From positions 1 through 44,326 of the IMG/VR virus record IMGVR_UViG_3300027852_000014: 44,326 bases of DNA; one strand, given 5' to 3'. Source of the DNA: a virus. Positions 1-44,326 of the stretch are shown here, piece after piece (positions within the stretch are counted from its first letter, which is position 1; each line of letters opens with the position of its first letter). The translations under genes and the position numbers were made by a program. The notes beneath the pieces were generated by a model, which did no database searches, had not been told where the DNA came from, and saw only the letters and a program-made list of their open reading frames with translations.

Positions 1-127
1 TACTTATCCTACGTTGTATTGTAAATTTATTAACAGTGATAGAATCACAGTTAGTTACTCTGCTTCAGATAGAACAGCAACAAGTTCTTTGAACGGAAAT
101 GGCGCGGCTTCTATTATCCATCATCAA
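1..127. repeat. Terminal direct repeat copy 1 (identical to 44200..44326); overlap of a circular contig
   Basis: Read directly: the first 127 nt recur verbatim as the last 127 nt. 127 is a common maximal assembler k-mer. Confidence 0.95.
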
Positions 128-1978
128 GGGTCAACAGGACTTAAACAGTTTTCAAATTACACTCCATCTAATATAGGTGGGTACATAAGAGTAAATTCTA
201 TTGGCGCGGTAAATGAAGAGTTTGAAATAACACGTGCATCAGTTGATCCTGGGCTGGGAAATGATGAGAAGTTGGCTACAAATACGCCTGCACAACATGT
301 CCCGCAAGAAGAGTCTGTTTTTGCTGTAACTATTGACGGCGAGCACAATATCTTAGATAACGGAGAACCAACAGATCTTCCTGTAAACTTAAACATAAAC
401 AAAGATTACAGTGGAAAATGGAATGGTGAACGTTCATATGTGACAAAGTTCACAACGAGCAAAGTATTTAATGCTGTTTTATTCGGACCCGCTGCACCAG
501 CTGGATTAACTGCGCATGATCGCGCTGGGACACTGCTATGGTCTAAAAATTGCTCAGATCTTCAAACAGCAGCAGGGTCGCCAGATGTTCAAAGAATAGA
601 AGATATGGTCGCTGATGAAACGCATGTTTACATAATGACTTCTAGGGTAACACAATCAGATGATTTTACTGTATTTCAAATCGATCATACAGGAACCATA
701 TTAAAATTCTACACTAAATCAGGCCTATCAAGTAAAGGGGATCGACTTAGAACGGATGGACAAAATGCATATGTGACTCAAAAAAATCAGTCATTTACTA
801 GTATGTTTATGTATCGCTATGATTTTTCGACTGACACTGCTTATGATGTAGATTTAACTGATATGGAGTTTGCATGGATCACTCCAACTGGCTCAGATGC
901 AAATGCATATTCAGGTACTTATTTTGAGATATCAGATAACGGAACAGATTACTATGTTTGGGTAAACGTGGATGGTGGAAGTGTGGACCCTGCTCCTGGT
1001 GGAAAGACTGCCGTTCAAGTAGATATTAACTCAACAGACGATCAAAAACAAATTTCATTTAAGATTGCCCAAAAACTACGGGGAGTTACTGGCGGGAATG
1101 CATTTGCTGCAGAACATAGAGGATATCTTATTTTTATATACAGAATAAGACCTGTGAATTCTGTATGGACGATTGGAACCTTTCCAGGAAACATAACCGG
1201 CACGAACACTGTCGAAGCTGTACAAAATTTTGGATTTTCCAGCAATAATAGACTGACAATTGTTTTCGAGAGAGGAATGTACATAGAATACAATAAAGCG
1301 GGAACTGTAGGCAATGAATACGCGCAATCAACTGGACGAACAAAGTCGCTCGTTGGCAATGGTGCTGATATTGTTCTTGCAAACGATTCTTCTTATCTGG
1401 ATAATCCAACTGGGTTTAATGAGCTTAGAAACACGTTTATAGGAAAGTCTTTTTGGATAAGATATTATGTGCGATACAATGAAAAGACATATTCAATCAA
1501 ATCACAGGCTGGCGGTCTTGGTGACCTTAAGATAGGAAGCTTTGATTTAGAGCCTTATTGGGATGGGTCTAATTATGTATTTTCGACTGCGTCCGATAAT
1601 TCAGGATTATTTATTTCGGAAAACAAGCTTTCGGAGGCACAGTCTGGTGGAGTAGTTTACGATATTGAAGACGGAGATGTATTTATGTTGACTCCTTGGA
1701 ATGTCTATGTAAATGAGACTCTGGACGAGGCTTATCTTGATATTGGAGACAGGTATTTAATTGTCCACTCAGATAAGCGTCCAAAGCTATTCATGTCACC
1801 AGATGGCGGAGAAACTATAAGAACGCCATTTGAAGTCCAGGAAGGGGATCAACTATACATTATCCCTGAAAAGTTTGGCAGTGACCTAAGTGGGGCAGAA
1901 AAGATTTCATTTAGATATTTACAAGATCAGACCGTGCCAAATGTTGGTTCAGGATCTGGCTCAGGATCAGGGAGTTAA
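1..1978 (+). CDS. Tail fibre / receptor-binding protein, C-terminal part of a gene that starts at 43631 and crosses the circular junction (about 848 aa in total)
   Basis: Open frame from base 2 to TAA 1976-1978. It is in phase with the stop-less ORF 43631..44326 through the 127-nt overlap. It is the last gene of the tail module and ends in (GS)5. Confidence 0.85.
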   Translation, partial: TYPTLYCKFINSDRITVSYSASDRTATSSLNGNGAASIIHHQGSTGLKQFSNYTPSNIGGYIRVNSIGAVNEEFEITRASVDPGLGNDEKLATNTPAQHVPQEESVFAVTIDGEHNILDNGEPTDLPVNLNINKDYSGKWNGERSYVTKFTTSKVFNAVLFGPAAPAGLTAHDRAGTLLWSKNCSDLQTAAGSPDVQRIEDMVADETHVYIMTSRVTQSDDFTVFQIDHTGTILKFYTKSGLSSKGDRLRTDGQNAYVTQKNQSFTSMFMYRYDFSTDTAYDVDLTDMEFAWITPTGSDANAYSGTYFEISDNGTDYYVWVNVDGGSVDPAPGGKTAVQVDINSTDDQKQISFKIAQKLRGVTGGNAFAAEHRGYLIFIYRIRPVNSVWTIGTFPGNITGTNTVEAVQNFGFSSNNRLTIVFERGMYIEYNKAGTVGNEYAQSTGRTKSLVGNGADIVLANDSSYLDNPTGFNELRNTFIGKSFWIRYYVRYNEKTYSIKSQAGGLGDLKIGSFDLEPYWDGSNYVFSTASDNSGLFISENKLSEAQSGGVVYDIEDGDVFMLTPWNVYVNETLDEAYLDIGDRYLIVHSDKRPKLFMSPDGGETIRTPFEVQEGDQLYIIPEKFGSDLSGAEKISFRYLQDQTVPNVGSGSGSGSGS

Positions 1979-1980
1979 GA

Positions 1981-2904
1981 ATGATTAAAACAGCAGTATT
2001 TAGTTTGTGGACAAAGCCACAACAAACAGCAGCAGAATTTGACAATCACATTCCAACGTCAGGTTATCCTGACCTGGAGTGCTTGCTTAACTCTGCGGCG
2101 CTATCCGTTCGTCAGGCTCGCAAGCATTTTGATGAGGTTCGTTTTTACACAGACAATGCTGGGAAGGCGATGTTATGTGATGAGTGTGGGATCTTTAAGG
2201 AAGAAGAAGTCACTACACTTTTTGAAACGTATGAAGACTTCATGCCTATGATGGATATTCACAAAGATCTTTGGAGTTATGGGAAGCTCGCTGTGTACTC
2301 ACAGATGGAAGTACCTTTTGCCCACATTGATCTTGACGCTTATTTGTTTGCGCCGTTACGTCCTAAGGCAGACAGTGCTCGCATTATTGCTCAGGGATTA
2401 GAGAGTGCCGACTGGAGGCTTTACAACACGTCACGCGCATACTTTAAGGAGAATGATTTCATTCTTCCAGCAGAGTACCACCGTTATGAAGCAAACGTAC
2501 GCGAAAAAATCGCTTACAATTGCGGTATATTTGGTGGGAATGATTTAGAACTGATTAAAGAGCTTGCAGACGGAGCGTTAAAAGTATTCCGTGACAATTA
2601 CGACAAGATCATTTTACAGGATCCTTCTATGATGTCGGACTTCAACGTTTCTATTGAGCAGTATATACCAACAACTGTTTTACATAGCAAGGGTATTCGT
2701 CCTGAACTAATCATGAAGAATAACTATGATCCGCGTGAATGGAAAAATAAATGCTTTGGATGGCTGCACTTCTTTGGGGAAGCTAAATTTAAACGGAGCA
2801 ATAACAACGCAATTCGCAATGCTTTGCGGTCACGTCCGTTTTCTAAGTTCGCAAACGAGCCAGTTGTTCAAGATTGGGTGGCTATGATTGATAGGCTCGC
2901 ATAA
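1981..2904 (+). CDS. DxD-motif glycosyltransferase-like protein (recalls the DUF6734-type family)
   Basis: 307-aa ORF with SD GGGAG and an ATG 2 nt after the fibre stop. Motifs: FSLWTKP, VRFYTDNAG, PFAHIDLDAYLF (hydrophobic run + DxD). Confidence 0.55.
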   Translation: MIKTAVFSLWTKPQQTAAEFDNHIPTSGYPDLECLLNSAALSVRQARKHFDEVRFYTDNAGKAMLCDECGIFKEEEVTTLFETYEDFMPMMDIHKDLWSYGKLAVYSQMEVPFAHIDLDAYLFAPLRPKADSARIIAQGLESADWRLYNTSRAYFKENDFILPAEYHRYEANVREKIAYNCGIFGGNDLELIKELADGALKVFRDNYDKIILQDPSMMSDFNVSIEQYIPTTVLHSKGIRPELIMKNNYDPREWKNKCFGWLHFFGEAKFKRSNNNAIRNALRSRPFSKFANEPVVQDWVAMIDRLA

Positions 2905-2906
2905 GG

Positions 2907-3542
2907 ATGAATACAGTTTTTAACATTTTTAAAAAGGTGGGCTTCGATTTTATATTGAAGCTCGTCCTGTTTATAAGATCTGCCGTCATTCATAAGCAAG
3001 ATGTTAGGATGCTTAAGGATCATCGGTTCTGGTCGTTTATGAGGCAGGAGAGAAAAGAGGACATCCCGTCATGGATCATTGAGGATAAAGGGAGAAAGGA
3101 TTTGGCTGACACATTCTTTCCTATTAAGGTCGTTATATTTGAGGATGCAATGAAGGATGTTGTTCGTCGATTTGAATATTCAAAAGTAATTGAATTCCAT
3201 CCTAATAAAATACGTGATCTGTGCGCAATATATGATAAGCGAGCTATAGATGAATTCGATAAGAAATTTTCTTTTCTACGTGAAAGAAACAACTCAATGC
3301 GCATATTTGTTGAGAAGTTTGGGGAGCTGCATAGGCCTGCCATTGAAAAGACAGTTGTTCGCTTTGAGAGCATTTTTGAAATGGAGCATCTTTCAAAGGC
3401 AGATCAAATCTACATGATGTTAGAGACGTTATACTGGGCATTCAAATTCAGCATGCCTTCGGTGAAGAGTGCAATGGATACTTTAAACGGAACGTTAAGC
3501 GCTGAATTAGACAAAATATATGGAGAGAGGGATGCCAAGTAA
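2907..3542 (+). CDS. Hypothetical protein (accessory; hydrophobic N-terminus)
   Basis: 211-aa ORF starting 2 nt after the previous stop. No motif recognised. Confidence 0.65.
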   Translation: MNTVFNIFKKVGFDFILKLVLFIRSAVIHKQDVRMLKDHRFWSFMRQERKEDIPSWIIEDKGRKDLADTFFPIKVVIFEDAMKDVVRRFEYSKVIEFHPNKIRDLCAIYDKRAIDEFDKKFSFLRERNNSMRIFVEKFGELHRPAIEKTVVRFESIFEMEHLSKADQIYMMLETLYWAFKFSMPSVKSAMDTLNGTLSAELDKIYGERDAK

Positions 3543-3675
3543 AACAGATACGTACATAATAAACAGCCTTAAGATATTCAATAAAGGTTGGCGCGCAAAG
3601 TGGATTGTGTATCTTTCTGTGGCCACAATGATTTTCTTTATAGCATTCTTTGCTATGGTGTTATTCTGGCACAAC

Positions 3676-3704
3676 TTGACAAGTGTTTAAATAGACATTA
3701 TAGT
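3676..3704 (+). promoter_or_regulatory. Sigma70-type promoter TTGACA-17 nt-TATAGT
   Basis: -35 at 3676-3681, exact 17-nt spacer, -10 at 3699-3704. Predicted TSS is about 3711. Confidence 0.7.
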
Positions 3705-3710
3705 AAGTAT

Positions 3711-3868
3711 GTGGATGTGGCGGAAGCTAGGGCAGGTGCACCTTATATTCTACAGACAGGATCTGGCGTAAGGGGAGACCCCGACTAGGGTGAGATGGTC
3801 TATTTATGCAAGAATGTATTTAGGTCGATGAAACCAAGACAAGTAAAAGCACCCCATCCACACCTTTT
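3711..3868 (+). ncRNA. Candidate structured RNA B (stand-alone sRNA or leader of the lysis genes)
   Basis: Starts at the predicted TSS. The 5' arm TGTGGATG (3710-3717) pairs with CATCCACA (3855-3862) and is followed by CCTTTT. Internal helices and locally high GC are visible, with no credible ORF. Shares boxes with 10998..11119. Confidence 0.5.
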
Positions 3869-3889
3869 AACACATAACAGAGTTTCTGT

Positions 3890-4591
3890 TTGAAAGTTTT
3901 AACTATGTGCATTTTCTGCACTATCTTAATGGGGAATGCAATGACTAATATTACTGGGTTTTCCTACGCGATGTCTTTTATAAAAGAGGCCGAAGGCGAA
4001 TATGTAAATCATCCTAACGACAAAGGTGGTGAGACATGGGGTGGAATTGCCCGCAACATGCATCCTAAGTGGAAAGGATGGGAAGCCGTAGACCTTGCAA
4101 AAGAAAAGAACAAAACTAAATCAAGTTTAAACAAGTCCCTAAGATCTAATAAGATGCTGAAAGTAATGAAGCTTGAATTTTATGAAAAAGAATTTTGGGA
4201 TGAAATAGACGCGCTTCCTTTTAATTATAAAATAAAAGTATTTCTATTTGACTACGCCATCAATAGCGGGCACGAGAATGCGTATAAGGCTCTTCAGCGC
4301 GCGTTAGGCGTAAAGGCTGATGGAATTATAGGCAGCCGTACTATCGGTGCGTACAAAGACCAATATAAGCCCTCTTTACTGTATTCTCTTAAGCAAAAGA
4401 GGGATCAGTTTTACAATGATATTGTGAAAAGCAATCCTTCGCAGGGAGTATTTCTAGATGGATGGCTGAATAGGTCTGACAGCGCTTTATGTTTTGGCAT
4501 GGATTGCGGTATAGAGATTGCAAAGAAAGACACTATACTGAAAAAGGCTTTAGAGCTTGCCGTTTTAATTATTAATAAATTCAAGTCTTGA
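3890..4591 (+). CDS. Endolysin: GH108-type lysozyme domain plus PG_binding_3-like domain
   Basis: EAEGEYVNHPNDKGGETWGGI matches the GH108 EGGY..D..D.GG.T..GI signature. FDYAINSGHENAYKALQRALGVKADGIIGSRT matches the PG-binding repeat. Start is ambiguous (TTG 3890, ATG 3905, 3929 or 3941). Confidence 0.85.
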   Translation: MKVLTMCIFCTILMGNAMTNITGFSYAMSFIKEAEGEYVNHPNDKGGETWGGIARNMHPKWKGWEAVDLAKEKNKTKSSLNKSLRSNKMLKVMKLEFYEKEFWDEIDALPFNYKIKVFLFDYAINSGHENAYKALQRALGVKADGIIGSRTIGAYKDQYKPSLLYSLKQKRDQFYNDIVKSNPSQGVFLDGWLNRSDSALCFGMDCGIEIAKKDTILKKALELAVLIINKFKS

Positions 4592-4616
4592 CAAGGAAGA
4601 CTCAAAGAAATACTAT
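4588..4616 (+). promoter_or_regulatory. Candidate promoter TTGACA-17-TACTAT overlapping the endolysin stop
   Basis: -35 at 4588-4593 within the conserved GTCTTGACAAG; -10 at 4611-4616. Confidence 0.5.
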
Positions 4617-4675
4617 CAAAGTGTTATATACTATGATTTGTTGGAATTTCTAAACTCCCTTATCAGGTTATGGAG

Positions 4676-4700
4676 CCCTCTGTTCTAGCAGAGGGTTTTT
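4676..4700 (+). terminator. Rho-independent terminator
   Basis: CCCTCTG (4676-4682) / CAGAGGG (4689-4695), loop TTCTAG, then TTTTT. Confidence 0.8.
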
Positions 4701-4756
4701 ATTGCATACAAAACTCCAACAATACAAATATAATATGTCACATAAGCTAGTATGTC

Positions 4757-4786
4757 TTGACAAGTTGATTAATTATGTTGCATAAT
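4757..4786 (+). promoter_or_regulatory. Promoter TTGACA-18-CATAAT
   Basis: -35 at 4757-4762 within GTCTTGACAAG (an 11-nt copy of 4585-4595); -10 at 4781-4786. Confidence 0.6.
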
Positions 4787-4810
4787 ATATATGCAAGATC
4801 CCGACGGTAA

Positions 4811-4836
4811 AGCCCTTCTTAATTGAGGGGCTTTTT
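4811..4836 (+). terminator. Rho-independent terminator
   Basis: AGCCC (4811-4815) / GGGCT (4828-4832) followed by a T-run to 4836. Confidence 0.6.
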
Positions 4837-4845
4837 CATACATGA

Positions 4846-4874
4846 TTGACAGTGCATTCATCATTTGTTATAAT
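4846..4874 (+). promoter_or_regulatory. Consensus promoter TTGACA-17-TATAAT for the holin operon
   Basis: -35 at 4846-4851, -10 at 4869-4874. Followed by SD AGGAG (4893-4897) and ATG 4904. Confidence 0.8.
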
Positions 4875-4903
4875 AAACGTCTAATCCAAAACAGGAGTTT
4901 ATT

Positions 4904-5131
4904 ATGGGAGTTATTACATTAATCTTATCAATCGTTAAACTATTACCAATCGTTGCTATTAATTTTATCGCATGGTTAATCTATGGATGCGAAATGGTTT
5001 TATTGCCAATCGCACAAATCACGCCAACAGTAAAAGACAATGCATGGATCGCTAAGATTGTTGCATGGTTAGGCGGATTACGTTCATATGTGAACATCTT
5101 TTCTGAATGGATTAAGAAACTTGGACTGTAA
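4904..5131 (+). CDS. Putative holin (small multi-TM membrane protein)
   Basis: 75 aa with hydrophobic segments VITLILSIVKLLPIVAINFIAWLIYG and AWIAKIVAWLGGL. Strong SD. Adjacent to the endolysin. Confidence 0.6.
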   Translation: MGVITLILSIVKLLPIVAINFIAWLIYGCEMVLLPIAQITPTVKDNAWIAKIVAWLGGLRSYVNIFSEWIKKLGL

Positions 5132-5198
5132 GTGGAAAAGCTAACATCGCTTTTAAAGACTATCGGGTATCCTTTGCTTTATGTGAAGGGTCTCCTAG

Positions 5199-5429
5199 AT
5201 GGTAAGCGTTCAGCGGAGAAAAAGATTGAAAAAAAGAATTCTAAGCTTATTAATGCTGTTAAGTATTGGCGGATGCGTAAGTAATTATCCAGTTGATCTT
5301 TCGGAGGTTATACGCATATGTGATGGGGATTCAGAGTGCTACGAATACCTTGATCGGTATAATACGTGCTTAGAAGAAACATCTTTAATAGCTTCCCTAT
5401 GGACTGATTGTAAGAAAGAGGCCCTTTAA
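5199..5429 (+). CDS. Cys-rich lipoprotein (possible o-spanin-like or exclusion lipoprotein)
   Basis: Basic n-region, h-region ILSLLMLLSI and lipobox IGG-C. The mature part of about 51 aa has 5 further Cys. Confidence 0.6.
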   Translation: MVSVQRRKRLKKRILSLLMLLSIGGCVSNYPVDLSEVIRICDGDSECYEYLDRYNTCLEETSLIASLWTDCKKEAL

Positions 5430-5444
5430 CAGGCCTCTCTTTTC
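5417..5444. terminator. Bidirectional terminator between the convergent arms
   Basis: AGAGGCC (5417-5423) / GGCCTCT (5432-5438) with a T-rich tail. Lies between plus gene end 5429 and minus gene end 5445. Confidence 0.75.
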
Positions 5445-5663
5445 TTAACGTTCATTCTTCATTGCTTCTTTATCTGCTTGCATTGCACTGTATACATTCC
5501 AAGCTTCATCGCTATCTGTGTACACATCTTTTGAGTCTACAAACAGTGTGAATTTAGAATTCACTTGAATTGCAGAAATTCCGTTTTGTTCGTGTTTAAT
5601 TAATTTTCCGGAGTACAATTCGTCTCCATTAATTGCATAAACAATGTTTTTAGGCTTTGACAT
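5445..5663 (-). CDS. Hypothetical protein
   Basis: 72-aa ORF, last gene of the minus arm. No obvious SD. Confidence 0.55.
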   Translation of the reverse strand: MSKPKNIVYAINGDELYSGKLIKHEQNGISAIQVNSKFTLFVDSKDVYTDSDEAWNVYSAMQADKEAMKNER

Positions 5664-5681
5664 AATAATAGTTTTAAATGG

Positions 5682-5849
5682 TTAATTAATCATTTTTTTA
5701 GCTCTTTCTTCTGAGAAATGTATCTCTGACGGCGACACTATTACTGTATGAGTTGAAGATACCCTCACGTGTACGCAGTTAAACTTTGTTTCTGTTACTC
5801 TGCCAGAGTAAATCTCATTCAAAATCACTATAAATACTTGATTACACAT
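5682..5849 (-). CDS. Hypothetical small protein (55 aa)
   Basis: ORF below the track cut-off, translated by hand (MCNQVFIVILNEIYSG...). No SD. Confidence 0.3.
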   Translation of the reverse strand: MCNQVFIVILNEIYSGRVTETKFNCVHVRVSSTHTVIVSPSEIHFSEERAKKMIN

Positions 5850-5883
5850 AATGTAAAAATTTAAGTTTAATAATAAGTAATTC

Positions 5884-6060
5884 TTATTTAGCTATCTTAA
5901 CAACTCTGTTTAAGTATTGTGTTGTTGAAGCGTAACGTATTCTTGATATGGTTCCTTTTTTAGATATTCGGTAGATCTCCCCATCCTTATTCTTAGCGAA
6001 TCTTGATCCACCGTATGTAAAGAGTGTTTTGTTTGGAACTGTTTCAAATGTGTACTGCAT
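5884..6060 (-). CDS. Hypothetical small protein (58 aa)
   Basis: Hand-translated (MQYTFETVPNKTLFTYGG...). Its ATG overlaps the upstream stop (TAATG). Confidence 0.45.
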   Translation of the reverse strand: MQYTFETVPNKTLFTYGGSRFAKNKDGEIYRISKKGTISRIRYASTTQYLNRVVKIAK

Positions 6061-6224
6061 TATCTTTCTCTTTCTGTATGCATTGCTATTAATGCTTTTT
6101 GATTACGTATATCAGTGCGTCTTTTCATTTCGTCCCATGCAGCCATGTATGTTTCAGGATCTATATCTGGATCTGTCTCGTCTTCTATTGCACACAATTC
6201 TTCCCATGTCAGATCCTCATACAT
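6060..6224 (-). CDS. Hypothetical small acidic protein (54 aa)
   Basis: Hand-translated (MYEDLTWEELCAIEDETDPD...). Strong SD AAAGGGAG. Confidence 0.5.
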   Translation of the reverse strand: MYEDLTWEELCAIEDETDPDIDPETYMAAWDEMKRRTDIRNQKALIAMHTERER

Positions 6225-6225
6225 T

Positions 6226-6396
6226 TTATCTCCCTTTCATTTTCATATTATCGTGTGCAATATCTATCATAGCAGTCTGCATAATGACTACAAGGAGCCC
6301 TATTAATACAGGGTCTTCTTTTGATACTAGCAATGCAACAGATGTGTACCCAGCGCCGTAAAAACATAGTAGTGCTGTATGTAGCTTTCTAATCAT
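6226..6396 (-). CDS. Small membrane protein (56 aa, 2 hydrophobic segments)
   Basis: Hand-translated (MIRKLHTALLCFYGAGYTSVALLV...). SD AAAGGA. The ATG lies inside the end of the upstream ORF. Confidence 0.5.
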   Translation of the reverse strand: MIRKLHTALLCFYGAGYTSVALLVSKEDPVLIGLLVVIMQTAMIDIAHDNMKMKGR

Positions 6397-6580
6397 TAAT
6401 ATCCTTTAGATCTTCTGTTACTCTTACTAGTACAGGATTCCATTTCCTTATCGCATGCTCAGCCATTGGCAGCACCTTGTCATCCTCATGCAAAACAATA
6501 TTTATAAAATCCATATAGCTTTCGAGCACCTCTTTAAGACATTCAACAGCTGCAATCTTTTCATTATCTTTCATTTCCAA
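6389..6580 (-). CDS. Hypothetical protein
   Basis: 63-aa ORF with SD GGGGAGG upstream. Start is TTG 6580 or ATG 6574. Confidence 0.6.
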   Translation of the reverse strand: MEMKDNEKIAAVECLKEVLESYMDFINIVLHEDDKVLPMAEHAIRKWNPVLVRVTEDLKDIND

Positions 6581-6743
6581 AATGCCTCCCCATTAGTTTT
6601 TGTTGTTCACGGTCCTTGGTTCTTTCCATGTGACTGCCTACGTTTGATGTGTTATGCTTATGGTGTTTTCCATCTTTTTCGATTAGTGCTTCGAACTTTT
6701 TAAGATGATCGGACTTGCGTCTCATTCTGTTGTGTTTGCTCAT
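6564..6743 (-). CDS. Hypothetical basic protein (59 aa)
   Basis: Hand-translated (MSKHNRMRRKSDHLKKFEAL...). SD AGGAG. ATGA overlap with the upstream stop. Confidence 0.5.
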   Translation of the reverse strand: MSKHNRMRRKSDHLKKFEALIEKDGKHHKHNTSNVGSHMERTKDREQQKLMGRHFGNER

Positions 6744-6850
6744 CGCTCTTTCTCCTGCTTAATCAGTTCAGCAATAGCTTTTTCTATAAGCTCCGCCAAT
6801 TCTTTCAATACTTCTATAGGCGTTGTTGTTTTGTCTCCTTCTTTTGGCAT
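6740..6850 (-). CDS. Hypothetical small protein (36 aa; the longer 6949 start would overlap the upstream gene)
   Basis: Internal ATG 6850 lies 1 nt after the upstream stop (6852-6854). The ORF-track version starts at 6949. Confidence 0.4.
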   Translation of the reverse strand: MPKEGDKTTTPIEVLKELAELIEKAIAELIKQEKER

Positions 6851-6851
6851 A

Positions 6852-7112
6852 TTATCGCTCGTTCCCGTTAAAAATCTCATAGTCACTCTGACTAAGGTAT
6901 TGGCTGTCAATGCCCGAGTCCTTCTCAAGGTCATCCTGCCCGCTCTCAAGTCTATTCTGTTTTACGTGCTCAGCAGCAAGCTCGTTTGACATTCTATCAA
7001 CCTCTTTTTGCTGTTCTTCGATATAGATTTTTAATAGAAATAAATACCCCTTGCATGTCTTGTCTTTCATCATATCCATTTGGTGTTTAACTTCATCTAA
7101 GTATTTACTCAT
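6852..7112 (-). CDS. Hypothetical protein
   Basis: 86-aa ORF with SD AAGGAG. Confidence 0.65.
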   Translation of the reverse strand: MSKYLDEVKHQMDMMKDKTCKGYLFLLKIYIEEQQKEVDRMSNELAAEHVKQNRLESGQDDLEKDSGIDSQYLSQSDYEIFNGNER

Positions 7113-7303
7113 GTCAAATCTCCTTGTTTTTGATTAGCTGGTACAACGTCATATCTTGATTTATCATGTGTTTTTATTATTACCCTTCCATTAAAAATGG
7201 CAATACCTATTCCAGCATCCTCTAGACCTTTGTACGTTGTTACGTATTTTTCTTCCTCTTTGTCAAAAATAGTATATCCATGACAGTCATTGTGCTTATC
7301 CAT
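7109..7303 (-). CDS. Hypothetical protein
   Basis: 64-aa ORF with SD AAAGGAG and a 4-nt overlap with the next gene. Confidence 0.65.
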   Translation of the reverse strand: MDKHNDCHGYTIFDKEEEKYVTTYKGLEDAGIGIAIFNGRVIIKTHDKSRYDVVPANQKQGDLT

Positions 7304-7304
7304 T

Positions 7305-7778
7305 TTACTGCTCCTTTAAATATTTTTCCCGAATCTTTTCTAAATACTTCCGTCCATCCTCTTTTCGCTCTTTGGAAGACTCTTCTGTTATATATCTTTC
7401 ATAAGAATCAAGAACACTAACTTTGAGATCCATAAGATTAATATGGCCATTCATAAACTGGTTCCCGTAATAGGAAAGATCCTTACACAGAGCGTCTTGA
7501 TGATTCCAGACTGAGTTAAGTCTTGAGCTCGTGGAGCGCGCTCCACACTCTATACATTCATATATTGCAATTCTAAACAGAAAATCATGTGTGCTAAAAC
7601 AAAATACTTCCTTCATATTATTAGGAAATGCATTGCTAGACATCTTTGCATGACGGAGTCGACACTTAGACATCTTAACTTTTCCGCATTTAACGCAAGA
7701 GCTCCCAACATATCCTATTTTAGAGCATACCGCCTTCTTTTGATCATGTTTGCAAAATAATTTACCTATAATTCCCAT
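7305..7778 (-). CDS. Cys-rich hypothetical protein (putative zinc-binding)
   Basis: 157 aa with SD AAAGGAG. Contains CVKCG and CIECG pairs. Confidence 0.65.
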   Translation of the reverse strand: MGIIGKLFCKHDQKKAVCSKIGYVGSSCVKCGKVKMSKCRLRHAKMSSNAFPNNMKEVFCFSTHDFLFRIAIYECIECGARSTSSRLNSVWNHQDALCKDLSYYGNQFMNGHINLMDLKVSVLDSYERYITEESSKERKEDGRKYLEKIREKYLKEQ

Positions 7779-7790
7779 TCTATCGCTCCT

Positions 7791-8099
7791 TTATCCCTTC
7801 CATTTTGGCAGCCCTCTAAAGTCTCGTGGGGCTGTTACCATTTTTTCTTTACCGCATATGCCACAAGTCCCTCTCCAGCATCCTGGGGAATGTCCTTTTG
7901 GCATTGACCCATACTTATTGCCGCAGTCGAAGCATACTTCGTCAGGATTTTTGCTTTTATAAGTCCATCCTTTTTTCTCAAGCTCCTCGGAAACTATCTT
8001 TGCGCTTAGATACCCTTCTAATCCGCTTGAGTATATACAGTAATGCTTGTTCTTGCGGTCTTTGTATATTGTGTAGTCTTTGTACTCTGTTTTTTCCAT
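7791..8099 (-). CDS. Cys-rich hypothetical protein (putative zinc ribbon)
   Basis: SD AAAGGAG before ATG 8099 (the track ORF extends to 8138). Motifs CFDCG ... CWRGTCGICGK. Confidence 0.65.
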   Translation of the reverse strand: MEKTEYKDYTIYKDRKNKHYCIYSSGLEGYLSAKIVSEELEKKGWTYKSKNPDEVCFDCGNKYGSMPKGHSPGCWRGTCGICGKEKMVTAPRDFRGLPKWKG

Positions 8100-8100
8100 C

Positions 8101-8241
8101 CTACCGCTCCTTTTCTGCTGTTGACAATACCTGCTCATTAATCATTCTAACGTACATGTTTCTAAGCAATACGTATTCGTCACTTGTTTTATCTTCTATT
8201 TCATTCATTTTAATTTCTAATGTGTCTAGTGTTTCGTTCAT
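8101..8241 (-). CDS. Hypothetical small protein (46 aa)
   Basis: Hand-translated (MNETLDTLEIKMNEIEDK...). SD GGGAGG. Confidence 0.45.
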   Translation of the reverse strand: MNETLDTLEIKMNEIEDKTSDEYVLLRNMYVRMINEQVLSTAEKER

Positions 8242-8244
8242 ACC

Positions 8245-8397
8245 CTACCTCCCTATGCTTAATTCTTGTATTTGTTGCTGTATTATAGATATTTCCATCT
8301 CATGGTACTTTTCTAACAGCTCCCAGTACTCATCACAGTCCTTGTCTTCAAAGCTGTTTATGATTGCTTCTAATTCTTTTAGATCTGTGTTGTTCAT
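8245..8397 (-). CDS. Hypothetical small acidic protein (50 aa)
   Basis: Hand-translated (MNNTDLKELEAIINSFEDKDCDEYW...). Confidence 0.45.
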   Translation of the reverse strand: MNNTDLKELEAIINSFEDKDCDEYWELLEKYHEMEISIIQQQIQELSIGR

Positions 8398-8410
8398 TTT
8401 ATCTTTCTCA

Positions 8411-8674
8411 CTATATCTGTTCTATCGTTATCTTTCCTATCTCGCATTTTTGCAGTTCAATTCTTTTCTTGGCTACTCCTCTCTTTAAAAGCAAGCGTAT
8501 GTGTTTCATTGCAGTTGATTTAATCTTCCACGACGTGAACGAGTTAGGTGACGTTCTATACCTAAATAAAGCAACGGTCCTTGTCCCGTCCTCATAGTAT
8601 GTATACATTCCTCCCTCTTGGATATTTTTGTAAAACAGACCATTTACTTTAATTCTAAAAAAAGTGTCGTTCAT
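8411..8674 (-). CDS. Hypothetical protein
   Basis: 87-aa ORF in the same-strand array. Confidence 0.6.
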   Translation of the reverse strand: MNDTFFRIKVNGLFYKNIQEGGMYTYYEDGTRTVALFRYRTSPNSFTSWKIKSTAMKHIRLLLKRGVAKKRIELQKCEIGKITIEQI

Positions 8675-8676
8675 GA

Positions 8677-9102
8677 TTAGTCCTTCAAAAGTTCAGGGTT
8701 TTCATGTATGCTTCCGATTATTTCTATTTCAGCTCTATCACATTGTATAAAATCGAATTCATAATCCACATAGCCTTTATAATCTTTATTTTTTACTTCC
8801 TTTAAAACAAAGCATGGGTTGCATATATCCCTTTCAACAGTCCTCAACGTTTTCTTGCCAATTATAGAATTAAACCTAACAACATCCCCCTCATAAATAA
8901 GCTTTCCGTTCTTGTCTTTTAATCCTGTGCATTGTTGGATTATGAGCCGCTCTTTATTAATTTCTGGTGCAACTGCATTACCAAAGTCCGAAAACAGATT
9001 CCCATTCTCTGCTATATAAAACAAGCCAATTCCATTATATGGATGATTATACTTATATGTTTTGTCTTTATCATCCCACACTCTAAACTTAAATCTATCC
9101 AT
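8677..9102 (-). CDS. YopX-family protein (paralogue 1)
   Basis: FKFRVWD N-terminus, QCTGLKDKNGKLIYEGD core and IIGSIHENPELL C-terminus. Confidence 0.8.
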   Translation of the reverse strand: MDRFKFRVWDDKDKTYKYNHPYNGIGLFYIAENGNLFSDFGNAVAPEINKERLIIQQCTGLKDKNGKLIYEGDVVRFNSIIGKKTLRTVERDICNPCFVLKEVKNKDYKGYVDYEFDFIQCDRAEIEIIGSIHENPELLKD

Positions 9103-9146
9103 CCCTCTACTCCTCTGTTTAATTTACTCATCGTTTTTGCCCATGG

Positions 9147-9332
9147 TTATTCCTCTATACAATCTAACATTCTTTTAGCTAGAGGAATCGCACCATTTTC
9201 TGGTTTGTGTTTTATTATTTTTCCACAATCAGTTTTATATAATGTAAACCCATCCTTATCTTGTTTTGCTTGATTAACTGCAGATCTAGCCATGATAGGC
9301 TCTCCATTAATTAATATTGCAACGGTTATCAT
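9147..9332 (-). CDS. Hypothetical protein
   Basis: 61-aa ORF with a G-rich SD. Confidence 0.6.
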   Translation of the reverse strand: MITVAILINGEPIMARSAVNQAKQDKDGFTLYKTDCGKIIKHKPENGAIPLAKRMLDCIEE

Positions 9333-9336
9333 CCCT

Positions 9337-9780
9337 TTACCCCTCTGTTTTAATCCACTGGATTGGTTGTGTGGCTATGCCTACGCGTTTAAATCCCCAA
9401 GAATTTAATTGTATTTCAAGTTCAGTTATGCTATTTAAATCTTTCACACTTTGAACATCTCCGTCATGACTAATCATCTCAGCCTCACCGTACTCAAAAT
9501 TTGATATATACAATGCTTCGCTTGAGTCGTTTATCCAAACGTCACCCACAGCTATATCACCACGAGGGATCTTTACTAGCTTGCCGTCGATTATTTCGTG
9601 GGTGATATTTATATACCCTATAGGCTTTGTATCTAATGGAACCTGATATGATTCATGAGATGTTATCACATAATAAAAATCGGTACCTCTGAATACTTTA
9701 TCGGCCGCAAACTCATAACCATTATCAGCTCTAATAATACTTCCCTCAACAGGTGTATCAATTCGTTCTAATGTTTTCAT
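9337..9780 (-). CDS. Hypothetical protein
   Basis: 147-aa ORF with SD AAAGGAG. Confidence 0.7.
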   Translation of the reverse strand: MKTLERIDTPVEGSIIRADNGYEFAADKVFRGTDFYYVITSHESYQVPLDTKPIGYINITHEIIDGKLVKIPRGDIAVGDVWINDSSEALYISNFEYGEAEMISHDGDVQSVKDLNSITELEIQLNSWGFKRVGIATQPIQWIKTEG

Positions 9781-9795
9781 TGTTAGGCTCCTTTT

Positions 9796-9957
9796 TTATT
9801 TTATTCCTGTAACAGCTACACCTGCTATTGAAGATATTGTCAATGTATAGAATAGTATATTTATGATAATATTATGAGCCTTGCTATGTCCTGGACCTAC
9901 TGCAACCATGAGGAAAAGGCATACAATAGCTACTTTTAAAAATATAAACCCACTCAT
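9796..9957 (-). CDS. Small membrane protein (53 aa)
   Basis: Hand-translated (MSGFIFLKVAIVCLFLMVAVG...). SD AAAGGAAAG. Confidence 0.45.
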   Translation of the reverse strand: MSGFIFLKVAIVCLFLMVAVGPGHSKAHNIIINILFYTLTISSIAGVAVTGIK

Positions 9958-10057
9958 TTTCTTTCCTTTTCCATTTATTTTAAACCGGTCAGATTTGACC
10001 TGTTTACCAAAATGTATTTCTTTAATTCTTGAGGCCGATTTTCACAGCCTCTAATTT

Positions 10058-10276
10058 TTAATTATCATTCTTTAAAGATTCAATGATACCCTCGGGGCAA
10101 TTGTCAACGGTTTCATTATCGATATTCTCTTTTCCACCGTCTCCTTCTTGGTCAATTTTCGGATCTTCATCCTCATTCACCTCTTCATCTAAAAAATAAA
10201 AATCATCGTGTACCATGGTTTTTCGTTTTAAAAGGTTTATTTTCTTACAAGATCTATCTTCTTTCCACTTATCCAA
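10058..10276 (-). CDS. Hyper-acidic small protein (TTG 10276 start with SD AAGGAG, or ATG 10216 giving 52 aa)
   Basis: ORF track. The 52-aa core has 19 D/E versus 3 K. Confidence 0.45.
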   Translation of the reverse strand: MDKWKEDRSCKKINLLKRKTMVHDDFYFLDEEVNEDEDPKIDQEGDGGKENIDNETVDNCPEGIIESLKNDN

Positions 10277-10401
10277 CAGACTCCTTGAAATCTAGTATCT
10301 GTTATATCGTCTCTATTTAAGAGATGAGAGCATACATAGCATCTAAAAGCTACAGGTTTACAAGTTGTTTTTTCGCCTTTTTTCTTTTTCGATTTAGACA
10401 T
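10237..10401 (-). CDS. Alternative small zinc-ribbon-like ORF (54 aa), overlaps the TTG-start version of 10058..10276
   Basis: Hand-translated (MSKSKKKKGEKTTCKPVAFRCYVCSHLL...). No SD. Confidence 0.3.
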   Translation of the reverse strand: MSKSKKKKGEKTTCKPVAFRCYVCSHLLNRDDITDTRFQGVCWISGKKIDLVRK

Positions 10402-10449
10402 GGTGTTTAATTTTAAATTAAAAAATAGTTTAATAGTAAGTAATAATTT

Positions 10450-10665
10450 TCAAGCGTCTTTAATTTCCTTCAGTGCTCTAATTATATAATCAAAATACGG
10501 TGTATGGAACCTTAGTCCATCAATAAATATAAACCATTCCTTCGAAAATTCGTTTTGTGATACGTACGATGTCCCAAATAAATGAATTCTAACAGTACCA
10601 GTATTTTTATTTGTACGAGCAGACGCATTCGGAAATATCTCTTTAATCTGATCTAATTCACTCAT
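10450..10665 (-). CDS. Hypothetical protein
   Basis: 71-aa ORF with SD AAAGGAG. Confidence 0.7.
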   Translation of the reverse strand: MSELDQIKEIFPNASARTNKNTGTVRIHLFGTSYVSQNEFSKEWFIFIDGLRFHTPYFDYIIRALKEIKDA

Positions 10666-10710
10666 CTTTCACTCCTTTAATTCTTTCGGGGGAATCTCAC
10701 CCCCTTTAAT

Positions 10711-10878
10711 TTATTCATCAGCTTCAACACTGATCTGCTCTTCATTTATTATGCAGTATCCACCAATTTCTTCTTTATCAGAAGGAGGATGTGCTTCTGC
10801 GCTGTATTCTCTGTCTGTCAAGCAAGTGCAGAGCAAGCACTTCTTATAATCAGGCATGCATTTACTTTCTTTTGCCAT
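10711..10878 (-). CDS. Small Cys-rich protein (55 aa)
   Basis: Hand-translated (MAKESKCMPDYKKCLLCTCLTDREY...). No clear SD. Confidence 0.4.
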   Translation of the reverse strand: MAKESKCMPDYKKCLLCTCLTDREYSAEAHPPSDKEEIGGYCIINEEQISVEADE

Positions 10879-10997
10879 TTTTTCTAGGTTTAATAATTAT
10901 AAAGCTTACAAGCACTTCACAGAATGCTTCAATGATCTCTTGTAATATACTTTTTTTAGTTTTCATATAGTAAGGTTTTAATAATAAGTTGTCTCAG

Positions 10998-11119
10998 TGG
11001 GGCGGTAGAGAATTTCACTCTACACGACAGCCTTCCTAGGAGCGTCCTCTGTTAAACCTTACGGCAACTCGACCACTATCTGCCCTGCTTTTTCGTGCGT
11101 CTTATTCCGCCACGCCCCA
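10998..11119 (-). ncRNA. Candidate structured RNA A (paralogue of RNA B)
   Basis: GC-rich 122-nt island between ORFs. Closing stem TGGGGCG/CGCCCCA. Hairpins GTAGAG-7 nt-CTCTAC and GGCA-14 nt-TGCC. Shares GTGGCGGAA, AGGGCAG, CGTAAGG and CTAGG with 3711..3868 in the same order. Strand is inferred from context. Confidence 0.45.
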
Positions 11120-11124
11120 ATTCT

Positions 11125-11289
11125 TTATATGTATTTCCATGCAAGTATTTCATCATACTCACCACAGCAAAAGTCAAAATCTTGGTAATATCCAACAACT
11201 TTCATGCATTCTCCGTTAAGTAGCTTTTCAACTAAGATCATTCGACACTCTTTCGGATCTTCCTTATTTGCATCTTTCCATTCACTCAT
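11125..11289 (-). CDS. Small protein, DUF551-like by recollection (54 aa)
   Basis: Hand-translated (MSEWKDANKEDPKECRMILVEKLLNG...). ATGA overlap with the HNH stop. SD GGAG. Confidence 0.5.
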   Translation of the reverse strand: MSEWKDANKEDPKECRMILVEKLLNGECMKVVGYYQDFDFCCGEYDEILAWKYI

Positions 11290-11594
11290 CTTTCATTCTC
11301 CATATAACTGCTTAATACAGCTTTTTCTATTTGTTCATATGTTTCTTCATAAGTAGGCACTCTTGGTTCAAACATCACTTTATCGCATTCACCATCTCTT
11401 TTAAGCTTATGGTAGAACTTATGCAACCAGTCTGGCAAGTAAGAAATATTCTCAGTGTTGTTCTGTCCTCCCTCACACACCTCTTTATTATGATGCAGGG
11501 ACCTTGTCTTGTCTTTTTTACACTCAAGACGACCATATATAGCACCGTTACGCTTTAACCTTCGCATTTGAGCCCTTACTTTCTTTGGCTTCAT
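11286..11594 (-). CDS. HNH endonuclease
   Basis: SLHHNKEVCEGGQNNTENISYLPDWLHKFYH fits HH..N..N...H..H. ATG 11594 forms an ATGA overlap with the upstream ORF (the track start is 11624). Confidence 0.75.
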   Translation of the reverse strand: MKPKKVRAQMRRLKRNGAIYGRLECKKDKTRSLHHNKEVCEGGQNNTENISYLPDWLHKFYHKLKRDGECDKVMFEPRVPTYEETYEQIEKAVLSSYMENER

Positions 11595-11746
11595 ATTGTT
11601 CTCTTTATTATTCTGTAGACACATGCCGCAGCAAATATCATTAATATAGCTATTGGAACGAACCAGTACCCTATTCCTATAAGCCTAAGTGCCGCACTTA
11701 TCCACAGCCAACACAGAAGAACTGTTGTTGCTAACTTTTTATCCAT
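11591..11746 (-). CDS. Small membrane protein (51 aa, 2 TM)
   Basis: Hand-translated (MDKKLATTVLLCWLWISAALRLIGIGYWFVPIAILMIFAAA...). Confidence 0.45.
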   Translation of the reverse strand: MDKKLATTVLLCWLWISAALRLIGIGYWFVPIAILMIFAAACVYRIIKRTI

Positions 11747-11952
11747 TTTAAAAATCTCTTCACGATACTTTCATGATTAAACATATGGCAAAACTCTACA
11801 AATGCCTTTGCTGGCATTTTACGCTCCCCATGCTCATAATATATATATGCGCGTTCTGCTACGTTTATTTTCTTTGCAACATCTTTCTGCGTCATTGAAG
11901 CTTCTTTGCGTTTTTTCTTTAGAAAAGTTGCTTGTTTTTTATTGGTTATCAT
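11731..11952 (-). CDS. XRE/Cro-type helix-turn-helix protein
   Basis: MTQKDVAKKINVAERAYIYYEHGERKMP is a typical HTH_3 pattern. 73 aa. Confidence 0.8.
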   Translation of the reverse strand: MITNKKQATFLKKKRKEASMTQKDVAKKINVAERAYIYYEHGERKMPAKAFVEFCHMFNHESIVKRFLKWIKS

Positions 11953-12328
11953 TTAATAGTTCCTTGTTTTCATGTATGTTTCCGATTATTTCTATACTGT
12001 CTATATAAAGCAGATCATCAATATAATCACCTTTAACAGACTGGAACCTGAATTGCAGGTAGCTCTCATCCCAGAATATTAAGCATCTTGTTGGTTCTCT
12101 AAAATACTTATCTGATTCATATATAACAACATCACCTTCATAAATAAGCTTTCCGTTCTTATCCTTTAGTCCTGTGCATTGTTCTATAATGCAGTCATCT
12201 ACAGAAAATCCATCATCTTCTATGTCGGCACCATTTTGCATCGTGAGAAACCCATAATTGCAAAGAGACATGCTTTCAATACATCCTCCATCACTCTTAT
12301 CCCAAACTCTAAACCTAAATCTATTCAT
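11939..12328 (-). CDS. YopX-family protein (paralogue 2)
   Basis: FRFRVWD, QCTGLKDKNGKLIYEGD, IIGNIHENKELL. Confidence 0.8.
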   Translation of the reverse strand: MNRFRFRVWDKSDGGCIESMSLCNYGFLTMQNGADIEDDGFSVDDCIIEQCTGLKDKNGKLIYEGDVVIYESDKYFREPTRCLIFWDESYLQFRFQSVKGDYIDDLLYIDSIEIIGNIHENKELLNDNQ

Positions 12329-12332
12329 CTTC

Positions 12333-12524
12333 CTATCCTTTTACATATTCTCGTTTTATTGTTCTTTGTACATACCCGCTTTTAATCTCTTCGCACTTGT
12401 CGTCTGAACAAAACATTACAACCATCTTTGCCATGCTGTTTGCGCATATTTTAATTATACCTTCTTCCCCGCCCCGCTTTGCTGTGCGATTGTGAGCTTT
12501 AAAAATTTCTTCATGTGTTCTCAT
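12333..12524 (-). CDS. Hypothetical protein
   Basis: 63-aa ORF with SD AAAGGAG. Confidence 0.65.
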   Translation of the reverse strand: MRTHEEIFKAHNRTAKRGGEEGIIKICANSMAKMVVMFCSDDKCEEIKSGYVQRTIKREYVKG

Positions 12525-12535
12525 ATCTATCTCCT

Positions 12536-12850
12536 TTAAGCATATTTCTCAACGCACCATTCAATAAAGTCACTGTCCAGGTCGGGGTATGCTTTAACAC
12601 GATCTTTTTCTGTTATATAATCGGACAGTTCATTTGCCCATGTGACAGTGTCAAATAACTCTATAAAGTCACTGTATCCTAACTTTTGAAACATATCGCT
12701 AATACAAGCCTCTTCATCAATCACTTCATGGAACGTCTTTTGGACAGATCCTTGTATAGAGTCATATATATGCTCTGCGCATTCATAATCATTGTCTTTG
12801 GCGAACCAAATTATATTCGCCTCGATGTAGTCTCTAATCTGTTTCTTCAT
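12536..12850 (-). CDS. Acidic hypothetical protein (104 aa, about 24 D/E versus 10 K/R)
   Basis: ORF track. Composition counted by hand. Confidence 0.65.
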   Translation of the reverse strand: MKKQIRDYIEANIIWFAKDNDYECAEHIYDSIQGSVQKTFHEVIDEEACISDMFQKLGYSDFIELFDTVTWANELSDYITEKDRVKAYPDLDSDFIEWCVEKYA

Positions 12851-12858
12851 CCCTGCAC

Positions 12859-13026
12859 CTATACGCTATATTGTTTCTTTTTAGTGTCTATTAGATTGTA
12901 TCTAACAATGTCCTTAATATACATTCTGCGAAGTTCTTTTTTGTAACTGTCTATGAATGCATTATGCTTAGGCTTGCTAACCATCTTTAGAACTTCACTT
13001 GTACTTAACTCTTTAACCTGTACCAT
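12859..13026 (-). CDS. Hypothetical small protein (55 aa)
   Basis: SD AAAGGAG before ATG 13026. The longer track ORF (to 13077) would run through the promoter. Confidence 0.55.
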   Translation of the reverse strand: MVQVKELSTSEVLKMVSKPKHNAFIDSYKKELRRMYIKDIVRYNLIDTKKKQYSV

Positions 13027-13053
13027 TTCAATCTCCTTTGCTTGTATGATTAA

Positions 13054-13082
13054 AATATAACATGAACAAATGAGCATGTCAA
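13054..13082 (-). promoter_or_regulatory. Promoter TTGACA-17-TATATT (minus strand)
   Basis: Plus-strand tgtcaa at 13077-13082 and aatata at 13054-13059. Extended -35 TTGACATGC. ACATG/CATGT inverted repeat in the spacer. Confidence 0.75.
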
Positions 13083-13130
13083 CACGTAAAATAAAGAAAG
13101 TTATAAAGCATTGTAATACGTACGATATTA

Positions 13131-13523
13131 TTAATAAGGCTTTGTTCCTTGACCAGAATATGGCTTTGCCATATCTAAAGAGAGTAGCTCTTTGCCAAGG
13201 TCAACGCCGTCATACACAACATTTGCTACAACACGGAAGTATTTCCCGCGCTCCATATTATATAGCTTAATGTTTTCTGCGTTAGATAACTTGCTCTTAA
13301 CATATTCTCGCACAGCAATAGCGCTTTCTTTTTGGTGGCGTTTGCGGATCTCTGGCGTGTCAATCCCTCTCACACGAACCTTTACATTATGGCATAGCAC
13401 GTCAATATCGCATGGGAGATTCACCGTGATTGTGTCTCCATCGTAATTGTCAACGTACTCAACCCCTTTATTATTCCACCCACATGATGCTACTAGCAGT
13501 GCTACTAAAATTATCTTATTCAT
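13131..13523 (-). CDS. Thermonuclease (SNase-like) with lipoprotein signal peptide
   Basis: MNKIILVALLVASC lipobox. DGDTITV and VRVRGIDTPE SNase motifs. Confidence 0.8.
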   Translation of the reverse strand: MNKIILVALLVASCGWNNKGVEYVDNYDGDTITVNLPCDIDVLCHNVKVRVRGIDTPEIRKRHQKESAIAVREYVKSKLSNAENIKLYNMERGKYFRVVANVVYDGVDLGKELLSLDMAKPYSGQGTKPY

Positions 13524-13875
13524 TTATTATTTCCTTTGCGCTTTCAATGTCATATGCAATTCCCGCTTTCCCTCCACAGGATAGGATGCTTTTTATGAAA
13601 GCCTTTTGTTTAATTTTTGCTCTGTTCTTAGTGCTTTCTTTTTTCATTTCTATTCCAACAAATACGCCAATTTTCTTCCCAATCATATCTTCTGTAACAA
13701 GAACTGGCATACATGCTATAATATCACTGGTTCCCTCCCCAAGTCCATATGAAAAGATCTGGCTCGTGTCATGCATTCTGCGTCCATACCCATTATCATT
13801 TGTAAAGATCTTCCCGCCTAAGCTAGACATCCATAGCTCGACTTCTTGCTGAATAAGTTTTTCGCTTTTATGCAT
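13516..13875 (-). CDS. VRR-NUC domain nuclease
   Basis: GTSDIIAC ... GIEMKK (D...ExK arrangement), 119 aa. Confidence 0.7.
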   Translation of the reverse strand: MHKSEKLIQQEVELWMSSLGGKIFTNDNGYGRRMHDTSQIFSYGLGEGTSDIIACMPVLVTEDMIGKKIGVFVGIEMKKESTKNRAKIKQKAFIKSILSCGGKAGIAYDIESAKEIINE

Positions 13876-14185
13876 GGTATTCCTTTAAAACTTTAAGCCC
13901 ACCAATAATCTCTTTAAAACTTTCAGTTTCTAAGATTCTCTTTCCCATAAAATTTATTTTATAGCTAGAATATTTTTCAACCACTAAATACTTCTCTTTT
14001 TTAAGAGGTATAATTATTTCAAAACTTCCGTACTTATAGTCCCCAGGGATTATATCTTTAATTAATTTATATTCTCTTTTTAGGAAATCTTTTGACTTAT
14101 GCCCCCGCTCTTTTGCGGCAATCGAAGTTAATTCGCTTGCCAGTTTTCGTAAATCTGATAATTTTAATTGCAACTCTTTACTCAT
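13868..14185 (-). CDS. Hypothetical protein
   Basis: 105-aa ORF with SD AGGAG. Overlaps both neighbours by 4-8 nt. Confidence 0.7.
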   Translation of the reverse strand: MSKELQLKLSDLRKLASELTSIAAKERGHKSKDFLKREYKLIKDIIPGDYKYGSFEIIIPLKKEKYLVVEKYSSYKINFMGKRILETESFKEIIGGLKVLKEYHA

Positions 14186-15591
14186 CGTCGACTCCTAACA
14201 TAATTATATTTAATACTAGCCCACTGCCTACTGTGCCCGTGCGCATCTGCTATCTCTTCCCATCCATCAATGCTTTGCTTAAGCGACTCTCCACCATGCT
14301 TACGGTACTCTGCGTATATGTCTTTTTCCTTCCATCCGCGCTTAGATCCTATCACAGCAAAGTCTTTGTATGTCTTTGCATTCGCAAGCTCTTTGCGCCT
14401 AGCGTCATGCCACGTTTCGCTGTCTATAGCATACAAGCAGCCGTCTATTTCCTCAATGACTTTTCCATCCGCCTTAAAGACATGTCCACACATTGAACAC
14501 ACGGGTGATGGCTTCTGTATATGAAAACAATCTGGGCATCTCTGGATAGATAATGTGTCGCTATCGCGCTTATTTTTCCCTTTTAAAGACCACGAAACCA
14601 TGTCATCTGGGAAGCCATGCCTTTCATAGTTTCCTGCCATGTCAAGAATGATTGCTGGATAATACTTTTTTCTTAATGCCCGTCCTACCATCTGCCTATG
14701 GAGAGCAAGTGACTGCGTCGGCCTAAGAAGAATAACACCTTCAACCGTTATATCACTATCTATCTGTGCGGCAAGATCGAATCCTTCTGTGCAGATGTTT
14801 ACATTGCTTAGAATTCCACCTAGAGCAGCAAAACTTTTAATAGCAGCCTGTCTTTCTTTGTCTCCCATAGTTCCGTCTAAATGATTAGCATTAACGCCTT
14901 GCTTGTGAGCCACCTCAACAAGATGCTTGCTATGCTCAATGCTTGCACAAAACGCTATGATACGCTTTCCATTGCACTCGTTTCTATAATGACCAATAGC
15001 GTCGCTCAACACTTTGCCGTCCATTATCTCAGTGATGCTTGCCTTTGAATAGTCCCCCATGCTTTTCTTTGCACTCTGCATGTTAGGTATATGCGGCGCC
15101 ATATATTTATATGTTGAGAGATATTTATTCTTGATGAGCCATTTCATATCTTTTGCATATACGATATCATTATACAGCTCACCAAGCGGTTGACCGTCTA
15201 ATCGGCATGGTGTAGCAGTTAGCCCTATAACATAGGTTCCAGCATCAATGCATTTTTGAATAACACTTTTCCATGTTTTGGCCATTGATAAGTGACACTC
15301 ATCTACGATCAAAACAGATGGAGGAGTGAATTCTTTGTTCGTTAGCGTCTGGATTGTTTCAATCTCAGCGCCTTCAACACCAAACTTATCAAACGTATTT
15401 ACAGTCTGTCGTTTCAGTTCACGGCGATGAACCGTCATTATTACACTGCCTTTAGTGTTTTTTGCTATCCATGCCGCGACTATTGTTTTGCCAAGGCCAG
15501 TACTGGCGCATGCTATTATTGATCGATTCTTAGCAAGAGATAGACGGATATCATTAATAAATGTCTGCTGATGTGGGTAAAGATTAATCAT
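14182..15591 (-). CDS. SF2 DEAD/DEAH-box helicase with C-terminal zinc ribbon
   Basis: STGLGKT (motif I), DECH (II), TATP (III), QMVGRALR (VI), CPDC...CSMCGH. Confidence 0.85.
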   Translation of the reverse strand: MINLYPHQQTFINDIRLSLAKNRSIIACASTGLGKTIVAAWIAKNTKGSVIMTVHRRELKRQTVNTFDKFGVEGAEIETIQTLTNKEFTPPSVLIVDECHLSMAKTWKSVIQKCIDAGTYVIGLTATPCRLDGQPLGELYNDIVYAKDMKWLIKNKYLSTYKYMAPHIPNMQSAKKSMGDYSKASITEIMDGKVLSDAIGHYRNECNGKRIIAFCASIEHSKHLVEVAHKQGVNANHLDGTMGDKERQAAIKSFAALGGILSNVNICTEGFDLAAQIDSDITVEGVILLRPTQSLALHRQMVGRALRKKYYPAIILDMAGNYERHGFPDDMVSWSLKGKNKRDSDTLSIQRCPDCFHIQKPSPVCSMCGHVFKADGKVIEEIDGCLYAIDSETWHDARRKELANAKTYKDFAVIGSKRGWKEKDIYAEYRKHGGESLKQSIDGWEEIADAHGHSRQWASIKYNYVRSRR

Positions 15592-15742
15592 TCATATACC
15601 ATAATATAAAGCTTCCTAAAAATGAATCATAAAAATCATTGCAATTACCACCGCCAATCACAAACATAGAGAAAAGTAGAAGAGCTAATGCAACGAGCGG
15701 CAAAAGAACAAGCTTTAATATGCCTAAAAAAAAGTATTTCAT
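15584..15742 (-). CDS. Small membrane protein (52 aa)
   Basis: Hand-translated (MKYFFLGILKLVLLPLVALALLLFSMFVIGGG...). Its stop overlaps the helicase ATG. Confidence 0.4.
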   Translation of the reverse strand: MKYFFLGILKLVLLPLVALALLLFSMFVIGGGNCNDFYDSFLGSFILWYMND

Positions 15743-15763
15743 TATTCGGTCCTTATATTGATG

Positions 15764-15781
15764 CGAGGCCGAAGCCTCGCT
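15764..15781 (-). terminator. GC hairpin with UUCG tetraloop (terminator or RNA-stabilising element)
   Basis: GCGAGGC-TTCG-GCCTCGC on the minus strand, just after the SSB-like gene. No U-tract. Confidence 0.35.
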
Positions 15782-15792
15782 GTTGCGATTGA

Positions 15793-16251
15793 TTAAAAAG
15801 GGATGCTATCGTCTATGTCTCCACCAGCTGTGGTATTCGCTGGCTGCTGTGCCCCCTCACTCCAAGCAGGAAGCTTGTCCACTTCTGAGCGCCATAATAG
15901 CCATTTAACACTTGCCTGTGTCTTGCCCTCGTATTCAGTATGCTCAACTTCTACTCCGCCAATCTTTCCCTTTAGAAATACTGGTGCTACATCGTCGTCA
16001 TACTCTGTTGTGTCAGAAGGCATCCCGAAGCAATTATTCATTTGGTTGATTTTCTTCTGCACTTTATTTACGAAAACAAAATGATAGAATAACTTTGAGT
16101 TAGATCCTGAAACATCAAACGTAAATTTATACATTTTGTTTCCGCTTTGAGCAACTTTAGCTTCTACATCTGCTACGCGCACGCGGTAATTTCCTGGTGC
16201 TAATGGTGTATATTCTGGTTCTTGTGATTCTTGTGCTGTATATTTAGTCAT
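15793..16251 (-). CDS. DUF669-like single-strand DNA-binding protein
   Basis: C-terminal acidic tip DIDDSIPF as in the SSB tail. PGNYRVRV...SGNKMYKFTF pattern. Neighbours a Sak4-like ATPase. Confidence 0.7.
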   Translation of the reverse strand: MTKYTAQESQEPEYTPLAPGNYRVRVADVEAKVAQSGNKMYKFTFDVSGSNSKLFYHFVFVNKVQKKINQMNNCFGMPSDTTEYDDDVAPVFLKGKIGGVEVEHTEYEGKTQASVKWLLWRSEVDKLPAWSEGAQQPANTTAGGDIDDSIPF

Positions 16252-16256
16252 TTTAT

Positions 16257-16595
16257 TTATCCTTTTTTAGTTGTTACTAGTTTTTTAATTGCATCCAATC
16301 CACTCATGATAAAATCACCTTCTAGTTTTTTAGTCATAGATTCAGATTTCTTAAAGTCATGGTTTAGAATGTCCCAAATGTCTTTATATGATTTTTTGCT
16401 CATAACGACTGTGTTTCTGAATAAAGAAAGAGAGTAGGTCTCAGTCCCATACTTTTTAGACGAAAAGCATCCGATGGTAATTTCATAAGAATGGTCCATC
16501 AGAAATGAGGATATTTCCATCTCAGCTCTAAAACCATTTTCTTTCATCCCTTCAATCATTCCTAAGACTTCTTTTTTTGTTAATTTAATATCCAT
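16257..16595 (-). CDS. Hypothetical protein
   Basis: 112-aa ORF with SD AAGGAT. Confidence 0.7.
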   Translation of the reverse strand: MDIKLTKKEVLGMIEGMKENGFRAEMEISSFLMDHSYEITIGCFSSKKYGTETYSLSLFRNTVVMSKKSYKDIWDILNHDFKKSESMTKKLEGDFIMSGLDAIKKLVTTKKG

Positions 16596-16599
16596 ATTC

Positions 16600-17064
16600 C
16601 TATCCTTTATATTTGTTTATTTGAAATCGTGATGTTTTAGTTATTTTAGTAGTGATGCGTGCAACGTATCCAACTTGATCTGTGTCTAGATTTTCTTTCA
16701 ACCACTCGCTCGCCTCTTGTTCTGTGCAAAAAGAATACGGAGCATGATCATCGTTAGGCATAGAATCCAGCCATTTTCTTAGTTTCATCTTCTTAGGCTT
16801 CCCAAGGAAATCTTTGAGATGGATGATGCTTAGTGAATCACTGGATGTATAAGTCCATAGAACCCTGTTGTCGCCACAATCAATGTTTAGCCTTAGATAC
16901 TTCTCATCATACTGAAAATCGACCTGACGAGACTCTTTATCCTCCATCAACGCACACAGTCCTTTCAACTGCTCCTTCTCATCATCAGTTATAGTCGCAG
17001 GATCATACTGTACAGCAATCCCAACCATGTCATCAGCACATTTAATATCATGTATTGTTTTCAT
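16600..17064 (-). CDS. Hypothetical protein
   Basis: 154-aa ORF with a 1-nt overlap with the upstream gene. Confidence 0.7.
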   Translation of the reverse strand: MKTIHDIKCADDMVGIAVQYDPATITDDEKEQLKGLCALMEDKESRQVDFQYDEKYLRLNIDCGDNRVLWTYTSSDSLSIIHLKDFLGKPKKMKLRKWLDSMPNDDHAPYSFCTEQEASEWLKENLDTDQVGYVARITTKITKTSRFQINKYKG

Positions 17065-17741
17065 TATTTATTTCCTGCTGTTGGTATTAAGTCTTCTACT
17101 TTGCATCCTTTGCGTTTCCATACGCGATCCTTAGCAAAGGCCAATGTATTGCTGTCAAGAACAAAGCCACGTGTTTGAGTGCCGTCCTCTTCCTCTTTTA
17201 TAACCATGTGAGCAACTATATCAAACATCCCACATACTTCCGCAGGCTTGCGAACAAGTGGCATTAAGCGAGAATATTTTTCTCCGCTTGGTAGCGTTAC
17301 ATCCATTACTTTTTCCCATGCAGTAACAACGATATTCACGCCGTTATCTACAAGATTACGCAGCTCACGCATATAATCAGAAAGCTTAAAGTCCACTTTA
17401 CTATAGTGACCGATCTCTGGCGCTCCGTCATTCTTTCCTGTGCGACCATATTGAGTAAGCATTGCTTTTTCAAGCTCTGATACAGTATCAATACAGATAT
17501 TATCCCATTTGCAATCTTTTTTAACCTCATCAATGATTTCTTTAAAATTAGACAAGTCATCCTTTAGACGTACAACGTCTACGTTTGCGTTCATTCCACC
17601 GAGCACAGATGTCCCTCGGTCAACATCAATGATTAATGTTTTTCCAGGCAACATGCTTAAGGCAGTTGTTTTCCCCTTCCCTGAATCGGCATACATTAGA
17701 ACAGATATCCCATTCGCCTGTAAGTTCTTTACTAGTTCCAT
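17064..17741 (-). CDS. Sak4-like RecA-core ATPase (AAA_24 type)
   Basis: Walker A YADSGKGKTT and Walker B NICIDTVSE, 225 aa. Confidence 0.8.
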   Translation of the reverse strand: MELVKNLQANGISVLMYADSGKGKTTALSMLPGKTLIIDVDRGTSVLGGMNANVDVVRLKDDLSNFKEIIDEVKKDCKWDNICIDTVSELEKAMLTQYGRTGKNDGAPEIGHYSKVDFKLSDYMRELRNLVDNGVNIVVTAWEKVMDVTLPSGEKYSRLMPLVRKPAEVCGMFDIVAHMVIKEEEDGTQTRGFVLDSNTLAFAKDRVWKRKGCKVEDLIPTAGNK

Positions 17742-17805
17742 TTACTTTTCTCCTACGCGGTTGTTGATTAAGTTTGAAAGTGCCGCATTCACTTTCGTAA
17801 TTTGT

Positions 17806-18384
17806 TTAGCAAAAATCTCTTAACCCCCTTGATCTAGATGGGTGTCTCATTTTTCTTATAGCTCTATTTTCAATCTGTTGGATTCGAGCCCTTGATATAT
17901 TAAAATAATCGCTAGCTTCTTTTATCGTTTCTCCTTCAAGGAACCTTCTTCTTATTATGTTTTCTTCCATTGGCGTAAGAGTAGATAAAGCGGTTGATAA
18001 TAAAGACTTAACCTCATCATTTCCAACGCGGGAAATCAGTTGATGCTCTCCATCATATCCCTGACTCTCAAGTAAAGGGACAGCTTCTTCAAAGTCCATT
18101 TCTATTTTATTAAAATTGCTATTAAAGCATTCTTCAATATGTCTCACAGGGAACAGGTCTGTATACTTGCATCCAAGAGTCTCTTCTATCTTGATAATAC
18201 TATCTTTTAATTTACCAGTTATTTTGCTATAAGGAGTTGACTTAAGGTTTAAAAAATCTCCTATAGTATTTTGCGTAACTCCAGAAACCCTGGATAACTC
18301 AGCAGATGTTTTAAACCCTTTTTCGTTCATTTTTTGTATGAAGTAATTATTCTTTACCTTTATCTCAATCATATAGTCTTTCAA
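17806..18384 (-). CDS. Sigma-70 region-4 domain protein fused to an N-terminal XRE-like HTH
   Basis: C-terminus LTPMEENIIRRRFLEGETIKEASDYFNISRARIQQIENRAIRKMRH matches the region-4 pattern. N-terminus GFKTSAELSRVSGVTQNTIGDFLN. No region-2 motif seen. TTG start. Confidence 0.7.
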   Translation of the reverse strand: MKDYMIEIKVKNNYFIQKMNEKGFKTSAELSRVSGVTQNTIGDFLNLKSTPYSKITGKLKDSIIKIEETLGCKYTDLFPVRHIEECFNSNFNKIEMDFEEAVPLLESQGYDGEHQLISRVGNDEVKSLLSTALSTLTPMEENIIRRRFLEGETIKEASDYFNISRARIQQIENRAIRKMRHPSRSRGLRDFC

Positions 18385-19139
18385 AACCCTACCTCTACTT
18401 TCTTTTCTTTCTTAACATATCCAATAGCATCATCAACACATTCGTTCAAGCATATTCCGCTAAATGGGCACTTCATCCTGCGACAAGCGGATGGATTCCG
18501 TGGAAAGAACTTGCGATCACGCATTTCTTCTGCAAGCATGATAAGCTCTTTTCGCTTATCCTCTATCTCACTATTCATTTTTGTCAGCGGCTTATAATCA
18601 CATTTTTCTTTGCAATCATACCAATCTAAACAGCGCTGATGATATTCTTCTGCTGCCTCATTCTTACGTTGACGTATAGTTGGCTTCTTGACAGCTGTGT
18701 GTATAAACTTACGTATACCTGTTACTAGACCGTAAATCAAGATTTGGTTATCAAGCTTTAGCTTATCCCAATACTTCTCGTCAACGGCATCTGATGTCGT
18801 CTTATGCTCAACAATATACTTCTCACCGTCAATCTCTGCAATAGCATCTATGTACCCATGTATAACTATATCGTCTGTTAAATTATACTTAAATTCCTTC
18901 TCAGTTTCAAGAATATTCCAGTCATTATGCGGAATATATTTATTGAAAGCATGGGTCAAAACATTGTCATTGTCGTACTGCTGTCCGTTTAAAACTCTCT
19001 CTACCTGGTCATGGTACTCACGGCCAACCTCTAACGCCTTAGCATCCTTAATAGGCTTAAGCTCATGGACATACCCAAGCTCATACCGACGAAGGCAGCG
19101 TAAATACGTTGATACTTTAGAGTGCGATATCTTAAACAT
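18381..19139 (-). CDS. Cas4/RecB-like PD-(D/E)XK exonuclease with Cys cluster
   Basis: GYIDAIAEIDGEKYIVEHKT (D..ExK). N-terminal C plus C-terminal CRRMKCPFSGIC. Confidence 0.8.
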   Translation of the reverse strand: MFKISHSKVSTYLRCLRRYELGYVHELKPIKDAKALEVGREYHDQVERVLNGQQYDNDNVLTHAFNKYIPHNDWNILETEKEFKYNLTDDIVIHGYIDAIAEIDGEKYIVEHKTTSDAVDEKYWDKLKLDNQILIYGLVTGIRKFIHTAVKKPTIRQRKNEAAEEYHQRCLDWYDCKEKCDYKPLTKMNSEIEDKRKELIMLAEEMRDRKFFPRNPSACRRMKCPFSGICLNECVDDAIGYVKKEKKVEVGF

Positions 19140-19315
19140 TACAGCACCTGTGTATATTTACATTTCTTGCATTTAATAGTTGTCTTTTTTGATCCAATGA
19201 TACCAAGAAGCATCAATGGAAAGAAAAACAATAGCCCAATCAATAGCCATAGTCCACCAACACCCTGCTTCTTTACAGTTACATTTTTACTTCCACATTT
19301 AATGCATTTAGTCAT
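19139..19315 (-). CDS. Small zinc-ribbon membrane protein (58 aa)
   Basis: Hand-translated (MTKCIKCGSKNV...LWLLIGLLFFFPLMLLGII...CKKCKY). SD AAGGAG. TAATG overlap with the nuclease. Confidence 0.5.
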   Translation of the reverse strand: MTKCIKCGSKNVTVKKQGVGGLWLLIGLLFFFPLMLLGIIGSKKTTIKCKKCKYTQVL

Positions 19316-19577
19316 TATATTTCTCCTTAAATTTCTTATATGTCATTATTTTAATTCCTTTATACTTTTTTATAGATTTATCTTTAACCTGACACGTGTA
19401 TAATGGAAGGACAATTAACCAATCCTGCCTCTTATCAAGAATGTCTTGTATACATTTCTTTTCACGTAGACTTTTATAGATTACGTATAAGCTAATTCTC
19501 TTCATACCTAGAATAAACTTGTTCTTGTCTATTAGTGGACGAGCAGGAGGATTAATAGCGTCATAAATATTAGTCAT
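19308..19577 (-). CDS. Hypothetical protein
   Basis: 89-aa ORF with SD AAAGGAAA. Confidence 0.65.
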   Translation of the reverse strand: MTNIYDAINPPARPLIDKNKFILGMKRISLYVIYKSLREKKCIQDILDKRQDWLIVLPLYTCQVKDKSIKKYKGIKIMTYKKFKEKYND

Positions 19578-19842
19578 TATATTTTCCTTTTCTTATTAAT
19601 TGTTTTAACTCATCAAAAACACAGCTCCGATCCCATCCGTCATAGCATTTAAGTATCCCATACAGGATAGCAGCATGCTCACCAGTATGCGTCTTTGCAA
19701 GAACCTTATTATACAAGTCTTCGACAAGTTCTTTTGCGTCAATATTTCCTTCATCATCAAACTTTGGCAATATGCATTTATAAGCTTCCTCAAAAACAAC
19801 CTTCTCGACATAATCATTTATCTTTTCGACGCAATCATACAT
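19570..19842 (-). CDS. Hypothetical protein
   Basis: ATG 19842 is preceded by GGAGGAAAGG. The track start 19857 is a TTG. Confidence 0.65.
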   Translation of the reverse strand: MYDCVEKINDYVEKVVFEEAYKCILPKFDDEGNIDAKELVEDLYNKVLAKTHTGEHAAILYGILKCYDGWDRSCVFDELKQLIRKGKYND

Positions 19843-20068
19843 TTTCCTTTCCTCCAATAACTCTTACATCCCCACCAACAGGGATGTATTCATATTTCAT
19901 ACCGTCCTTATAGAACACGTACATCTCTCTAGTATATTCAGCGCGTTGCTTTGCATACAGATGATGGTTTTCTCGTTTAAACGCTAACATATCTGTCTCA
20001 GCCACCTGTTTAGCAAGCGTGCCGTTAACAGCAGTGTCTACCGCGTGTTGTAGTTTTGTGTATATCAT
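19835..20068 (-). CDS. Hypothetical protein
   Basis: 77-aa ORF with SD AAAGGAT, first gene after the promoter at 20099-20127. Confidence 0.65.
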   Translation of the reverse strand: MIYTKLQHAVDTAVNGTLAKQVAETDMLAFKRENHHLYAKQRAEYTREMYVFYKDGMKYEYIPVGGDVRVIGGKENV

Positions 20069-20098
20069 TATTATATCCTTTGCCGTTGTTATGTAAAT

Positions 20099-20127
20099 AT
20101 ATTAGCATGCATGGTTGTGCATGTCAA
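20099..20127 (-). promoter_or_regulatory. Promoter TTGACA-17-TAATAT (minus strand)
   Basis: Plus-strand tgtcaa at 20122-20127 and atatta at 20099-20104. Extended -35 TTGACATGC. CATGCATG palindrome in the spacer. Confidence 0.7.
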
Positions 20128-20160
20128 TGCTTAATGCAATAAAAATTATAACCTACTGAT

Positions 20161-20367
20161 TTACACCTTTTTAAACATCATTGAATAGTATTTATTGTAT
20201 TCTGATAAAGGTATAAAAATACGTTTTTCTTTTGCGCCAAACGTGTTATCTTGAACGACTGGACGCACGTCAATATAAGCCACTTCCTTAAGCGTCTCTA
20301 TGCTTTTGCCACGCTTACCTTTGCCTACGTTTGTAATTTGGTTAAACTCAATTCCTTCTAATATCAT
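20161..20367 (-). CDS. Hypothetical protein
   Basis: 68-aa ORF with SD AAGGAGAG. Confidence 0.65.
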   Translation of the reverse strand: MILEGIEFNQITNVGKGKRGKSIETLKEVAYIDVRPVVQDNTFGAKEKRIFIPLSEYNKYYSMMFKKV

Positions 20368-20388
20368 TTTCTCTCTCCTTAGTGTTGT

Positions 20389-20559
20389 TTAGTGTTTTGT
20401 TGCGTCACTCATAAGCATTTCGCATTCAGCAATCATCTCATTTACTCTCTTTCTCTTCGCCTCACGGATAACGTGGATCGCCTTTCTTGCACTTGCTTTA
20501 GCATGTCTATCAATATACCCATCAAGACGTGTTCGTTTATTAAGATTCTTTATTCGCAT
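20389..20559 (-). CDS. Hypothetical basic protein (56 aa)
   Basis: ATG 20559 is preceded by AGGAGG. The track start 20583 is a GTG. Confidence 0.6.
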   Translation of the reverse strand: MRIKNLNKRTRLDGYIDRHAKASARKAIHVIREAKRKRVNEMIAECEMLMSDATKH

Positions 20560-20968
20560 CAATAGCCTCCTGACATTCTTCACGTGTGAAGTAAACTAGG
20601 CTGCTTAGTATACGTCCAAGACCGTCGACAAATATACCAGCATTGCTAACACTGCTTATTCTAACCTTTATAGGAACGTAGAAATCTTCTGATGAAACTT
20701 CTGCAGAGAGCGTATGCACAATAAACACTCCTTCGTTTCTCGTCATCTTCTTAAACAGCATCTCTTCCTTCGGAAAAGAAGGAAGCTTGGTAGAACAATA
20801 GTATTTAAACTGTCCTTTGTGAAAGATATCACTCATCTTTTTAATAGACTTTGTGATCACATTATCGCCAACACCAAGCTTATCCCCGATGCCAGCAGCT
20901 TTAATGCCAGGGTTATTCTGAATGATTTTACGTATCAGTACTTCTTTATTTTTATAATGCTTACCCAT
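20540..20968 (-). CDS. Winged-helix DNA-binding protein (putative)
   Basis: ATG 20968 is preceded by AAAGGAG. IIQNNPGIKAAGIGDKLGVGDNVITKSIKKM looks HTH-like. Confidence 0.6.
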   Translation of the reverse strand: MGKHYKNKEVLIRKIIQNNPGIKAAGIGDKLGVGDNVITKSIKKMSDIFHKGQFKYYCSTKLPSFPKEEMLFKKMTRNEGVFIVHTLSAEVSSEDFYVPIKVRISSVSNAGIFVDGLGRILSSLVYFTREECQEAIDANKES

Positions 20969-20972
20969 TGTT

Positions 20973-23150
20973 TTAGTCTCCTTTTCTATAGTAAAAATTA
21001 CCGTCACGTTCTTTTTTAAATGTCCATATCTGCTTGAACTGGACACTAAAGAACCTGTTACTTAATGGCTTCTCACCATTATTATCACACCAAGCCTTGT
21101 AGTCAACGTACAAATCAAATGCTGATCTGCGTTTTGCCTTAAGTGATTCGGCGAAATTCTTAATAGGATCATTAACAGACGTGAAGTCGTCCATAAGCTC
21201 TTTCTGTTCTTCAAGAACAATAAATGATCCTGCTTCTTTCAGCTTTCTGTATCCGTCATACATCCAGTTGAATATCTCGTTTGGCTTCTTAGCAAGCTTA
21301 CGCTCTAGCCCTATCTCTTTGATCTTGTCACCAGTACCAGCGTCACAAGCATCAATATATTTCTCATTGAACTTAACAATACACAACCTCCGAAGGAAAC
21401 CATCTGTCGTATCGTTGCTCAGCATAAAGCTGTTCATGTTCAGAATATGTTTGCACCGAGGCGTGAACTCGATGGCATCTTTACCTTTTTTAGCAGCACT
21501 GATTTTCTCCCCAGACACAAGCTTCTTAAACATGCTGCTGCTCACACTACTTGGAGCCTCTGTCGCGAGATTAAGCATACTGCTCTTAAGACGTAATGGC
21601 TCGAACTCGTTCTTGAACCGATCAGGGTTTACCATAGACACGTTCTTGTCACCGATGGCATCTGATAAGCACTTAGTGAACACAGATTTACCATTAGCCC
21701 CACTGCCGATAAAGTAGAACGCTTTCTCTAGCCTGCAGTCACTAAACAGACAGTACCCTGCAATCTGTTGGAGCAATGAGTACTTGTCATCAGCATCACC
21801 AGCCACGTCATATACGAACCGTTCCCAATCTGTCCGCTCAACACCACAGTCTGGTGTGTACGAGTAGTCGGCCTGGAATGACGACATGTCGCTCTCGTCG
21901 TGTGGCAGGAAGTCACCACTCTCTAGGCACAGTGTCCCATTTTGGAAGACAAATATTTCTTTCTTGTTGAACACGCTGTATGACGGCGTCATTGATTGGA
22001 TAACAGTCACAACGTTTCGTAGCATTGTAGCCGTTACGCTTTCGCTAAGAACGTCATACACATACGCTTCGATGTCGTTTTTACGACGCTCGCGCCAGCA
22101 GCCACATGAATACTCATAGAAACCAACCTGATCCTGATACGATATATTGTGGCTCTTAAGAACCTCAGTCGCTATCTCATGCTGCGTCGGCTTACGATCA
22201 AGGCCTTTTGTGTCGATACCTTTCTGCTTACACATAGATAGGAAGCGGGCCATTATGTCAGGTGCGTACCGTAAGCCTCCTTCATTAATAATATTCTCAG
22301 CATCGATATAATCTTTTACATTCTCTATAATGTGACGCAGGCCATTTTTTTTCTTGAGTCCTTTTAACGACCCATGCTTCATATAGTGCTCGTTGATATC
22401 TTTACAGTCAGGGCTATGCCACACCTCAAAATCTTTATCGATGCAATACTTAATAGCTTTTGCTAGGAATTTCTGCCCTGCCTCGTCATTATCGAACGCA
22501 AGCACGATCTTATCATGTAGCTTCGCCATTGAATATATGTTGTGCCCAGCATACGACTCATAGCCTTCTTGAATAAATGTAAGGGAATCTAGCGTGCCTT
22601 CGCAGAGTACTATTGGCAAAGGATCTGCCTGAGGTGGCTTGAAGCCAAAAGGCACGCTGTTACCCTTGCTGTATAAGTACTTCGGAGTTTGGTTGTTTAC
22701 GGCTCTGCCTATATGACCATGTACTCGTCCGTTCCTCCAGCAAGGAATTATAATTCTATTATTATTGTAGCCTATTTTCAAGAGATTTATCGTCTCATCA
22801 GTAAATCCACGACTACGCAAATATTCACGCCCGCTTTCAGGCATGGACATGTGCCATCTGGCAATGTCGCGCTGCATGCTGTCAGTGTCTTGAGGAGGCT
22901 TAACCTCTTGACCCGTCATCTCTAAATATTGTTTATATGCTTGGCTATTGTCTCCGCCAAAGCGATGCGCGGCAATCAAGGCAATTACATCGCCCCAGTC
23001 ACCTGTTTTGAAATCGACCCATGAATCGTGATCGACCTTTAATGATGTCATATTGGTTGATCCAGGCTCCAATGACGACGTGCGACCATTGACCACCTTT
23101 TTGCCCATAACATCTTTTATATAATGTAAACAACTTATTTTATGTTTCAT
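20973..23150 (-). CDS. Bifunctional DNA primase (Toprim) / SF3 (D5/P4-type) helicase
   Basis: Toprim VLCEGTLDS and AFDNDEAGQKF. P-loop FIGSGANGKSVF. 725 aa. SD GAGGAG. Confidence 0.85.
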   Translation of the reverse strand: MKHKISCLHYIKDVMGKKVVNGRTSSLEPGSTNMTSLKVDHDSWVDFKTGDWGDVIALIAAHRFGGDNSQAYKQYLEMTGQEVKPPQDTDSMQRDIARWHMSMPESGREYLRSRGFTDETINLLKIGYNNNRIIIPCWRNGRVHGHIGRAVNNQTPKYLYSKGNSVPFGFKPPQADPLPIVLCEGTLDSLTFIQEGYESYAGHNIYSMAKLHDKIVLAFDNDEAGQKFLAKAIKYCIDKDFEVWHSPDCKDINEHYMKHGSLKGLKKKNGLRHIIENVKDYIDAENIINEGGLRYAPDIMARFLSMCKQKGIDTKGLDRKPTQHEIATEVLKSHNISYQDQVGFYEYSCGCWRERRKNDIEAYVYDVLSESVTATMLRNVVTVIQSMTPSYSVFNKKEIFVFQNGTLCLESGDFLPHDESDMSSFQADYSYTPDCGVERTDWERFVYDVAGDADDKYSLLQQIAGYCLFSDCRLEKAFYFIGSGANGKSVFTKCLSDAIGDKNVSMVNPDRFKNEFEPLRLKSSMLNLATEAPSSVSSSMFKKLVSGEKISAAKKGKDAIEFTPRCKHILNMNSFMLSNDTTDGFLRRLCIVKFNEKYIDACDAGTGDKIKEIGLERKLAKKPNEIFNWMYDGYRKLKEAGSFIVLEEQKELMDDFTSVNDPIKNFAESLKAKRRSAFDLYVDYKAWCDNNGEKPLSNRFFSVQFKQIWTFKKERDGNFYYRKGD

Positions 23151-23174
23151 CCCTCATCTCCTCTGCCGACTATT

Positions 23175-23204
23175 AGTATATGTTTAAAAAGAAGCCAAAG
23201 TCAA
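23175..23204 (-). promoter_or_regulatory. Promoter TTGACT-18-TATACT for the primase operon
   Basis: Plus-strand agtcaa at 23199-23204 and agtata at 23175-23180. Confidence 0.6.
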
Positions 23205-23240
23205 GCGATTTTTTAATGTTTTTTTGTTCATGTATTTTTG

Positions 23241-23538
23241 TGTGGAGCCATCCTCCATTTTGCCTCCACAAAACAGCGTTTTGCCTCCACACTTGCCTCC
23301 ACACTCTCGCTTCGGTCTAGTTTTGTTCACCCAAAAATCTATGTATGTGGAGCGTTATGTGGAGGATGGAGGTATTTTGTGGAGGATCAGTGGAGGCAAA
23401 TGTGGAAGATTAAACCATTGATAAACGGCTATTGTGGAGGCATGGAGCCTTTTTTTAAATTGAGTTATGTTTTATGTAAAAGTAAAAGAAATATATATAC
23501 CCCCACAACGACTTGAGTTTTGCCTCCATGCCTCCACA
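23241..23538. repeat. Iteron array (TGTGGAGG / CCTCCACA) with AT-rich core: putative replication origin or master operator
   Basis: Full 8-mers (at most 1 mismatch), forward at 23241, 23346, 23358, 23378, 23401, 23433; reverse at 23263, 23284, 23296, 23531. Half sites at 23252, 23367, 23391, 23443, 23523. A 15-nt inverted repeat (23433-23447 / 23524-23538) flanks an AT-rich spacer. Confidence 0.65.
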
Positions 23539-23655
23539 CTTTGCTTTTTTTATGCTTGATTTTTGACTAAATATACACTAGTGTTTAAACATGAAGGGGC
23601 GGTGGATATTTTTTCTACTTTTATTATCGACTTACCACATCGTCTCTTCCTCCCC

Positions 23656-23684
23656 TTGACATGCCATAACATATCTATTATAAT
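23656..23684 (+). promoter_or_regulatory. Perfect consensus promoter TTGACA-17-TATAAT
   Basis: -35 at 23656-23661 (TTGACATGC), -10 at 23679-23684. The ATG at 23691 is the 7th nt after the -10. Confidence 0.8.
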
Positions 23685-23690
23685 CAAACC

Positions 23691-24248
23691 ATGAAGCGGA
23701 AAGACAAATGGATAGATAAAAACCAGCTGTACACAGTACGGGAAATCGCCTTCAATACTAATAGGTCGATAAAGACAGTATCTACATGCTGGATAAGACG
23801 CGAGGGTCTAAAAGAGTTAACTGGGGCTAGGCGTTCTAATAAAATGCTTGTTGATGGGAAAGATCTAAAGAAGTTTCTCAAAAAAAAGAAAGAACATGAA
23901 ATAAATTCTCAAGGTCGAAAAAAAGGCATATGTGAAATATGCGAGTCAGAGGCTATTCTTAACTCTATGAAAGAGTGTTCTAAATGTGAAACATTAATAG
24001 ACACTATTTTTAATGAAGAGTGTCGCAAACACGATCACGAGAATGATAAAGAGGCTATTTGGAAGCTTATGTATGGAATATTCTCCATACCGCATAATGA
24101 TTTAGAGGAGTACATTGAAAGCAGAGGTAAAAAAGCTAAGCTTGAACTTATGCAAGATATTCAATGGGCTCTTATGGAAGATGATAAAATATTTCTTAAA
24201 AAGGTGCGGGAACAAGCGCCTAATTTATACAGGAGGGTAGTAAGATAA
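23691..24248 (+). CDS. HTH-containing protein, first gene of the late arm (regulator or packaging-associated)
   Basis: 185 aa. YTVREIAFNTNRSIKTVSTCWIRREGLK looks like an excisionase/MerR-type HTH. CxxC...CxxC in the middle. Confidence 0.6.
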   Translation: MKRKDKWIDKNQLYTVREIAFNTNRSIKTVSTCWIRREGLKELTGARRSNKMLVDGKDLKKFLKKKKEHEINSQGRKKGICEICESEAILNSMKECSKCETLIDTIFNEECRKHDHENDKEAIWKLMYGIFSIPHNDLEEYIESRGKKAKLELMQDIQWALMEDDKIFLKKVREQAPNLYRRVVR

Positions 24249-24511
24249 TGAATGCCGGGAATAGATTAAAGGCTGTAAATATCCTTAAAAAGTTTCATAT
24301 AGACTACAAGGATGTAGAAATATTATTAAGTATACTTGATGCTGTTTACAGCTCAAGGAACGCTATTGTTGAGGAAATGGTCGGGGACTGCAAAGTCTCT
24401 TTCTCTCCTGATTCTGGAAAGGTGTTTGTGAATATTGAATTCTCTGATGAGATTATGCTTAAGAATATAGAGCTTGGGATGATTGAAGCAGGGTTTAAAC
24501 TAAAGGAGTAA
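24248..24511 (+). CDS. Hypothetical protein
   Basis: 87 aa with SD AGGAGGG and a TAATG overlap. Confidence 0.7.
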   Translation: MNAGNRLKAVNILKKFHIDYKDVEILLSILDAVYSSRNAIVEEMVGDCKVSFSPDSGKVFVNIEFSDEIMLKNIELGMIEAGFKLKE

Positions 24512-24515
24512 GATA

Positions 24516-24935
24516 ATGCCAGGAAAGGATAATCTTGTTCCGAATAGCGAGAGAACTCGGGAAGAGCTCCGAGCGATAACCACTAAAGGTGGCATTAAAT
24601 CTGGTCAGGTTCGGAGAGAAAAAAAGAAGCTACGTGAATTAGCAACCGATATACTCAATTTAAAGGCACCTGTGCATAAAGTGGAAGCGATTAGAGAGCA
24701 TTATCCCGAAGCGACCTCTAATATGACGCTGAGCGAGCTTATATTGTTCGCGCAGATGAAAAAGGCATCTGATGGAGATGCTAAGGCTTTTGAGTTGCTT
24801 AGGGATACTGCGGGGCAAAAACCTGGTGAAGTGATTGAAACGGTGAATACAAATATGAATACTGATGTCACATTAACTGACGAGCAAATTACAGAGGCTG
24901 GAAATATTATCGCTAAGATGATTAAGGGCGAATAA
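24516..24935 (+). CDS. Putative terminase small subunit
   Basis: 139 aa immediately upstream of the large terminase. Basic N-terminal segment KGGIKSGQVRREKKK. The function is a positional inference. Confidence 0.5.
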   Translation: MPGKDNLVPNSERTREELRAITTKGGIKSGQVRREKKKLRELATDILNLKAPVHKVEAIREHYPEATSNMTLSELILFAQMKKASDGDAKAFELLRDTAGQKPGEVIETVNTNMNTDVTLTDEQITEAGNIIAKMIKGE

Positions 24936-24937
24936 GA

Positions 24938-26443
24938 ATGGCTCTGACACCTGCTCAGCTTGGAAAGGTATTGATATCACAAGGGTTTGAGGTATGGATG
25001 ATGGCTATGTTCTCTCAAATAGAGGGGCGTGTATTTATTAGAGAGCCTCTGCACGATAATATATTCAATGCATTTGATCGGCTATATAAAGGTGATAAAG
25101 ATGTCCAGTACCTTAATCTAAACATATGTCCACGTGCTGGAAAGACTATAAGCTGTTGTTATTTCATTGTTTATGCCATTATAAAAAACCCTAGCTGCGA
25201 GTTTATATACACCTCTCAATCAGCAAAGCTGCTGCGCGAGGTTTCTGACAATATATCAAAGATACTTAATAGTGAAATATTTAAGGCTATGTACAATCTT
25301 TCTTCTTCTACTGAGGAGAAGGCTACATCATTTGTAGACGACTACTTCAGAGAGTACTATGAAAAGACGCAAAAGGAAGAAAAAACAACGTTTTCATCGT
25401 CATTAATTAAGGTTTCTGGGGCCAAGATCCATCTATCTCCTTTGGGCGGGCAGATCGTAGGGCTTGGCTTTGGAGTGCGCGGAAGTAATGGTTTCTCAGG
25501 CGGACTATTCCTTGATGATATTGACAAACCTTCTGATGTAAAGACATCAATGGTTATCCGTGAAAAAACGCACAGTTTCTTTTCTGACACTCTTGTCACC
25601 CGTGCTAATAATCCTCATGCGCCTATTGTTAATGTGCAGCAACGCATCTGTATTGGTGATATGTCATCGTTCCTTGAAGAGGAGTATGAGTTTAAAACAA
25701 TTAAGGCCCCTTTATTTAAGAATGAGGTGCTGCAGCTGCCGTCTATGTATGATGAACGACGATTGAGAATAATTAAACGTAACGAGGCTGACTTTCTTGC
25801 GCAGTACCAGCAAGATCCTATTATGGATGGAGGGACTATCTTTAAGAAGGCATGGTTTGAGAATGTTGATAGACTGCCAGATGAATTTGAAAAGACATTT
25901 GCAGTAGCTGATACGGCGTATGGTGAAAAACAGACAAATGATTATACCGTGTGTAGCGTGTTCGGGATAAAGGATGATAAGCTATACCTTGTGAATGTGT
26001 TTAGACGACGCATATCGTCGATTGACATCCCTCAATGGCTGGAGACGTGTTTACGGAAGTATGAGGATACATTACATTATGTATGGATTGAGCCAAAGGC
26101 AAGTGGAATAACATTGCTTCAGGGGTTCCAAAGGTATTCTTCATTCATAAATGTGCCTAAAGAGGAAGAGACTCGTGAACATATGAAGCGCATTAAGGAC
26201 AAGGTGGAGCGCGCAAATGACGCTTCTGTGTTTATTAACGACCAAGAAAAGAACATATTGATTTACGAGGGCATCGACTGTTATAATGACATTATGGCTG
26301 AATTATATGCATTCCCTAACGTAAAGCACGATGACTTCGTGGATACATTCGTAGACGGGATTGCTCTTTTTGGAAAATATTATAAGAACTCAACATACGA
26401 CTTTACGGAGATGCTTGGGTTTGTGAACAGTTTAAGGGGATAG
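24938..26443 (+). CDS. terL: Terminase large subunit
   Basis: Walker A CPRAGKT, Walker B GGLFLDDID, RNaseH-like nuclease Asp motifs AVADTAYG and KHDDFVDT. Confidence 0.9.
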   Translation: MALTPAQLGKVLISQGFEVWMMAMFSQIEGRVFIREPLHDNIFNAFDRLYKGDKDVQYLNLNICPRAGKTISCCYFIVYAIIKNPSCEFIYTSQSAKLLREVSDNISKILNSEIFKAMYNLSSSTEEKATSFVDDYFREYYEKTQKEEKTTFSSSLIKVSGAKIHLSPLGGQIVGLGFGVRGSNGFSGGLFLDDIDKPSDVKTSMVIREKTHSFFSDTLVTRANNPHAPIVNVQQRICIGDMSSFLEEEYEFKTIKAPLFKNEVLQLPSMYDERRLRIIKRNEADFLAQYQQDPIMDGGTIFKKAWFENVDRLPDEFEKTFAVADTAYGEKQTNDYTVCSVFGIKDDKLYLVNVFRRRISSIDIPQWLETCLRKYEDTLHYVWIEPKASGITLLQGFQRYSSFINVPKEEETREHMKRIKDKVERANDASVFINDQEKNILIYEGIDCYNDIMAELYAFPNVKHDDFVDTFVDGIALFGKYYKNSTYDFTEMLGFVNSLRG

Positions 26444-26444
26444 G

Positions 26445-27785
26445 ATGAAGCTTTTAAATAAAGTACGTGACAGCTTTTTTCAGCTACGGGGCAATAGTAA
26501 CCGTGCTAATAGCATAACAAATAACTTCCACACTAAAAATATATTGAATGCAGATAATGTTATCTATCGTGGAGAGCGTATTATATCTCCATACGAGTTA
26601 GAAAACCTATATCTGAATAACCCTTGGGTTAAGAAGTGCATAACATTAACAGTAAAAGAAGTTTTTAAAAGTGGTGCCAAGCTTAATCTAGAGGGCTCTT
26701 ATAAAGAACAGGAAGATGACTTTTGGAAGTTCTTCCGTTCTGAATATGAAGAAACAGTAAAGAAAGCATTCTTTGAAATGCTTCTCTATGGTGGCGCATT
26801 AATCGTCAAACGTGATGAGATGCAGGATCCATTAGGTGAATATGAGCTATCTGAAGATACAGAGCTTTTCAATATTCCTTACACACAGTATTTTGGAATC
26901 CCTAACTACATTGAAGGGACTGCTATTATCGATGGCGCGTCACAATGGACCATCGGAACCGCTGGGCAAGTGTCTCCGTCATTCGCTGTTTCATTTGCTG
27001 GAGATCATCCTCCATATAGCCGTCAACAATATTACAAGTATCAAGGTATCGGCACGATTGAATCAAACCTTGATCTAATTAAGCTGACTGATGTAATTAT
27101 GAGCTCATTGGCGAATAGTACGTTCAGAAACGGCATTATCACAATGAAGATCAATAAATTGCGCGATTCTATCAATTCTGGAAGTCGTGAAAAAGCTACA
27201 CAGTTTTTCTCATCTCTTGAACTGATTAATAAAGGGCTTAATTCAACAGCTATGATCCAAATTGATAAAGATGATGACGCGTCTGCTATTAATCTTAATG
27301 TTGCTCAGTACGAGAAAGTACTTGAGTTGTCATTAAAGACATTGATCGGTGCATTTGGTTTTTCAGCTACTAAGCTTATGGGGTCGTCACCAGATGGTAT
27401 GAATGCTACTGGCGAGTCAGATATTTACATGAATATCGAAACAATTGAAGAATACCAAGAACAGGTAAAGCCTCAGATGGAAGAGATCATAGAGATAGCT
27501 TTATTTAAGTTCTTTGGTGAAGAGGTTGCTTTTAATCTTGAGTATAATTCGCTCCGCGTCATGTCTCCAATTGATGAGGTAAATTATGATAAGCAGGCTA
27601 TCGAAAACTCAATCAATTTACAAGATGTGGATAGTGAAGAAGGCCTAATGTACTTACTTGATAAGAACGTTATTACTCCTGAACAGTATGATGAGCAGAA
27701 AAAGCGTATTAATGAATTGAATGAAATAGACACACCGCAAGAAGGGGAAGAGGATGAAAACGATCAAGGGCGTAAAGCATCCTAA
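26445..27785 (+). CDS. Portal protein
   Basis: 446 aa directly after terL with an acidic C-terminus. Assigned by synteny. Confidence 0.8.
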   Translation: MKLLNKVRDSFFQLRGNSNRANSITNNFHTKNILNADNVIYRGERIISPYELENLYLNNPWVKKCITLTVKEVFKSGAKLNLEGSYKEQEDDFWKFFRSEYEETVKKAFFEMLLYGGALIVKRDEMQDPLGEYELSEDTELFNIPYTQYFGIPNYIEGTAIIDGASQWTIGTAGQVSPSFAVSFAGDHPPYSRQQYYKYQGIGTIESNLDLIKLTDVIMSSLANSTFRNGIITMKINKLRDSINSGSREKATQFFSSLELINKGLNSTAMIQIDKDDDASAINLNVAQYEKVLELSLKTLIGAFGFSATKLMGSSPDGMNATGESDIYMNIETIEEYQEQVKPQMEEIIEIALFKFFGEEVAFNLEYNSLRVMSPIDEVNYDKQAIENSINLQDVDSEEGLMYLLDKNVITPEQYDEQKKRINELNEIDTPQEGEEDENDQGRKAS

Positions 27786-28482
27786 GAAGATCGAGGCTGA
27801 ATATTACCGCTCTATCCGTAAAATGGCGGGTGATATATATCGAGTATTTCGAAAGAATGTGGATCTAAAGGACTTTTCCGATTCACGCTCAACGCAAATA
27901 TCCGCCTTTGATAAAGCGGTTGATAAAATCGTTAGACGATCGAATGTCATTGCCTCTATTTATACGGAACGTTTGTATAAGTATTTCAATCGGTCGTTCC
28001 AGAAGAATACGGCTAAGGTTGATTTCGGTATAAATATCCGTCAATTAATGAAGGGTGATATTGAAACTGTCAGTCTTTTAGGTGATAATGCAGAGATGTA
28101 CATAGAGAAGTACGGAAATGACGTTGCTTCTTGGCTTAAGGGTGCTGTAAGACAGAATTATGTTGAAGGTGGCTCGTATTCCAATCTTGTGAAAGAGATT
28201 AAAGAGCGTGCGGGGGTAGACAACAGGAAGGCAAAGCTAATTGCTCGCAATGAGTCTGGCAACCTAATAGGAACAATGAATGTTAAGCGTGGCGACGACC
28301 TTGGTGTAAAAAAAGGCGTTTGGCGCACAATGAAAGACGAGCGGGTACGTGAAAGTCATAGAAAAGCTGACGGAAAGGTATTCGACTTGAAAAAAGGATT
28401 AATGGTAGATGGTGTATATACGTGGCCATCACTTCCAATAAGATGTAGATGTTATCTTGAATACGTAATAGAAGGAAAGTAA
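27754..28482 (+). CDS. Mu F / SPP1 gp7-like minor head protein
   Basis: ARNESGN...WRTMKDERVRESHRKADGKVF matches the W..D.R.R..H...G signature. Confidence 0.8.
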   Translation: MKTIKGVKHPKKIEAEYYRSIRKMAGDIYRVFRKNVDLKDFSDSRSTQISAFDKAVDKIVRRSNVIASIYTERLYKYFNRSFQKNTAKVDFGINIRQLMKGDIETVSLLGDNAEMYIEKYGNDVASWLKGAVRQNYVEGGSYSNLVKEIKERAGVDNRKAKLIARNESGNLIGTMNVKRGDDLGVKKGVWRTMKDERVRESHRKADGKVFDLKKGLMVDGVYTWPSLPIRCRCYLEYVIEGK

Positions 28483-28701
28483 ATGAAAAGAGATGGGTTT
28501 AGGTTATTTGAACTGCATGTAAGGCTGCGGCATTGCTCGGACTATAAGAGATCTTGCAAATACATCAAGGAAGCAGCAAGACTACAGTCAAAGCTTAGCA
28601 AATCAGCATTCAAAGAAGAATTTATTTACTTCCGAAGCATCTTCAATAGATCTAAGGCTAAGTTTGAAGAGCGCTATTTTAAAAAGTATGGAGCAGCATA
28701 A
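28483..28701 (+). CDS. Hypothetical basic protein
   Basis: 72-aa ORF with SD GAAGGAAAG. Confidence 0.6.
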   Translation: MKRDGFRLFELHVRLRHCSDYKRSCKYIKEAARLQSKLSKSAFKEEFIYFRSIFNRSKAKFEERYFKKYGAA

Positions 28702-29774
28702 TGATTTACATTAAAGATAAATTAACTATCGACGCGAGCAAGAAGAAAGTTACGATCGCACGTGATGGTATTTATAAGTATTTAGGTGAAGAAATTGGCA
28801 TTCCAGGTGATATGAATATCTACAACGTAATGCGCTCGACTGAATCGTGCACTACTGTACGTGATAAAATCAATGAGCATGGATGTATCCCAGTAACAAT
28901 CGAGCACCCTAAGAATTTCGTCAATCTTGATGACACTAAGTCTTTCAAGCGCGGCGGCGTAGGAAAGTGCGAACTATCTGTGAAGGATGGATGTAATGTT
29001 GTTGAGGGTGAAATGGTTGGCTTAAGTGCTGACGTTAAAGATTTAATCGACCAAGGGTCAGAGGTCTCTTTAGGATCTCGGGCAGAAATTAGGAAGGTTG
29101 AAAATCCTGAGTATTCATTTATAATGGATGTTACAGATGTAAATCACGTGGCGATTGTTGCTAATGGCCGTTGTGGAACAACTTGTAAAATCAAAGATGC
29201 TGATTTTAAGAAACTAATTATGGAGGAATTAAGCATGGAACTTAAGCAAAAGAATGCTGACTTGCAAGCAGAGAAAGAAGTTTTGGAAGCAAAACTTGCT
29301 GACGCTGAGGCGAAGTTAGAAGAAACTAAATCTGAAGCAGTGGCTGAAGAAGAAGTGATTGTAGAAGCTGAAAAAACTGAAGAAACTGTAGAAGCAACTG
29401 ATGCGGAAACAGAAAAAACAGAAGAAGTGGCGGAAACAGAAGAAGCTAAAGAGGAGTCTGCGGCAAAAGAACAAGAGCTTGTTGATAAAGGAATCGACAT
29501 GGCATTTCAAAAAGGACAGATTGCATTGAAATTTGTAGATGCAGGTCATTTGAAGGCGGCTGATTTAATTGGAAAGAAGCCTTGTGAAGTAATTGACACT
29601 AAACTAAAAGAAATTTTCGGACTGGAAGAAGTATCTGATTCTGATCGCACTGGATTGATTTCACTCGCACTTAAACCACAGGTTAAAGACGGATGGAACA
29701 ACTGGGGCGTAAAGACTGAAGACAAAAAAGCTTCAAAAGAAGGAAAAAGCATTTTAGGGCGGATGTTTAAATAA
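28701..29774 (+). CDS. Scaffolding / prohead core protein (DUF2213-like by recollection)
   Basis: RDGIYKYLGEEIG...IPVTIEHP N-terminal domain, then an E/A/K-rich coiled coil. Lies upstream of the capsid gene. Confidence 0.7.
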   Translation: MIYIKDKLTIDASKKKVTIARDGIYKYLGEEIGIPGDMNIYNVMRSTESCTTVRDKINEHGCIPVTIEHPKNFVNLDDTKSFKRGGVGKCELSVKDGCNVVEGEMVGLSADVKDLIDQGSEVSLGSRAEIRKVENPEYSFIMDVTDVNHVAIVANGRCGTTCKIKDADFKKLIMEELSMELKQKNADLQAEKEVLEAKLADAEAKLEETKSEAVAEEEVIVEAEKTEETVEATDAETEKTEEVAETEEAKEESAAKEQELVDKGIDMAFQKGQIALKFVDAGHLKAADLIGKKPCEVIDTKLKEIFGLEEVSDSDRTGLISLALKPQVKDGWNNWGVKTEDKKASKEGKSILGRMFK

Positions 29775-29805
29775 TAACCAAATATAAAACTAAAAGGACT
29801 GAATT

Positions 29806-30240
29806 ATGGCATTATATGATAGCGCTAACATTCAAGAAATTCTAAACAACGGTGCATATGCTCCATTGACTGGAATCTCTAAACCAATGGTTGAAGCAGT
29901 TGTAGACTTACCAACACCACTTAAAGCTGGTCAAGGTGTAAACATCGATGCTGCTGGAACCGTAACACTTGCAACTGATAACGCAACACACGTTATTTCA
30001 AAATCACACTTAGGACTTACAGATAGCACATATCAAGTAACTGACTTTGCAAAAGCGATCCCTGCGGTTGTTTTGGGCCAAGCTATTATTGATTGTGAAA
30101 TGAAGCCTGCGGAAGTAATCGTTGCTACTGATACAGTAACATTCTCAGCTGGTCAAATCATTAAAGCTGTTGGCGGCGAAGCTCAAACTTTTGTAGCAGA
30201 AGCTGTTGAAGGCAATACTGTACGTATCAAGTTCAAATAA
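29806..30240 (+). CDS. Head-associated structural protein (decoration or capsid accessory)
   Basis: 144 aa between the scaffold and the major capsid gene. Strong SD. Confidence 0.55.
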   Translation: MALYDSANIQEILNNGAYAPLTGISKPMVEAVVDLPTPLKAGQGVNIDAAGTVTLATDNATHVISKSHLGLTDSTYQVTDFAKAIPAVVLGQAIIDCEMKPAEVIVATDTVTFSAGQIIKAVGGEAQTFVAEAVEGNTVRIKFK

Positions 30241-30255
30241 TAGGAGACTGTAATA

Positions 30256-31332
30256 ATGAAAGAATTAAATCACTTACAAAAAAGCTTTATCGACAGTATC
30301 GCTAAAGGTGTTTGCAAAGTTATCAAAGATGGTGACATTGCAATCGAAAAGAAAAACGCTTTGTCAATCTCTGATGCAGAAACAATTTCAAAATTTGGAA
30401 TTGAAGTATCTGATTCAGGTGTAATCAAAGATAACATGCCATATGTTGAATATGAACTTGTTAAAGTGTCTCAACGTTTGTTTGAGCGCCCACAAGCTAA
30501 CCAACCATGGATGGAAATCTTGACTGCTGATGGCGATGGATCAAATGATGAATCAATCATCTACAAATTCATTGACTACAAAGGCGGATTTACACAAGCT
30601 GTAGACAAAGGGTCTTCAAACTCAATCGTTTCAACAAAACATGGTGCAGAAGCATATCCTATCCACACATTGAACGCTTATTTAGAAAGTGTTTCTTTAC
30701 GTGAATTGGCTGTTGCTTTAGCTAAAGGATACGCTCTTCCAGAACGTCGCCTTCGCGCAATGTACGTTTCATTCGTTAAAACAATGAACAACGTTATTTT
30801 TGCTGGAACTGACAATGCAGGAAAATCTGTTTCTAAATATAAAGCTTCTGGTGTTCCAGGATCTTATGTTAAAACATCTGCTTCAACATTGTCTGCTTTG
30901 ATCTTAGCTGGTGATACAACAGAAATCTATGACTTATTCTTAGATGTTATTTCAACAATGGAAGCTAACGGTGAAAAGAACGATGGGGAATTTACTCCAA
31001 ACGTTTGTGTTTTACCTGTTAAGCAATATTCAGAATTGAAAACATTGATGAAAAACTCAGGATACTTTAACATGACTGTTAAAGAATACTTAGAAAAAAT
31101 GTTGAACCTAACATTCTACGCATACGCTCCTTTGAAAGAAGCTGGTGCAGCGGGTGTTGATCGTGCTATTCTTATGAATACATCATCAGAAAACATGTTC
31201 TATGGTATGCCAAATGGTCTATCAATGTACTCAGACACTAAATTTGACGAACAATCTGAAAAAGCTACATTCCGTACTTCAGGATTGATTGTTATCAATA
31301 GCGGTGCTTTTGGATACATCGACAACGTTTAA
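30256..31332 (+). CDS. Major capsid protein
   Basis: 358 aa with strong SD TAGGAG, followed by a strong terminator. Position is after the scaffold. Confidence 0.8.
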   Translation: MKELNHLQKSFIDSIAKGVCKVIKDGDIAIEKKNALSISDAETISKFGIEVSDSGVIKDNMPYVEYELVKVSQRLFERPQANQPWMEILTADGDGSNDESIIYKFIDYKGGFTQAVDKGSSNSIVSTKHGAEAYPIHTLNAYLESVSLRELAVALAKGYALPERRLRAMYVSFVKTMNNVIFAGTDNAGKSVSKYKASGVPGSYVKTSASTLSALILAGDTTEIYDLFLDVISTMEANGEKNDGEFTPNVCVLPVKQYSELKTLMKNSGYFNMTVKEYLEKMLNLTFYAYAPLKEAGAAGVDRAILMNTSSENMFYGMPNGLSMYSDTKFDEQSEKATFRTSGLIVINSGAFGYIDNV

Positions 31333-31342
31333 TTGTTGTTTA

Positions 31343-31372
31343 GGGGGCGGGTTAGCTCGCCCTCTTATTTTT
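31343..31372 (+). terminator. Rho-independent terminator after the capsid gene
   Basis: 9-bp stem 31343-31351 / 31356-31364 (GGGGGCGGG...CTCGCCCTC), loop TTAG, then TTATTTTT. Confidence 0.8.
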
Positions 31373-31386
31373 AAAAGGATAAAGTA

Positions 31387-31554
31387 ATGAAATTTAAAGC
31401 ATTAAAAGCAGTAGCATTCCCAGCGTTTAAAATTGACGTGCAAGCTGGAGATGAGTTTGAGCTAACTGCAGAACAGGCAGTACATGTACAGGGCTTTGTT
31501 GGTCTTGTTATCGAGCCTATTAAAAAGAAGCGCAAAAAAAAGAATGACGGATAA
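31387..31554 (+). CDS. Hypothetical small protein (55 aa)
   Basis: Hand-translated (MKFKALKAVAFPAFKIDVQAGDEF...). SD AAGGAT. Confidence 0.45.
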   Translation: MKFKALKAVAFPAFKIDVQAGDEFELTAEQAVHVQGFVGLVIEPIKKKRKKKNDG

Positions 31555-32122
31555 TTACGAACGTTTAAACTACACTGATGAGCGTGATTTGAATGATTAT
31601 CAAATCAATAACGACTCTTTGGGCAACGATGAGATCAAGCGACTAATTGCTGAGAAGCAGTCGCTGGTTATCGCAGATGTTAAAGACCAGACAGACTATA
31701 AGATGTACGCTGATCGGTACAAGTTCGTCCCAGACTGGGTTCTTAACCAGCTTTATCAAAAAGCGGTGAGAATGCCTCGTTATGGGTTAATTAAAATGTT
31801 TTTAGATCATGATATAGATGATCACTACTGGATGACAGAACTTCTGGTGGGAATGCTTGAAGCGTATAGCATCACAGATTATGAAGACGAGTTTACGCAA
31901 GTTCCCCCACCAGACCGCATTATTATAGCTCCAAAACCTCTGTCTCGAACAGAAGGATCAAAGAGTGTTGGTGATATGAGTATTTCGTTTGAATCTGAAC
32001 GACTTGGTATTGACATTAGTCAACCATTCGAGCAGTTTTTATCCACTCTCCCTAATGGGATTGAGATATTGGATAAATATAAACAGTATCAAGCACATAC
32101 ACCTTATATTGGAGTAGTTTAA
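31544..32122 (+). CDS. Head-tail connector / head completion protein (putative)
   Basis: ATG 31544 (MTDNYERLNY). The track ORF starts at 31484, inside the previous small ORF. Confidence 0.55.
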   Translation: MTDNYERLNYTDERDLNDYQINNDSLGNDEIKRLIAEKQSLVIADVKDQTDYKMYADRYKFVPDWVLNQLYQKAVRMPRYGLIKMFLDHDIDDHYWMTELLVGMLEAYSITDYEDEFTQVPPPDRIIIAPKPLSRTEGSKSVGDMSISFESERLGIDISQPFEQFLSTLPNGIEILDKYKQYQAHTPYIGVV

Positions 32123-32481
32123 TGTTAAGCGCATTTGTTAATTCTAAATTTTTCAATGATCCAAATGACAAGGTTTATTTGGTTCAGGTAAACGTTACTG
32201 ATGACAATGGGTTTTTAAAAAAAGAGCTCGGTGCTAAGAAACTTCTACCGAAGAAGGTTATTATACCGACGGCTAACGAAAAGGTTCAAGGCAAGACGCT
32301 GGTGAAGACTGCAAATCTTTATTTACAGCGTCGCCTTAACTTTTACGATGCAGAAAATTGTAGTGACCGTGTCATCTGGCAGGATAATTATTATCGTGTG
32401 ACAGAGGTTATGGATCGCTCAAAAAGAAATGGATACGGTTACCGTTATTCACTGGAGTATTTAAACGAAGATGAAATATAA
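32122..32481 (+). CDS. Head-tail adaptor (putative)
   Basis: 119 aa with an ATGA-type overlap. Assigned by synteny. Confidence 0.55.
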   Translation: MLSAFVNSKFFNDPNDKVYLVQVNVTDDNGFLKKELGAKKLLPKKVIIPTANEKVQGKTLVKTANLYLQRRLNFYDAENCSDRVIWQDNYYRVTEVMDRSKRNGYGYRYSLEYLNEDEI

Positions 32482-32974
32482 AAGCAATGACATGAAGGGG
32501 CTTGTTGATAAGATGCGTGACGTCATTCAGCAGGATCTTAATGACTTGGCTAAGGTTTCAGATTTCACGGTTGCATTCGGCGTTCCTAAAGGGACTAATA
32601 AAGAAGGGCAGTCGATTGAGGAGTATGCACGTGTTAATCACGATGGGAGTTTCTCACAGAATATACCTGCCAGACCGTTTCTAAGTACCGTTAGACGCAG
32701 ATACTCTGAGAAGATTAGCGCTGATACAAAGCGCGCATTAGAGGAGCTTAAGGGGGAGAAATTCTCGCAAGGGACTCTTAAGAATAGTGATGTCAAGCGT
32801 GTAATGATGAAGAATGTAGCATTGCCTTTAGAGAATTATGCTAAAGATAATGTGATAAGTGGTAGTTGGGTTCAGAATGCCCCGTCTACTGTGAGTAAAA
32901 AGGGAAGTTCAAAGCCGCTCGTCGATCAAGGTGAGATGGTTGGATCTATTAATGCTATAGTGGTGAAAAGATGA
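32471..32974 (+). CDS. Neck / tail-completion protein (HK97 gp10-like position)
   Basis: 167 aa. Assigned by synteny only. Confidence 0.5.
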   Translation: MKYKSNDMKGLVDKMRDVIQQDLNDLAKVSDFTVAFGVPKGTNKEGQSIEEYARVNHDGSFSQNIPARPFLSTVRRRYSEKISADTKRALEELKGEKFSQGTLKNSDVKRVMMKNVALPLENYAKDNVISGSWVQNAPSTVSKKGSSKPLVDQGEMVGSINAIVVKR

Positions 32975-33483
32975 TTGAAGTTGAATTAATGAATGCTTTG
33001 CGATCAATTGTAGATACGAATGTCGTTGATGTTCGTGAATATTACAATGTTTTCACATATTCAAAAGAGCAGCGTGATAGTATCCTTAAGAACAAGGACC
33101 TTTTAACATTTCGTGAGGACGATAAGAAGGTGTGGGGGCATGGCGTCCGCTATATCCAAGAAGATCCAAGCGTTGTTGATAAGTATTCAGATGTCACAGA
33201 TACAAATTATCAGATAGATGTTGTTCTAGATTGCTACGGCGAGGGAGCAGAGGTGCATCTTCAAAAGATTATGGAGGTTCTGAATAATTATGATGACAAT
33301 TTCTATGATAATGGATTGGGTATTCTTAACTATGGAACTGTCCAAAACAATACTGACTTAGAGAATAGTCTGTATAAAAAGCGATTTTCGTTACCATTGA
33401 CCGTGCAGTTCGTGTACCGTACAATTGGAAGTGAAAATTATATAATTAAAAACGTAGAATTCGAAATTCAAGGAGAATGCTAA
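32971..33483 (+). CDS. Tail terminator / sheath-initiator-like protein (putative)
   Basis: 170 aa directly upstream of the sheath gene. Confidence 0.5.
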   Translation: MIEVELMNALRSIVDTNVVDVREYYNVFTYSKEQRDSILKNKDLLTFREDDKKVWGHGVRYIQEDPSVVDKYSDVTDTNYQIDVVLDCYGEGAEVHLQKIMEVLNNYDDNFYDNGLGILNYGTVQNNTDLENSLYKKRFSLPLTVQFVYRTIGSENYIIKNVEFEIQGEC

Positions 33484-34608
33484 ATGGAAAGTATACGTCG
33501 TACCATTAATGTCTCAAGCATCAGTCCAATTGTTTTAGAACGTAAAACTTTCGGAAAGGCATTATTTATTATTGATGCAGTGCCAGCGGACGCTAATGAC
33601 CGCTTGGTTAAATATTCAAGTTATCAAGAAGTTGTTGATGCCTTGGGTAGCAACACAGAGTCAGAGCGATTTGCTAAGTCTTATTTCTTAAACGGTGCTT
33701 ACGGCACAACGCCTCCATACATGTGGGTATTAAAGGTAGACATCACTATTGGTGCTGAAGATCTTGCTACTGTATTGCATGATGACGCGCTAGTTAAGCC
33801 AGAGGATTACTACTTGATCTCTTCTGATGAGAATTTCACAACAGATCAAAAAGAAGTTATTGCAGATACTGTTGAGCTTTATAAAGACAACTGGTATATG
33901 TGTAATTTCGAGTACACAAATGTTGATGCTTATGACTTAGGTATCACAACTGACTTGACATCTGTATTGGCTGCTAAGAGCATCACTCATTCATTTGCAA
34001 ACTACGCTCACAAGCCTGGTGGAGAAAATGAGTACTTAAGTGCTGCTGTTTCAGGGTTCTTATCTGGCGTTGACTACACTGCTACACGCGGTAAAAATCA
34101 ACCTGCAAAGAAAGAGTTAAACAATATCACTGTTAATGGATTGACTGATAGCAATATTGGTAAATTGATTGAAAAGAATTATAACTATTACACAGCAACA
34201 ACAACAATTAAAGACAATAACTGGTATGGTCTGAACTCACGCAACGTAAGTGGAGATTCTTTCTTAGATATCATCACAATCGATTACATGAGCTATAACT
34301 TAACTGTGTCATTGGCTGAATTGTTAAAGAACGAAGCTATTATCGGGTTCGATCGCACTGGATACGGGCTTGTTGAGCAAGAACTAGATCGCAATATGCA
34401 AGAGTACTTGCGCGGTGGAATCTTGGCTGACAACGGCGTAACTGCTGATGGTGAGCTATTCCCATTTGGATACAAGATTCAGATGCCTGCCTTATCGGAC
34501 GCAACAGCTGCTGATAAGCTTGCTGGAAACTTAAAAGAAATCGTCATTCGCGTGTTACCTAAATATTCAGTAACTTCGTTTGACATTACATTACAAGTGG
34601 AGGTGTAA
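33484..34608 (+). CDS. Contractile tail sheath protein
   Basis: 374 aa followed by a 148-aa tube gene and the chaperone frameshift pair. SD AAGGAG. Confidence 0.75.
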   Translation: MESIRRTINVSSISPIVLERKTFGKALFIIDAVPADANDRLVKYSSYQEVVDALGSNTESERFAKSYFLNGAYGTTPPYMWVLKVDITIGAEDLATVLHDDALVKPEDYYLISSDENFTTDQKEVIADTVELYKDNWYMCNFEYTNVDAYDLGITTDLTSVLAAKSITHSFANYAHKPGGENEYLSAAVSGFLSGVDYTATRGKNQPAKKELNNITVNGLTDSNIGKLIEKNYNYYTATTTIKDNNWYGLNSRNVSGDSFLDIITIDYMSYNLTVSLAELLKNEAIIGFDRTGYGLVEQELDRNMQEYLRGGILADNGVTADGELFPFGYKIQMPALSDATAADKLAGNLKEIVIRVLPKYSVTSFDITLQVEV

Positions 34609-34611
34609 GAT

Positions 34612-35058
34612 ATGGCTACTAATACAATGAGAAGTGCTGTTAATAACGACCTGATCTTAACTTTACCAGGAACGGTAAGTGTTGCTTCAGAAAAGATTAA
34701 TATCACTAACTTCACTATTGAAGGGACTGCGATTGAGTATGGATTTGTTGATACAAACCGTATGGAAGAAAAACTAGGTGTGGATGGAAGCGGAGAAGTT
34801 TTCCAAAATGCAAACCGTTTGATCTATATTGAGTTCACAATCGTTCCATTTAGTGAAATCGACAACAAGCTAGCTAACTTTACATTTGATCAACCGCTTG
34901 ATGCGTTAGTTGTTTTATTTAAAGATTATGATTCAAGCCTTAAGTTCACATCAGATAAAGCTTTCTTTAAAGTTGTGAATGCACGCCAGAAATCAACAAA
35001 TCCAGATTATAAAACATACCGTATTACGTTAATTGACTATGTGAAAGGAAGCATCTAA
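34612..35058 (+). CDS. Tail tube protein
   Basis: 148 aa between the sheath and the chaperones. Confidence 0.7.
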   Translation: MATNTMRSAVNNDLILTLPGTVSVASEKINITNFTIEGTAIEYGFVDTNRMEEKLGVDGSGEVFQNANRLIYIEFTIVPFSEIDNKLANFTFDQPLDALVVLFKDYDSSLKFTSDKAFFKVVNARQKSTNPDYKTYRITLIDYVKGSI

Positions 35059-35393
35059 TGAGCTTACTCGAAGGCAAGAAAGATAAATATGAATTTCAAT
35101 ATCAGCTAGACATTAGCTTCGACAAACAGTTGGAGCTTTTGGATAGTATCGGGACATTCTACTCTTATGTTGACGGAATGGCAGTGCCAAAGTTATCTAA
35201 AGTATGGAATTTCATCAAAGATAAAATCACTATTACAGAGATTGAAGGCGAGAAGGAATTCTTGATCTGGAAAAATGGTTCTATGGTTGATGATAAATTC
35301 CAAAAGATGCTTGCTGTATCTGTGTCATCTAGTAAGTGGTTCTTGGAGGCTTTCGGGGGTTTTATGAGCGATCAGGGAGTAGTCCTAGACTAG
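35058..35393 (+). CDS. Tail assembly chaperone (G-like, zero-frame product)
   Basis: 111 aa upstream of the tape measure. Contains the slippery site. Confidence 0.75.
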   Translation: MSLLEGKKDKYEFQYQLDISFDKQLELLDSIGTFYSYVDGMAVPKLSKVWNFIKDKITITEIEGEKEFLIWKNGSMVDDKFQKMLAVSVSSSKWFLEAFGGFMSDQGVVLD

Positions 35394-35578
35394 ATAACTA
35401 TTCTAAGATTACGGAAGGCTTTAACTTCTTTAAGTACTACTTAGTCTTTAAAGGATTTGTCCAGCTTTCTGATCTATACAACGGAACTATTGATATCTTT
35501 AAGATGAAAGAGCTGGTAGACAATTACAAGCTTTATCTTAAGGGTGAAAATTATTTAATGGAGAAGAGTAATGGCTGA
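35058..35578 (+). CDS. Tail assembly chaperone, -1 frameshift fusion product (GT-like)
   Basis: ORF 35336..35578 lies in the -1 frame relative to 35058..35393. The frames join at GGGTTTT. Confidence 0.65.
35357..35363 (+). promoter_or_regulatory. -1 programmed ribosomal frameshift heptamer G GGT TTT
   Basis: X XXY YYZ is phased correctly with the zero-frame codons GGG GGT TTT (35355-35363). Confidence 0.65.
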
Positions 35579-36587
35579 TTTTGCTGGTGGTTTTTATTAC
35601 GACTTAGCCGTTAAAACAAACTTAGACAAAGTAAATAAAGGCGTCGGCACGTTCGCTAAAGGAACTGCTGCTGCTGGTGCTGGTGTAGCTGGGTTAGTAA
35701 CTGGCGCAAAGGCTTTCGCTAATCAATTCCGTGAAATAAATGCTATTGCTAAACAAACAGGCACGTCTGCGAAATTCGTTCGACAGATCGGGCTTGAGTT
35801 TCGCCAATTGGGGTATGAGGCAGATGCGGGTAACGCACTTGTCTCTAATCTTGGTGAGCGACTTAAGACGTTCCAGGCGCGTGGAACAGGCGCGTCTCCA
35901 TTTGGTCGCCTAGATATTGACATGACTGCAGTGAAAAATGTTAATGACTTGATCACTAAGCTTCGTGCGAAGGTAGGTCATAAAGACTTCAGCACAAGCG
36001 CTACTGAGTTAGGCCTTGGTCTGGCGCAAACAGATTATCTTAGACGTCCAGAAACAGAATTTCAGGCAAATAGACAGATCGCTATCAAGGGATCTGCAGA
36101 TATAAAGAATTTGATTAATCAAGAAAAGAAGCTTTCTGCTGATTTAGGAAAGCTTAGCATTGCTATGGATAAACTAGGCGCAGCGTTGCTTGACCTTGCG
36201 GTTAAGGTAACTCCTTTGATTAATAAGCTTGCTGACTGGCTTGGTGAGGACAAGAGTGAAGACGTTAAGGCTGCTGGTGATATAGCAAAGGGAGCTCTCG
36301 CGGGTGCCTCTCTAGGAGCTTTCATTCCTGGAGCAGGACCCGTTGTTGGAGCAGGCATTGGTGGTGGAGCAGTTGTTCTAAGCGAAGCATCTAAGGAGTT
36401 GCAAAAGAAATCTAAAGAAGATATTGCTCTAGGAGCTGCCACAGGATTAGTTCCAGGAGGAGCGTTTGCTAAATTTGGAGCAGGGCTTGTCAAAAGCATA
36501 ACAAATAATATAACGAATAACGTAATGGTAAACAGCACAGATGAAGGGAAAGAATTCCTTGTTGTGAATAACGAGCTGGAGAAATAG
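35571..36587 (+). CDS. Tape measure protein
   Basis: 338 aa, A/G-rich with the hydrophobic Gly-rich segment GAFIPGAGPVVGAGIGGGAVVL. Follows the chaperones. Confidence 0.75.
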   Translation: MADFAGGFYYDLAVKTNLDKVNKGVGTFAKGTAAAGAGVAGLVTGAKAFANQFREINAIAKQTGTSAKFVRQIGLEFRQLGYEADAGNALVSNLGERLKTFQARGTGASPFGRLDIDMTAVKNVNDLITKLRAKVGHKDFSTSATELGLGLAQTDYLRRPETEFQANRQIAIKGSADIKNLINQEKKLSADLGKLSIAMDKLGAALLDLAVKVTPLINKLADWLGEDKSEDVKAAGDIAKGALAGASLGAFIPGAGPVVGAGIGGGAVVLSEASKELQKKSKEDIALGAATGLVPGGAFAKFGAGLVKSITNNITNNVMVNSTDEGKEFLVVNNELEK

Positions 36588-37262
36588 ATGGCGATTGATG
36601 CAACTATACGTTTTTTGCGGGATAAACTAAATCTGAATAAGTTTCGGAAGCTTTACTATATAGAAAACGATGGAACAAAATACTCTCTTGATATCGGTGC
36701 ATTTGAGGAGCAGTCATTTGCATTCTCAAATACAATATCGGATAATCCAGTTGAGTTTGGTGCTAATCTATCTGACAACATATACCGTAATCCTGTATCA
36801 ATTAAAGCGGTTGTTATTACTGGTGAGACTGGGTTTATTGCAAGCGTTATTGATCAGGTAAAAGAATTCAGAGCAGACTTTCTTACTGGGACAGACTTTC
36901 AGGGGAGTGTGCAGGCAGCGCTTCAATCACTTGGATTAGACCTCATTGACGGATCATCTGCTGGGACGATAAGAAGCTCAAAAGTGTATAATAAACTTAT
37001 TGACCTGCACCAGAATTTTAAGCAAGTAGAGATTATAACACGTGACCGTGTTTACAAAAACCTACAGATCGAATCTATAAATAGAACGATGGCTGTGGAC
37101 AACTATGGCGGCGCTGTTATTGAGCTTAACTTGAAAGAGCTGTTGCGTTTCGGCGGGAATGATAATAATCTTCTCGGTTCGGATCCTAGACAGAATGGAT
37201 TTCTTGGAAAAGAAGAGCTTCAAGGGAAGCTTGATGATGTTCTTGGGAGGTTTGGCATATGA
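36588..37262 (+). CDS. Baseplate/tail protein (Mu gp43 / XkdP position)
   Basis: 224 aa. Assigned by synteny. Confidence 0.55.
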   Translation: MAIDATIRFLRDKLNLNKFRKLYYIENDGTKYSLDIGAFEEQSFAFSNTISDNPVEFGANLSDNIYRNPVSIKAVVITGETGFIASVIDQVKEFRADFLTGTDFQGSVQAALQSLGLDLIDGSSAGTIRSSKVYNKLIDLHQNFKQVEIITRDRVYKNLQIESINRTMAVDNYGGAVIELNLKELLRFGGNDNNLLGSDPRQNGFLGKEELQGKLDDVLGRFGI

Positions 37263-37525
37263 TATTATATACACTTTCACAAAGCGAACAAGACGGCTCG
37301 TTTAACTTAAACAACAGAGAGATTAATTTTGAGATTAAGCGAAATGGAGATTTTGGGAATTACCATATTAGCTTATTTGAAAATGATGAGATGGTTCTTG
37401 GCGGGCGCAACCTAGTAAATGGATGTGACCTTTTATATAACATGAAGTTGCTTGATCTTGGAAAGAGCCTAACGTTTTATGGGGAGCAGGATTTAAGTGA
37501 AGCATACTTAGTGTATGAGGAGTAG
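37259..37525 (+). CDS. Small baseplate-module protein
   Basis: 88 aa with a 4-nt overlap. Confidence 0.6.
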   Translation: MILYTLSQSEQDGSFNLNNREINFEIKRNGDFGNYHISLFENDEMVLGGRNLVNGCDLLYNMKLLDLGKSLTFYGEQDLSEAYLVYEE

Positions 37526-37527
37526 CC

Positions 37528-38430
37528 ATGAGTTTCTTTGGAAGATATGTAAGGGTTGACTTTCCTGAATTAGGAAGATCATTTGAAAGTAGCTATGATG
37601 AACGACGTGAGGATCAGCCAAGAATTGTTATTGACGCACAGCTTGAGAGGAGTGCGTACACACAGGGATCTATAAGTATTTATAACCTTAGTGAGTCATC
37701 TGTTAAATCTCTTCAAGATGCCAGAGAATATAGTGTGGATGTGTTTGCGGGGTGGTCATCTGGCGGACGCGGGCAGATTGTGCGTGCAAGAAAAAGCTAT
37801 CTTGAAATAATAAGAATAGGAACAGACGTAATAACAAAAATCTATTTCGTTAGCGCTGGAATGAAAAAGAAAGAACCGAAGTCGTATAGCGCAGCAACTA
37901 TAACATCTGTTATAACCGACCAGGCTGAAACATTCGGTTATTCAGTATCGTTTGATGATGCTGGCCTGGCTGGAAAGAGCGTGTCAAATATCTCTTTGAG
38001 AGGGAATATATATGAGCGCATGAGCAAGCTTGCGTCCATACACAGCTTTGAGTATTATGAGCAGAGCGGAAGTATTATAGTGTCAACTGGTACAGGTGTT
38101 GGAGCTGCTTCAAAAGGCACAATAGACCTCGATTCCAGTGATGGGATTTTATCTATACCGTCATACACTGACTTTGGTGTCAAGATAAACTTCACGATGA
38201 TGTTTAACCCTTCCGTGCGTATAGGGAAGCTTTTCCGCGTTACGAACAAGTACGCAAGAATTGCAATGAGTGACACAGACAAATCATTCTCTTCTGATGC
38301 TTTAGAAAATAGCCTTAGAGGAATCGAGAATGTTCAGTTTAGAACATTCGACATAAGATACAGCCTTGATACAAGAGGAGAGGCTTTTAATATGGATATA
38401 GAGGGACAGCGTTTAGGAGGATTAGCATAA
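37528..38430 (+). CDS. Baseplate hub protein (gpD / Mu gp44-like position)
   Basis: 300 aa. Assigned by synteny. Confidence 0.55.
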   Translation: MSFFGRYVRVDFPELGRSFESSYDERREDQPRIVIDAQLERSAYTQGSISIYNLSESSVKSLQDAREYSVDVFAGWSSGGRGQIVRARKSYLEIIRIGTDVITKIYFVSAGMKKKEPKSYSAATITSVITDQAETFGYSVSFDDAGLAGKSVSNISLRGNIYERMSKLASIHSFEYYEQSGSIIVSTGTGVGAASKGTIDLDSSDGILSIPSYTDFGVKINFTMMFNPSVRIGKLFRVTNKYARIAMSDTDKSFSSDALENSLRGIENVQFRTFDIRYSLDTRGEAFNMDIEGQRLGGLA

Positions 38431-39074
38431 TGAGTAATAAGCAAGTGAAAGAAGTGCAGCGCCTTATTCGGAATGAAATGCGAGCAATAAACACAATGTA
38501 TCCATGTGAGGTAAAGACGTTAAACGGGACGCGGGTCGAAGTTAAGATACTTGTTGATGACACATCAGAATTTTCTTTTCCAGATGTACTTGATGTTCCC
38601 ATTATGTACCTGAAAGCGGGATTATCATTAATCAACATGCCTGTCGCAGTTGGGGATAAAGGGCTTGTTTTTCTTAGCACTAAATCAATGCGAGAGTTTA
38701 AGAGTGGTCAGGGAACTGCTTACTCACAGATATTTGATATTGACAGCGCCGTTTATTTCGGTGGTGTATTCACTGATTATGATGATACGTCAGGAGTGTC
38801 GCAAACGGCTTTATCATTATCAAATGAAGATGCGAAAGTTGAGATTGATGGTGGAAATGTTATAATTAAACCAACAGGCGAGACGCAGATAAACGATGCA
38901 ACAGATAATGCATTGCTATTTAATATATTTAAAGCGCTTTACGATAAGCTTGTTCTTGATATAAATGCAGAGCTTACAAAAATAGCAGCAGCAGTTCCTG
39001 CTTATGACGCAACAAAAGCGTTGCCAATTGTATCGGACATAACTCCTGCAAAAGATGAGGATCTAAAGATATGA
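38430..39074 (+). CDS. Baseplate spike protein (gpV / Mu gp45-like position)
   Basis: 214 aa. Assigned by synteny. Confidence 0.55.
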   Translation: MSNKQVKEVQRLIRNEMRAINTMYPCEVKTLNGTRVEVKILVDDTSEFSFPDVLDVPIMYLKAGLSLINMPVAVGDKGLVFLSTKSMREFKSGQGTAYSQIFDIDSAVYFGGVFTDYDDTSGVSQTALSLSNEDAKVEIDGGNVIIKPTGETQINDATDNALLFNIFKALYDKLVLDINAELTKIAAAVPAYDATKALPIVSDITPAKDEDLKI

Positions 39075-39424
39075 GTACTAAAGACATAATTATAAAAGAC
39101 GACCTACTCCTTATTGAGGATGGCAAATTCGTGTACACACAGAAAGACAGAGACTTCATTATACGTAAGGTAGAAGAAAGATTGCTCACGGTAACTGGGG
39201 AAGATTTCCAGGACATTGTGAAGGGCCTTGACTTGCAGGGAGTGATGTTTAATGAGCGTGCAACAACAAGCGATATCTATTCAGAAGTGCTTCGTAACGT
39301 GCTTCTTGTCGAAGGCGTTCAAGAGGTGATTGACATTCAGATCGCACAGGAAAAAGAGAAATTGATAATCGGCGTGTCTTTTGTGTATAATAAAGAAGAA
39401 TTAACAGTTGAGGTAACAGTGTGA
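39071..39424 (+). CDS. Baseplate wedge protein (gp25 / gpW-like)
   Basis: 117 aa immediately upstream of the J-like protein. Confidence 0.6.
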   Translation: MSTKDIIIKDDLLLIEDGKFVYTQKDRDFIIRKVEERLLTVTGEDFQDIVKGLDLQGVMFNERATTSDIYSEVLRNVLLVEGVQEVIDIQIAQEKEKLIIGVSFVYNKEELTVEVTV

Positions 39425-40557
39425 CAAAAGTAAATGATAAAGGATATCAATTAACCGATATCGAGCAATTGATTAGTGACTACAAGACATTTATTACAGA
39501 CAATTTCACTGGCTTAAATGTTGATAGCGAAGCTCCTATGGGGCAGTTCGCTCTTATGCATGCATACCTACTAGACGAATTCCAAAAAGACACACAGGCT
39601 GTGTACAACTCATTTGATCTAGACAGCGCATCAGGGCTTGATCTAGACAAGCTTGGAAAGATCATTGGATTAGAGCGTATTGCGTTTGTTCCAACGACGG
39701 TCACAACAGACGTTACCAGCTCATCGACACCATACACGCTTGTGAGCGGATCACGCTTTGTCTTAAATAAAGATGAGAGCGTTATCTTTGAAATCCTAAG
39801 TGACACATTAATAGATGCTAGCCCTAAATCAATTGGCCTTTCAAGTATTAGTTATGAAGAGATTGATATAGAGGTTGGCGATAAGATGAAGCCAGTTGAT
39901 GTCATTCCTCAGATACTAGACATGGAAATCACAGCATTTATAGATGGTTTCCCAGCGGAGAGCGACTTTGCTTACCGTCAGCGCTTAAAACAAGTGACTG
40001 GTGGTAACGGATTAGGCGGAACGCAGCGTATGAATAACGCTATATTTGATGTTGAAAATGTCACAAGCGCAATTGTATTTGATAAGAATAGCGACGTATC
40101 TATCCCTTTGGGGCAGGTAAAGGCTATTGTTGATGGCGGTGACAACATAGAGATTGCAAACGCTATTCTGAACAGCTTAGATATGGGATGTATAACAATT
40201 GGATCAACAACAGAAACTATTCCTGACTATAACAACAACCCTATTGACATTAAATTTACACGTCCTAGTCAAAAACAAGTTACGTTTGAGTTAGAGGTGA
40301 CTTTGATTACAGGACTTACGGCTGATCAACGCCAGCAGATTGTTGACGGGTTTATTCTTTTGTGTGATCGTGTGCCTATCGGTGGGACATTGTTCTATCA
40401 AGATGTTTACGGATTAATCGTAAGTATTGTTACTGGAACGGCAAACATCACATCACTTACAGTGGATGGAAGCGTAATAGACGTGACATCTGCTTCAGAT
40501 GAGAAGATAATTGCAGACCCTACTATCACGCCAGAAGATAACATAAGCATTGTGTAG
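39421..40557 (+). CDS. Baseplate J-like protein
   Basis: 378 aa with a GTG start after GAGGT. Assigned by synteny and size. Confidence 0.65.
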   Translation: MTKVNDKGYQLTDIEQLISDYKTFITDNFTGLNVDSEAPMGQFALMHAYLLDEFQKDTQAVYNSFDLDSASGLDLDKLGKIIGLERIAFVPTTVTTDVTSSSTPYTLVSGSRFVLNKDESVIFEILSDTLIDASPKSIGLSSISYEEIDIEVGDKMKPVDVIPQILDMEITAFIDGFPAESDFAYRQRLKQVTGGNGLGGTQRMNNAIFDVENVTSAIVFDKNSDVSIPLGQVKAIVDGGDNIEIANAILNSLDMGCITIGSTTETIPDYNNNPIDIKFTRPSQKQVTFELEVTLITGLTADQRQQIVDGFILLCDRVPIGGTLFYQDVYGLIVSIVTGTANITSLTVDGSVIDVTSASDEKIIADPTITPEDNISIV

Positions 40558-40565
40558 GAGGCTAT

Positions 40566-41087
40566 ATGACTGACTTCACAACATTTTGGCAGTACAATGA
40601 GCTGTCTGATTTAAATGGATTTAATGAGGACTTAAAGCCTTATATAAGAAACTTCTTTCTAGTGGATATAACTGACTACGAAACGGTGAATGGTTATTCT
40701 TTAGACTTGATTGGAAAGTTAATGGGAGCTGCTCGTCGGCCTATTTTGATTAAATACAACAACGCCGTATGGAACCAGTTCGACTGGAATCAAGATGACT
40801 GGAATACGTCTGCTTTAACATACGCTGACTTTAATCCAATGAGCGACACTAATTATCGCAAGGTGCTTAGAATGTTTTCTTTCTTTGCTGTTCGACCAAG
40901 AACATTGAATAACTTGCTTGAAATACTAGGGGAGATATTGCCTGGGCTCGTTTATACATATAGTGTAATTGAAAATCAAGTAACAATTGAGTATACTTTA
41001 AGTAGTGTAAATCTAGAGGAACGCAAAATCCTAACGTACATACCAACGCCTCAAGGCACAGAAATAGATTTAAAGGTGATATTATAA
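40566..41087 (+). CDS. Baseplate/tail-fibre adaptor (gpI / XkdU-like position)
   Basis: 173 aa with SD GGAGG. Confidence 0.55.
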   Translation: MTDFTTFWQYNELSDLNGFNEDLKPYIRNFFLVDITDYETVNGYSLDLIGKLMGAARRPILIKYNNAVWNQFDWNQDDWNTSALTYADFNPMSDTNYRKVLRMFSFFAVRPRTLNNLLEILGEILPGLVYTYSVIENQVTIEYTLSSVNLEERKILTYIPTPQGTEIDLKVIL

Positions 41088-41088
41088 T

Positions 41089-42870
41089 ATGCAGGATAAA
41101 GATACAAGTTTTTTATTCGCTCAAAGCGGACAGGTAAATAATTTAACTCAAATCGAGCAGGAAGCTGGATATGTTCCAAACACACCAGCTAATGCTGACG
41201 ATGTGAATTTCAAGATGCAGGATCTCGATCGGTTGATGAATTCAATGTGGAATGAATGGAAGACTGCATTCGCAGCAGCTGGCATTTCTTTTGATGAATT
41301 TCAAAACGACCAAATTCTGCAAACAATTATCAATGTTACTCAGGGACAAGAAGTATTCAGCAAAGGATATATCGACGGCGGAGTTCCGTCATGGGTAAAT
41401 GGTCAAGAGATATCATACACAGCAATGAAAGCGCGTAGTGATGATGATGCGGCCAATATATCTGGTCCAGTGTTTAACAAAACAACTCAATCACCATTCA
41501 CCATTGGAAGTGGGAACGGAGGACTAATTAAAGCGGGTGTTGATCAGTCATGGCGGATAGAAGCAAGTGATTATCTACAAGCTCTTAATGTAAGTGTGGA
41601 GGATAATTCTCCTGAGGGGATCTTCTTTAACCCAAATGGGTTCGGAATGTATACTGTTGGGGATCAAAACAATAATGTTTACCAATACACTCTATCGACA
41701 GCGTGGGACATTAGCACAGCTGTTTTTGTGCAGGCTTTCTCTGTAGCGGCGCAGGGGACAGCTCCATTTGACATTACTCTCAAGCCAGATGGCACAGAAA
41801 TGTATATTATTAATGATGGCGGGAATGATTTAGATCAATATACACTAGGTGTAGCATGGGATATTTCATCAGCTGTATCTGTAGCTACTTTTGATCTAGG
41901 GGCGCAGGAAGCTGACTGCAGAGGGATAGATATTTCTCCAGATGGGACAAAGTTATATACAGCAGGCGATGCTGGGAATGGGATAGACGAATGGGACTTC
42001 GGCGTCGCATGGGACGTTACCACGCTTGTCCATAATCAGTTCAAAGGGACGCCAGAAGACACCGCTCCAACAAGCTGTCGCGTGAAGCCTGATGGGACAG
42101 CTATATTTATGCTTGGGAACCAGACAGATAGAGTTTACAAATATTTAATGAGCACTCCTTGGGATATTTCTACAATGACAATAGATCAAAGTTTCCAGGT
42201 GGCCGCTCAAGATGCTGTCATGAATGGATTGTACATCAGAGATGATGGACTGGATTGGTATACTGTTGGTGACGCAAATGATAGCGCTTATCAGTATACA
42301 ATGGATACAATTAATAACCTATCTCTATTCCCATTCGGAATATTTAATACAACGACACTTGCTTATGATGTAGCATATGATGCGGATGTTAACGGTGGGA
42401 ATATCTTTGCAGACGCAGGAGTCATCTCTGGTGGATTTAATGCAAAACGTCGTATTGGAGCGTTTATAACAAATGGCGCAGGAATGATTGATAATTTCAT
42501 ATCAGTTGAAAAGTCTGGTGGTGGCGTAAAGGTGTCGTATTCAGCACGAAAGACAGAAGCTTCTGGAGCTCTCACTATTGCATGGGGATTATTTAACTTA
42601 AACGTTCCATCTATTTATGATGGTATGGAAGTTATTCTATCAACAGCTGTAAATGGTAGCGACGCTGCAACAGGAGTTATCTCTTTAGCAGATTACCACA
42701 TGAATGAAGTAGATGCGAACGATTATCAGGGACAAAACAACAGACCAGTTGAGTCAAAAGTGTGCTACCTGGTTAACGCTCTTGGACAGATTAAATTTAG
42801 AGGCCAGTCTCTCGGTGGAGGAACAGCAACTCTATACACTAACGGATATACAGACGAAAGGAAAATATAA
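41089..42870 (+). CDS. Tail fibre / receptor-binding protein with five ~50-aa propeller-like repeats
   Basis: 593 aa. Repeats PDGT.(M/L)Y..GD......(Y/W).(Y/F)...(A/P)WD(I/V)(S/T) span aa 172-406. Confidence 0.75.
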   Translation: MQDKDTSFLFAQSGQVNNLTQIEQEAGYVPNTPANADDVNFKMQDLDRLMNSMWNEWKTAFAAAGISFDEFQNDQILQTIINVTQGQEVFSKGYIDGGVPSWVNGQEISYTAMKARSDDDAANISGPVFNKTTQSPFTIGSGNGGLIKAGVDQSWRIEASDYLQALNVSVEDNSPEGIFFNPNGFGMYTVGDQNNNVYQYTLSTAWDISTAVFVQAFSVAAQGTAPFDITLKPDGTEMYIINDGGNDLDQYTLGVAWDISSAVSVATFDLGAQEADCRGIDISPDGTKLYTAGDAGNGIDEWDFGVAWDVTTLVHNQFKGTPEDTAPTSCRVKPDGTAIFMLGNQTDRVYKYLMSTPWDISTMTIDQSFQVAAQDAVMNGLYIRDDGLDWYTVGDANDSAYQYTMDTINNLSLFPFGIFNTTTLAYDVAYDADVNGGNIFADAGVISGGFNAKRRIGAFITNGAGMIDNFISVEKSGGGVKVSYSARKTEASGALTIAWGLFNLNVPSIYDGMEVILSTAVNGSDAATGVISLADYHMNEVDANDYQGQNNRPVESKVCYLVNALGQIKFRGQSLGGGTATLYTNGYTDERKI

Positions 42871-43361
42871 TGACTAAATATTCACCAGCAGAACTACAAA
42901 CAAAAATTGACGCTAATTACTATGCAGAAAAGCCTGAAGATTTTATTCAGGACTGCAAAGATACATACGACGTCACAGAAAATGAGTACTCAGAGCTTGC
43001 TATGGGGCAATCATTCAACGAAAATAATGTTTCAACAATTTACAACTACAACAATATCCTTGTTTCTTTTATAGAAAAAGTAGACATTATGGTTAAATCA
43101 ATCGCTTCAATTGTAAATATTAGTAGCGTTGATGATATGATTGAGTTCCCAACTGGCACACAGCTGTTTGAAACAGGAAATAAGATTGTATTTGAAAATT
43201 CAGTTGTATTTGAGCCTAATTGCACATTCTTTATCCGCAATAATGGCGGGCAAAAATACTTAGTGTATGCAACAAAGCAAGATGCTATTGATAATACAAA
43301 CAATCTTACATTGAGTACAGAAATTAATATCACAGTAAAAGTGGAGGTGCAAGGTGAATAA
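42870..43361 (+). CDS. Tail-fibre-associated protein (possible chaperone)
   Basis: 163 aa with an ATGA-style overlap, between two fibre genes. Confidence 0.55.
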   Translation: MTKYSPAELQTKIDANYYAEKPEDFIQDCKDTYDVTENEYSELAMGQSFNENNVSTIYNYNNILVSFIEKVDIMVKSIASIVNISSVDDMIEFPTGTQLFETGNKIVFENSVVFEPNCTFFIRNNGGQKYLVYATKQDAIDNTNNLTLSTEINITVKVEVQGE

Positions 43362-43608
43362 AATAAGCGTAACGAATACATGGACAGAAATAGTTCCTGA
43401 CAGTACAGTACTGACAATTCAGAATGTCGGAAATAACCATATGAGAGTATACGTAGATCGTGCTGCTACTGGTGCTCCAGTAGATCCTGATTCAGGGTAC
43501 TTTATCACATCTATTACACAGAGTAATACGGACAGTAACTTAACGTTAGATGATATTACTGATCCAGTTTTTGTGTATTCAAGAAATGGTACAACAGCTG
43601 TATATTAA
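43354..43608 (+). CDS. Hypothetical tail-module protein
   Basis: 84 aa with a GTG start after GGAGGTG. Confidence 0.55.
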   Translation: MNKISVTNTWTEIVPDSTVLTIQNVGNNHMRVYVDRAATGAPVDPDSGYFITSITQSNTDSNLTLDDITDPVFVYSRNGTTAVY

Positions 43609-43630
43609 TATTATAATAAAGGGGAACTAA

Positions 43631-44326
43631 ATGACAAATGTATTTATTGGTGGGCTCGGGAAAGGGTCAGGATCAGGCGGAGGCGGCTCTACAGGAGCAG
43701 GAGCCTTAAAGGTAACCGTAGCAACAATCGATAACGTTGATCTTGCTCTAGACCTAGAAGCGGGTAAGGTATTAAATGGCGTTACATTGACTGAAGGGAT
43801 GACTGTCCTTGCTAAGGATCAAGACACAGCTTCTGAAAACGGAGTGTATACAGCACCAGCATCTGGCGCTGCATCGCGATCATCTTTAGCAGATACTGCT
43901 GAGAAGTTAAGTGCATTGACGACTGTTGTTTTAACAGGGGATGAAGGGCAAGAGCAGTATTATTATACTGAACCAGAAATAACAACAATTGGTGTTGATG
44001 ACGTATTTATTAAACGATTAGACTATATCGACACTCCGCAGATGACTGGGATTATTGATGACATCAATACTGCAGCTGCGAAGTTTAATTATATTGATGT
44101 TCAGCTTAATGCAAACCAAACTGAAAACGATGTGTTCACAAAGAATGATCCAAACAATCGTGTAGATGATTTCAATCTAATCACAGGATGGGACAAGACT
44201 ACTTATCCTACGTTGTATTGTAAATTTATTAACAGTGATAGAATCACAGTTAGTTACTCTGCTTCAGATAGAACAGCAACAAGTTCTTTGAACGGAAATG
44301 GCGCGGCTTCTATTATCCATCATCAA
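43631..44326 (+). CDS. Tail fibre protein, N-terminal part (continues through the junction into 1..1978)
   Basis: ATG 43631 after SD AAAGGGGA. No stop before the window end. Not in the ORF track because it lacks a stop. N-terminus GGLGKGSGSGGGGSTGAGA. Confidence 0.85.
   Translation, partial: MTNVFIGGLGKGSGSGGGGSTGAGALKVTVATIDNVDLALDLEAGKVLNGVTLTEGMTVLAKDQDTASENGVYTAPASGAASRSSLADTAEKLSALTTVVLTGDEGQEQYYYTEPEITTIGVDDVFIKRLDYIDTPQMTGIIDDINTAAAKFNYIDVQLNANQTENDVFTKNDPNNRVDDFNLITGWDKTTYPTLYCKFINSDRITVSYSASDRTATSSLNGNGAASIIHHQ
44200..44326. repeat. Terminal direct repeat copy 2 (identical to 1..127)
   Basis: Verbatim repeat of the first 127 nt. Confidence 0.95.

Follow-up and report, generated by a model that had tools for sequence, protein, structure and literature searches.

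In lambdoid phages a short non-coding RNA, the PR′-tR′ transcript, arises just before the lysis genes from a constitutive σ70 promoter, and Stx phages process this by-product to StxS, a 74-nt small RNA that binds Hfq (PMC7547250). This late leader (lambda 6S RNA, StxS) is the nearest functional analogy to the phage locus considered here, where a σ70-type promoter, P1, also lies directly ahead of lysis genes, with endolysin, holin and spanin candidates downstream of it. The lambdoid arrangement needs tR′, an intrinsic terminator that is strong, together with an adjoining upstream gene for a Q antiterminator; the locus here, in contrast, has no credible terminator, and none that is strong is found 70-200 nt past P1. 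The gene upstream encodes a 211-aa protein whose only assignment is to the family phrog_18926. It has no Pfam match, and so no match to an antiterminator family either, and it has no sequence relative in the PDB; with an AlphaFold model that is unusable (pLDDT 38), the idea that it is a Q antiterminator gained no support.

Other kinds of RNA also bear comparison. An intrinsic (Rho-independent) terminator is a compact GC-rich hairpin, with a loop of about 3-10 nt, and a U-rich tract directly after it, and the gene for an Hfq-type small RNA has its own promoter, a terminator hairpin with at least six U and a seed complementary to its targets. A stem at the very 5′ terminus slows the 5′-end-dependent decay of an mRNA, and the stabilizers familiar from the RNase E and RppH field, such as the ompA 5′ UTR, are small local hairpins. 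Here, too, a predicted helix would begin 0-2 nt from the 5′ end expected for the mRNA, but it encloses 131 nt and its stability is context-dependent. Riboswitches and attenuators share with this locus a leader that is long and structured, lying between promoter and gene; unlike theirs, the leader here matches nothing in Rfam, offers no choice between terminator and antiterminator, is not conserved and has no predicted effect on the accessibility of the translation initiation region (TIR). An N-terminal hydrophobic export signal is found on endolysins of the secreted or SAR kind (P1 Lyz, phage 21 R21 and fOg44 Lys44) and, as predicted from sequence, on the endolysin here, where an I/L-M-G-N/S-A stretch is kept across enzymes with GH108 and GH24 domains; a difference is that the h-region here is only about 11-12 residues long.

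The window, by which is meant the whole stretch of 44,326 nt that was analyzed, derives from metagenomes and looks like a complete myovirus genome of 44.3 kb. JGI 3300002180 and SRA SRR5248754 contain contigs identical to it and, as to microdiversity, the three public contigs of the phage do not differ over 1-9591. Structural genes are on the + strand at 23.7-44.3 kb and continue at 1-3.5 kb, early and replication genes are on the − strand at 5.4-23.1 kb, and the lysis region, which contains P1 and the leader, is the end of the + strand block (Table 1). Genes are tightly packed and, in a crude gene list, only three gaps reach 250 nt, the two of the lysis region and 10858-11124, plus a 540-nt control region. 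The GC content of 3711-3868 is 48%, whereas the genome has 38.6% and the other gaps have 27-40%.

Table 1. Features of the lysis region and of the related loci, with positions in the window unless a locus is named
Feature	Coordinates	Strand	Remarks
Gene of the phrog_18926 family, 211-aa protein	2907-3542	+	First of the lysis order; query that led to the related loci
52-aa membrane ORF	3532-3690	+	C-terminal hydrophobic helix (one TM helix); called in both independent assemblies; Shine-Dalgarno GGAGAGAGGG; followed by a gap, then the endolysin
Promoter P1, σ70-type	3676-3704	+	TTGACA 3676-3681, 17-nt spacer, TATAGT 3699-3704
Predicted transcription start	3709-3712	+	5-8 nt past the −10 element, from spacing alone
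5′ arm of closing helix	3710-3720	+	TGTGGATGTGG
Leader interior	3721-3851	+	131 nt, GC-rich, lineage-specific; no homologue found
3′ arm of closing helix	3852-3862	+	CCCCATCCACA; 10 pairs and one bulged U with the 5′ arm
CCTTTT	3863-3868	+	U-tract of the first-pass annotation; not credible as a terminator tail
Weak ribosome-binding site AACAGAG	3876-3889	+	In a small hairpin, ACAGA/TCTGT, abutting the start codon
Endolysin, GH108 and PG_binding_3 (Pfam)	3890-4591	+	Start TTG 3890; followed by a 312-nt gap
Endolysin residues 1-17	3890-3940	+	MKVLTMCIFCTILMGNA; probable Sec/SAR-type signal sequence
Mini-unit 1	4588-4616 (promoter); ~4675-4703 (terminator)	+	TTGACA-17-TACTAT; hairpin and U5; RNA of ~78 nt, z = −3.75
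Mini-unit 2	4757-4786 (promoter); 4811-4838 (terminator)	+	TTGACA-18-CATAAT; 10-bp hairpin and U5; ~46 nt, z = −2.84
Holin promoter	4846-4874	+	12/12 consensus, extended −10; feeds the holin
Holin candidate	4904-5131		75 aa, two-helix; after the 312-nt gap
Overlapping spanin-like ORFs	5132-5429		One with a lipobox
Terminator	5417-5438		Last of the lysis order
L014 endolysin N-terminus	1225-1263		TTG 1225; MRHLILITALPIIMGSA
L013 endolysin N-terminus	6693-6731		TTG 6693; MKKLFILLACFLIMGNA
L016 endolysin N-terminus	2007-2045		TTG 2007; MKKLFLLMAIPLIMGNA
phrog_18926 homologue, L013	6001-6603
phrog_18926 homologue, L014	547-1164
phrog_18926 homologue, L015	5001-5654
phrog_18926 homologue, L016	1299-1940

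The first-pass annotation of this stretch drew a near-consensus promoter, with transcription starting at about 3711, ahead of the endolysin gene. Its coordinates for the promoter are exact, genome-wide enrichment of such sites makes the promoter credible, and the start predicted from spacing falls nearby. Sites with at least 11 of the 12 σ70 consensus bases number 12 in the window, against 1.9 ± 1.4 (maximum 5) in 100 dinucleotide shuffles. Exact TTGACA-N16-18-TANNNT sites occur six times, all of them oriented with the neighboring genes, and at the TTGACA promoters 13082 (−), 20127 (−), 4846 (+) and 23656 (+) a gene starts within 0-26 nt. Because of this alignment with genes and closeness to them P1 is accepted as genuine, and transcription from it is predicted to begin at about 3709-3712. 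It sits within the last codons of the 52-aa ORF, and a promoter scan gave no second good promoter between it and the endolysin. Its leader of 179 nt is an outlier against the 0-26 nt of the other σ70 promoters in the window.

The extended −35 of P1, CTTGACAAG, is the same in the sites at 4587 and 4756. This near-palindrome, CTTG-N-CAAG, has exactly three copies in the window (3675-3683, 4587-4595 and 4756-4764), all on the + strand, each of them the −35 of a lysis-region promoter with non-coding sequence after it. TTGACATGC is common to three other promoters (13082−, 20127− and 23656+), and the distinction suggests that there are two classes of promoter or else that an operator overlaps the −35. 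Since the other two CTTGACAAG promoters, at 4588 and 4757, lead into a short non-coding stretch and a strong terminator, this promoter class may make small RNAs. Elsewhere, the 12/12 consensus promoter at 23656 stops 6 nt short of ATG 23691, the first + strand gene, whose 185-aa product has a weak sub-threshold match to HTH_17; no Shine-Dalgarno sequence precedes this ATG, and so the mRNA may be leaderless. A 192-aa protein encoded at 17806-18384 (−) contains a Sigma70 region 4 domain (E = 3e-15), shows HTH_3-like similarity as well and is possibly a phage sigma factor or transcription regulator.

The start of the endolysin itself, judged by comparison with related loci, is mis-called at ATG 3941 and the true start is the TTG at 3890. 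From the ATG picked by gene callers the ORF reaches a TTG exactly 13 codons earlier in 4/4 loci, and the 45% identity between the endolysins of L014 and the window begins at residue 1 of the TTG-initiated ORF. The motif M-[KR]-x-L-hydrophobic-[IL]-M-G-[NS]-A and the TTG start are kept in the four loci with two catalytic folds, GH108 and GH24; as the signal is kept across both domains it is taken to be real, and the start at 3890 with it. The product is probably Sec-exported or of the SAR type. Ahead of the TTG, AACA(A)GAG has an invariant position, about 7-9 nt away, in an alignment of the window with L013, L014 and L016, and it is weak compared with the AAGGAG typical of the genome. With both ribosome-binding site and TTG start conserved, 3876-3940 is ribosome-binding site and coding sequence and not RNA structure, and it is this that sets the length of the leader at 179 nt. 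The endolysin had been placed 22-70 nt downstream of the proposed RNA unit; of this range the 22 nt stands, as the gene with its conserved signal peptide starts at 3890.

The position of the start bears on the possibility that the leader is an attenuator or riboswitch-like device, in which alternative folds of 3711-3868 would sense a signal and so set the amount of endolysin and the timing of lysis. Such a device would be in keeping with a leader so long and GC-rich in a compact genome, and with predicted folds that switch with context, the CCCC of the 3′ arm having two possible partners, the 5′ arm and GGGG 3931-3934. The TIRs of the holin and the o-spanin are, besides, the two most structured of 86, so that RNA structure may matter in the cassette. 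However, GGGG 3931-3934 is coding sequence, the Met-Gly of the signal peptide, and not a Shine-Dalgarno sequence, and for this reason Shine-Dalgarno sequestration by the 3′ arm (CCCC:GGGG) was dropped. Opening the true TIR, 3875-3894, has a predicted cost of 6.1-6.7 kcal/mol from any 5′ end and in every upstream context, with an unremarkable rank of 11-33 among the 86 genes; its predicted accessibility is independent of the leader, which argues against translational gating and leaves the proposal that the unit gates read-through into the endolysin without support. Leaders of about 50 nt suffice in relatives, no terminator/antiterminator pair is present, no Rfam family matches even at E ≤ 10, no homologue of the leader was found in any collection searched, and an attenuator is accordingly seen as very improbable.

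Every motif coordinate given in the first-pass annotation for the arms, the CCTTTT and the four internal helices is correct, and in an RNAfold prediction for 3711-3868 three of the four helices of its rod-like fold have pair probabilities of 0.77-0.85, the exception being AGACC/GGTCT, which is disfavored at 0.09. The closing helix has a pair probability of 0.91-0.99 in 3711-3868 and in a P1-initiated RNA extending to 3960, and this is 0.17 when the RNA is extended to 4010 and 0.01-0.13 with an upstream start, so the helix is not robust across transcript contexts. Its beginning at 3710/3711, 0-2 nt from the predicted transcription start, is a coincidence that is only mildly unusual: 0.5% of positions carry an 11-mer whose reverse complement, allowing one edit at most, recurs 60-260 nt further downstream, a frequency that becomes 2.5% for an 8-nt window of possible start sites. 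The fold as a whole is no more stable than shuffles. The minimum free energy of 3711-3868 is −43.2 kcal/mol versus −40.0 ± 4.2 for shuffled sequences (z = −0.77; +0.11 for the − strand), and z is −1.3 for the rod 3745-3817, 0.0 for the whole leader and −3.4 for the next intergenic region, with −3.75 and −2.84 for the two hairpin units of the latter.

Termination at the CCUUUU is also not supported. A terminator scan made no call in 3711-3890, there is no local hairpin, and the sole adjoining helix spans 140 nt. As this helix ends at 3861/3862, a spacer of 2-3 nt (ACC or CC) follows and then four U only, and a simple T-tract weighting gives 0.7-1.1, against 4.35 at ~4675-4703 and 3.93 at ~4811-4838, the real terminators past the endolysin, which lie 0.8-1 kb further downstream. 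With no credible intrinsic terminator, the description of the unit as self-contained falls together with its U-tract termination. Rfam 15 at the gathering threshold gave zero matches in the whole window, and at E ≤ 10 only chance matches on the opposite strand (STnc240 at 17 bits and mir-198 at 13 bits), so that the unit matches no family at any threshold; ARAGORN found no tRNA or tmRNA.

These results weigh on the proposal of an independent small RNA, which would be about 155-160 nt long, made from P1 with a 3′ end at 3862-3870 formed by inefficient termination or by processing, and could be one of three small lysis-region transcripts from CTTGACAAG promoters that act in trans. The restriction of CTTGACAAG to three + strand sites, each before non-coding sequence, suits it, and the units at 4588 and 4757 do have textbook terminators (78 and 46 nt); the unit after P1, GC-rich and with a short U run adjoining its closing helix, has by comparison a weak tail (T-tract 0.7-1.1 versus about 4), an only adjoining hairpin that spans 140 nt, no fold signal (z = −0.8) and no Hfq-type 3′ end. 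Trans targets of the three putative small RNAs were sought in 86 TIRs and by genome-wide 10-11-mers, with nothing above chance; the best exact match to a phage transcript is 12 nt, which is by estimate about the chance level, and duplex energies show no outliers. Set beside a gene for a trans-acting Hfq-type small RNA, the unit thus has the promoter and lacks both the terminator and outstanding complementarity to phage TIRs, and the element is absent from relatives and from all collections searched. A separate small RNA at this site, as first put forward, is unsupported and distinctly unlikely.

The second lysis-region gap, 4588-4903, contains the two promoter-to-terminator mini-units and the consensus holin promoter. 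By the usual criteria the mini-units are better small-RNA candidates than 3711-3868. The holin and the lipobox ORF (5199) have the two most structured TIRs of the 86 genes at every window size tried. For the holin, AUAAUAAAC (4870-4878), located where its own promoter has the −10 element, is complementary without mismatch over 9 nt to GUUUAUUAU (4897-4905), which covers the holin ribosome-binding site through to the start codon. The predicted opening of the holin TIR is 6.0 kcal/mol from the holin promoter versus 10-10.9 kcal/mol in read-through transcripts, and on this difference only promoter-proximal transcripts would be well translated.

For comparative purposes close relatives of the phage are scarce, and it is nearly an orphan. 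The relatives nearest to its lysozyme come from Acinetobacter phages, and a host that is Gram-negative, with about 39% GC, would be expected. A k-mer-prefiltered protein search with the 211-aa and baseplate proteins returned the phage itself only, and k-mer and related-locus searches via the endolysin, DUF6734, baseplate and 211-aa proteins gave self or unrelated contexts, the endolysin matches being of ≤38% identity in contexts that lack a gap upstream. With the 211-aa protein as query, an exhaustive search by HMMER did find 17 remote homologues, and 15 of the 18 aligned sequences (these and the query) match phrog_18926, with none matching Pfam. Identity to the homologue is 34% in L014, 33% in L013 and 30% in L016, and in these three the family gene is directly upstream of the endolysin; in L015 it is two small genes upstream of a Peptidase_M15_3 gene. 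The proteins of the family are about 200-260 aa long, start with a helix that is hydrophobic or amphipathic and have two invariant motifs, F..H and N-G-x-L; the gene lies between tail-fiber and lysis genes in several unrelated phage types. The protein is a candidate lysis-cassette component, and a role as a T4 T-like holin or as a regulator is speculation.

The family gene's stop codon and the endolysin TTG are separated by 60 nt in L014, 66 nt in L016 and 89 nt in L013 versus 347 nt in the window, and no sequence alignable to 3721-3851 was found in these three loci. In L013 and L014 a TTGACT or TTGACA is at or adjoining the upstream stop codon, with TATAAA or TTAAAT 17 nt on; these −10 elements fail the rule of the scanner, and so conservation of the promoter is suggestive only. 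Over the segment from −10 to +12 the window (TATAGTAAGTATGTGGATGTGG) and L013 (TATAAATGTTATGTAGATATGG) are identical at 15 of 22 positions. The L013 and L014 leaders are about 50 nt long and each opens with a small hairpin, a few nt from the TTGAC[AT]-17-nt site, that is weak (z = −0.6 to −1.0); any conserved architecture of promoter and 5′ hairpin is to be read as three sequences compared by eye.

What sets the window apart is the longer stretch between the family gene and the endolysin. As first described, the unit in it is non-coding, 3691-3940 being empty in the gene calls of two independent assemblies, and the dismissal of ORF 3588-3788 was sound; another frame there holds the 52-aa ORF. 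The latter overlaps the 3′ end of the phrog_18926 gene by 11 nt, has no PHROG match and is absent from L013, L014 and L016, and together with the leader interior it appears to be one lineage-specific addition of about 290 nt. Several coding possibilities were considered and set aside. A leaderless 20-codon ORF at ATG 3709 (MWMWRK...) was dropped as L013 and L016 have ATG TAG at the same place; a small ORF at 3795-3893 and a − strand ORF at 3820-3921 have no homology; and TAG recoding that would join ORFs 3588-3788 and 3795-3893 was rejected, given how densely the standard code fills the genome with coding sequence.

Searches for homologues of the block gave little. Phage GenBank blastn yielded nothing with a 1.7-kb query and only chance matches of 23-29 nt with a 166-nt query. 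Exact 37-, 21- and 19-mers of the block, sought in IMG/VR, JGI metagenomes and GTDB genomes, gave a single 19-mer match, GGGGAGACCCCGACTAGGG, exact in the alphaproteobacterial MAG JANSWZ010000002.1 (L012, 355-373); as the similarity stops at 19 nt and a few such matches are expected by chance, by estimate, in 596 Gb, it is taken to be a chance hit. No peptide homologue of the interior was found in any frame, and neither the genome nor the loci compared have the block a second time. A MITE-like insertion was rejected, as there is neither a target-site duplication nor another copy.

Absence from relatives, with a gap that varies as 60, 66, 89 and 347 nt, and absence of a fold signal are what would be seen if the block had no function at the RNA level, its interior being leftover or inserted DNA, whether a decayed gene or a ~290-nt insertion along with the 52-aa ORF, and its closing inverted repeat a product of chance, at a level of about 2.5% once the choice of start-site window is allowed for, or else a site acting in DNA. 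The arms of that repeat, TGTGGATG, are one base off the iteron core TGTGGAGG, and three one-mismatch iteron cores lie inside 3710-3862, but about 30 others are elsewhere in the window. Insertion and decay also leave the traces just described wanting, namely a target-site duplication, a second copy and peptide similarity in any frame, and 130 nt of junk is rarely kept by such compact phage genomes. This reading is unlikely, though less so than the independent small RNA or the attenuator.

The iterons themselves form an array at 23241-23538, with about 12 TGTGGAGG(CA) in both orientations, in the 540-nt divergent control region that is flanked by a D5-type primase/helicase gene and the first + strand gene. 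Counting exact iterons on both strands, six are in the array and two elsewhere in the window, and the array probably serves as an origin or binds a regulator.

The favored explanation, held with moderate confidence, is that P1 drives an endolysin mRNA with a lineage-specific 5′ untranslated leader of 179 nt, and that there is no separate gene. Of the two alternatives offered at first, the cis-acting leader of the endolysin is in this sense the better, shorn of the gating of read-through. The endolysin mRNA would start at about 3711 from P1, a promoter of the host-σ70 type, and its first 10 nt would pair with 3852-3861 to give the mRNA a base-paired 5′ end, a stem that may stabilize it. RNA polymerase would not be released at the CCUUUU and would read through to a signal-peptide endolysin that is expected to be poorly initiated, given its TTG start, weak AACAGAG and ACAGA/UCUGU hairpin. 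The interior looks like the expanded loop of a short ancestral 5′ hairpin or, alternatively, like part of an insertion of ~290 nt that would also have brought the 52-aa ORF and P1. A function for the interior, as a processing site or a factor-binding site, is unproven, the hints being its GC content and its retention in a compact genome and nothing else; a 48% GC interior in a tightly packed genome of 38.6% GC does hint at selection for something. That it is a lineage-restricted regulatory RNA domain, clamped by the 5′/3′ helix and setting the level or timing of the secreted endolysin, is a doubtful proposition, as improbable as the attenuator. Such a domain could act as a sensor, bind a protein or be processed in the manner of RNase III substrates, and together with the two CTTGACAAG mini-transcripts it might add a layer of RNA to the control of lysis.

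In sum, this is an endolysin with its own σ70 promoter and a long leader, bearing no mark of a new class of RNA, in a lysis region where the density of promoters and terminators is unusual and next to a gene of the phrog_18926 family, which emerges as a consistent neighbor of lysis genes. Were the interior functional, a secreted endolysin would be under control at the RNA level, something for which documented cases are rare. An exported endolysin at low translation would alter how lysis is modeled for this group of phages.

Follow-up and report, generated by a model that had tools for sequence, protein, structure and literature searches.

The GC-rich island on the minus strand at positions 10998-11119 (hereafter element B) is, judged by comparison with its homologues, a real gene for a structured RNA that derives from a leucine tRNA and does not decode. 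It lies in the window analysed here, that is, the whole 44,326-nt stretch of viral DNA. Our preferred reading, to which we give a probability of about 0.72, is that B encodes a tRNA-like RNA of ~122 nt, evolved from a class II (leucine) tRNA, which does not decode and would act in trans as a mimic or scaffold. B belongs to a family that is widespread in environmental phages and uncatalogued: no description of it was found in Rfam 15 or in the searchable literature, queried with sequence strings and topics.

The sequence, strand and coordinates given for B in an earlier annotation of this DNA (the original prediction) check out, and so does its description as a GC-rich stretch of ~122 nt between two minus-strand ORFs (11125-11289 and 10711-10878), since the GC content of the island reaches 53-56% against a window mean of 38.6%. 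Written as RNA, B starts with UGGGGCG-UG-GCG-GAAUAAGA-CGC, and its parts, from the 5' to the 3' end of the RNA, are the following:

11113-11119, minus strand: UGGGGCG, 5' strand of the closing stem (P1), which is the counterpart of a tRNA acceptor stem; it pairs 7/7 with 10998-11004, and 7/7 pairs are compensatory in 30 homologues
11097-11112, minus strand: conserved 16-mer UGGCGGAAUAAGACGC, comprising U8, G9, a 3-bp D-stem GCG/CGC and the loop GAAUAAGA, which lacks G18G19
11024-11096, minus strand: variable middle of 73 nt, which replaces the anticodon and variable arms and contains boxes 2 to 4 of the original prediction; its final base, 11024, is an invariant U that corresponds to U48
11005-11023, minus strand: hairpin resembling a T-arm, with GUAGAG/CUCUAC as its 6-bp stem and UGAAAUU (11011-11017) as its 7-nt loop; 6/6 pairs covary
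10998-11004, minus strand: 3' strand of the closing stem, CGCCCCA, directly abutting the T-arm-like hairpin

Two of the helices proposed from the letters of B, the UGGGGCG/CGCCCCA closing stem and the GUAGAG-7 nt-CUCUAC hairpin, are present and covary in the homologues. A further hairpin, CGUG(G)CG/CGCACG, clashes with the closing stem, and only its inner portion, the D-stem GCG/CGC, fits the family. The folding energy of B is no better than that of its shuffles, with a weak minimum-free-energy z-score of -1.0. The same genome of 44.2-44.3 kb is present in three public assemblies in which B and its flanks are 100% identical, so that they provide no variation. Among GenBank phages there is no close relative of this one, the best match to its terminase being 28% identical, and no B-like element was seen in the stretches captured from relatives through their helicase (51-62% identity) or endolysin.

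Homologues were reached with a pattern made of the D-arm and T-loop alone (TGGCGGAANNRGACGC, a gap, and TGAAATTC). It returned five true homologues from IMG/VR, in which the closing and hairpin stems differ in sequence and still pair, and the same approach on metagenome contigs gave 43 loci. The 17-mer GTGGCGGAATAAGACGC, i.e., UGGCGGAAUAAGACGC with one preceding G, occurs exactly in 97 IMG/VR stretches, where by a rough estimate fewer than ten would be expected by chance. Pattern scans of viral and metagenome contigs yielded more than 100 relatives of B, and 77 distinct members with a clean full architecture have a length of 84-206 nt (median, 114 nt).

In an alignment of 30 sequences, standard pairs are found in 99.4% of the cells, with ~14 G-U cells and 3 unpaired ones, and compensatory changes affect all of the 13 variable pairs (seven in the closing stem and six in the hairpin). 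The covariation score is 0.79, compared to 0.22 in shuffles (0/500 reach 0.79) and 0.09-0.16 with slid partners. In this alignment, the D-arm and T-loop are invariant because the search pattern fixes them, and their constancy in the family at large is in part imposed by the patterns. The U before the T-stem was never within any search pattern and is invariant in 77/77 members, and the set anchored by the D-arm only has the loop consensus UGNAAUU and a 6-bp stem in 71 of the 77 members. Model R1, a covariance model made from these 30 sequences, gives B 74.9 bits (E 2.4e-18) for 10998-11119, the full model length; B is itself part of the training alignment, and the family features are also read directly from its sequence, namely a closing stem of 7 bp or more, UGGCGGAAUAAGACGC, the U, and an abutting 6-bp stem with a UGNAAUU loop.

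What defines the family is a tRNA-type D-arm, the invariant U, and a hairpin that resembles a T-arm and stacks on the closing stem. The first of these holds box 1 of the original prediction (11105-11113, the 5' half of UGGCGGAAUAAGACGC plus the preceding G), which is a true family feature, as are the predicted closing stem and GUAGAG hairpin. The proposal that B is a structured RNA left unexplained by the list of coding sequences is borne out by these covarying homologues, which the prediction had asked to be sought. Its alternative of a protein-binding DNA module finds no support, the helices being kept paired through compensatory changes.

Known RNA classes did not account for B. The Rfam check of both B and the plus-strand element at 3711-3868 with which it had been paired (element A) matched no class: no hit was obtained for the window at the gathering score or at E-values up to 10, nor for nine homologue loci against Rfam 15 at the gathering score or at E up to 1. 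Standard ARAGORN found 0 genes in the window and called none in the homologues, and a relaxed run with introns allowed gave only a poor alternative fold. Searches of A and B by blastn against 50,697 GenBank phages (E up to 10) returned nothing, and a query carrying the commonest stem type returned a single weak chance match. The earlier statement that neither element could be matched to a known class, tRNA included, holds as far as Rfam and ARAGORN matches are concerned and misses that B is tRNA derived. Similarities to the RNase P specificity domain (AGGGCAG, ACAGAG, and GUAAGGG), to the GEMM, ykkC, and TPP riboswitches, and to self-cleaving ribozymes were dropped on sequence inspection and negative Rfam scans. 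Retron RNAs were also discarded, as no reverse transcriptase was noticed, and so were HK022 put RNAs, as B is not promoter proximal.

The D-arm of B is identical at 16/16 positions to that of Escherichia coli tRNA-Leu(CAG), except for a 3-nt loop deletion that removes G18G19, and the 6-bp hairpin stands directly next to the closing-stem 3' strand, in the way that a T-arm adjoins an acceptor stem. The core of a class II tRNA-Leu is present in B, including a 7-bp acceptor-type stem, U8, G9, a 3-bp D-stem GCG/CGC with G13, A14, and A15, a U before the T-stem at the position of U48, and a T-loop with U and A as bases 1 and 5. The purine 15 and pyrimidine 48 are therefore in place, with the T-arm stacked on the acceptor stem. 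Core positions such as U8, A14, the A15-U48 pair, and T-loop bases 1 and 5 are those of established tRNA structure, from which we infer their assignment in B, and an A15-U48 pair is typical of tRNA-Leu.

The genomic context of some members points in the same direction. Member L040 lies within an array of 17 tRNAs, on the same strand, where it exactly fills the gap between tRNA-Val and tRNA-Leu(caa) with spacers of 3-4 nt. In the neighbouring tRNA-Leu, the D-arm is GUGGCGAAACUGGCAAACGC and the T-arm is GCAAG-UUCGACU-CUUGC; the element reads GUGGCGGAAUAAGACGC and GCAAGA-UGAAAUU-UCUUGC, so that its D-arm resembles that of its neighbour and its T-stem is almost the same. In L041, a tRNA-Leu is found 20 nt from the element, and among the 19 loci that hold tRNAs, 18 have them on the strand of the element. 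The D-arm match, the invariant U, the L040 and L041 contexts, and the strand agreement together show that the family descends from a class II tRNA-Leu. The three L040 genes for tRNA-Leu go undetected by model R1.

Unlike tRNA-Leu, the family has a rebuilt outer corner and a longer T-stem. Where a canonical tRNA would have G18G19 and a T-Psi-C loop (UUCRANY) on a 5-bp stem, B has GAAUAAGA, UGAAAUU (UGNAAUU in the family), and a covarying sixth pair in the T-stem. A canonical anticodon arm (5-bp stem, 7-nt loop, U33, and purine 37) does not exist in B, its place being taken in the family by a middle of 35-133 nt. Anticodon-like loops were found in only 7 of 40 family middles, compared to 2.5 expected by chance; the other 33 have none, and neither does B. 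These counts, together with the negative ARAGORN and Rfam tRNA results, indicate that the family is non-decoding.

It could be argued that these elements are true but aberrant tRNAs, for example intron-containing ones or ones with a greatly lengthened anticodon arm, that are charged and used in translation. A few members do have a canonical CUCAUAA anticodon loop on an elongated arm with an encoded A-CCA (L034, L037, L072, and the second copy in L064), and an A follows the closing stem in 40/77 members. We consider this reading highly improbable, given the middles devoid of an anticodon-like loop, the missing G18G19 and T-Psi-C, the poor fold that was all relaxed ARAGORN could offer, and stems that are often longer than 7 bp. 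The closing stem is prolonged by at least 3 bp past the 7 bp in 27 of the 77 members, which makes it doubtful that a free NCCA end, and hence aminoacylation, is general in the family. CCA is encoded in only a few members, and L040 lacks it although the neighbouring tRNAs have it. A general role of the family as aminoacyl acceptors is thus probably to be discarded.

The least probable of the readings that we weighed is that B is a functionless, decayed tRNA-Leu pseudogene left behind by a lost phage tRNA cluster. The clear tRNA-Leu ancestry, the lack of an anticodon loop, a phage with no other tRNA, and the partly decayed appearance of A would all suit a relic. A relic would not, however, show the purifying selection revealed by compensatory changes in every variable pair of both helices, nor would the altered D-arm and T-loop be kept in more than 100 contigs that have no neighbour genes in common.

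The middle of the family, from the D-arm to the invariant U, cannot be aligned among members and folds into one to three hairpins. One trio of related phages is informative: upstream of the element and across it, L042 has the sequence of L052, and from the T-arm on it agrees with L068 without a difference over more than 280 nt, and yet the middle of L042 is completely different from that of L068. As these mosaics show, the middle is exchanged between related phages by recombination. No antisense match to the B insert beyond chance was found in its own genome.

The position of these joints, which fall inside the conserved D-arm and T-arm segments, could also be expected of a DNA-level element, i.e., a recombination hotspot or an attachment-type site mimicking a tRNA gene, and tRNA genes are classical targets of integration. 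This is very unlikely, since the changes in P1 and the T-stem preserve pairing and not sequence (~14 cells of the alignment are G-U and 3 unpaired), the elements are co-oriented with the flanking genes and tRNAs, and some recombination is to be expected wherever sequence is conserved, as a side effect.

The original prediction was built on four sequence boxes shared in the same order by A and B, and all four are indeed found in both elements at the coordinates given. From this it was proposed that A and B are paralogues of one RNA family set by four ordered boxes within a closing stem. Several observations favour this view: CGUAAGG (box 3) has the same offset of 56 from the stem start in A and B, the two also share the stem with UGGCGGAA and a T-like hairpin, and the score of the box chain (14) was reached in only 8 of 3000 dinucleotide shuffles of A. 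The comparison with genome windows was less favourable, as A was tied second-third among ~4400 of them, and unrelated coding windows match its score, one of them (29701-29858) exceeding it (17 versus 14). A generic local alignment of A and B scores 23, below the 95th percentile of genome windows (26), and past box 1 the two agree at 18/54 positions of their shared diagonal, compared to a background of 26% (standard deviation, 6%).

Boxes 2 to 4 fall within the region of B that is hypervariable over the 77 members, and in a tRNA-type alignment box 2 lies in the D-loop of A and in the middle of B, which are non-homologous positions. The nearest relative of B, L123, is the only member having blocks in common with the B middle (AGAUAGUGGUCGAGU, ACAGAGGACGCU, UAGGAA, and GUCGU). 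In L123, the position of box 2 reads AGACAAG, box 3 is missing, and box 4 reads GUAGG (4/5 bases). A possible helix GGCAG/CUGUC in B would correspond to GACAAG/CUUGUC in L123, but RNAalifold, with these two sequences, prefers a competing alternative. A three-box pattern gave 0 matches in IMG/VR and nine in 185,579 genomes, all attributable to chance and mostly coding, one of them in a zapA-type-looking gene. The four ordered boxes thus fail as a definition of the family, and we regard a relationship of A and B on that basis as unlikely.

Element A has its own set of features, on the plus strand:

3676-3704, plus strand: sigma-70-type promoter TTGACA-17-TATAGT, an 11/12 match; predicted start at ~3711, the first base of the closing stem of A
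3711-3739, plus strand: GUGGAUG, which is the 5' side of the closing stem, followed by UGGCGGAA and by a D-arm-like GCG ... UGC with an enlarged loop that contains GGG
3786-3809, plus strand: degenerate T-like hairpin UAGGG-UGAGAUG-GUCUA, then UUUAUGC, which by its letters would pair 5/7 with GUGGAUG, wobbles included
3855-3861, plus strand: distal perfect complement CAUCCAC, then ACCUUUU; 52 nt beyond the T-like hairpin, unlike the family architecture

The GC island of A (3702-3809) ends at the poor complement UUUAUGC. The 8-mer TGGCGGAA has only three sites in the window, one of them directly after the A stem, and the stem sequence GUGGAUG/CAUCCAC is also present in the family members L100 and L119. 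The T-like hairpin of A is identical to the T-arm of B at 13/22 positions on one diagonal, compared to nine at most on the other diagonals tested. The z-score of the folding energy of A against shuffles is weak (-0.74). Model R1 gives A (3711-3861) a score of 10.6 bits, with an E of ~1 over the whole window and rank fifth among noise, and only the stem and UGGCGGAA align. Two A-type patterns run on IMG/VR gave only chance or coding matches. Of the proposed pair, therefore, B is a clear member of an RNA family and A is not a recognisable one. The stem with UGGCGGAA, the T-like hairpin, and the promoter arrangement make a distant paralogy plausible, and we think that A is probably a diverged, partly decayed paralogue of B.

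We found no conserved neighbouring protein across the 77 loci; the largest cluster (YopX) is present in at most six of them, without a fixed position. Elements are co-oriented with flanking genes and tRNAs, and are found in tRNA arrays, behind their own promoter, or, like B, inside an operon. Promoter-like sites placed before the stem were detected in 17/113 members versus 23/657 control positions (15% versus 3.5%), and these promoters end 4-9 nt ahead of the closing stem. Several contigs hold multiple divergent copies. The lack of a conserved neighbour, the enrichment in promoters, and the multiple divergent copies suggest a trans-acting rather than a cis-regulatory RNA.

Some data on this phage could nonetheless be accommodated by a cis-acting mRNA element, either a riboswitch or leader or a "punctuation" site at which RNase P would cut a polycistronic early transcript. 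B begins 6 nt past the stop of the preceding ORF and is separated by 120 nt from the following ORF on that strand, B has no promoter of its own, and A is located within the 250-nt 5' leader of the endolysin gene (start at 3941). tRNA-like structures are, besides, known substrates of RNase P. A classical riboswitch is excluded by the absence of a conserved upstream or downstream gene family, and the regulatory leader was rejected because no downstream gene class is consistently associated. As for the cleavage signal, it would not need a rebuilt and strongly conserved D-loop/T-loop corner, and some members are in tRNA arrays or have their own promoters. A cis-acting role is thus unlikely, about as much as the four-box relationship.

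The mechanism that we propose for the trans-acting tRNA mimic would be as follows. B would be transcribed with the leftward early genes, fold into an L-shape, and be released by the tRNA maturation enzymes of the host, with RNase P cutting at U/G followed by 3' trimming, although the rebuilt corner could weaken the recognition by RNase P. The absence of a promoter and of a terminator belonging to B speaks against this reading. The RNA would then act in trans as a stable tRNA mimic, its conserved non-canonical corner binding a conserved host partner and keeping the RNA out of translation. The constant tRNA chassis may provide the variable insert with processing and stability or may itself serve as a decoy, and the insert may be a payload or just be tolerated. 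A trans-acting tRNA mimic or scaffold is our best guess for the function, of which the decoy and the carrier of a variable module are two versions. In this phage, as in most carriers, there is no ordinary tRNA, which argues that the RNA is not there to supply codons.

Among known systems, species 1 and species 2 of phage T4 (rnaC and rnaD) are also small stable RNAs, ~120-140 nt long and located at the end of the phage tRNA cluster on the same strand, a placement similar to that of L040. However, B is not part of a tRNA cluster and its phage has no tRNAs, the T-arm of rnaC (CCGGG-UUCGAAU-CCCGG) is canonical, and by eye we saw no homology of B to rnaC or rnaD beyond a generic tRNA-like character. 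tmRNA also combines a tRNA-shaped top half devoid of an anticodon arm with a long structured insert in place of the lower half. In contrast to tmRNA, B has neither a tag reading frame nor the conserved G3-U70 (the third pair of the closing stem is G-C, A-U, U-A, or C-G in most members), the T-loop of tmRNA is canonical, and ARAGORN, standard or relaxed, detected no tmRNA.

YrlA is a Y-RNA-like, non-coding tRNA mimic of bacteria and phages that is bound by Ro/Rsr. In YrlA, the ends of the RNA belong to the Ro-binding stem and the T-loop is canonical, whereas the ends of B form an acceptor-type stem, and Rfam gave no match. No Ro homologue was seen among the family neighbours in the largest protein clusters, which were those inspected. 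Allo-tRNAs and tRNA-Sec are likewise class II-like, with an unusual split between acceptor and T-stems, and the 7/6 split of B adds up to 13 bp, the same total as in tRNA-Sec. In allo-tRNAs, the split is 8/4 or 9/3 (PMC5389517). Both kinds of molecule keep a functional anticodon arm and decode, unlike the B family.

In the engineered "tRNA scaffold," a foreign RNA replaces the anticodon arm and the chassis supplies processing and nuclease resistance. B similarly has variable RNA in the place of the anticodon arm, although one is a laboratory design and the other would be its natural counterpart. Along these lines, it is conceivable, if somewhat doubtful, that B is a natural phage tRNA scaffold, in which a tRNA-Leu chassis with a rebuilt corner carries a hypervariable, recombination-swapped payload tuned to a host target or defence. 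Such a payload might act as a decoy or aptamer, or provide a seed sequence. If this scaffold reading were true, the family would represent a new modular class of phage non-coding RNA. A decoy or payload chassis would likewise amount to a new anti-host or anti-defence tool and to a natural scaffold for RNA display.

For decades, phage tRNA clusters have been known to encode stable tRNA-like RNAs to which no function is assigned, with species 1 and 2 of T4 as the classic case. The B family gives a large comparative handle on them, with more than 100 members from many environmental samples, helices proven by covariation, and an insert swapped between otherwise identical phages. Missed by both ARAGORN and Rfam 15, it could be incorporated into annotation pipelines. 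The precise conservation of a non-canonical D-loop/T-loop corner points to a specific partner. One of the divergent second copies bears on this corner: that of L044 (835-935) combines a D-loop that contains GG with the canonical loop UUCGACU, which suggests, from this one sequence, that the D-loop and the T-loop change together.

Within the phage family of tRNA-like RNAs to which the RNA at 10998-11119 (minus strand) belongs, a minority of members (on contigs L034, L037 and L072, and the copy at 1704-1815 of L064) have a canonical anticodon loop, CUCAUAA (anticodon CAU), on a lengthened arm (12-13 bp), and in the L064 copy A-CCA is encoded as well. These members may constitute a subgroup of different function. 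In the 4.6-kb metagenome contig Ga0307928_10020179 (L040), 17 tRNA genes are arrayed on a single strand (425-3938), and the family member is the eighteenth unit of the array, flanked by tRNA-Val and tRNA-Leu(caa).

Alignment A6 of the related phages L042, L052, and L068 placed mosaic joints within the element's two conserved arms (D-arm and T-arm), and L052 carries just upstream a second, divergent tandem copy (1820-1921), with D-arm UGGCGUAAUGAAUACGC and loop UAAAAAU. Apart from GGGAAGUCCA, common to the inserts (the variable middle regions) of two unrelated members (L094 and L104), recurrent motifs were not found in the inserts of the family.

A relative of the window phage (contig L021, Ga0366841_1015521; helicases 56% identical) codes for an RNA ligase (PF09414; 3957-4850) in its replication module. 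No RNA ligase gene was noticed in the window, whose genes were annotated only in part.

Several intergenic features were found elsewhere in the window:

3878-3905: weak hairpin ACAGA-GUU-UCUGU, then a U-rich stretch
4588-4616: strong sigma-70-type promoter
about 4674-4702: terminator-like hairpin
4757-4786: strong sigma-70-type promoter
about 4813-4836: terminator-like hairpin
4846-4874: strong sigma-70-type promoter
23242-23537: GTGGAGGC repeat region

The weak hairpin, located between element A (3711-3868, plus strand; a probable divergent paralogue of the tRNA-like RNA) and the endolysin start (3941), might be the terminator of a putative A transcript or an attenuator of read-through into the lysis gene. 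The three promoters (10-12 of 12 consensus matches) alternate with the two terminator-like hairpins in the gap that separates the endolysin gene from the next, and the units of this cluster (4588-4900) are candidate small RNAs; the first would yield a well-folding RNA of ca. 80 nt (z -2.5). The repeat region lies in the intergenic interval that separates the late genes, which run rightward, from the leftward primase-helicase gene (20973-23150), and it resembles either a replication origin of the iteron type or a regulatory region. One-mismatch matches to its repeat number 28 across the whole window, versus 14 expected. The 10 copies, 6 of them exact, form three groups in opposite orientations.

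Follow-up and report, generated by a model that had tools for sequence, protein, structure and literature searches.

The window, by which we mean the whole stretch of 44,326 nt analysed here, is a complete or near-complete phage genome of metagenomic origin. The same proteins are encoded by other assemblies, 44,267 and 44,340 nt long, whose starting points differ, consistent with a molecule that is circular or circularly permuted. No relatives at the DNA level were found among 50,697 deposited phage genomes, a search of JGI metagenome contigs with the large terminase (TerL) gave no match, and a search for close relatives via the primase-helicase found only two remote loci in IMG/VR. The genes are arranged in two divergent arms. 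The minus-strand, early arm (approximately 6–23 kb) encodes the primase-helicase, a PD-(D/E)XK exonuclease, a protein with sigma-70 region 4, a Sak4-like annealing protein, an SSB, an SF2 helicase and nucleases, as well as two paralogues (8677–9102 and 11939–12328, minus strand) of the 'unknown function' family phrog_98. The plus-strand arm encodes a T1-like TerL, a portal, a Mu-F-like protein, structural proteins and an endolysin. The phage proteins searched yielded no DNA polymerase. The cumulative GC skew reaches its minimum at approximately 23 kb, in agreement with an origin there, but the direction of transcription changes at the same place, so that the minimum is not independent evidence.

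Between the two arms lies a non-coding region containing an array of short repeats around an AT-rich core. Its features and the adjoining helicase gene are as follows.

20973–23150, minus strand: primase-helicase gene, 725 aa, with a Toprim primase, a D5_N collar, an SF3 helicase and a C-terminal Pox_D5/P4-type domain
23151–23690, strandless: non-coding region of 540 nt between the divergent operons, holding the entire element
23204–23175, minus strand: leftward promoter-like site TTGACT-18-TATACT of the primase-helicase operon, 10 of 12 consensus matches
23241–23257, plus strand: outermost site TGTGGAGCCATCCTCCA, one plus-orientation repeat with an inverted half-site (TGGAG-5 nt-CTCCA)
23258–23303, minus strand: three direct repeats TT(T/C)TTGCCTCCACA, reading TGTGGAGGCAA on the minus strand, start-to-start distances 21 and 12 nt
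23260–23270, 23281–23291 and 23293–23303: the TTGCCTCCACA direct repeats themselves, from the sequence check
23346–23448, plus strand: left iteron set, six repeats (23346, 23358, 23378, 23389, 23401, 23433) and half-sites at 23365 and 23441
23410–23425, plus strand: 16-mer TTAAACCATTGATAAA, between iterons, single copy in the window genome
23433–23447 and 23524–23538: perfect 15-nt inverted repeat bracketing the AT core, arms 100% complementary, 76 nt between them
23449–23499, strandless: AT-rich core, 88% AT, proposed DNA-unwinding element
23500–23538, minus strand: right iteron set, CCCCCACA (23500), CCTCCATG (23521) and CCTCCACA (23531)
23575–23584: 10-bp palindrome ACACTAGTGT
23656–23684, plus strand: rightward promoter TTGACA-17-TATAAT, perfect sigma-70 consensus, 12 of 12 matches
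23241, 23346, 23358, 23378, 23389, 23401 and 23433: plus-orientation TGTGGAGG sites from the motif scan
23263, 23284, 23296, 23500 and 23531: minus-orientation TGTGGAGG sites from the motif scan
TGTGGAGGCA: proposed iteron target duplex of the primase-helicase C-terminal domain

A first-pass annotation of this DNA had described the repeats, the palindrome and a degenerate site GGTGGAT at 23601–23607, and all of its coordinates agree with the sequence. It had also described 23521–23538 as the reverse complement of 23433–23447, a relation that holds for the 15-nt arms listed above; as single-stranded DNA, this inverted repeat forms a 15-bp stem (z = −3.8). Where it had counted about 13 repeat copies in the 540-nt gap, we find 12 sites with at most one mismatch to TGTGGAGG, all within 23241–23538 and seven of them exact, in addition to approximately four half-sites of the form (A/C)ATGGAG(G/C) at 23252–23257, 23365–23371, 23441–23448 and 23521–23528. 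The array units measure 8–11 bp and occur in mixed orientation. Repeats of the left set, which faces the AT-rich core, are spaced at 12, 20, 11, 12 and 32 nt. The palindrome ACACTAGTGT gave no sign of conservation or function.

The repeats and their non-random clustering are direct observations. Across the 44,326 nt, TGTGGAGG has 44 matches at up to one mismatch, compared with 18.9 ± 4.5 in shuffled sequences, and 12 of these 44 are packed into 298 nt, or 0.7% of the genome; the exact 8-mer is still more concentrated, with seven of its nine genomic copies inside 23241–23538. We compared the highest number of exact copies of any one non-low-complexity 8-mer per 300-nt window with the same quantity in 200 genomes simulated under a first-order Markov model. 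The array reached seven copies, the simulations two to four, and the runner-up cluster of the real genome four. The cluster is thus the densest of short repeats in this 44-kb genome and lies beyond chance expectation.

Several other contents of the gap were considered and set aside. A 92-aa ORF at 23238–23516 was dismissed, as it has a TTG start, is made of the repeats and is absent from the source annotation; the gene calls of the source metagenome place nothing within 23151–23690. A terminator-like match at 23436–23452 is no better than chance and belongs to the iteron palindrome. A structured RNA was rejected likewise, as Rfam yielded only hairpin-driven matches to miRNA models, at 15–21 bits against gathering scores of 50–200, and a tRNA scan of the region found none.

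The stretch between the inverted 15-mers had been called strongly AT-rich, and this holds: positions 23450–23499 are 88% AT compared with 61% for the genome, making this the second most AT-rich 50-nt window genome-wide. By nearest-neighbour duplex stability the core falls among the 0.04% least stable positions, and it ranks only fifth least stable among the non-overlapping 50-nt windows of the genome. The AT-rich core is striking, then, but not unique.

The gene adjoining the array encodes an SF3 (D5/P4-type) primase-helicase with a Walker A motif and a D5_N collar, and its family and predicted fold are likewise shown here. The 725-aa protein matches Toprim_2, D5_N, DUF5906 and Pox_D5 in Pfam, scores 152 bits against the NCBIfam model TIGR01613, 'phage/plasmid primase, P4 family' (cutoff 108.7), and has an invariant GxGxNGKS Walker A (G482, G484, N486, G487, K488 and S489). 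Its best sequence match in the PDB is 7ola (also 7om0), the SaPI5 primase-helicase PriRep5 (E = 5.7e-21), to which its overall identity is low, only approximately 20%. An AF2 model built from 29 sequences (mean pLDDT 83) also has 7ola_A as its top Foldseek match (E = 8e-23, target TM 0.71–0.78). The phmmer alignment to PriRep5 ends at residue 707 of the query and residue 744 of the chain and so reaches into the C-terminal domain, which in PriRep5 comprises residues 682–797 and was deleted by the authors of that study (PMC9371898). In the window protein, Pox_D5 matches residues 660–720 at 25.8 bits (cutoff 21.4). The AF2 model of residues 615–716 is all-helical by DSSP with no clear wing, and confidence falls after residue 700, so that homology, rather than a clean model, supports a predicted winged helix at the C-terminus. 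No Rep- or O-like initiator was found among the neighbouring proteins searched.

We fetched 8–12 kb around each of 26 loci with full-length primase-helicase homologues (25–36% identity) and located, in each, the stretch of fetched DNA in which exact copies of an 8-mer are packed most densely. These loci are not syntenic with the window and so provide a useful independent sample. At 12 of the 26, the top cluster (5–10 copies) has its start in the interval from −97 to +24 nt relative to the stop codon of the helicase gene, and at two others (L019 and L024) the second-best cluster abuts that codon, giving 14 of 26. At the remaining 12, the DNA fetched contained no array next to the gene; the association is accordingly frequent and not universal. 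The recurrence of analogous arrays near homologous genes is thus directly observed, and it extends to their architecture. Orientation patterns are ++--+, ++--++ or +++--++, that is, one way, a short reversed run and then the first way again, and every array contains a 40-nt window that is 75–95% AT, in loci averaging 47–69% AT. Read on the strand of the helicase gene, the window array is ++ [AT] ------ +++ -, the same A-B-A plan. The iteron itself varies by lineage (GTGACGCA, CTGTCACC, AAGTGCCC, AACGTACT, ATGACAGA and others), and two homologues with 76% identical C-terminal domains (P0017 and P0021) have near-identical iterons. The window array is unusual only in sitting upstream of its helicase gene, where it starts 91 nt from the ATG between divergent promoters; the 3′ end of this gene overlaps the next gene, with no non-coding gap there.

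Three further observations were made at the homologous loci. A second kind of array, with four to seven copies of (A)GCGACTA(TC) in a single orientation, is present at 8626–8750 of L005 and 5361–5453 of L024, and also in L026, L027 and L029, approximately 0.85–1.3 kb past the helicase gene; it does not form part of the mixed-orientation array beside the stop codon. At 7372–7457 of L004, the iteron array enters the 3′ end of the gene for P0002, and the C-terminal tail of this protein, SDAQSDAEHDAQSDA, consists of translated repeats. Positions 630–900 of L019 hold 11 direct copies of CAATGCCA, 4 kb upstream of the helicase gene and denser than the array at the gene end.

We consider it probable, at roughly 0.75, that the 540-nt region is an iteron origin of the SaPI/P4 type that is recognised by the neighbouring primase-helicase. 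The Rep proteins of SaPIs are initiators as well as helicases, with a C-terminal winged helix that recognises short iterons; the SaPI ori has 6–12 iterons next to rep and an AT-rich region near its centre, with at least two iterons on each side in opposite directions, and no separate loader is involved (PMC9371898). The right-hand unit of the window array follows this layout at each point, with six plus-orientation sites at 23346–23440, the 88% AT tract, and three minus-orientation sites at 23500–23538. For an Enterococcus phage encoding a PriRep5 homologue, an origin has likewise been inferred from an AT-rich region surrounded by seven 10-bp iterons (PMC13517437). That iterons, an AT-rich element and an adjacent initiator or primase gene together denote an origin had been proposed in the first-pass annotation, and the proposal gains support from the kinship with PriRep5 and from the arrays, of other sequence, that flank homologous genes.

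The origin reading rests on homology and architecture, from which we infer a sequence of binding, melting, self-loading and bidirectional replication, possibly with autoregulation. The 725-aa primase-helicase would bind the 8–10-bp iterons TGTGGAGG(CA) through its C-terminal domain, and the opposed sets at 23346–23448 and 23500–23538 would place helicase hexamers on both flanks of the 50-bp, 88% AT core. The core would then melt and the helicase load itself without a separate loader, after which the Toprim domain would lay primers for extension by a host polymerase. Forks would depart in both directions, each co-directional with transcription of its gene arm. The third group of iterons (23241–23303), beside the helicase promoter, may serve cooperative binding or autoregulation. 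That this outer group could permit autoregulation is speculation on our part, and within it we point to the 23241–23257 site, 37 nt from the leftward −35, purely by inference, as a candidate.

The iterons also lie between two divergent promoter-like sites, both of which had been predicted at 23175–23204 and 23656–23684 and were recovered by our promoter scan, and it may be asked whether a phage transcription factor (p185, p142 or another protein) instead uses the repeats as operators or upstream activating sites, with no role for them in replication. The placement of the array speaks for such a function, as do a below-cutoff HTH_17 match in p185 (E = 9e-4) and the small palindrome formed by the 23241–23257 site close to the leftward −35. 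The geometry is less favourable. Approximately 450 nt of repeat-bearing DNA lie upstream of both promoters, and no repeat covers a −35 or −10 element or a predicted start; the nearest repeats begin 37 nt (left) and 118 nt (right) upstream of the −35 hexamers, and the master early/late switch that had been suggested finds no support. The rightward promoter, being a perfect consensus, should need no activator. Moreover, at least 12 sites with an AT-rich core far exceed a typical operator, and the arrays of the relatives lie at the 3′ ends of genes and not in promoter regions. We therefore regard an exclusively transcriptional role as unlikely.

The two DNA-binding candidates named in the first-pass annotation fare no better as readers of the repeats. 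The wHTH protein p142 (20540–20968) had no significant match in family searches, and none to a DNA-binding family, its best being a sub-threshold HTH_24 hit (E = 0.17). The HTH protein p185 (23691–24248) is a near-orphan: a word-indexed search found no homologue, and an exhaustive search gave a single one (P0098 in L096), in a different context with no repeats around it. A single-sequence AF2 model of p185 was unusable (pLDDT 46.6). The binder of the iterons is thus most likely the C-terminal domain of the primase-helicase rather than p142 or p185.

The promoters themselves call for some comment. A GAGGAG ribosome-binding site follows the leftward promoter-like site. On the right, the ATG of p185 (23691) lies 7 nt past the −10 hexamer and Shine-Dalgarno sequences are absent, for which reason the p185 mRNA would be leaderless; its sole homologue, P0098, has an ordinary AGGAGG ribosome-binding site. 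The early arm also encodes the protein with sigma-70 region 4 (17806–18384, minus strand; E = 3e-15), suggesting that promoter recognition is directed by the phage, and despite the presence of this protein both promoters flanking the array resemble host sigma-70 sites.

The region is also directly upstream of the operon for p139, TerL, the portal and the Mu-F-like protein, and part of it could be concerned with packaging. The 139-aa protein p139 (24516–24935; phrog_2412, 'unknown function') is encoded immediately before TerL, as are its homologues in L007 and in Streptococcus phage MM1 (ORF30), and is 78% identical to its L007 counterpart, compared with only 55% for TerL; it probably represents an unannotated small-terminase family. 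TerL relatives L007–L011 share the structural module, and only L007, the nearest relative, which is cut 405 nt upstream of its small-terminase-like gene, is close enough for comparison. There, TTAAACCATTGATAAA matches at 137–150 and 298–313, in non-coding DNA upstream of that gene; 150 nt of very AT-rich DNA are enclosed by the two copies, which are inverted relative to each other and match perfectly over 13 nt. When the whole of IMG/VR was scanned for this 16-mer, at least 119 unrelated matches came up, a chance level.

Two readings that involve packaging were considered. In the first, 23151–23690 would be a shared hub, in which the iterons fire replication and set the helicase promoter, p139 reads the 16-mer, and initiation is coupled to the first packaging cut. 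We hold this to be unlikely as well; if true, it would mean that replication start and first packaging cut are physically coupled at one locus. In the second, the repeats would be a packaging region of the pac or cos type, with sites for the small terminase and an AT core acting as a bending or cutting zone. For this speak the position of the region, p139 as a small terminase, probable by position, and the identity of the 16-mer at 23410–23425 to that upstream of the p139 homologue in L007, and the variable assembly starts and a TerL resembling T1-like headful terminases fit a pac site somewhere in the genome. The TGTGGAGG repeats are, however, absent from L007, and two lineage-specific genes and approximately 1 kb lie between them and the small-terminase-like gene. 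In addition, the same array architecture recurs beside homologous helicase genes that stand far from packaging modules, and the TerL relatives L008 and L010 have no comparable arrays upstream of TerL. Packaging as the function of the repeats is accordingly quite improbable, and for part of the region a packaging or regulatory role is less supported than an origin.

Finally, firing of an oriC-type origin by host DnaA from degenerate DnaA boxes (TGTGGAGGC versus TGTGGATAA) can be given hardly any credence: the layout of boxes and AT-rich element recalls oriC and the opening six bases, TGTGGA, agree with the DnaA-box consensus, but TTATCCACA occurs nowhere in 23151–23690 at up to one mismatch, just three repeats come within two mismatches, a level met approximately 200 times genome-wide, and at the positions that depart from the box (TAA to GGC or GGA) the repeats agree with one another, pointing to another specificity.

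Returning to an iteron origin read by the primase-helicase, its closest parallel is the SaPI system. The window protein joins a primase to an SF3 helicase, as does PriRep5, its best solved relative, and as in SaPIs the short iterons form two opposed sets around an AT tract, about a dozen over approximately 300 bp, adjoining the helicase gene. The SaPI ori lies directly past the stop codon of the rep reading frame, whereas the window array lies upstream of its gene and between divergent promoters. The window iterons of 8–10 bp also differ from the penta- or hexanucleotides of SaPIs, and the window has a third iteron group, giving the A-B-A plan, and a Toprim/DnaG-like primase domain. It is, moreover, a lytic-looking 44-kb phage and not a satellite island.

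The alpha protein of phage P4 is both primase and helicase and binds its origin through a C-terminal winged helix specific for octamers, TGTTCACC, present in both orientations, and P4 needs both ori and crr, which are several kilobases apart. The window protein resembles alpha in passing the curated model for the P4-family primase C-terminus; it differs in that all sites lie within 300 bp and in that the primase domains are of a different type. Compared with the Enterococcus phage Abitsa (Efquatrovirus), for which the origin is also a prediction, the window differs in its repeats, which in Abitsa are seven in number, 10 bp long and of another sequence, as well as in lineage and in position. 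With the origin of lambda and its O protein, and with plasmids pPS10, RK2 and F, the window shares repeated initiator sites by an AT-rich element and an initiator gene near or over the origin. The iterons of those systems are, however, 17–22 bp long, in tandem and in one orientation, and their origins use Rep or O to recruit host DnaB via loaders, often with DnaA boxes; the window units are 8–10 bp in mixed orientation, DnaA boxes are absent, and the proposed initiator is itself the helicase.

Origins with iterons and an AT-rich element that are served by P4- or SaPI-type helicases are already established, and for an Enterococcus phage such an origin has been proposed in print; the putative window origin is hence not new in kind, and the current understanding of how such origins work is unchanged. 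It adds an unusual position and a useful family-wide pattern of arrays. Many uncultivated phages that encode a primase-helicase of this family share the SaPI-style plan of short opposed iterons, an AT-rich core and a putatively self-loading helicase, with an iteron sequence specific to each lineage, and the window offers a testable pair of putative origin and initiator for a phage lineage that lacks cultured relatives. Such pairs of protein and site may prove useful for studying how the C-terminal domain reads DNA, or for building orthogonal replicons.
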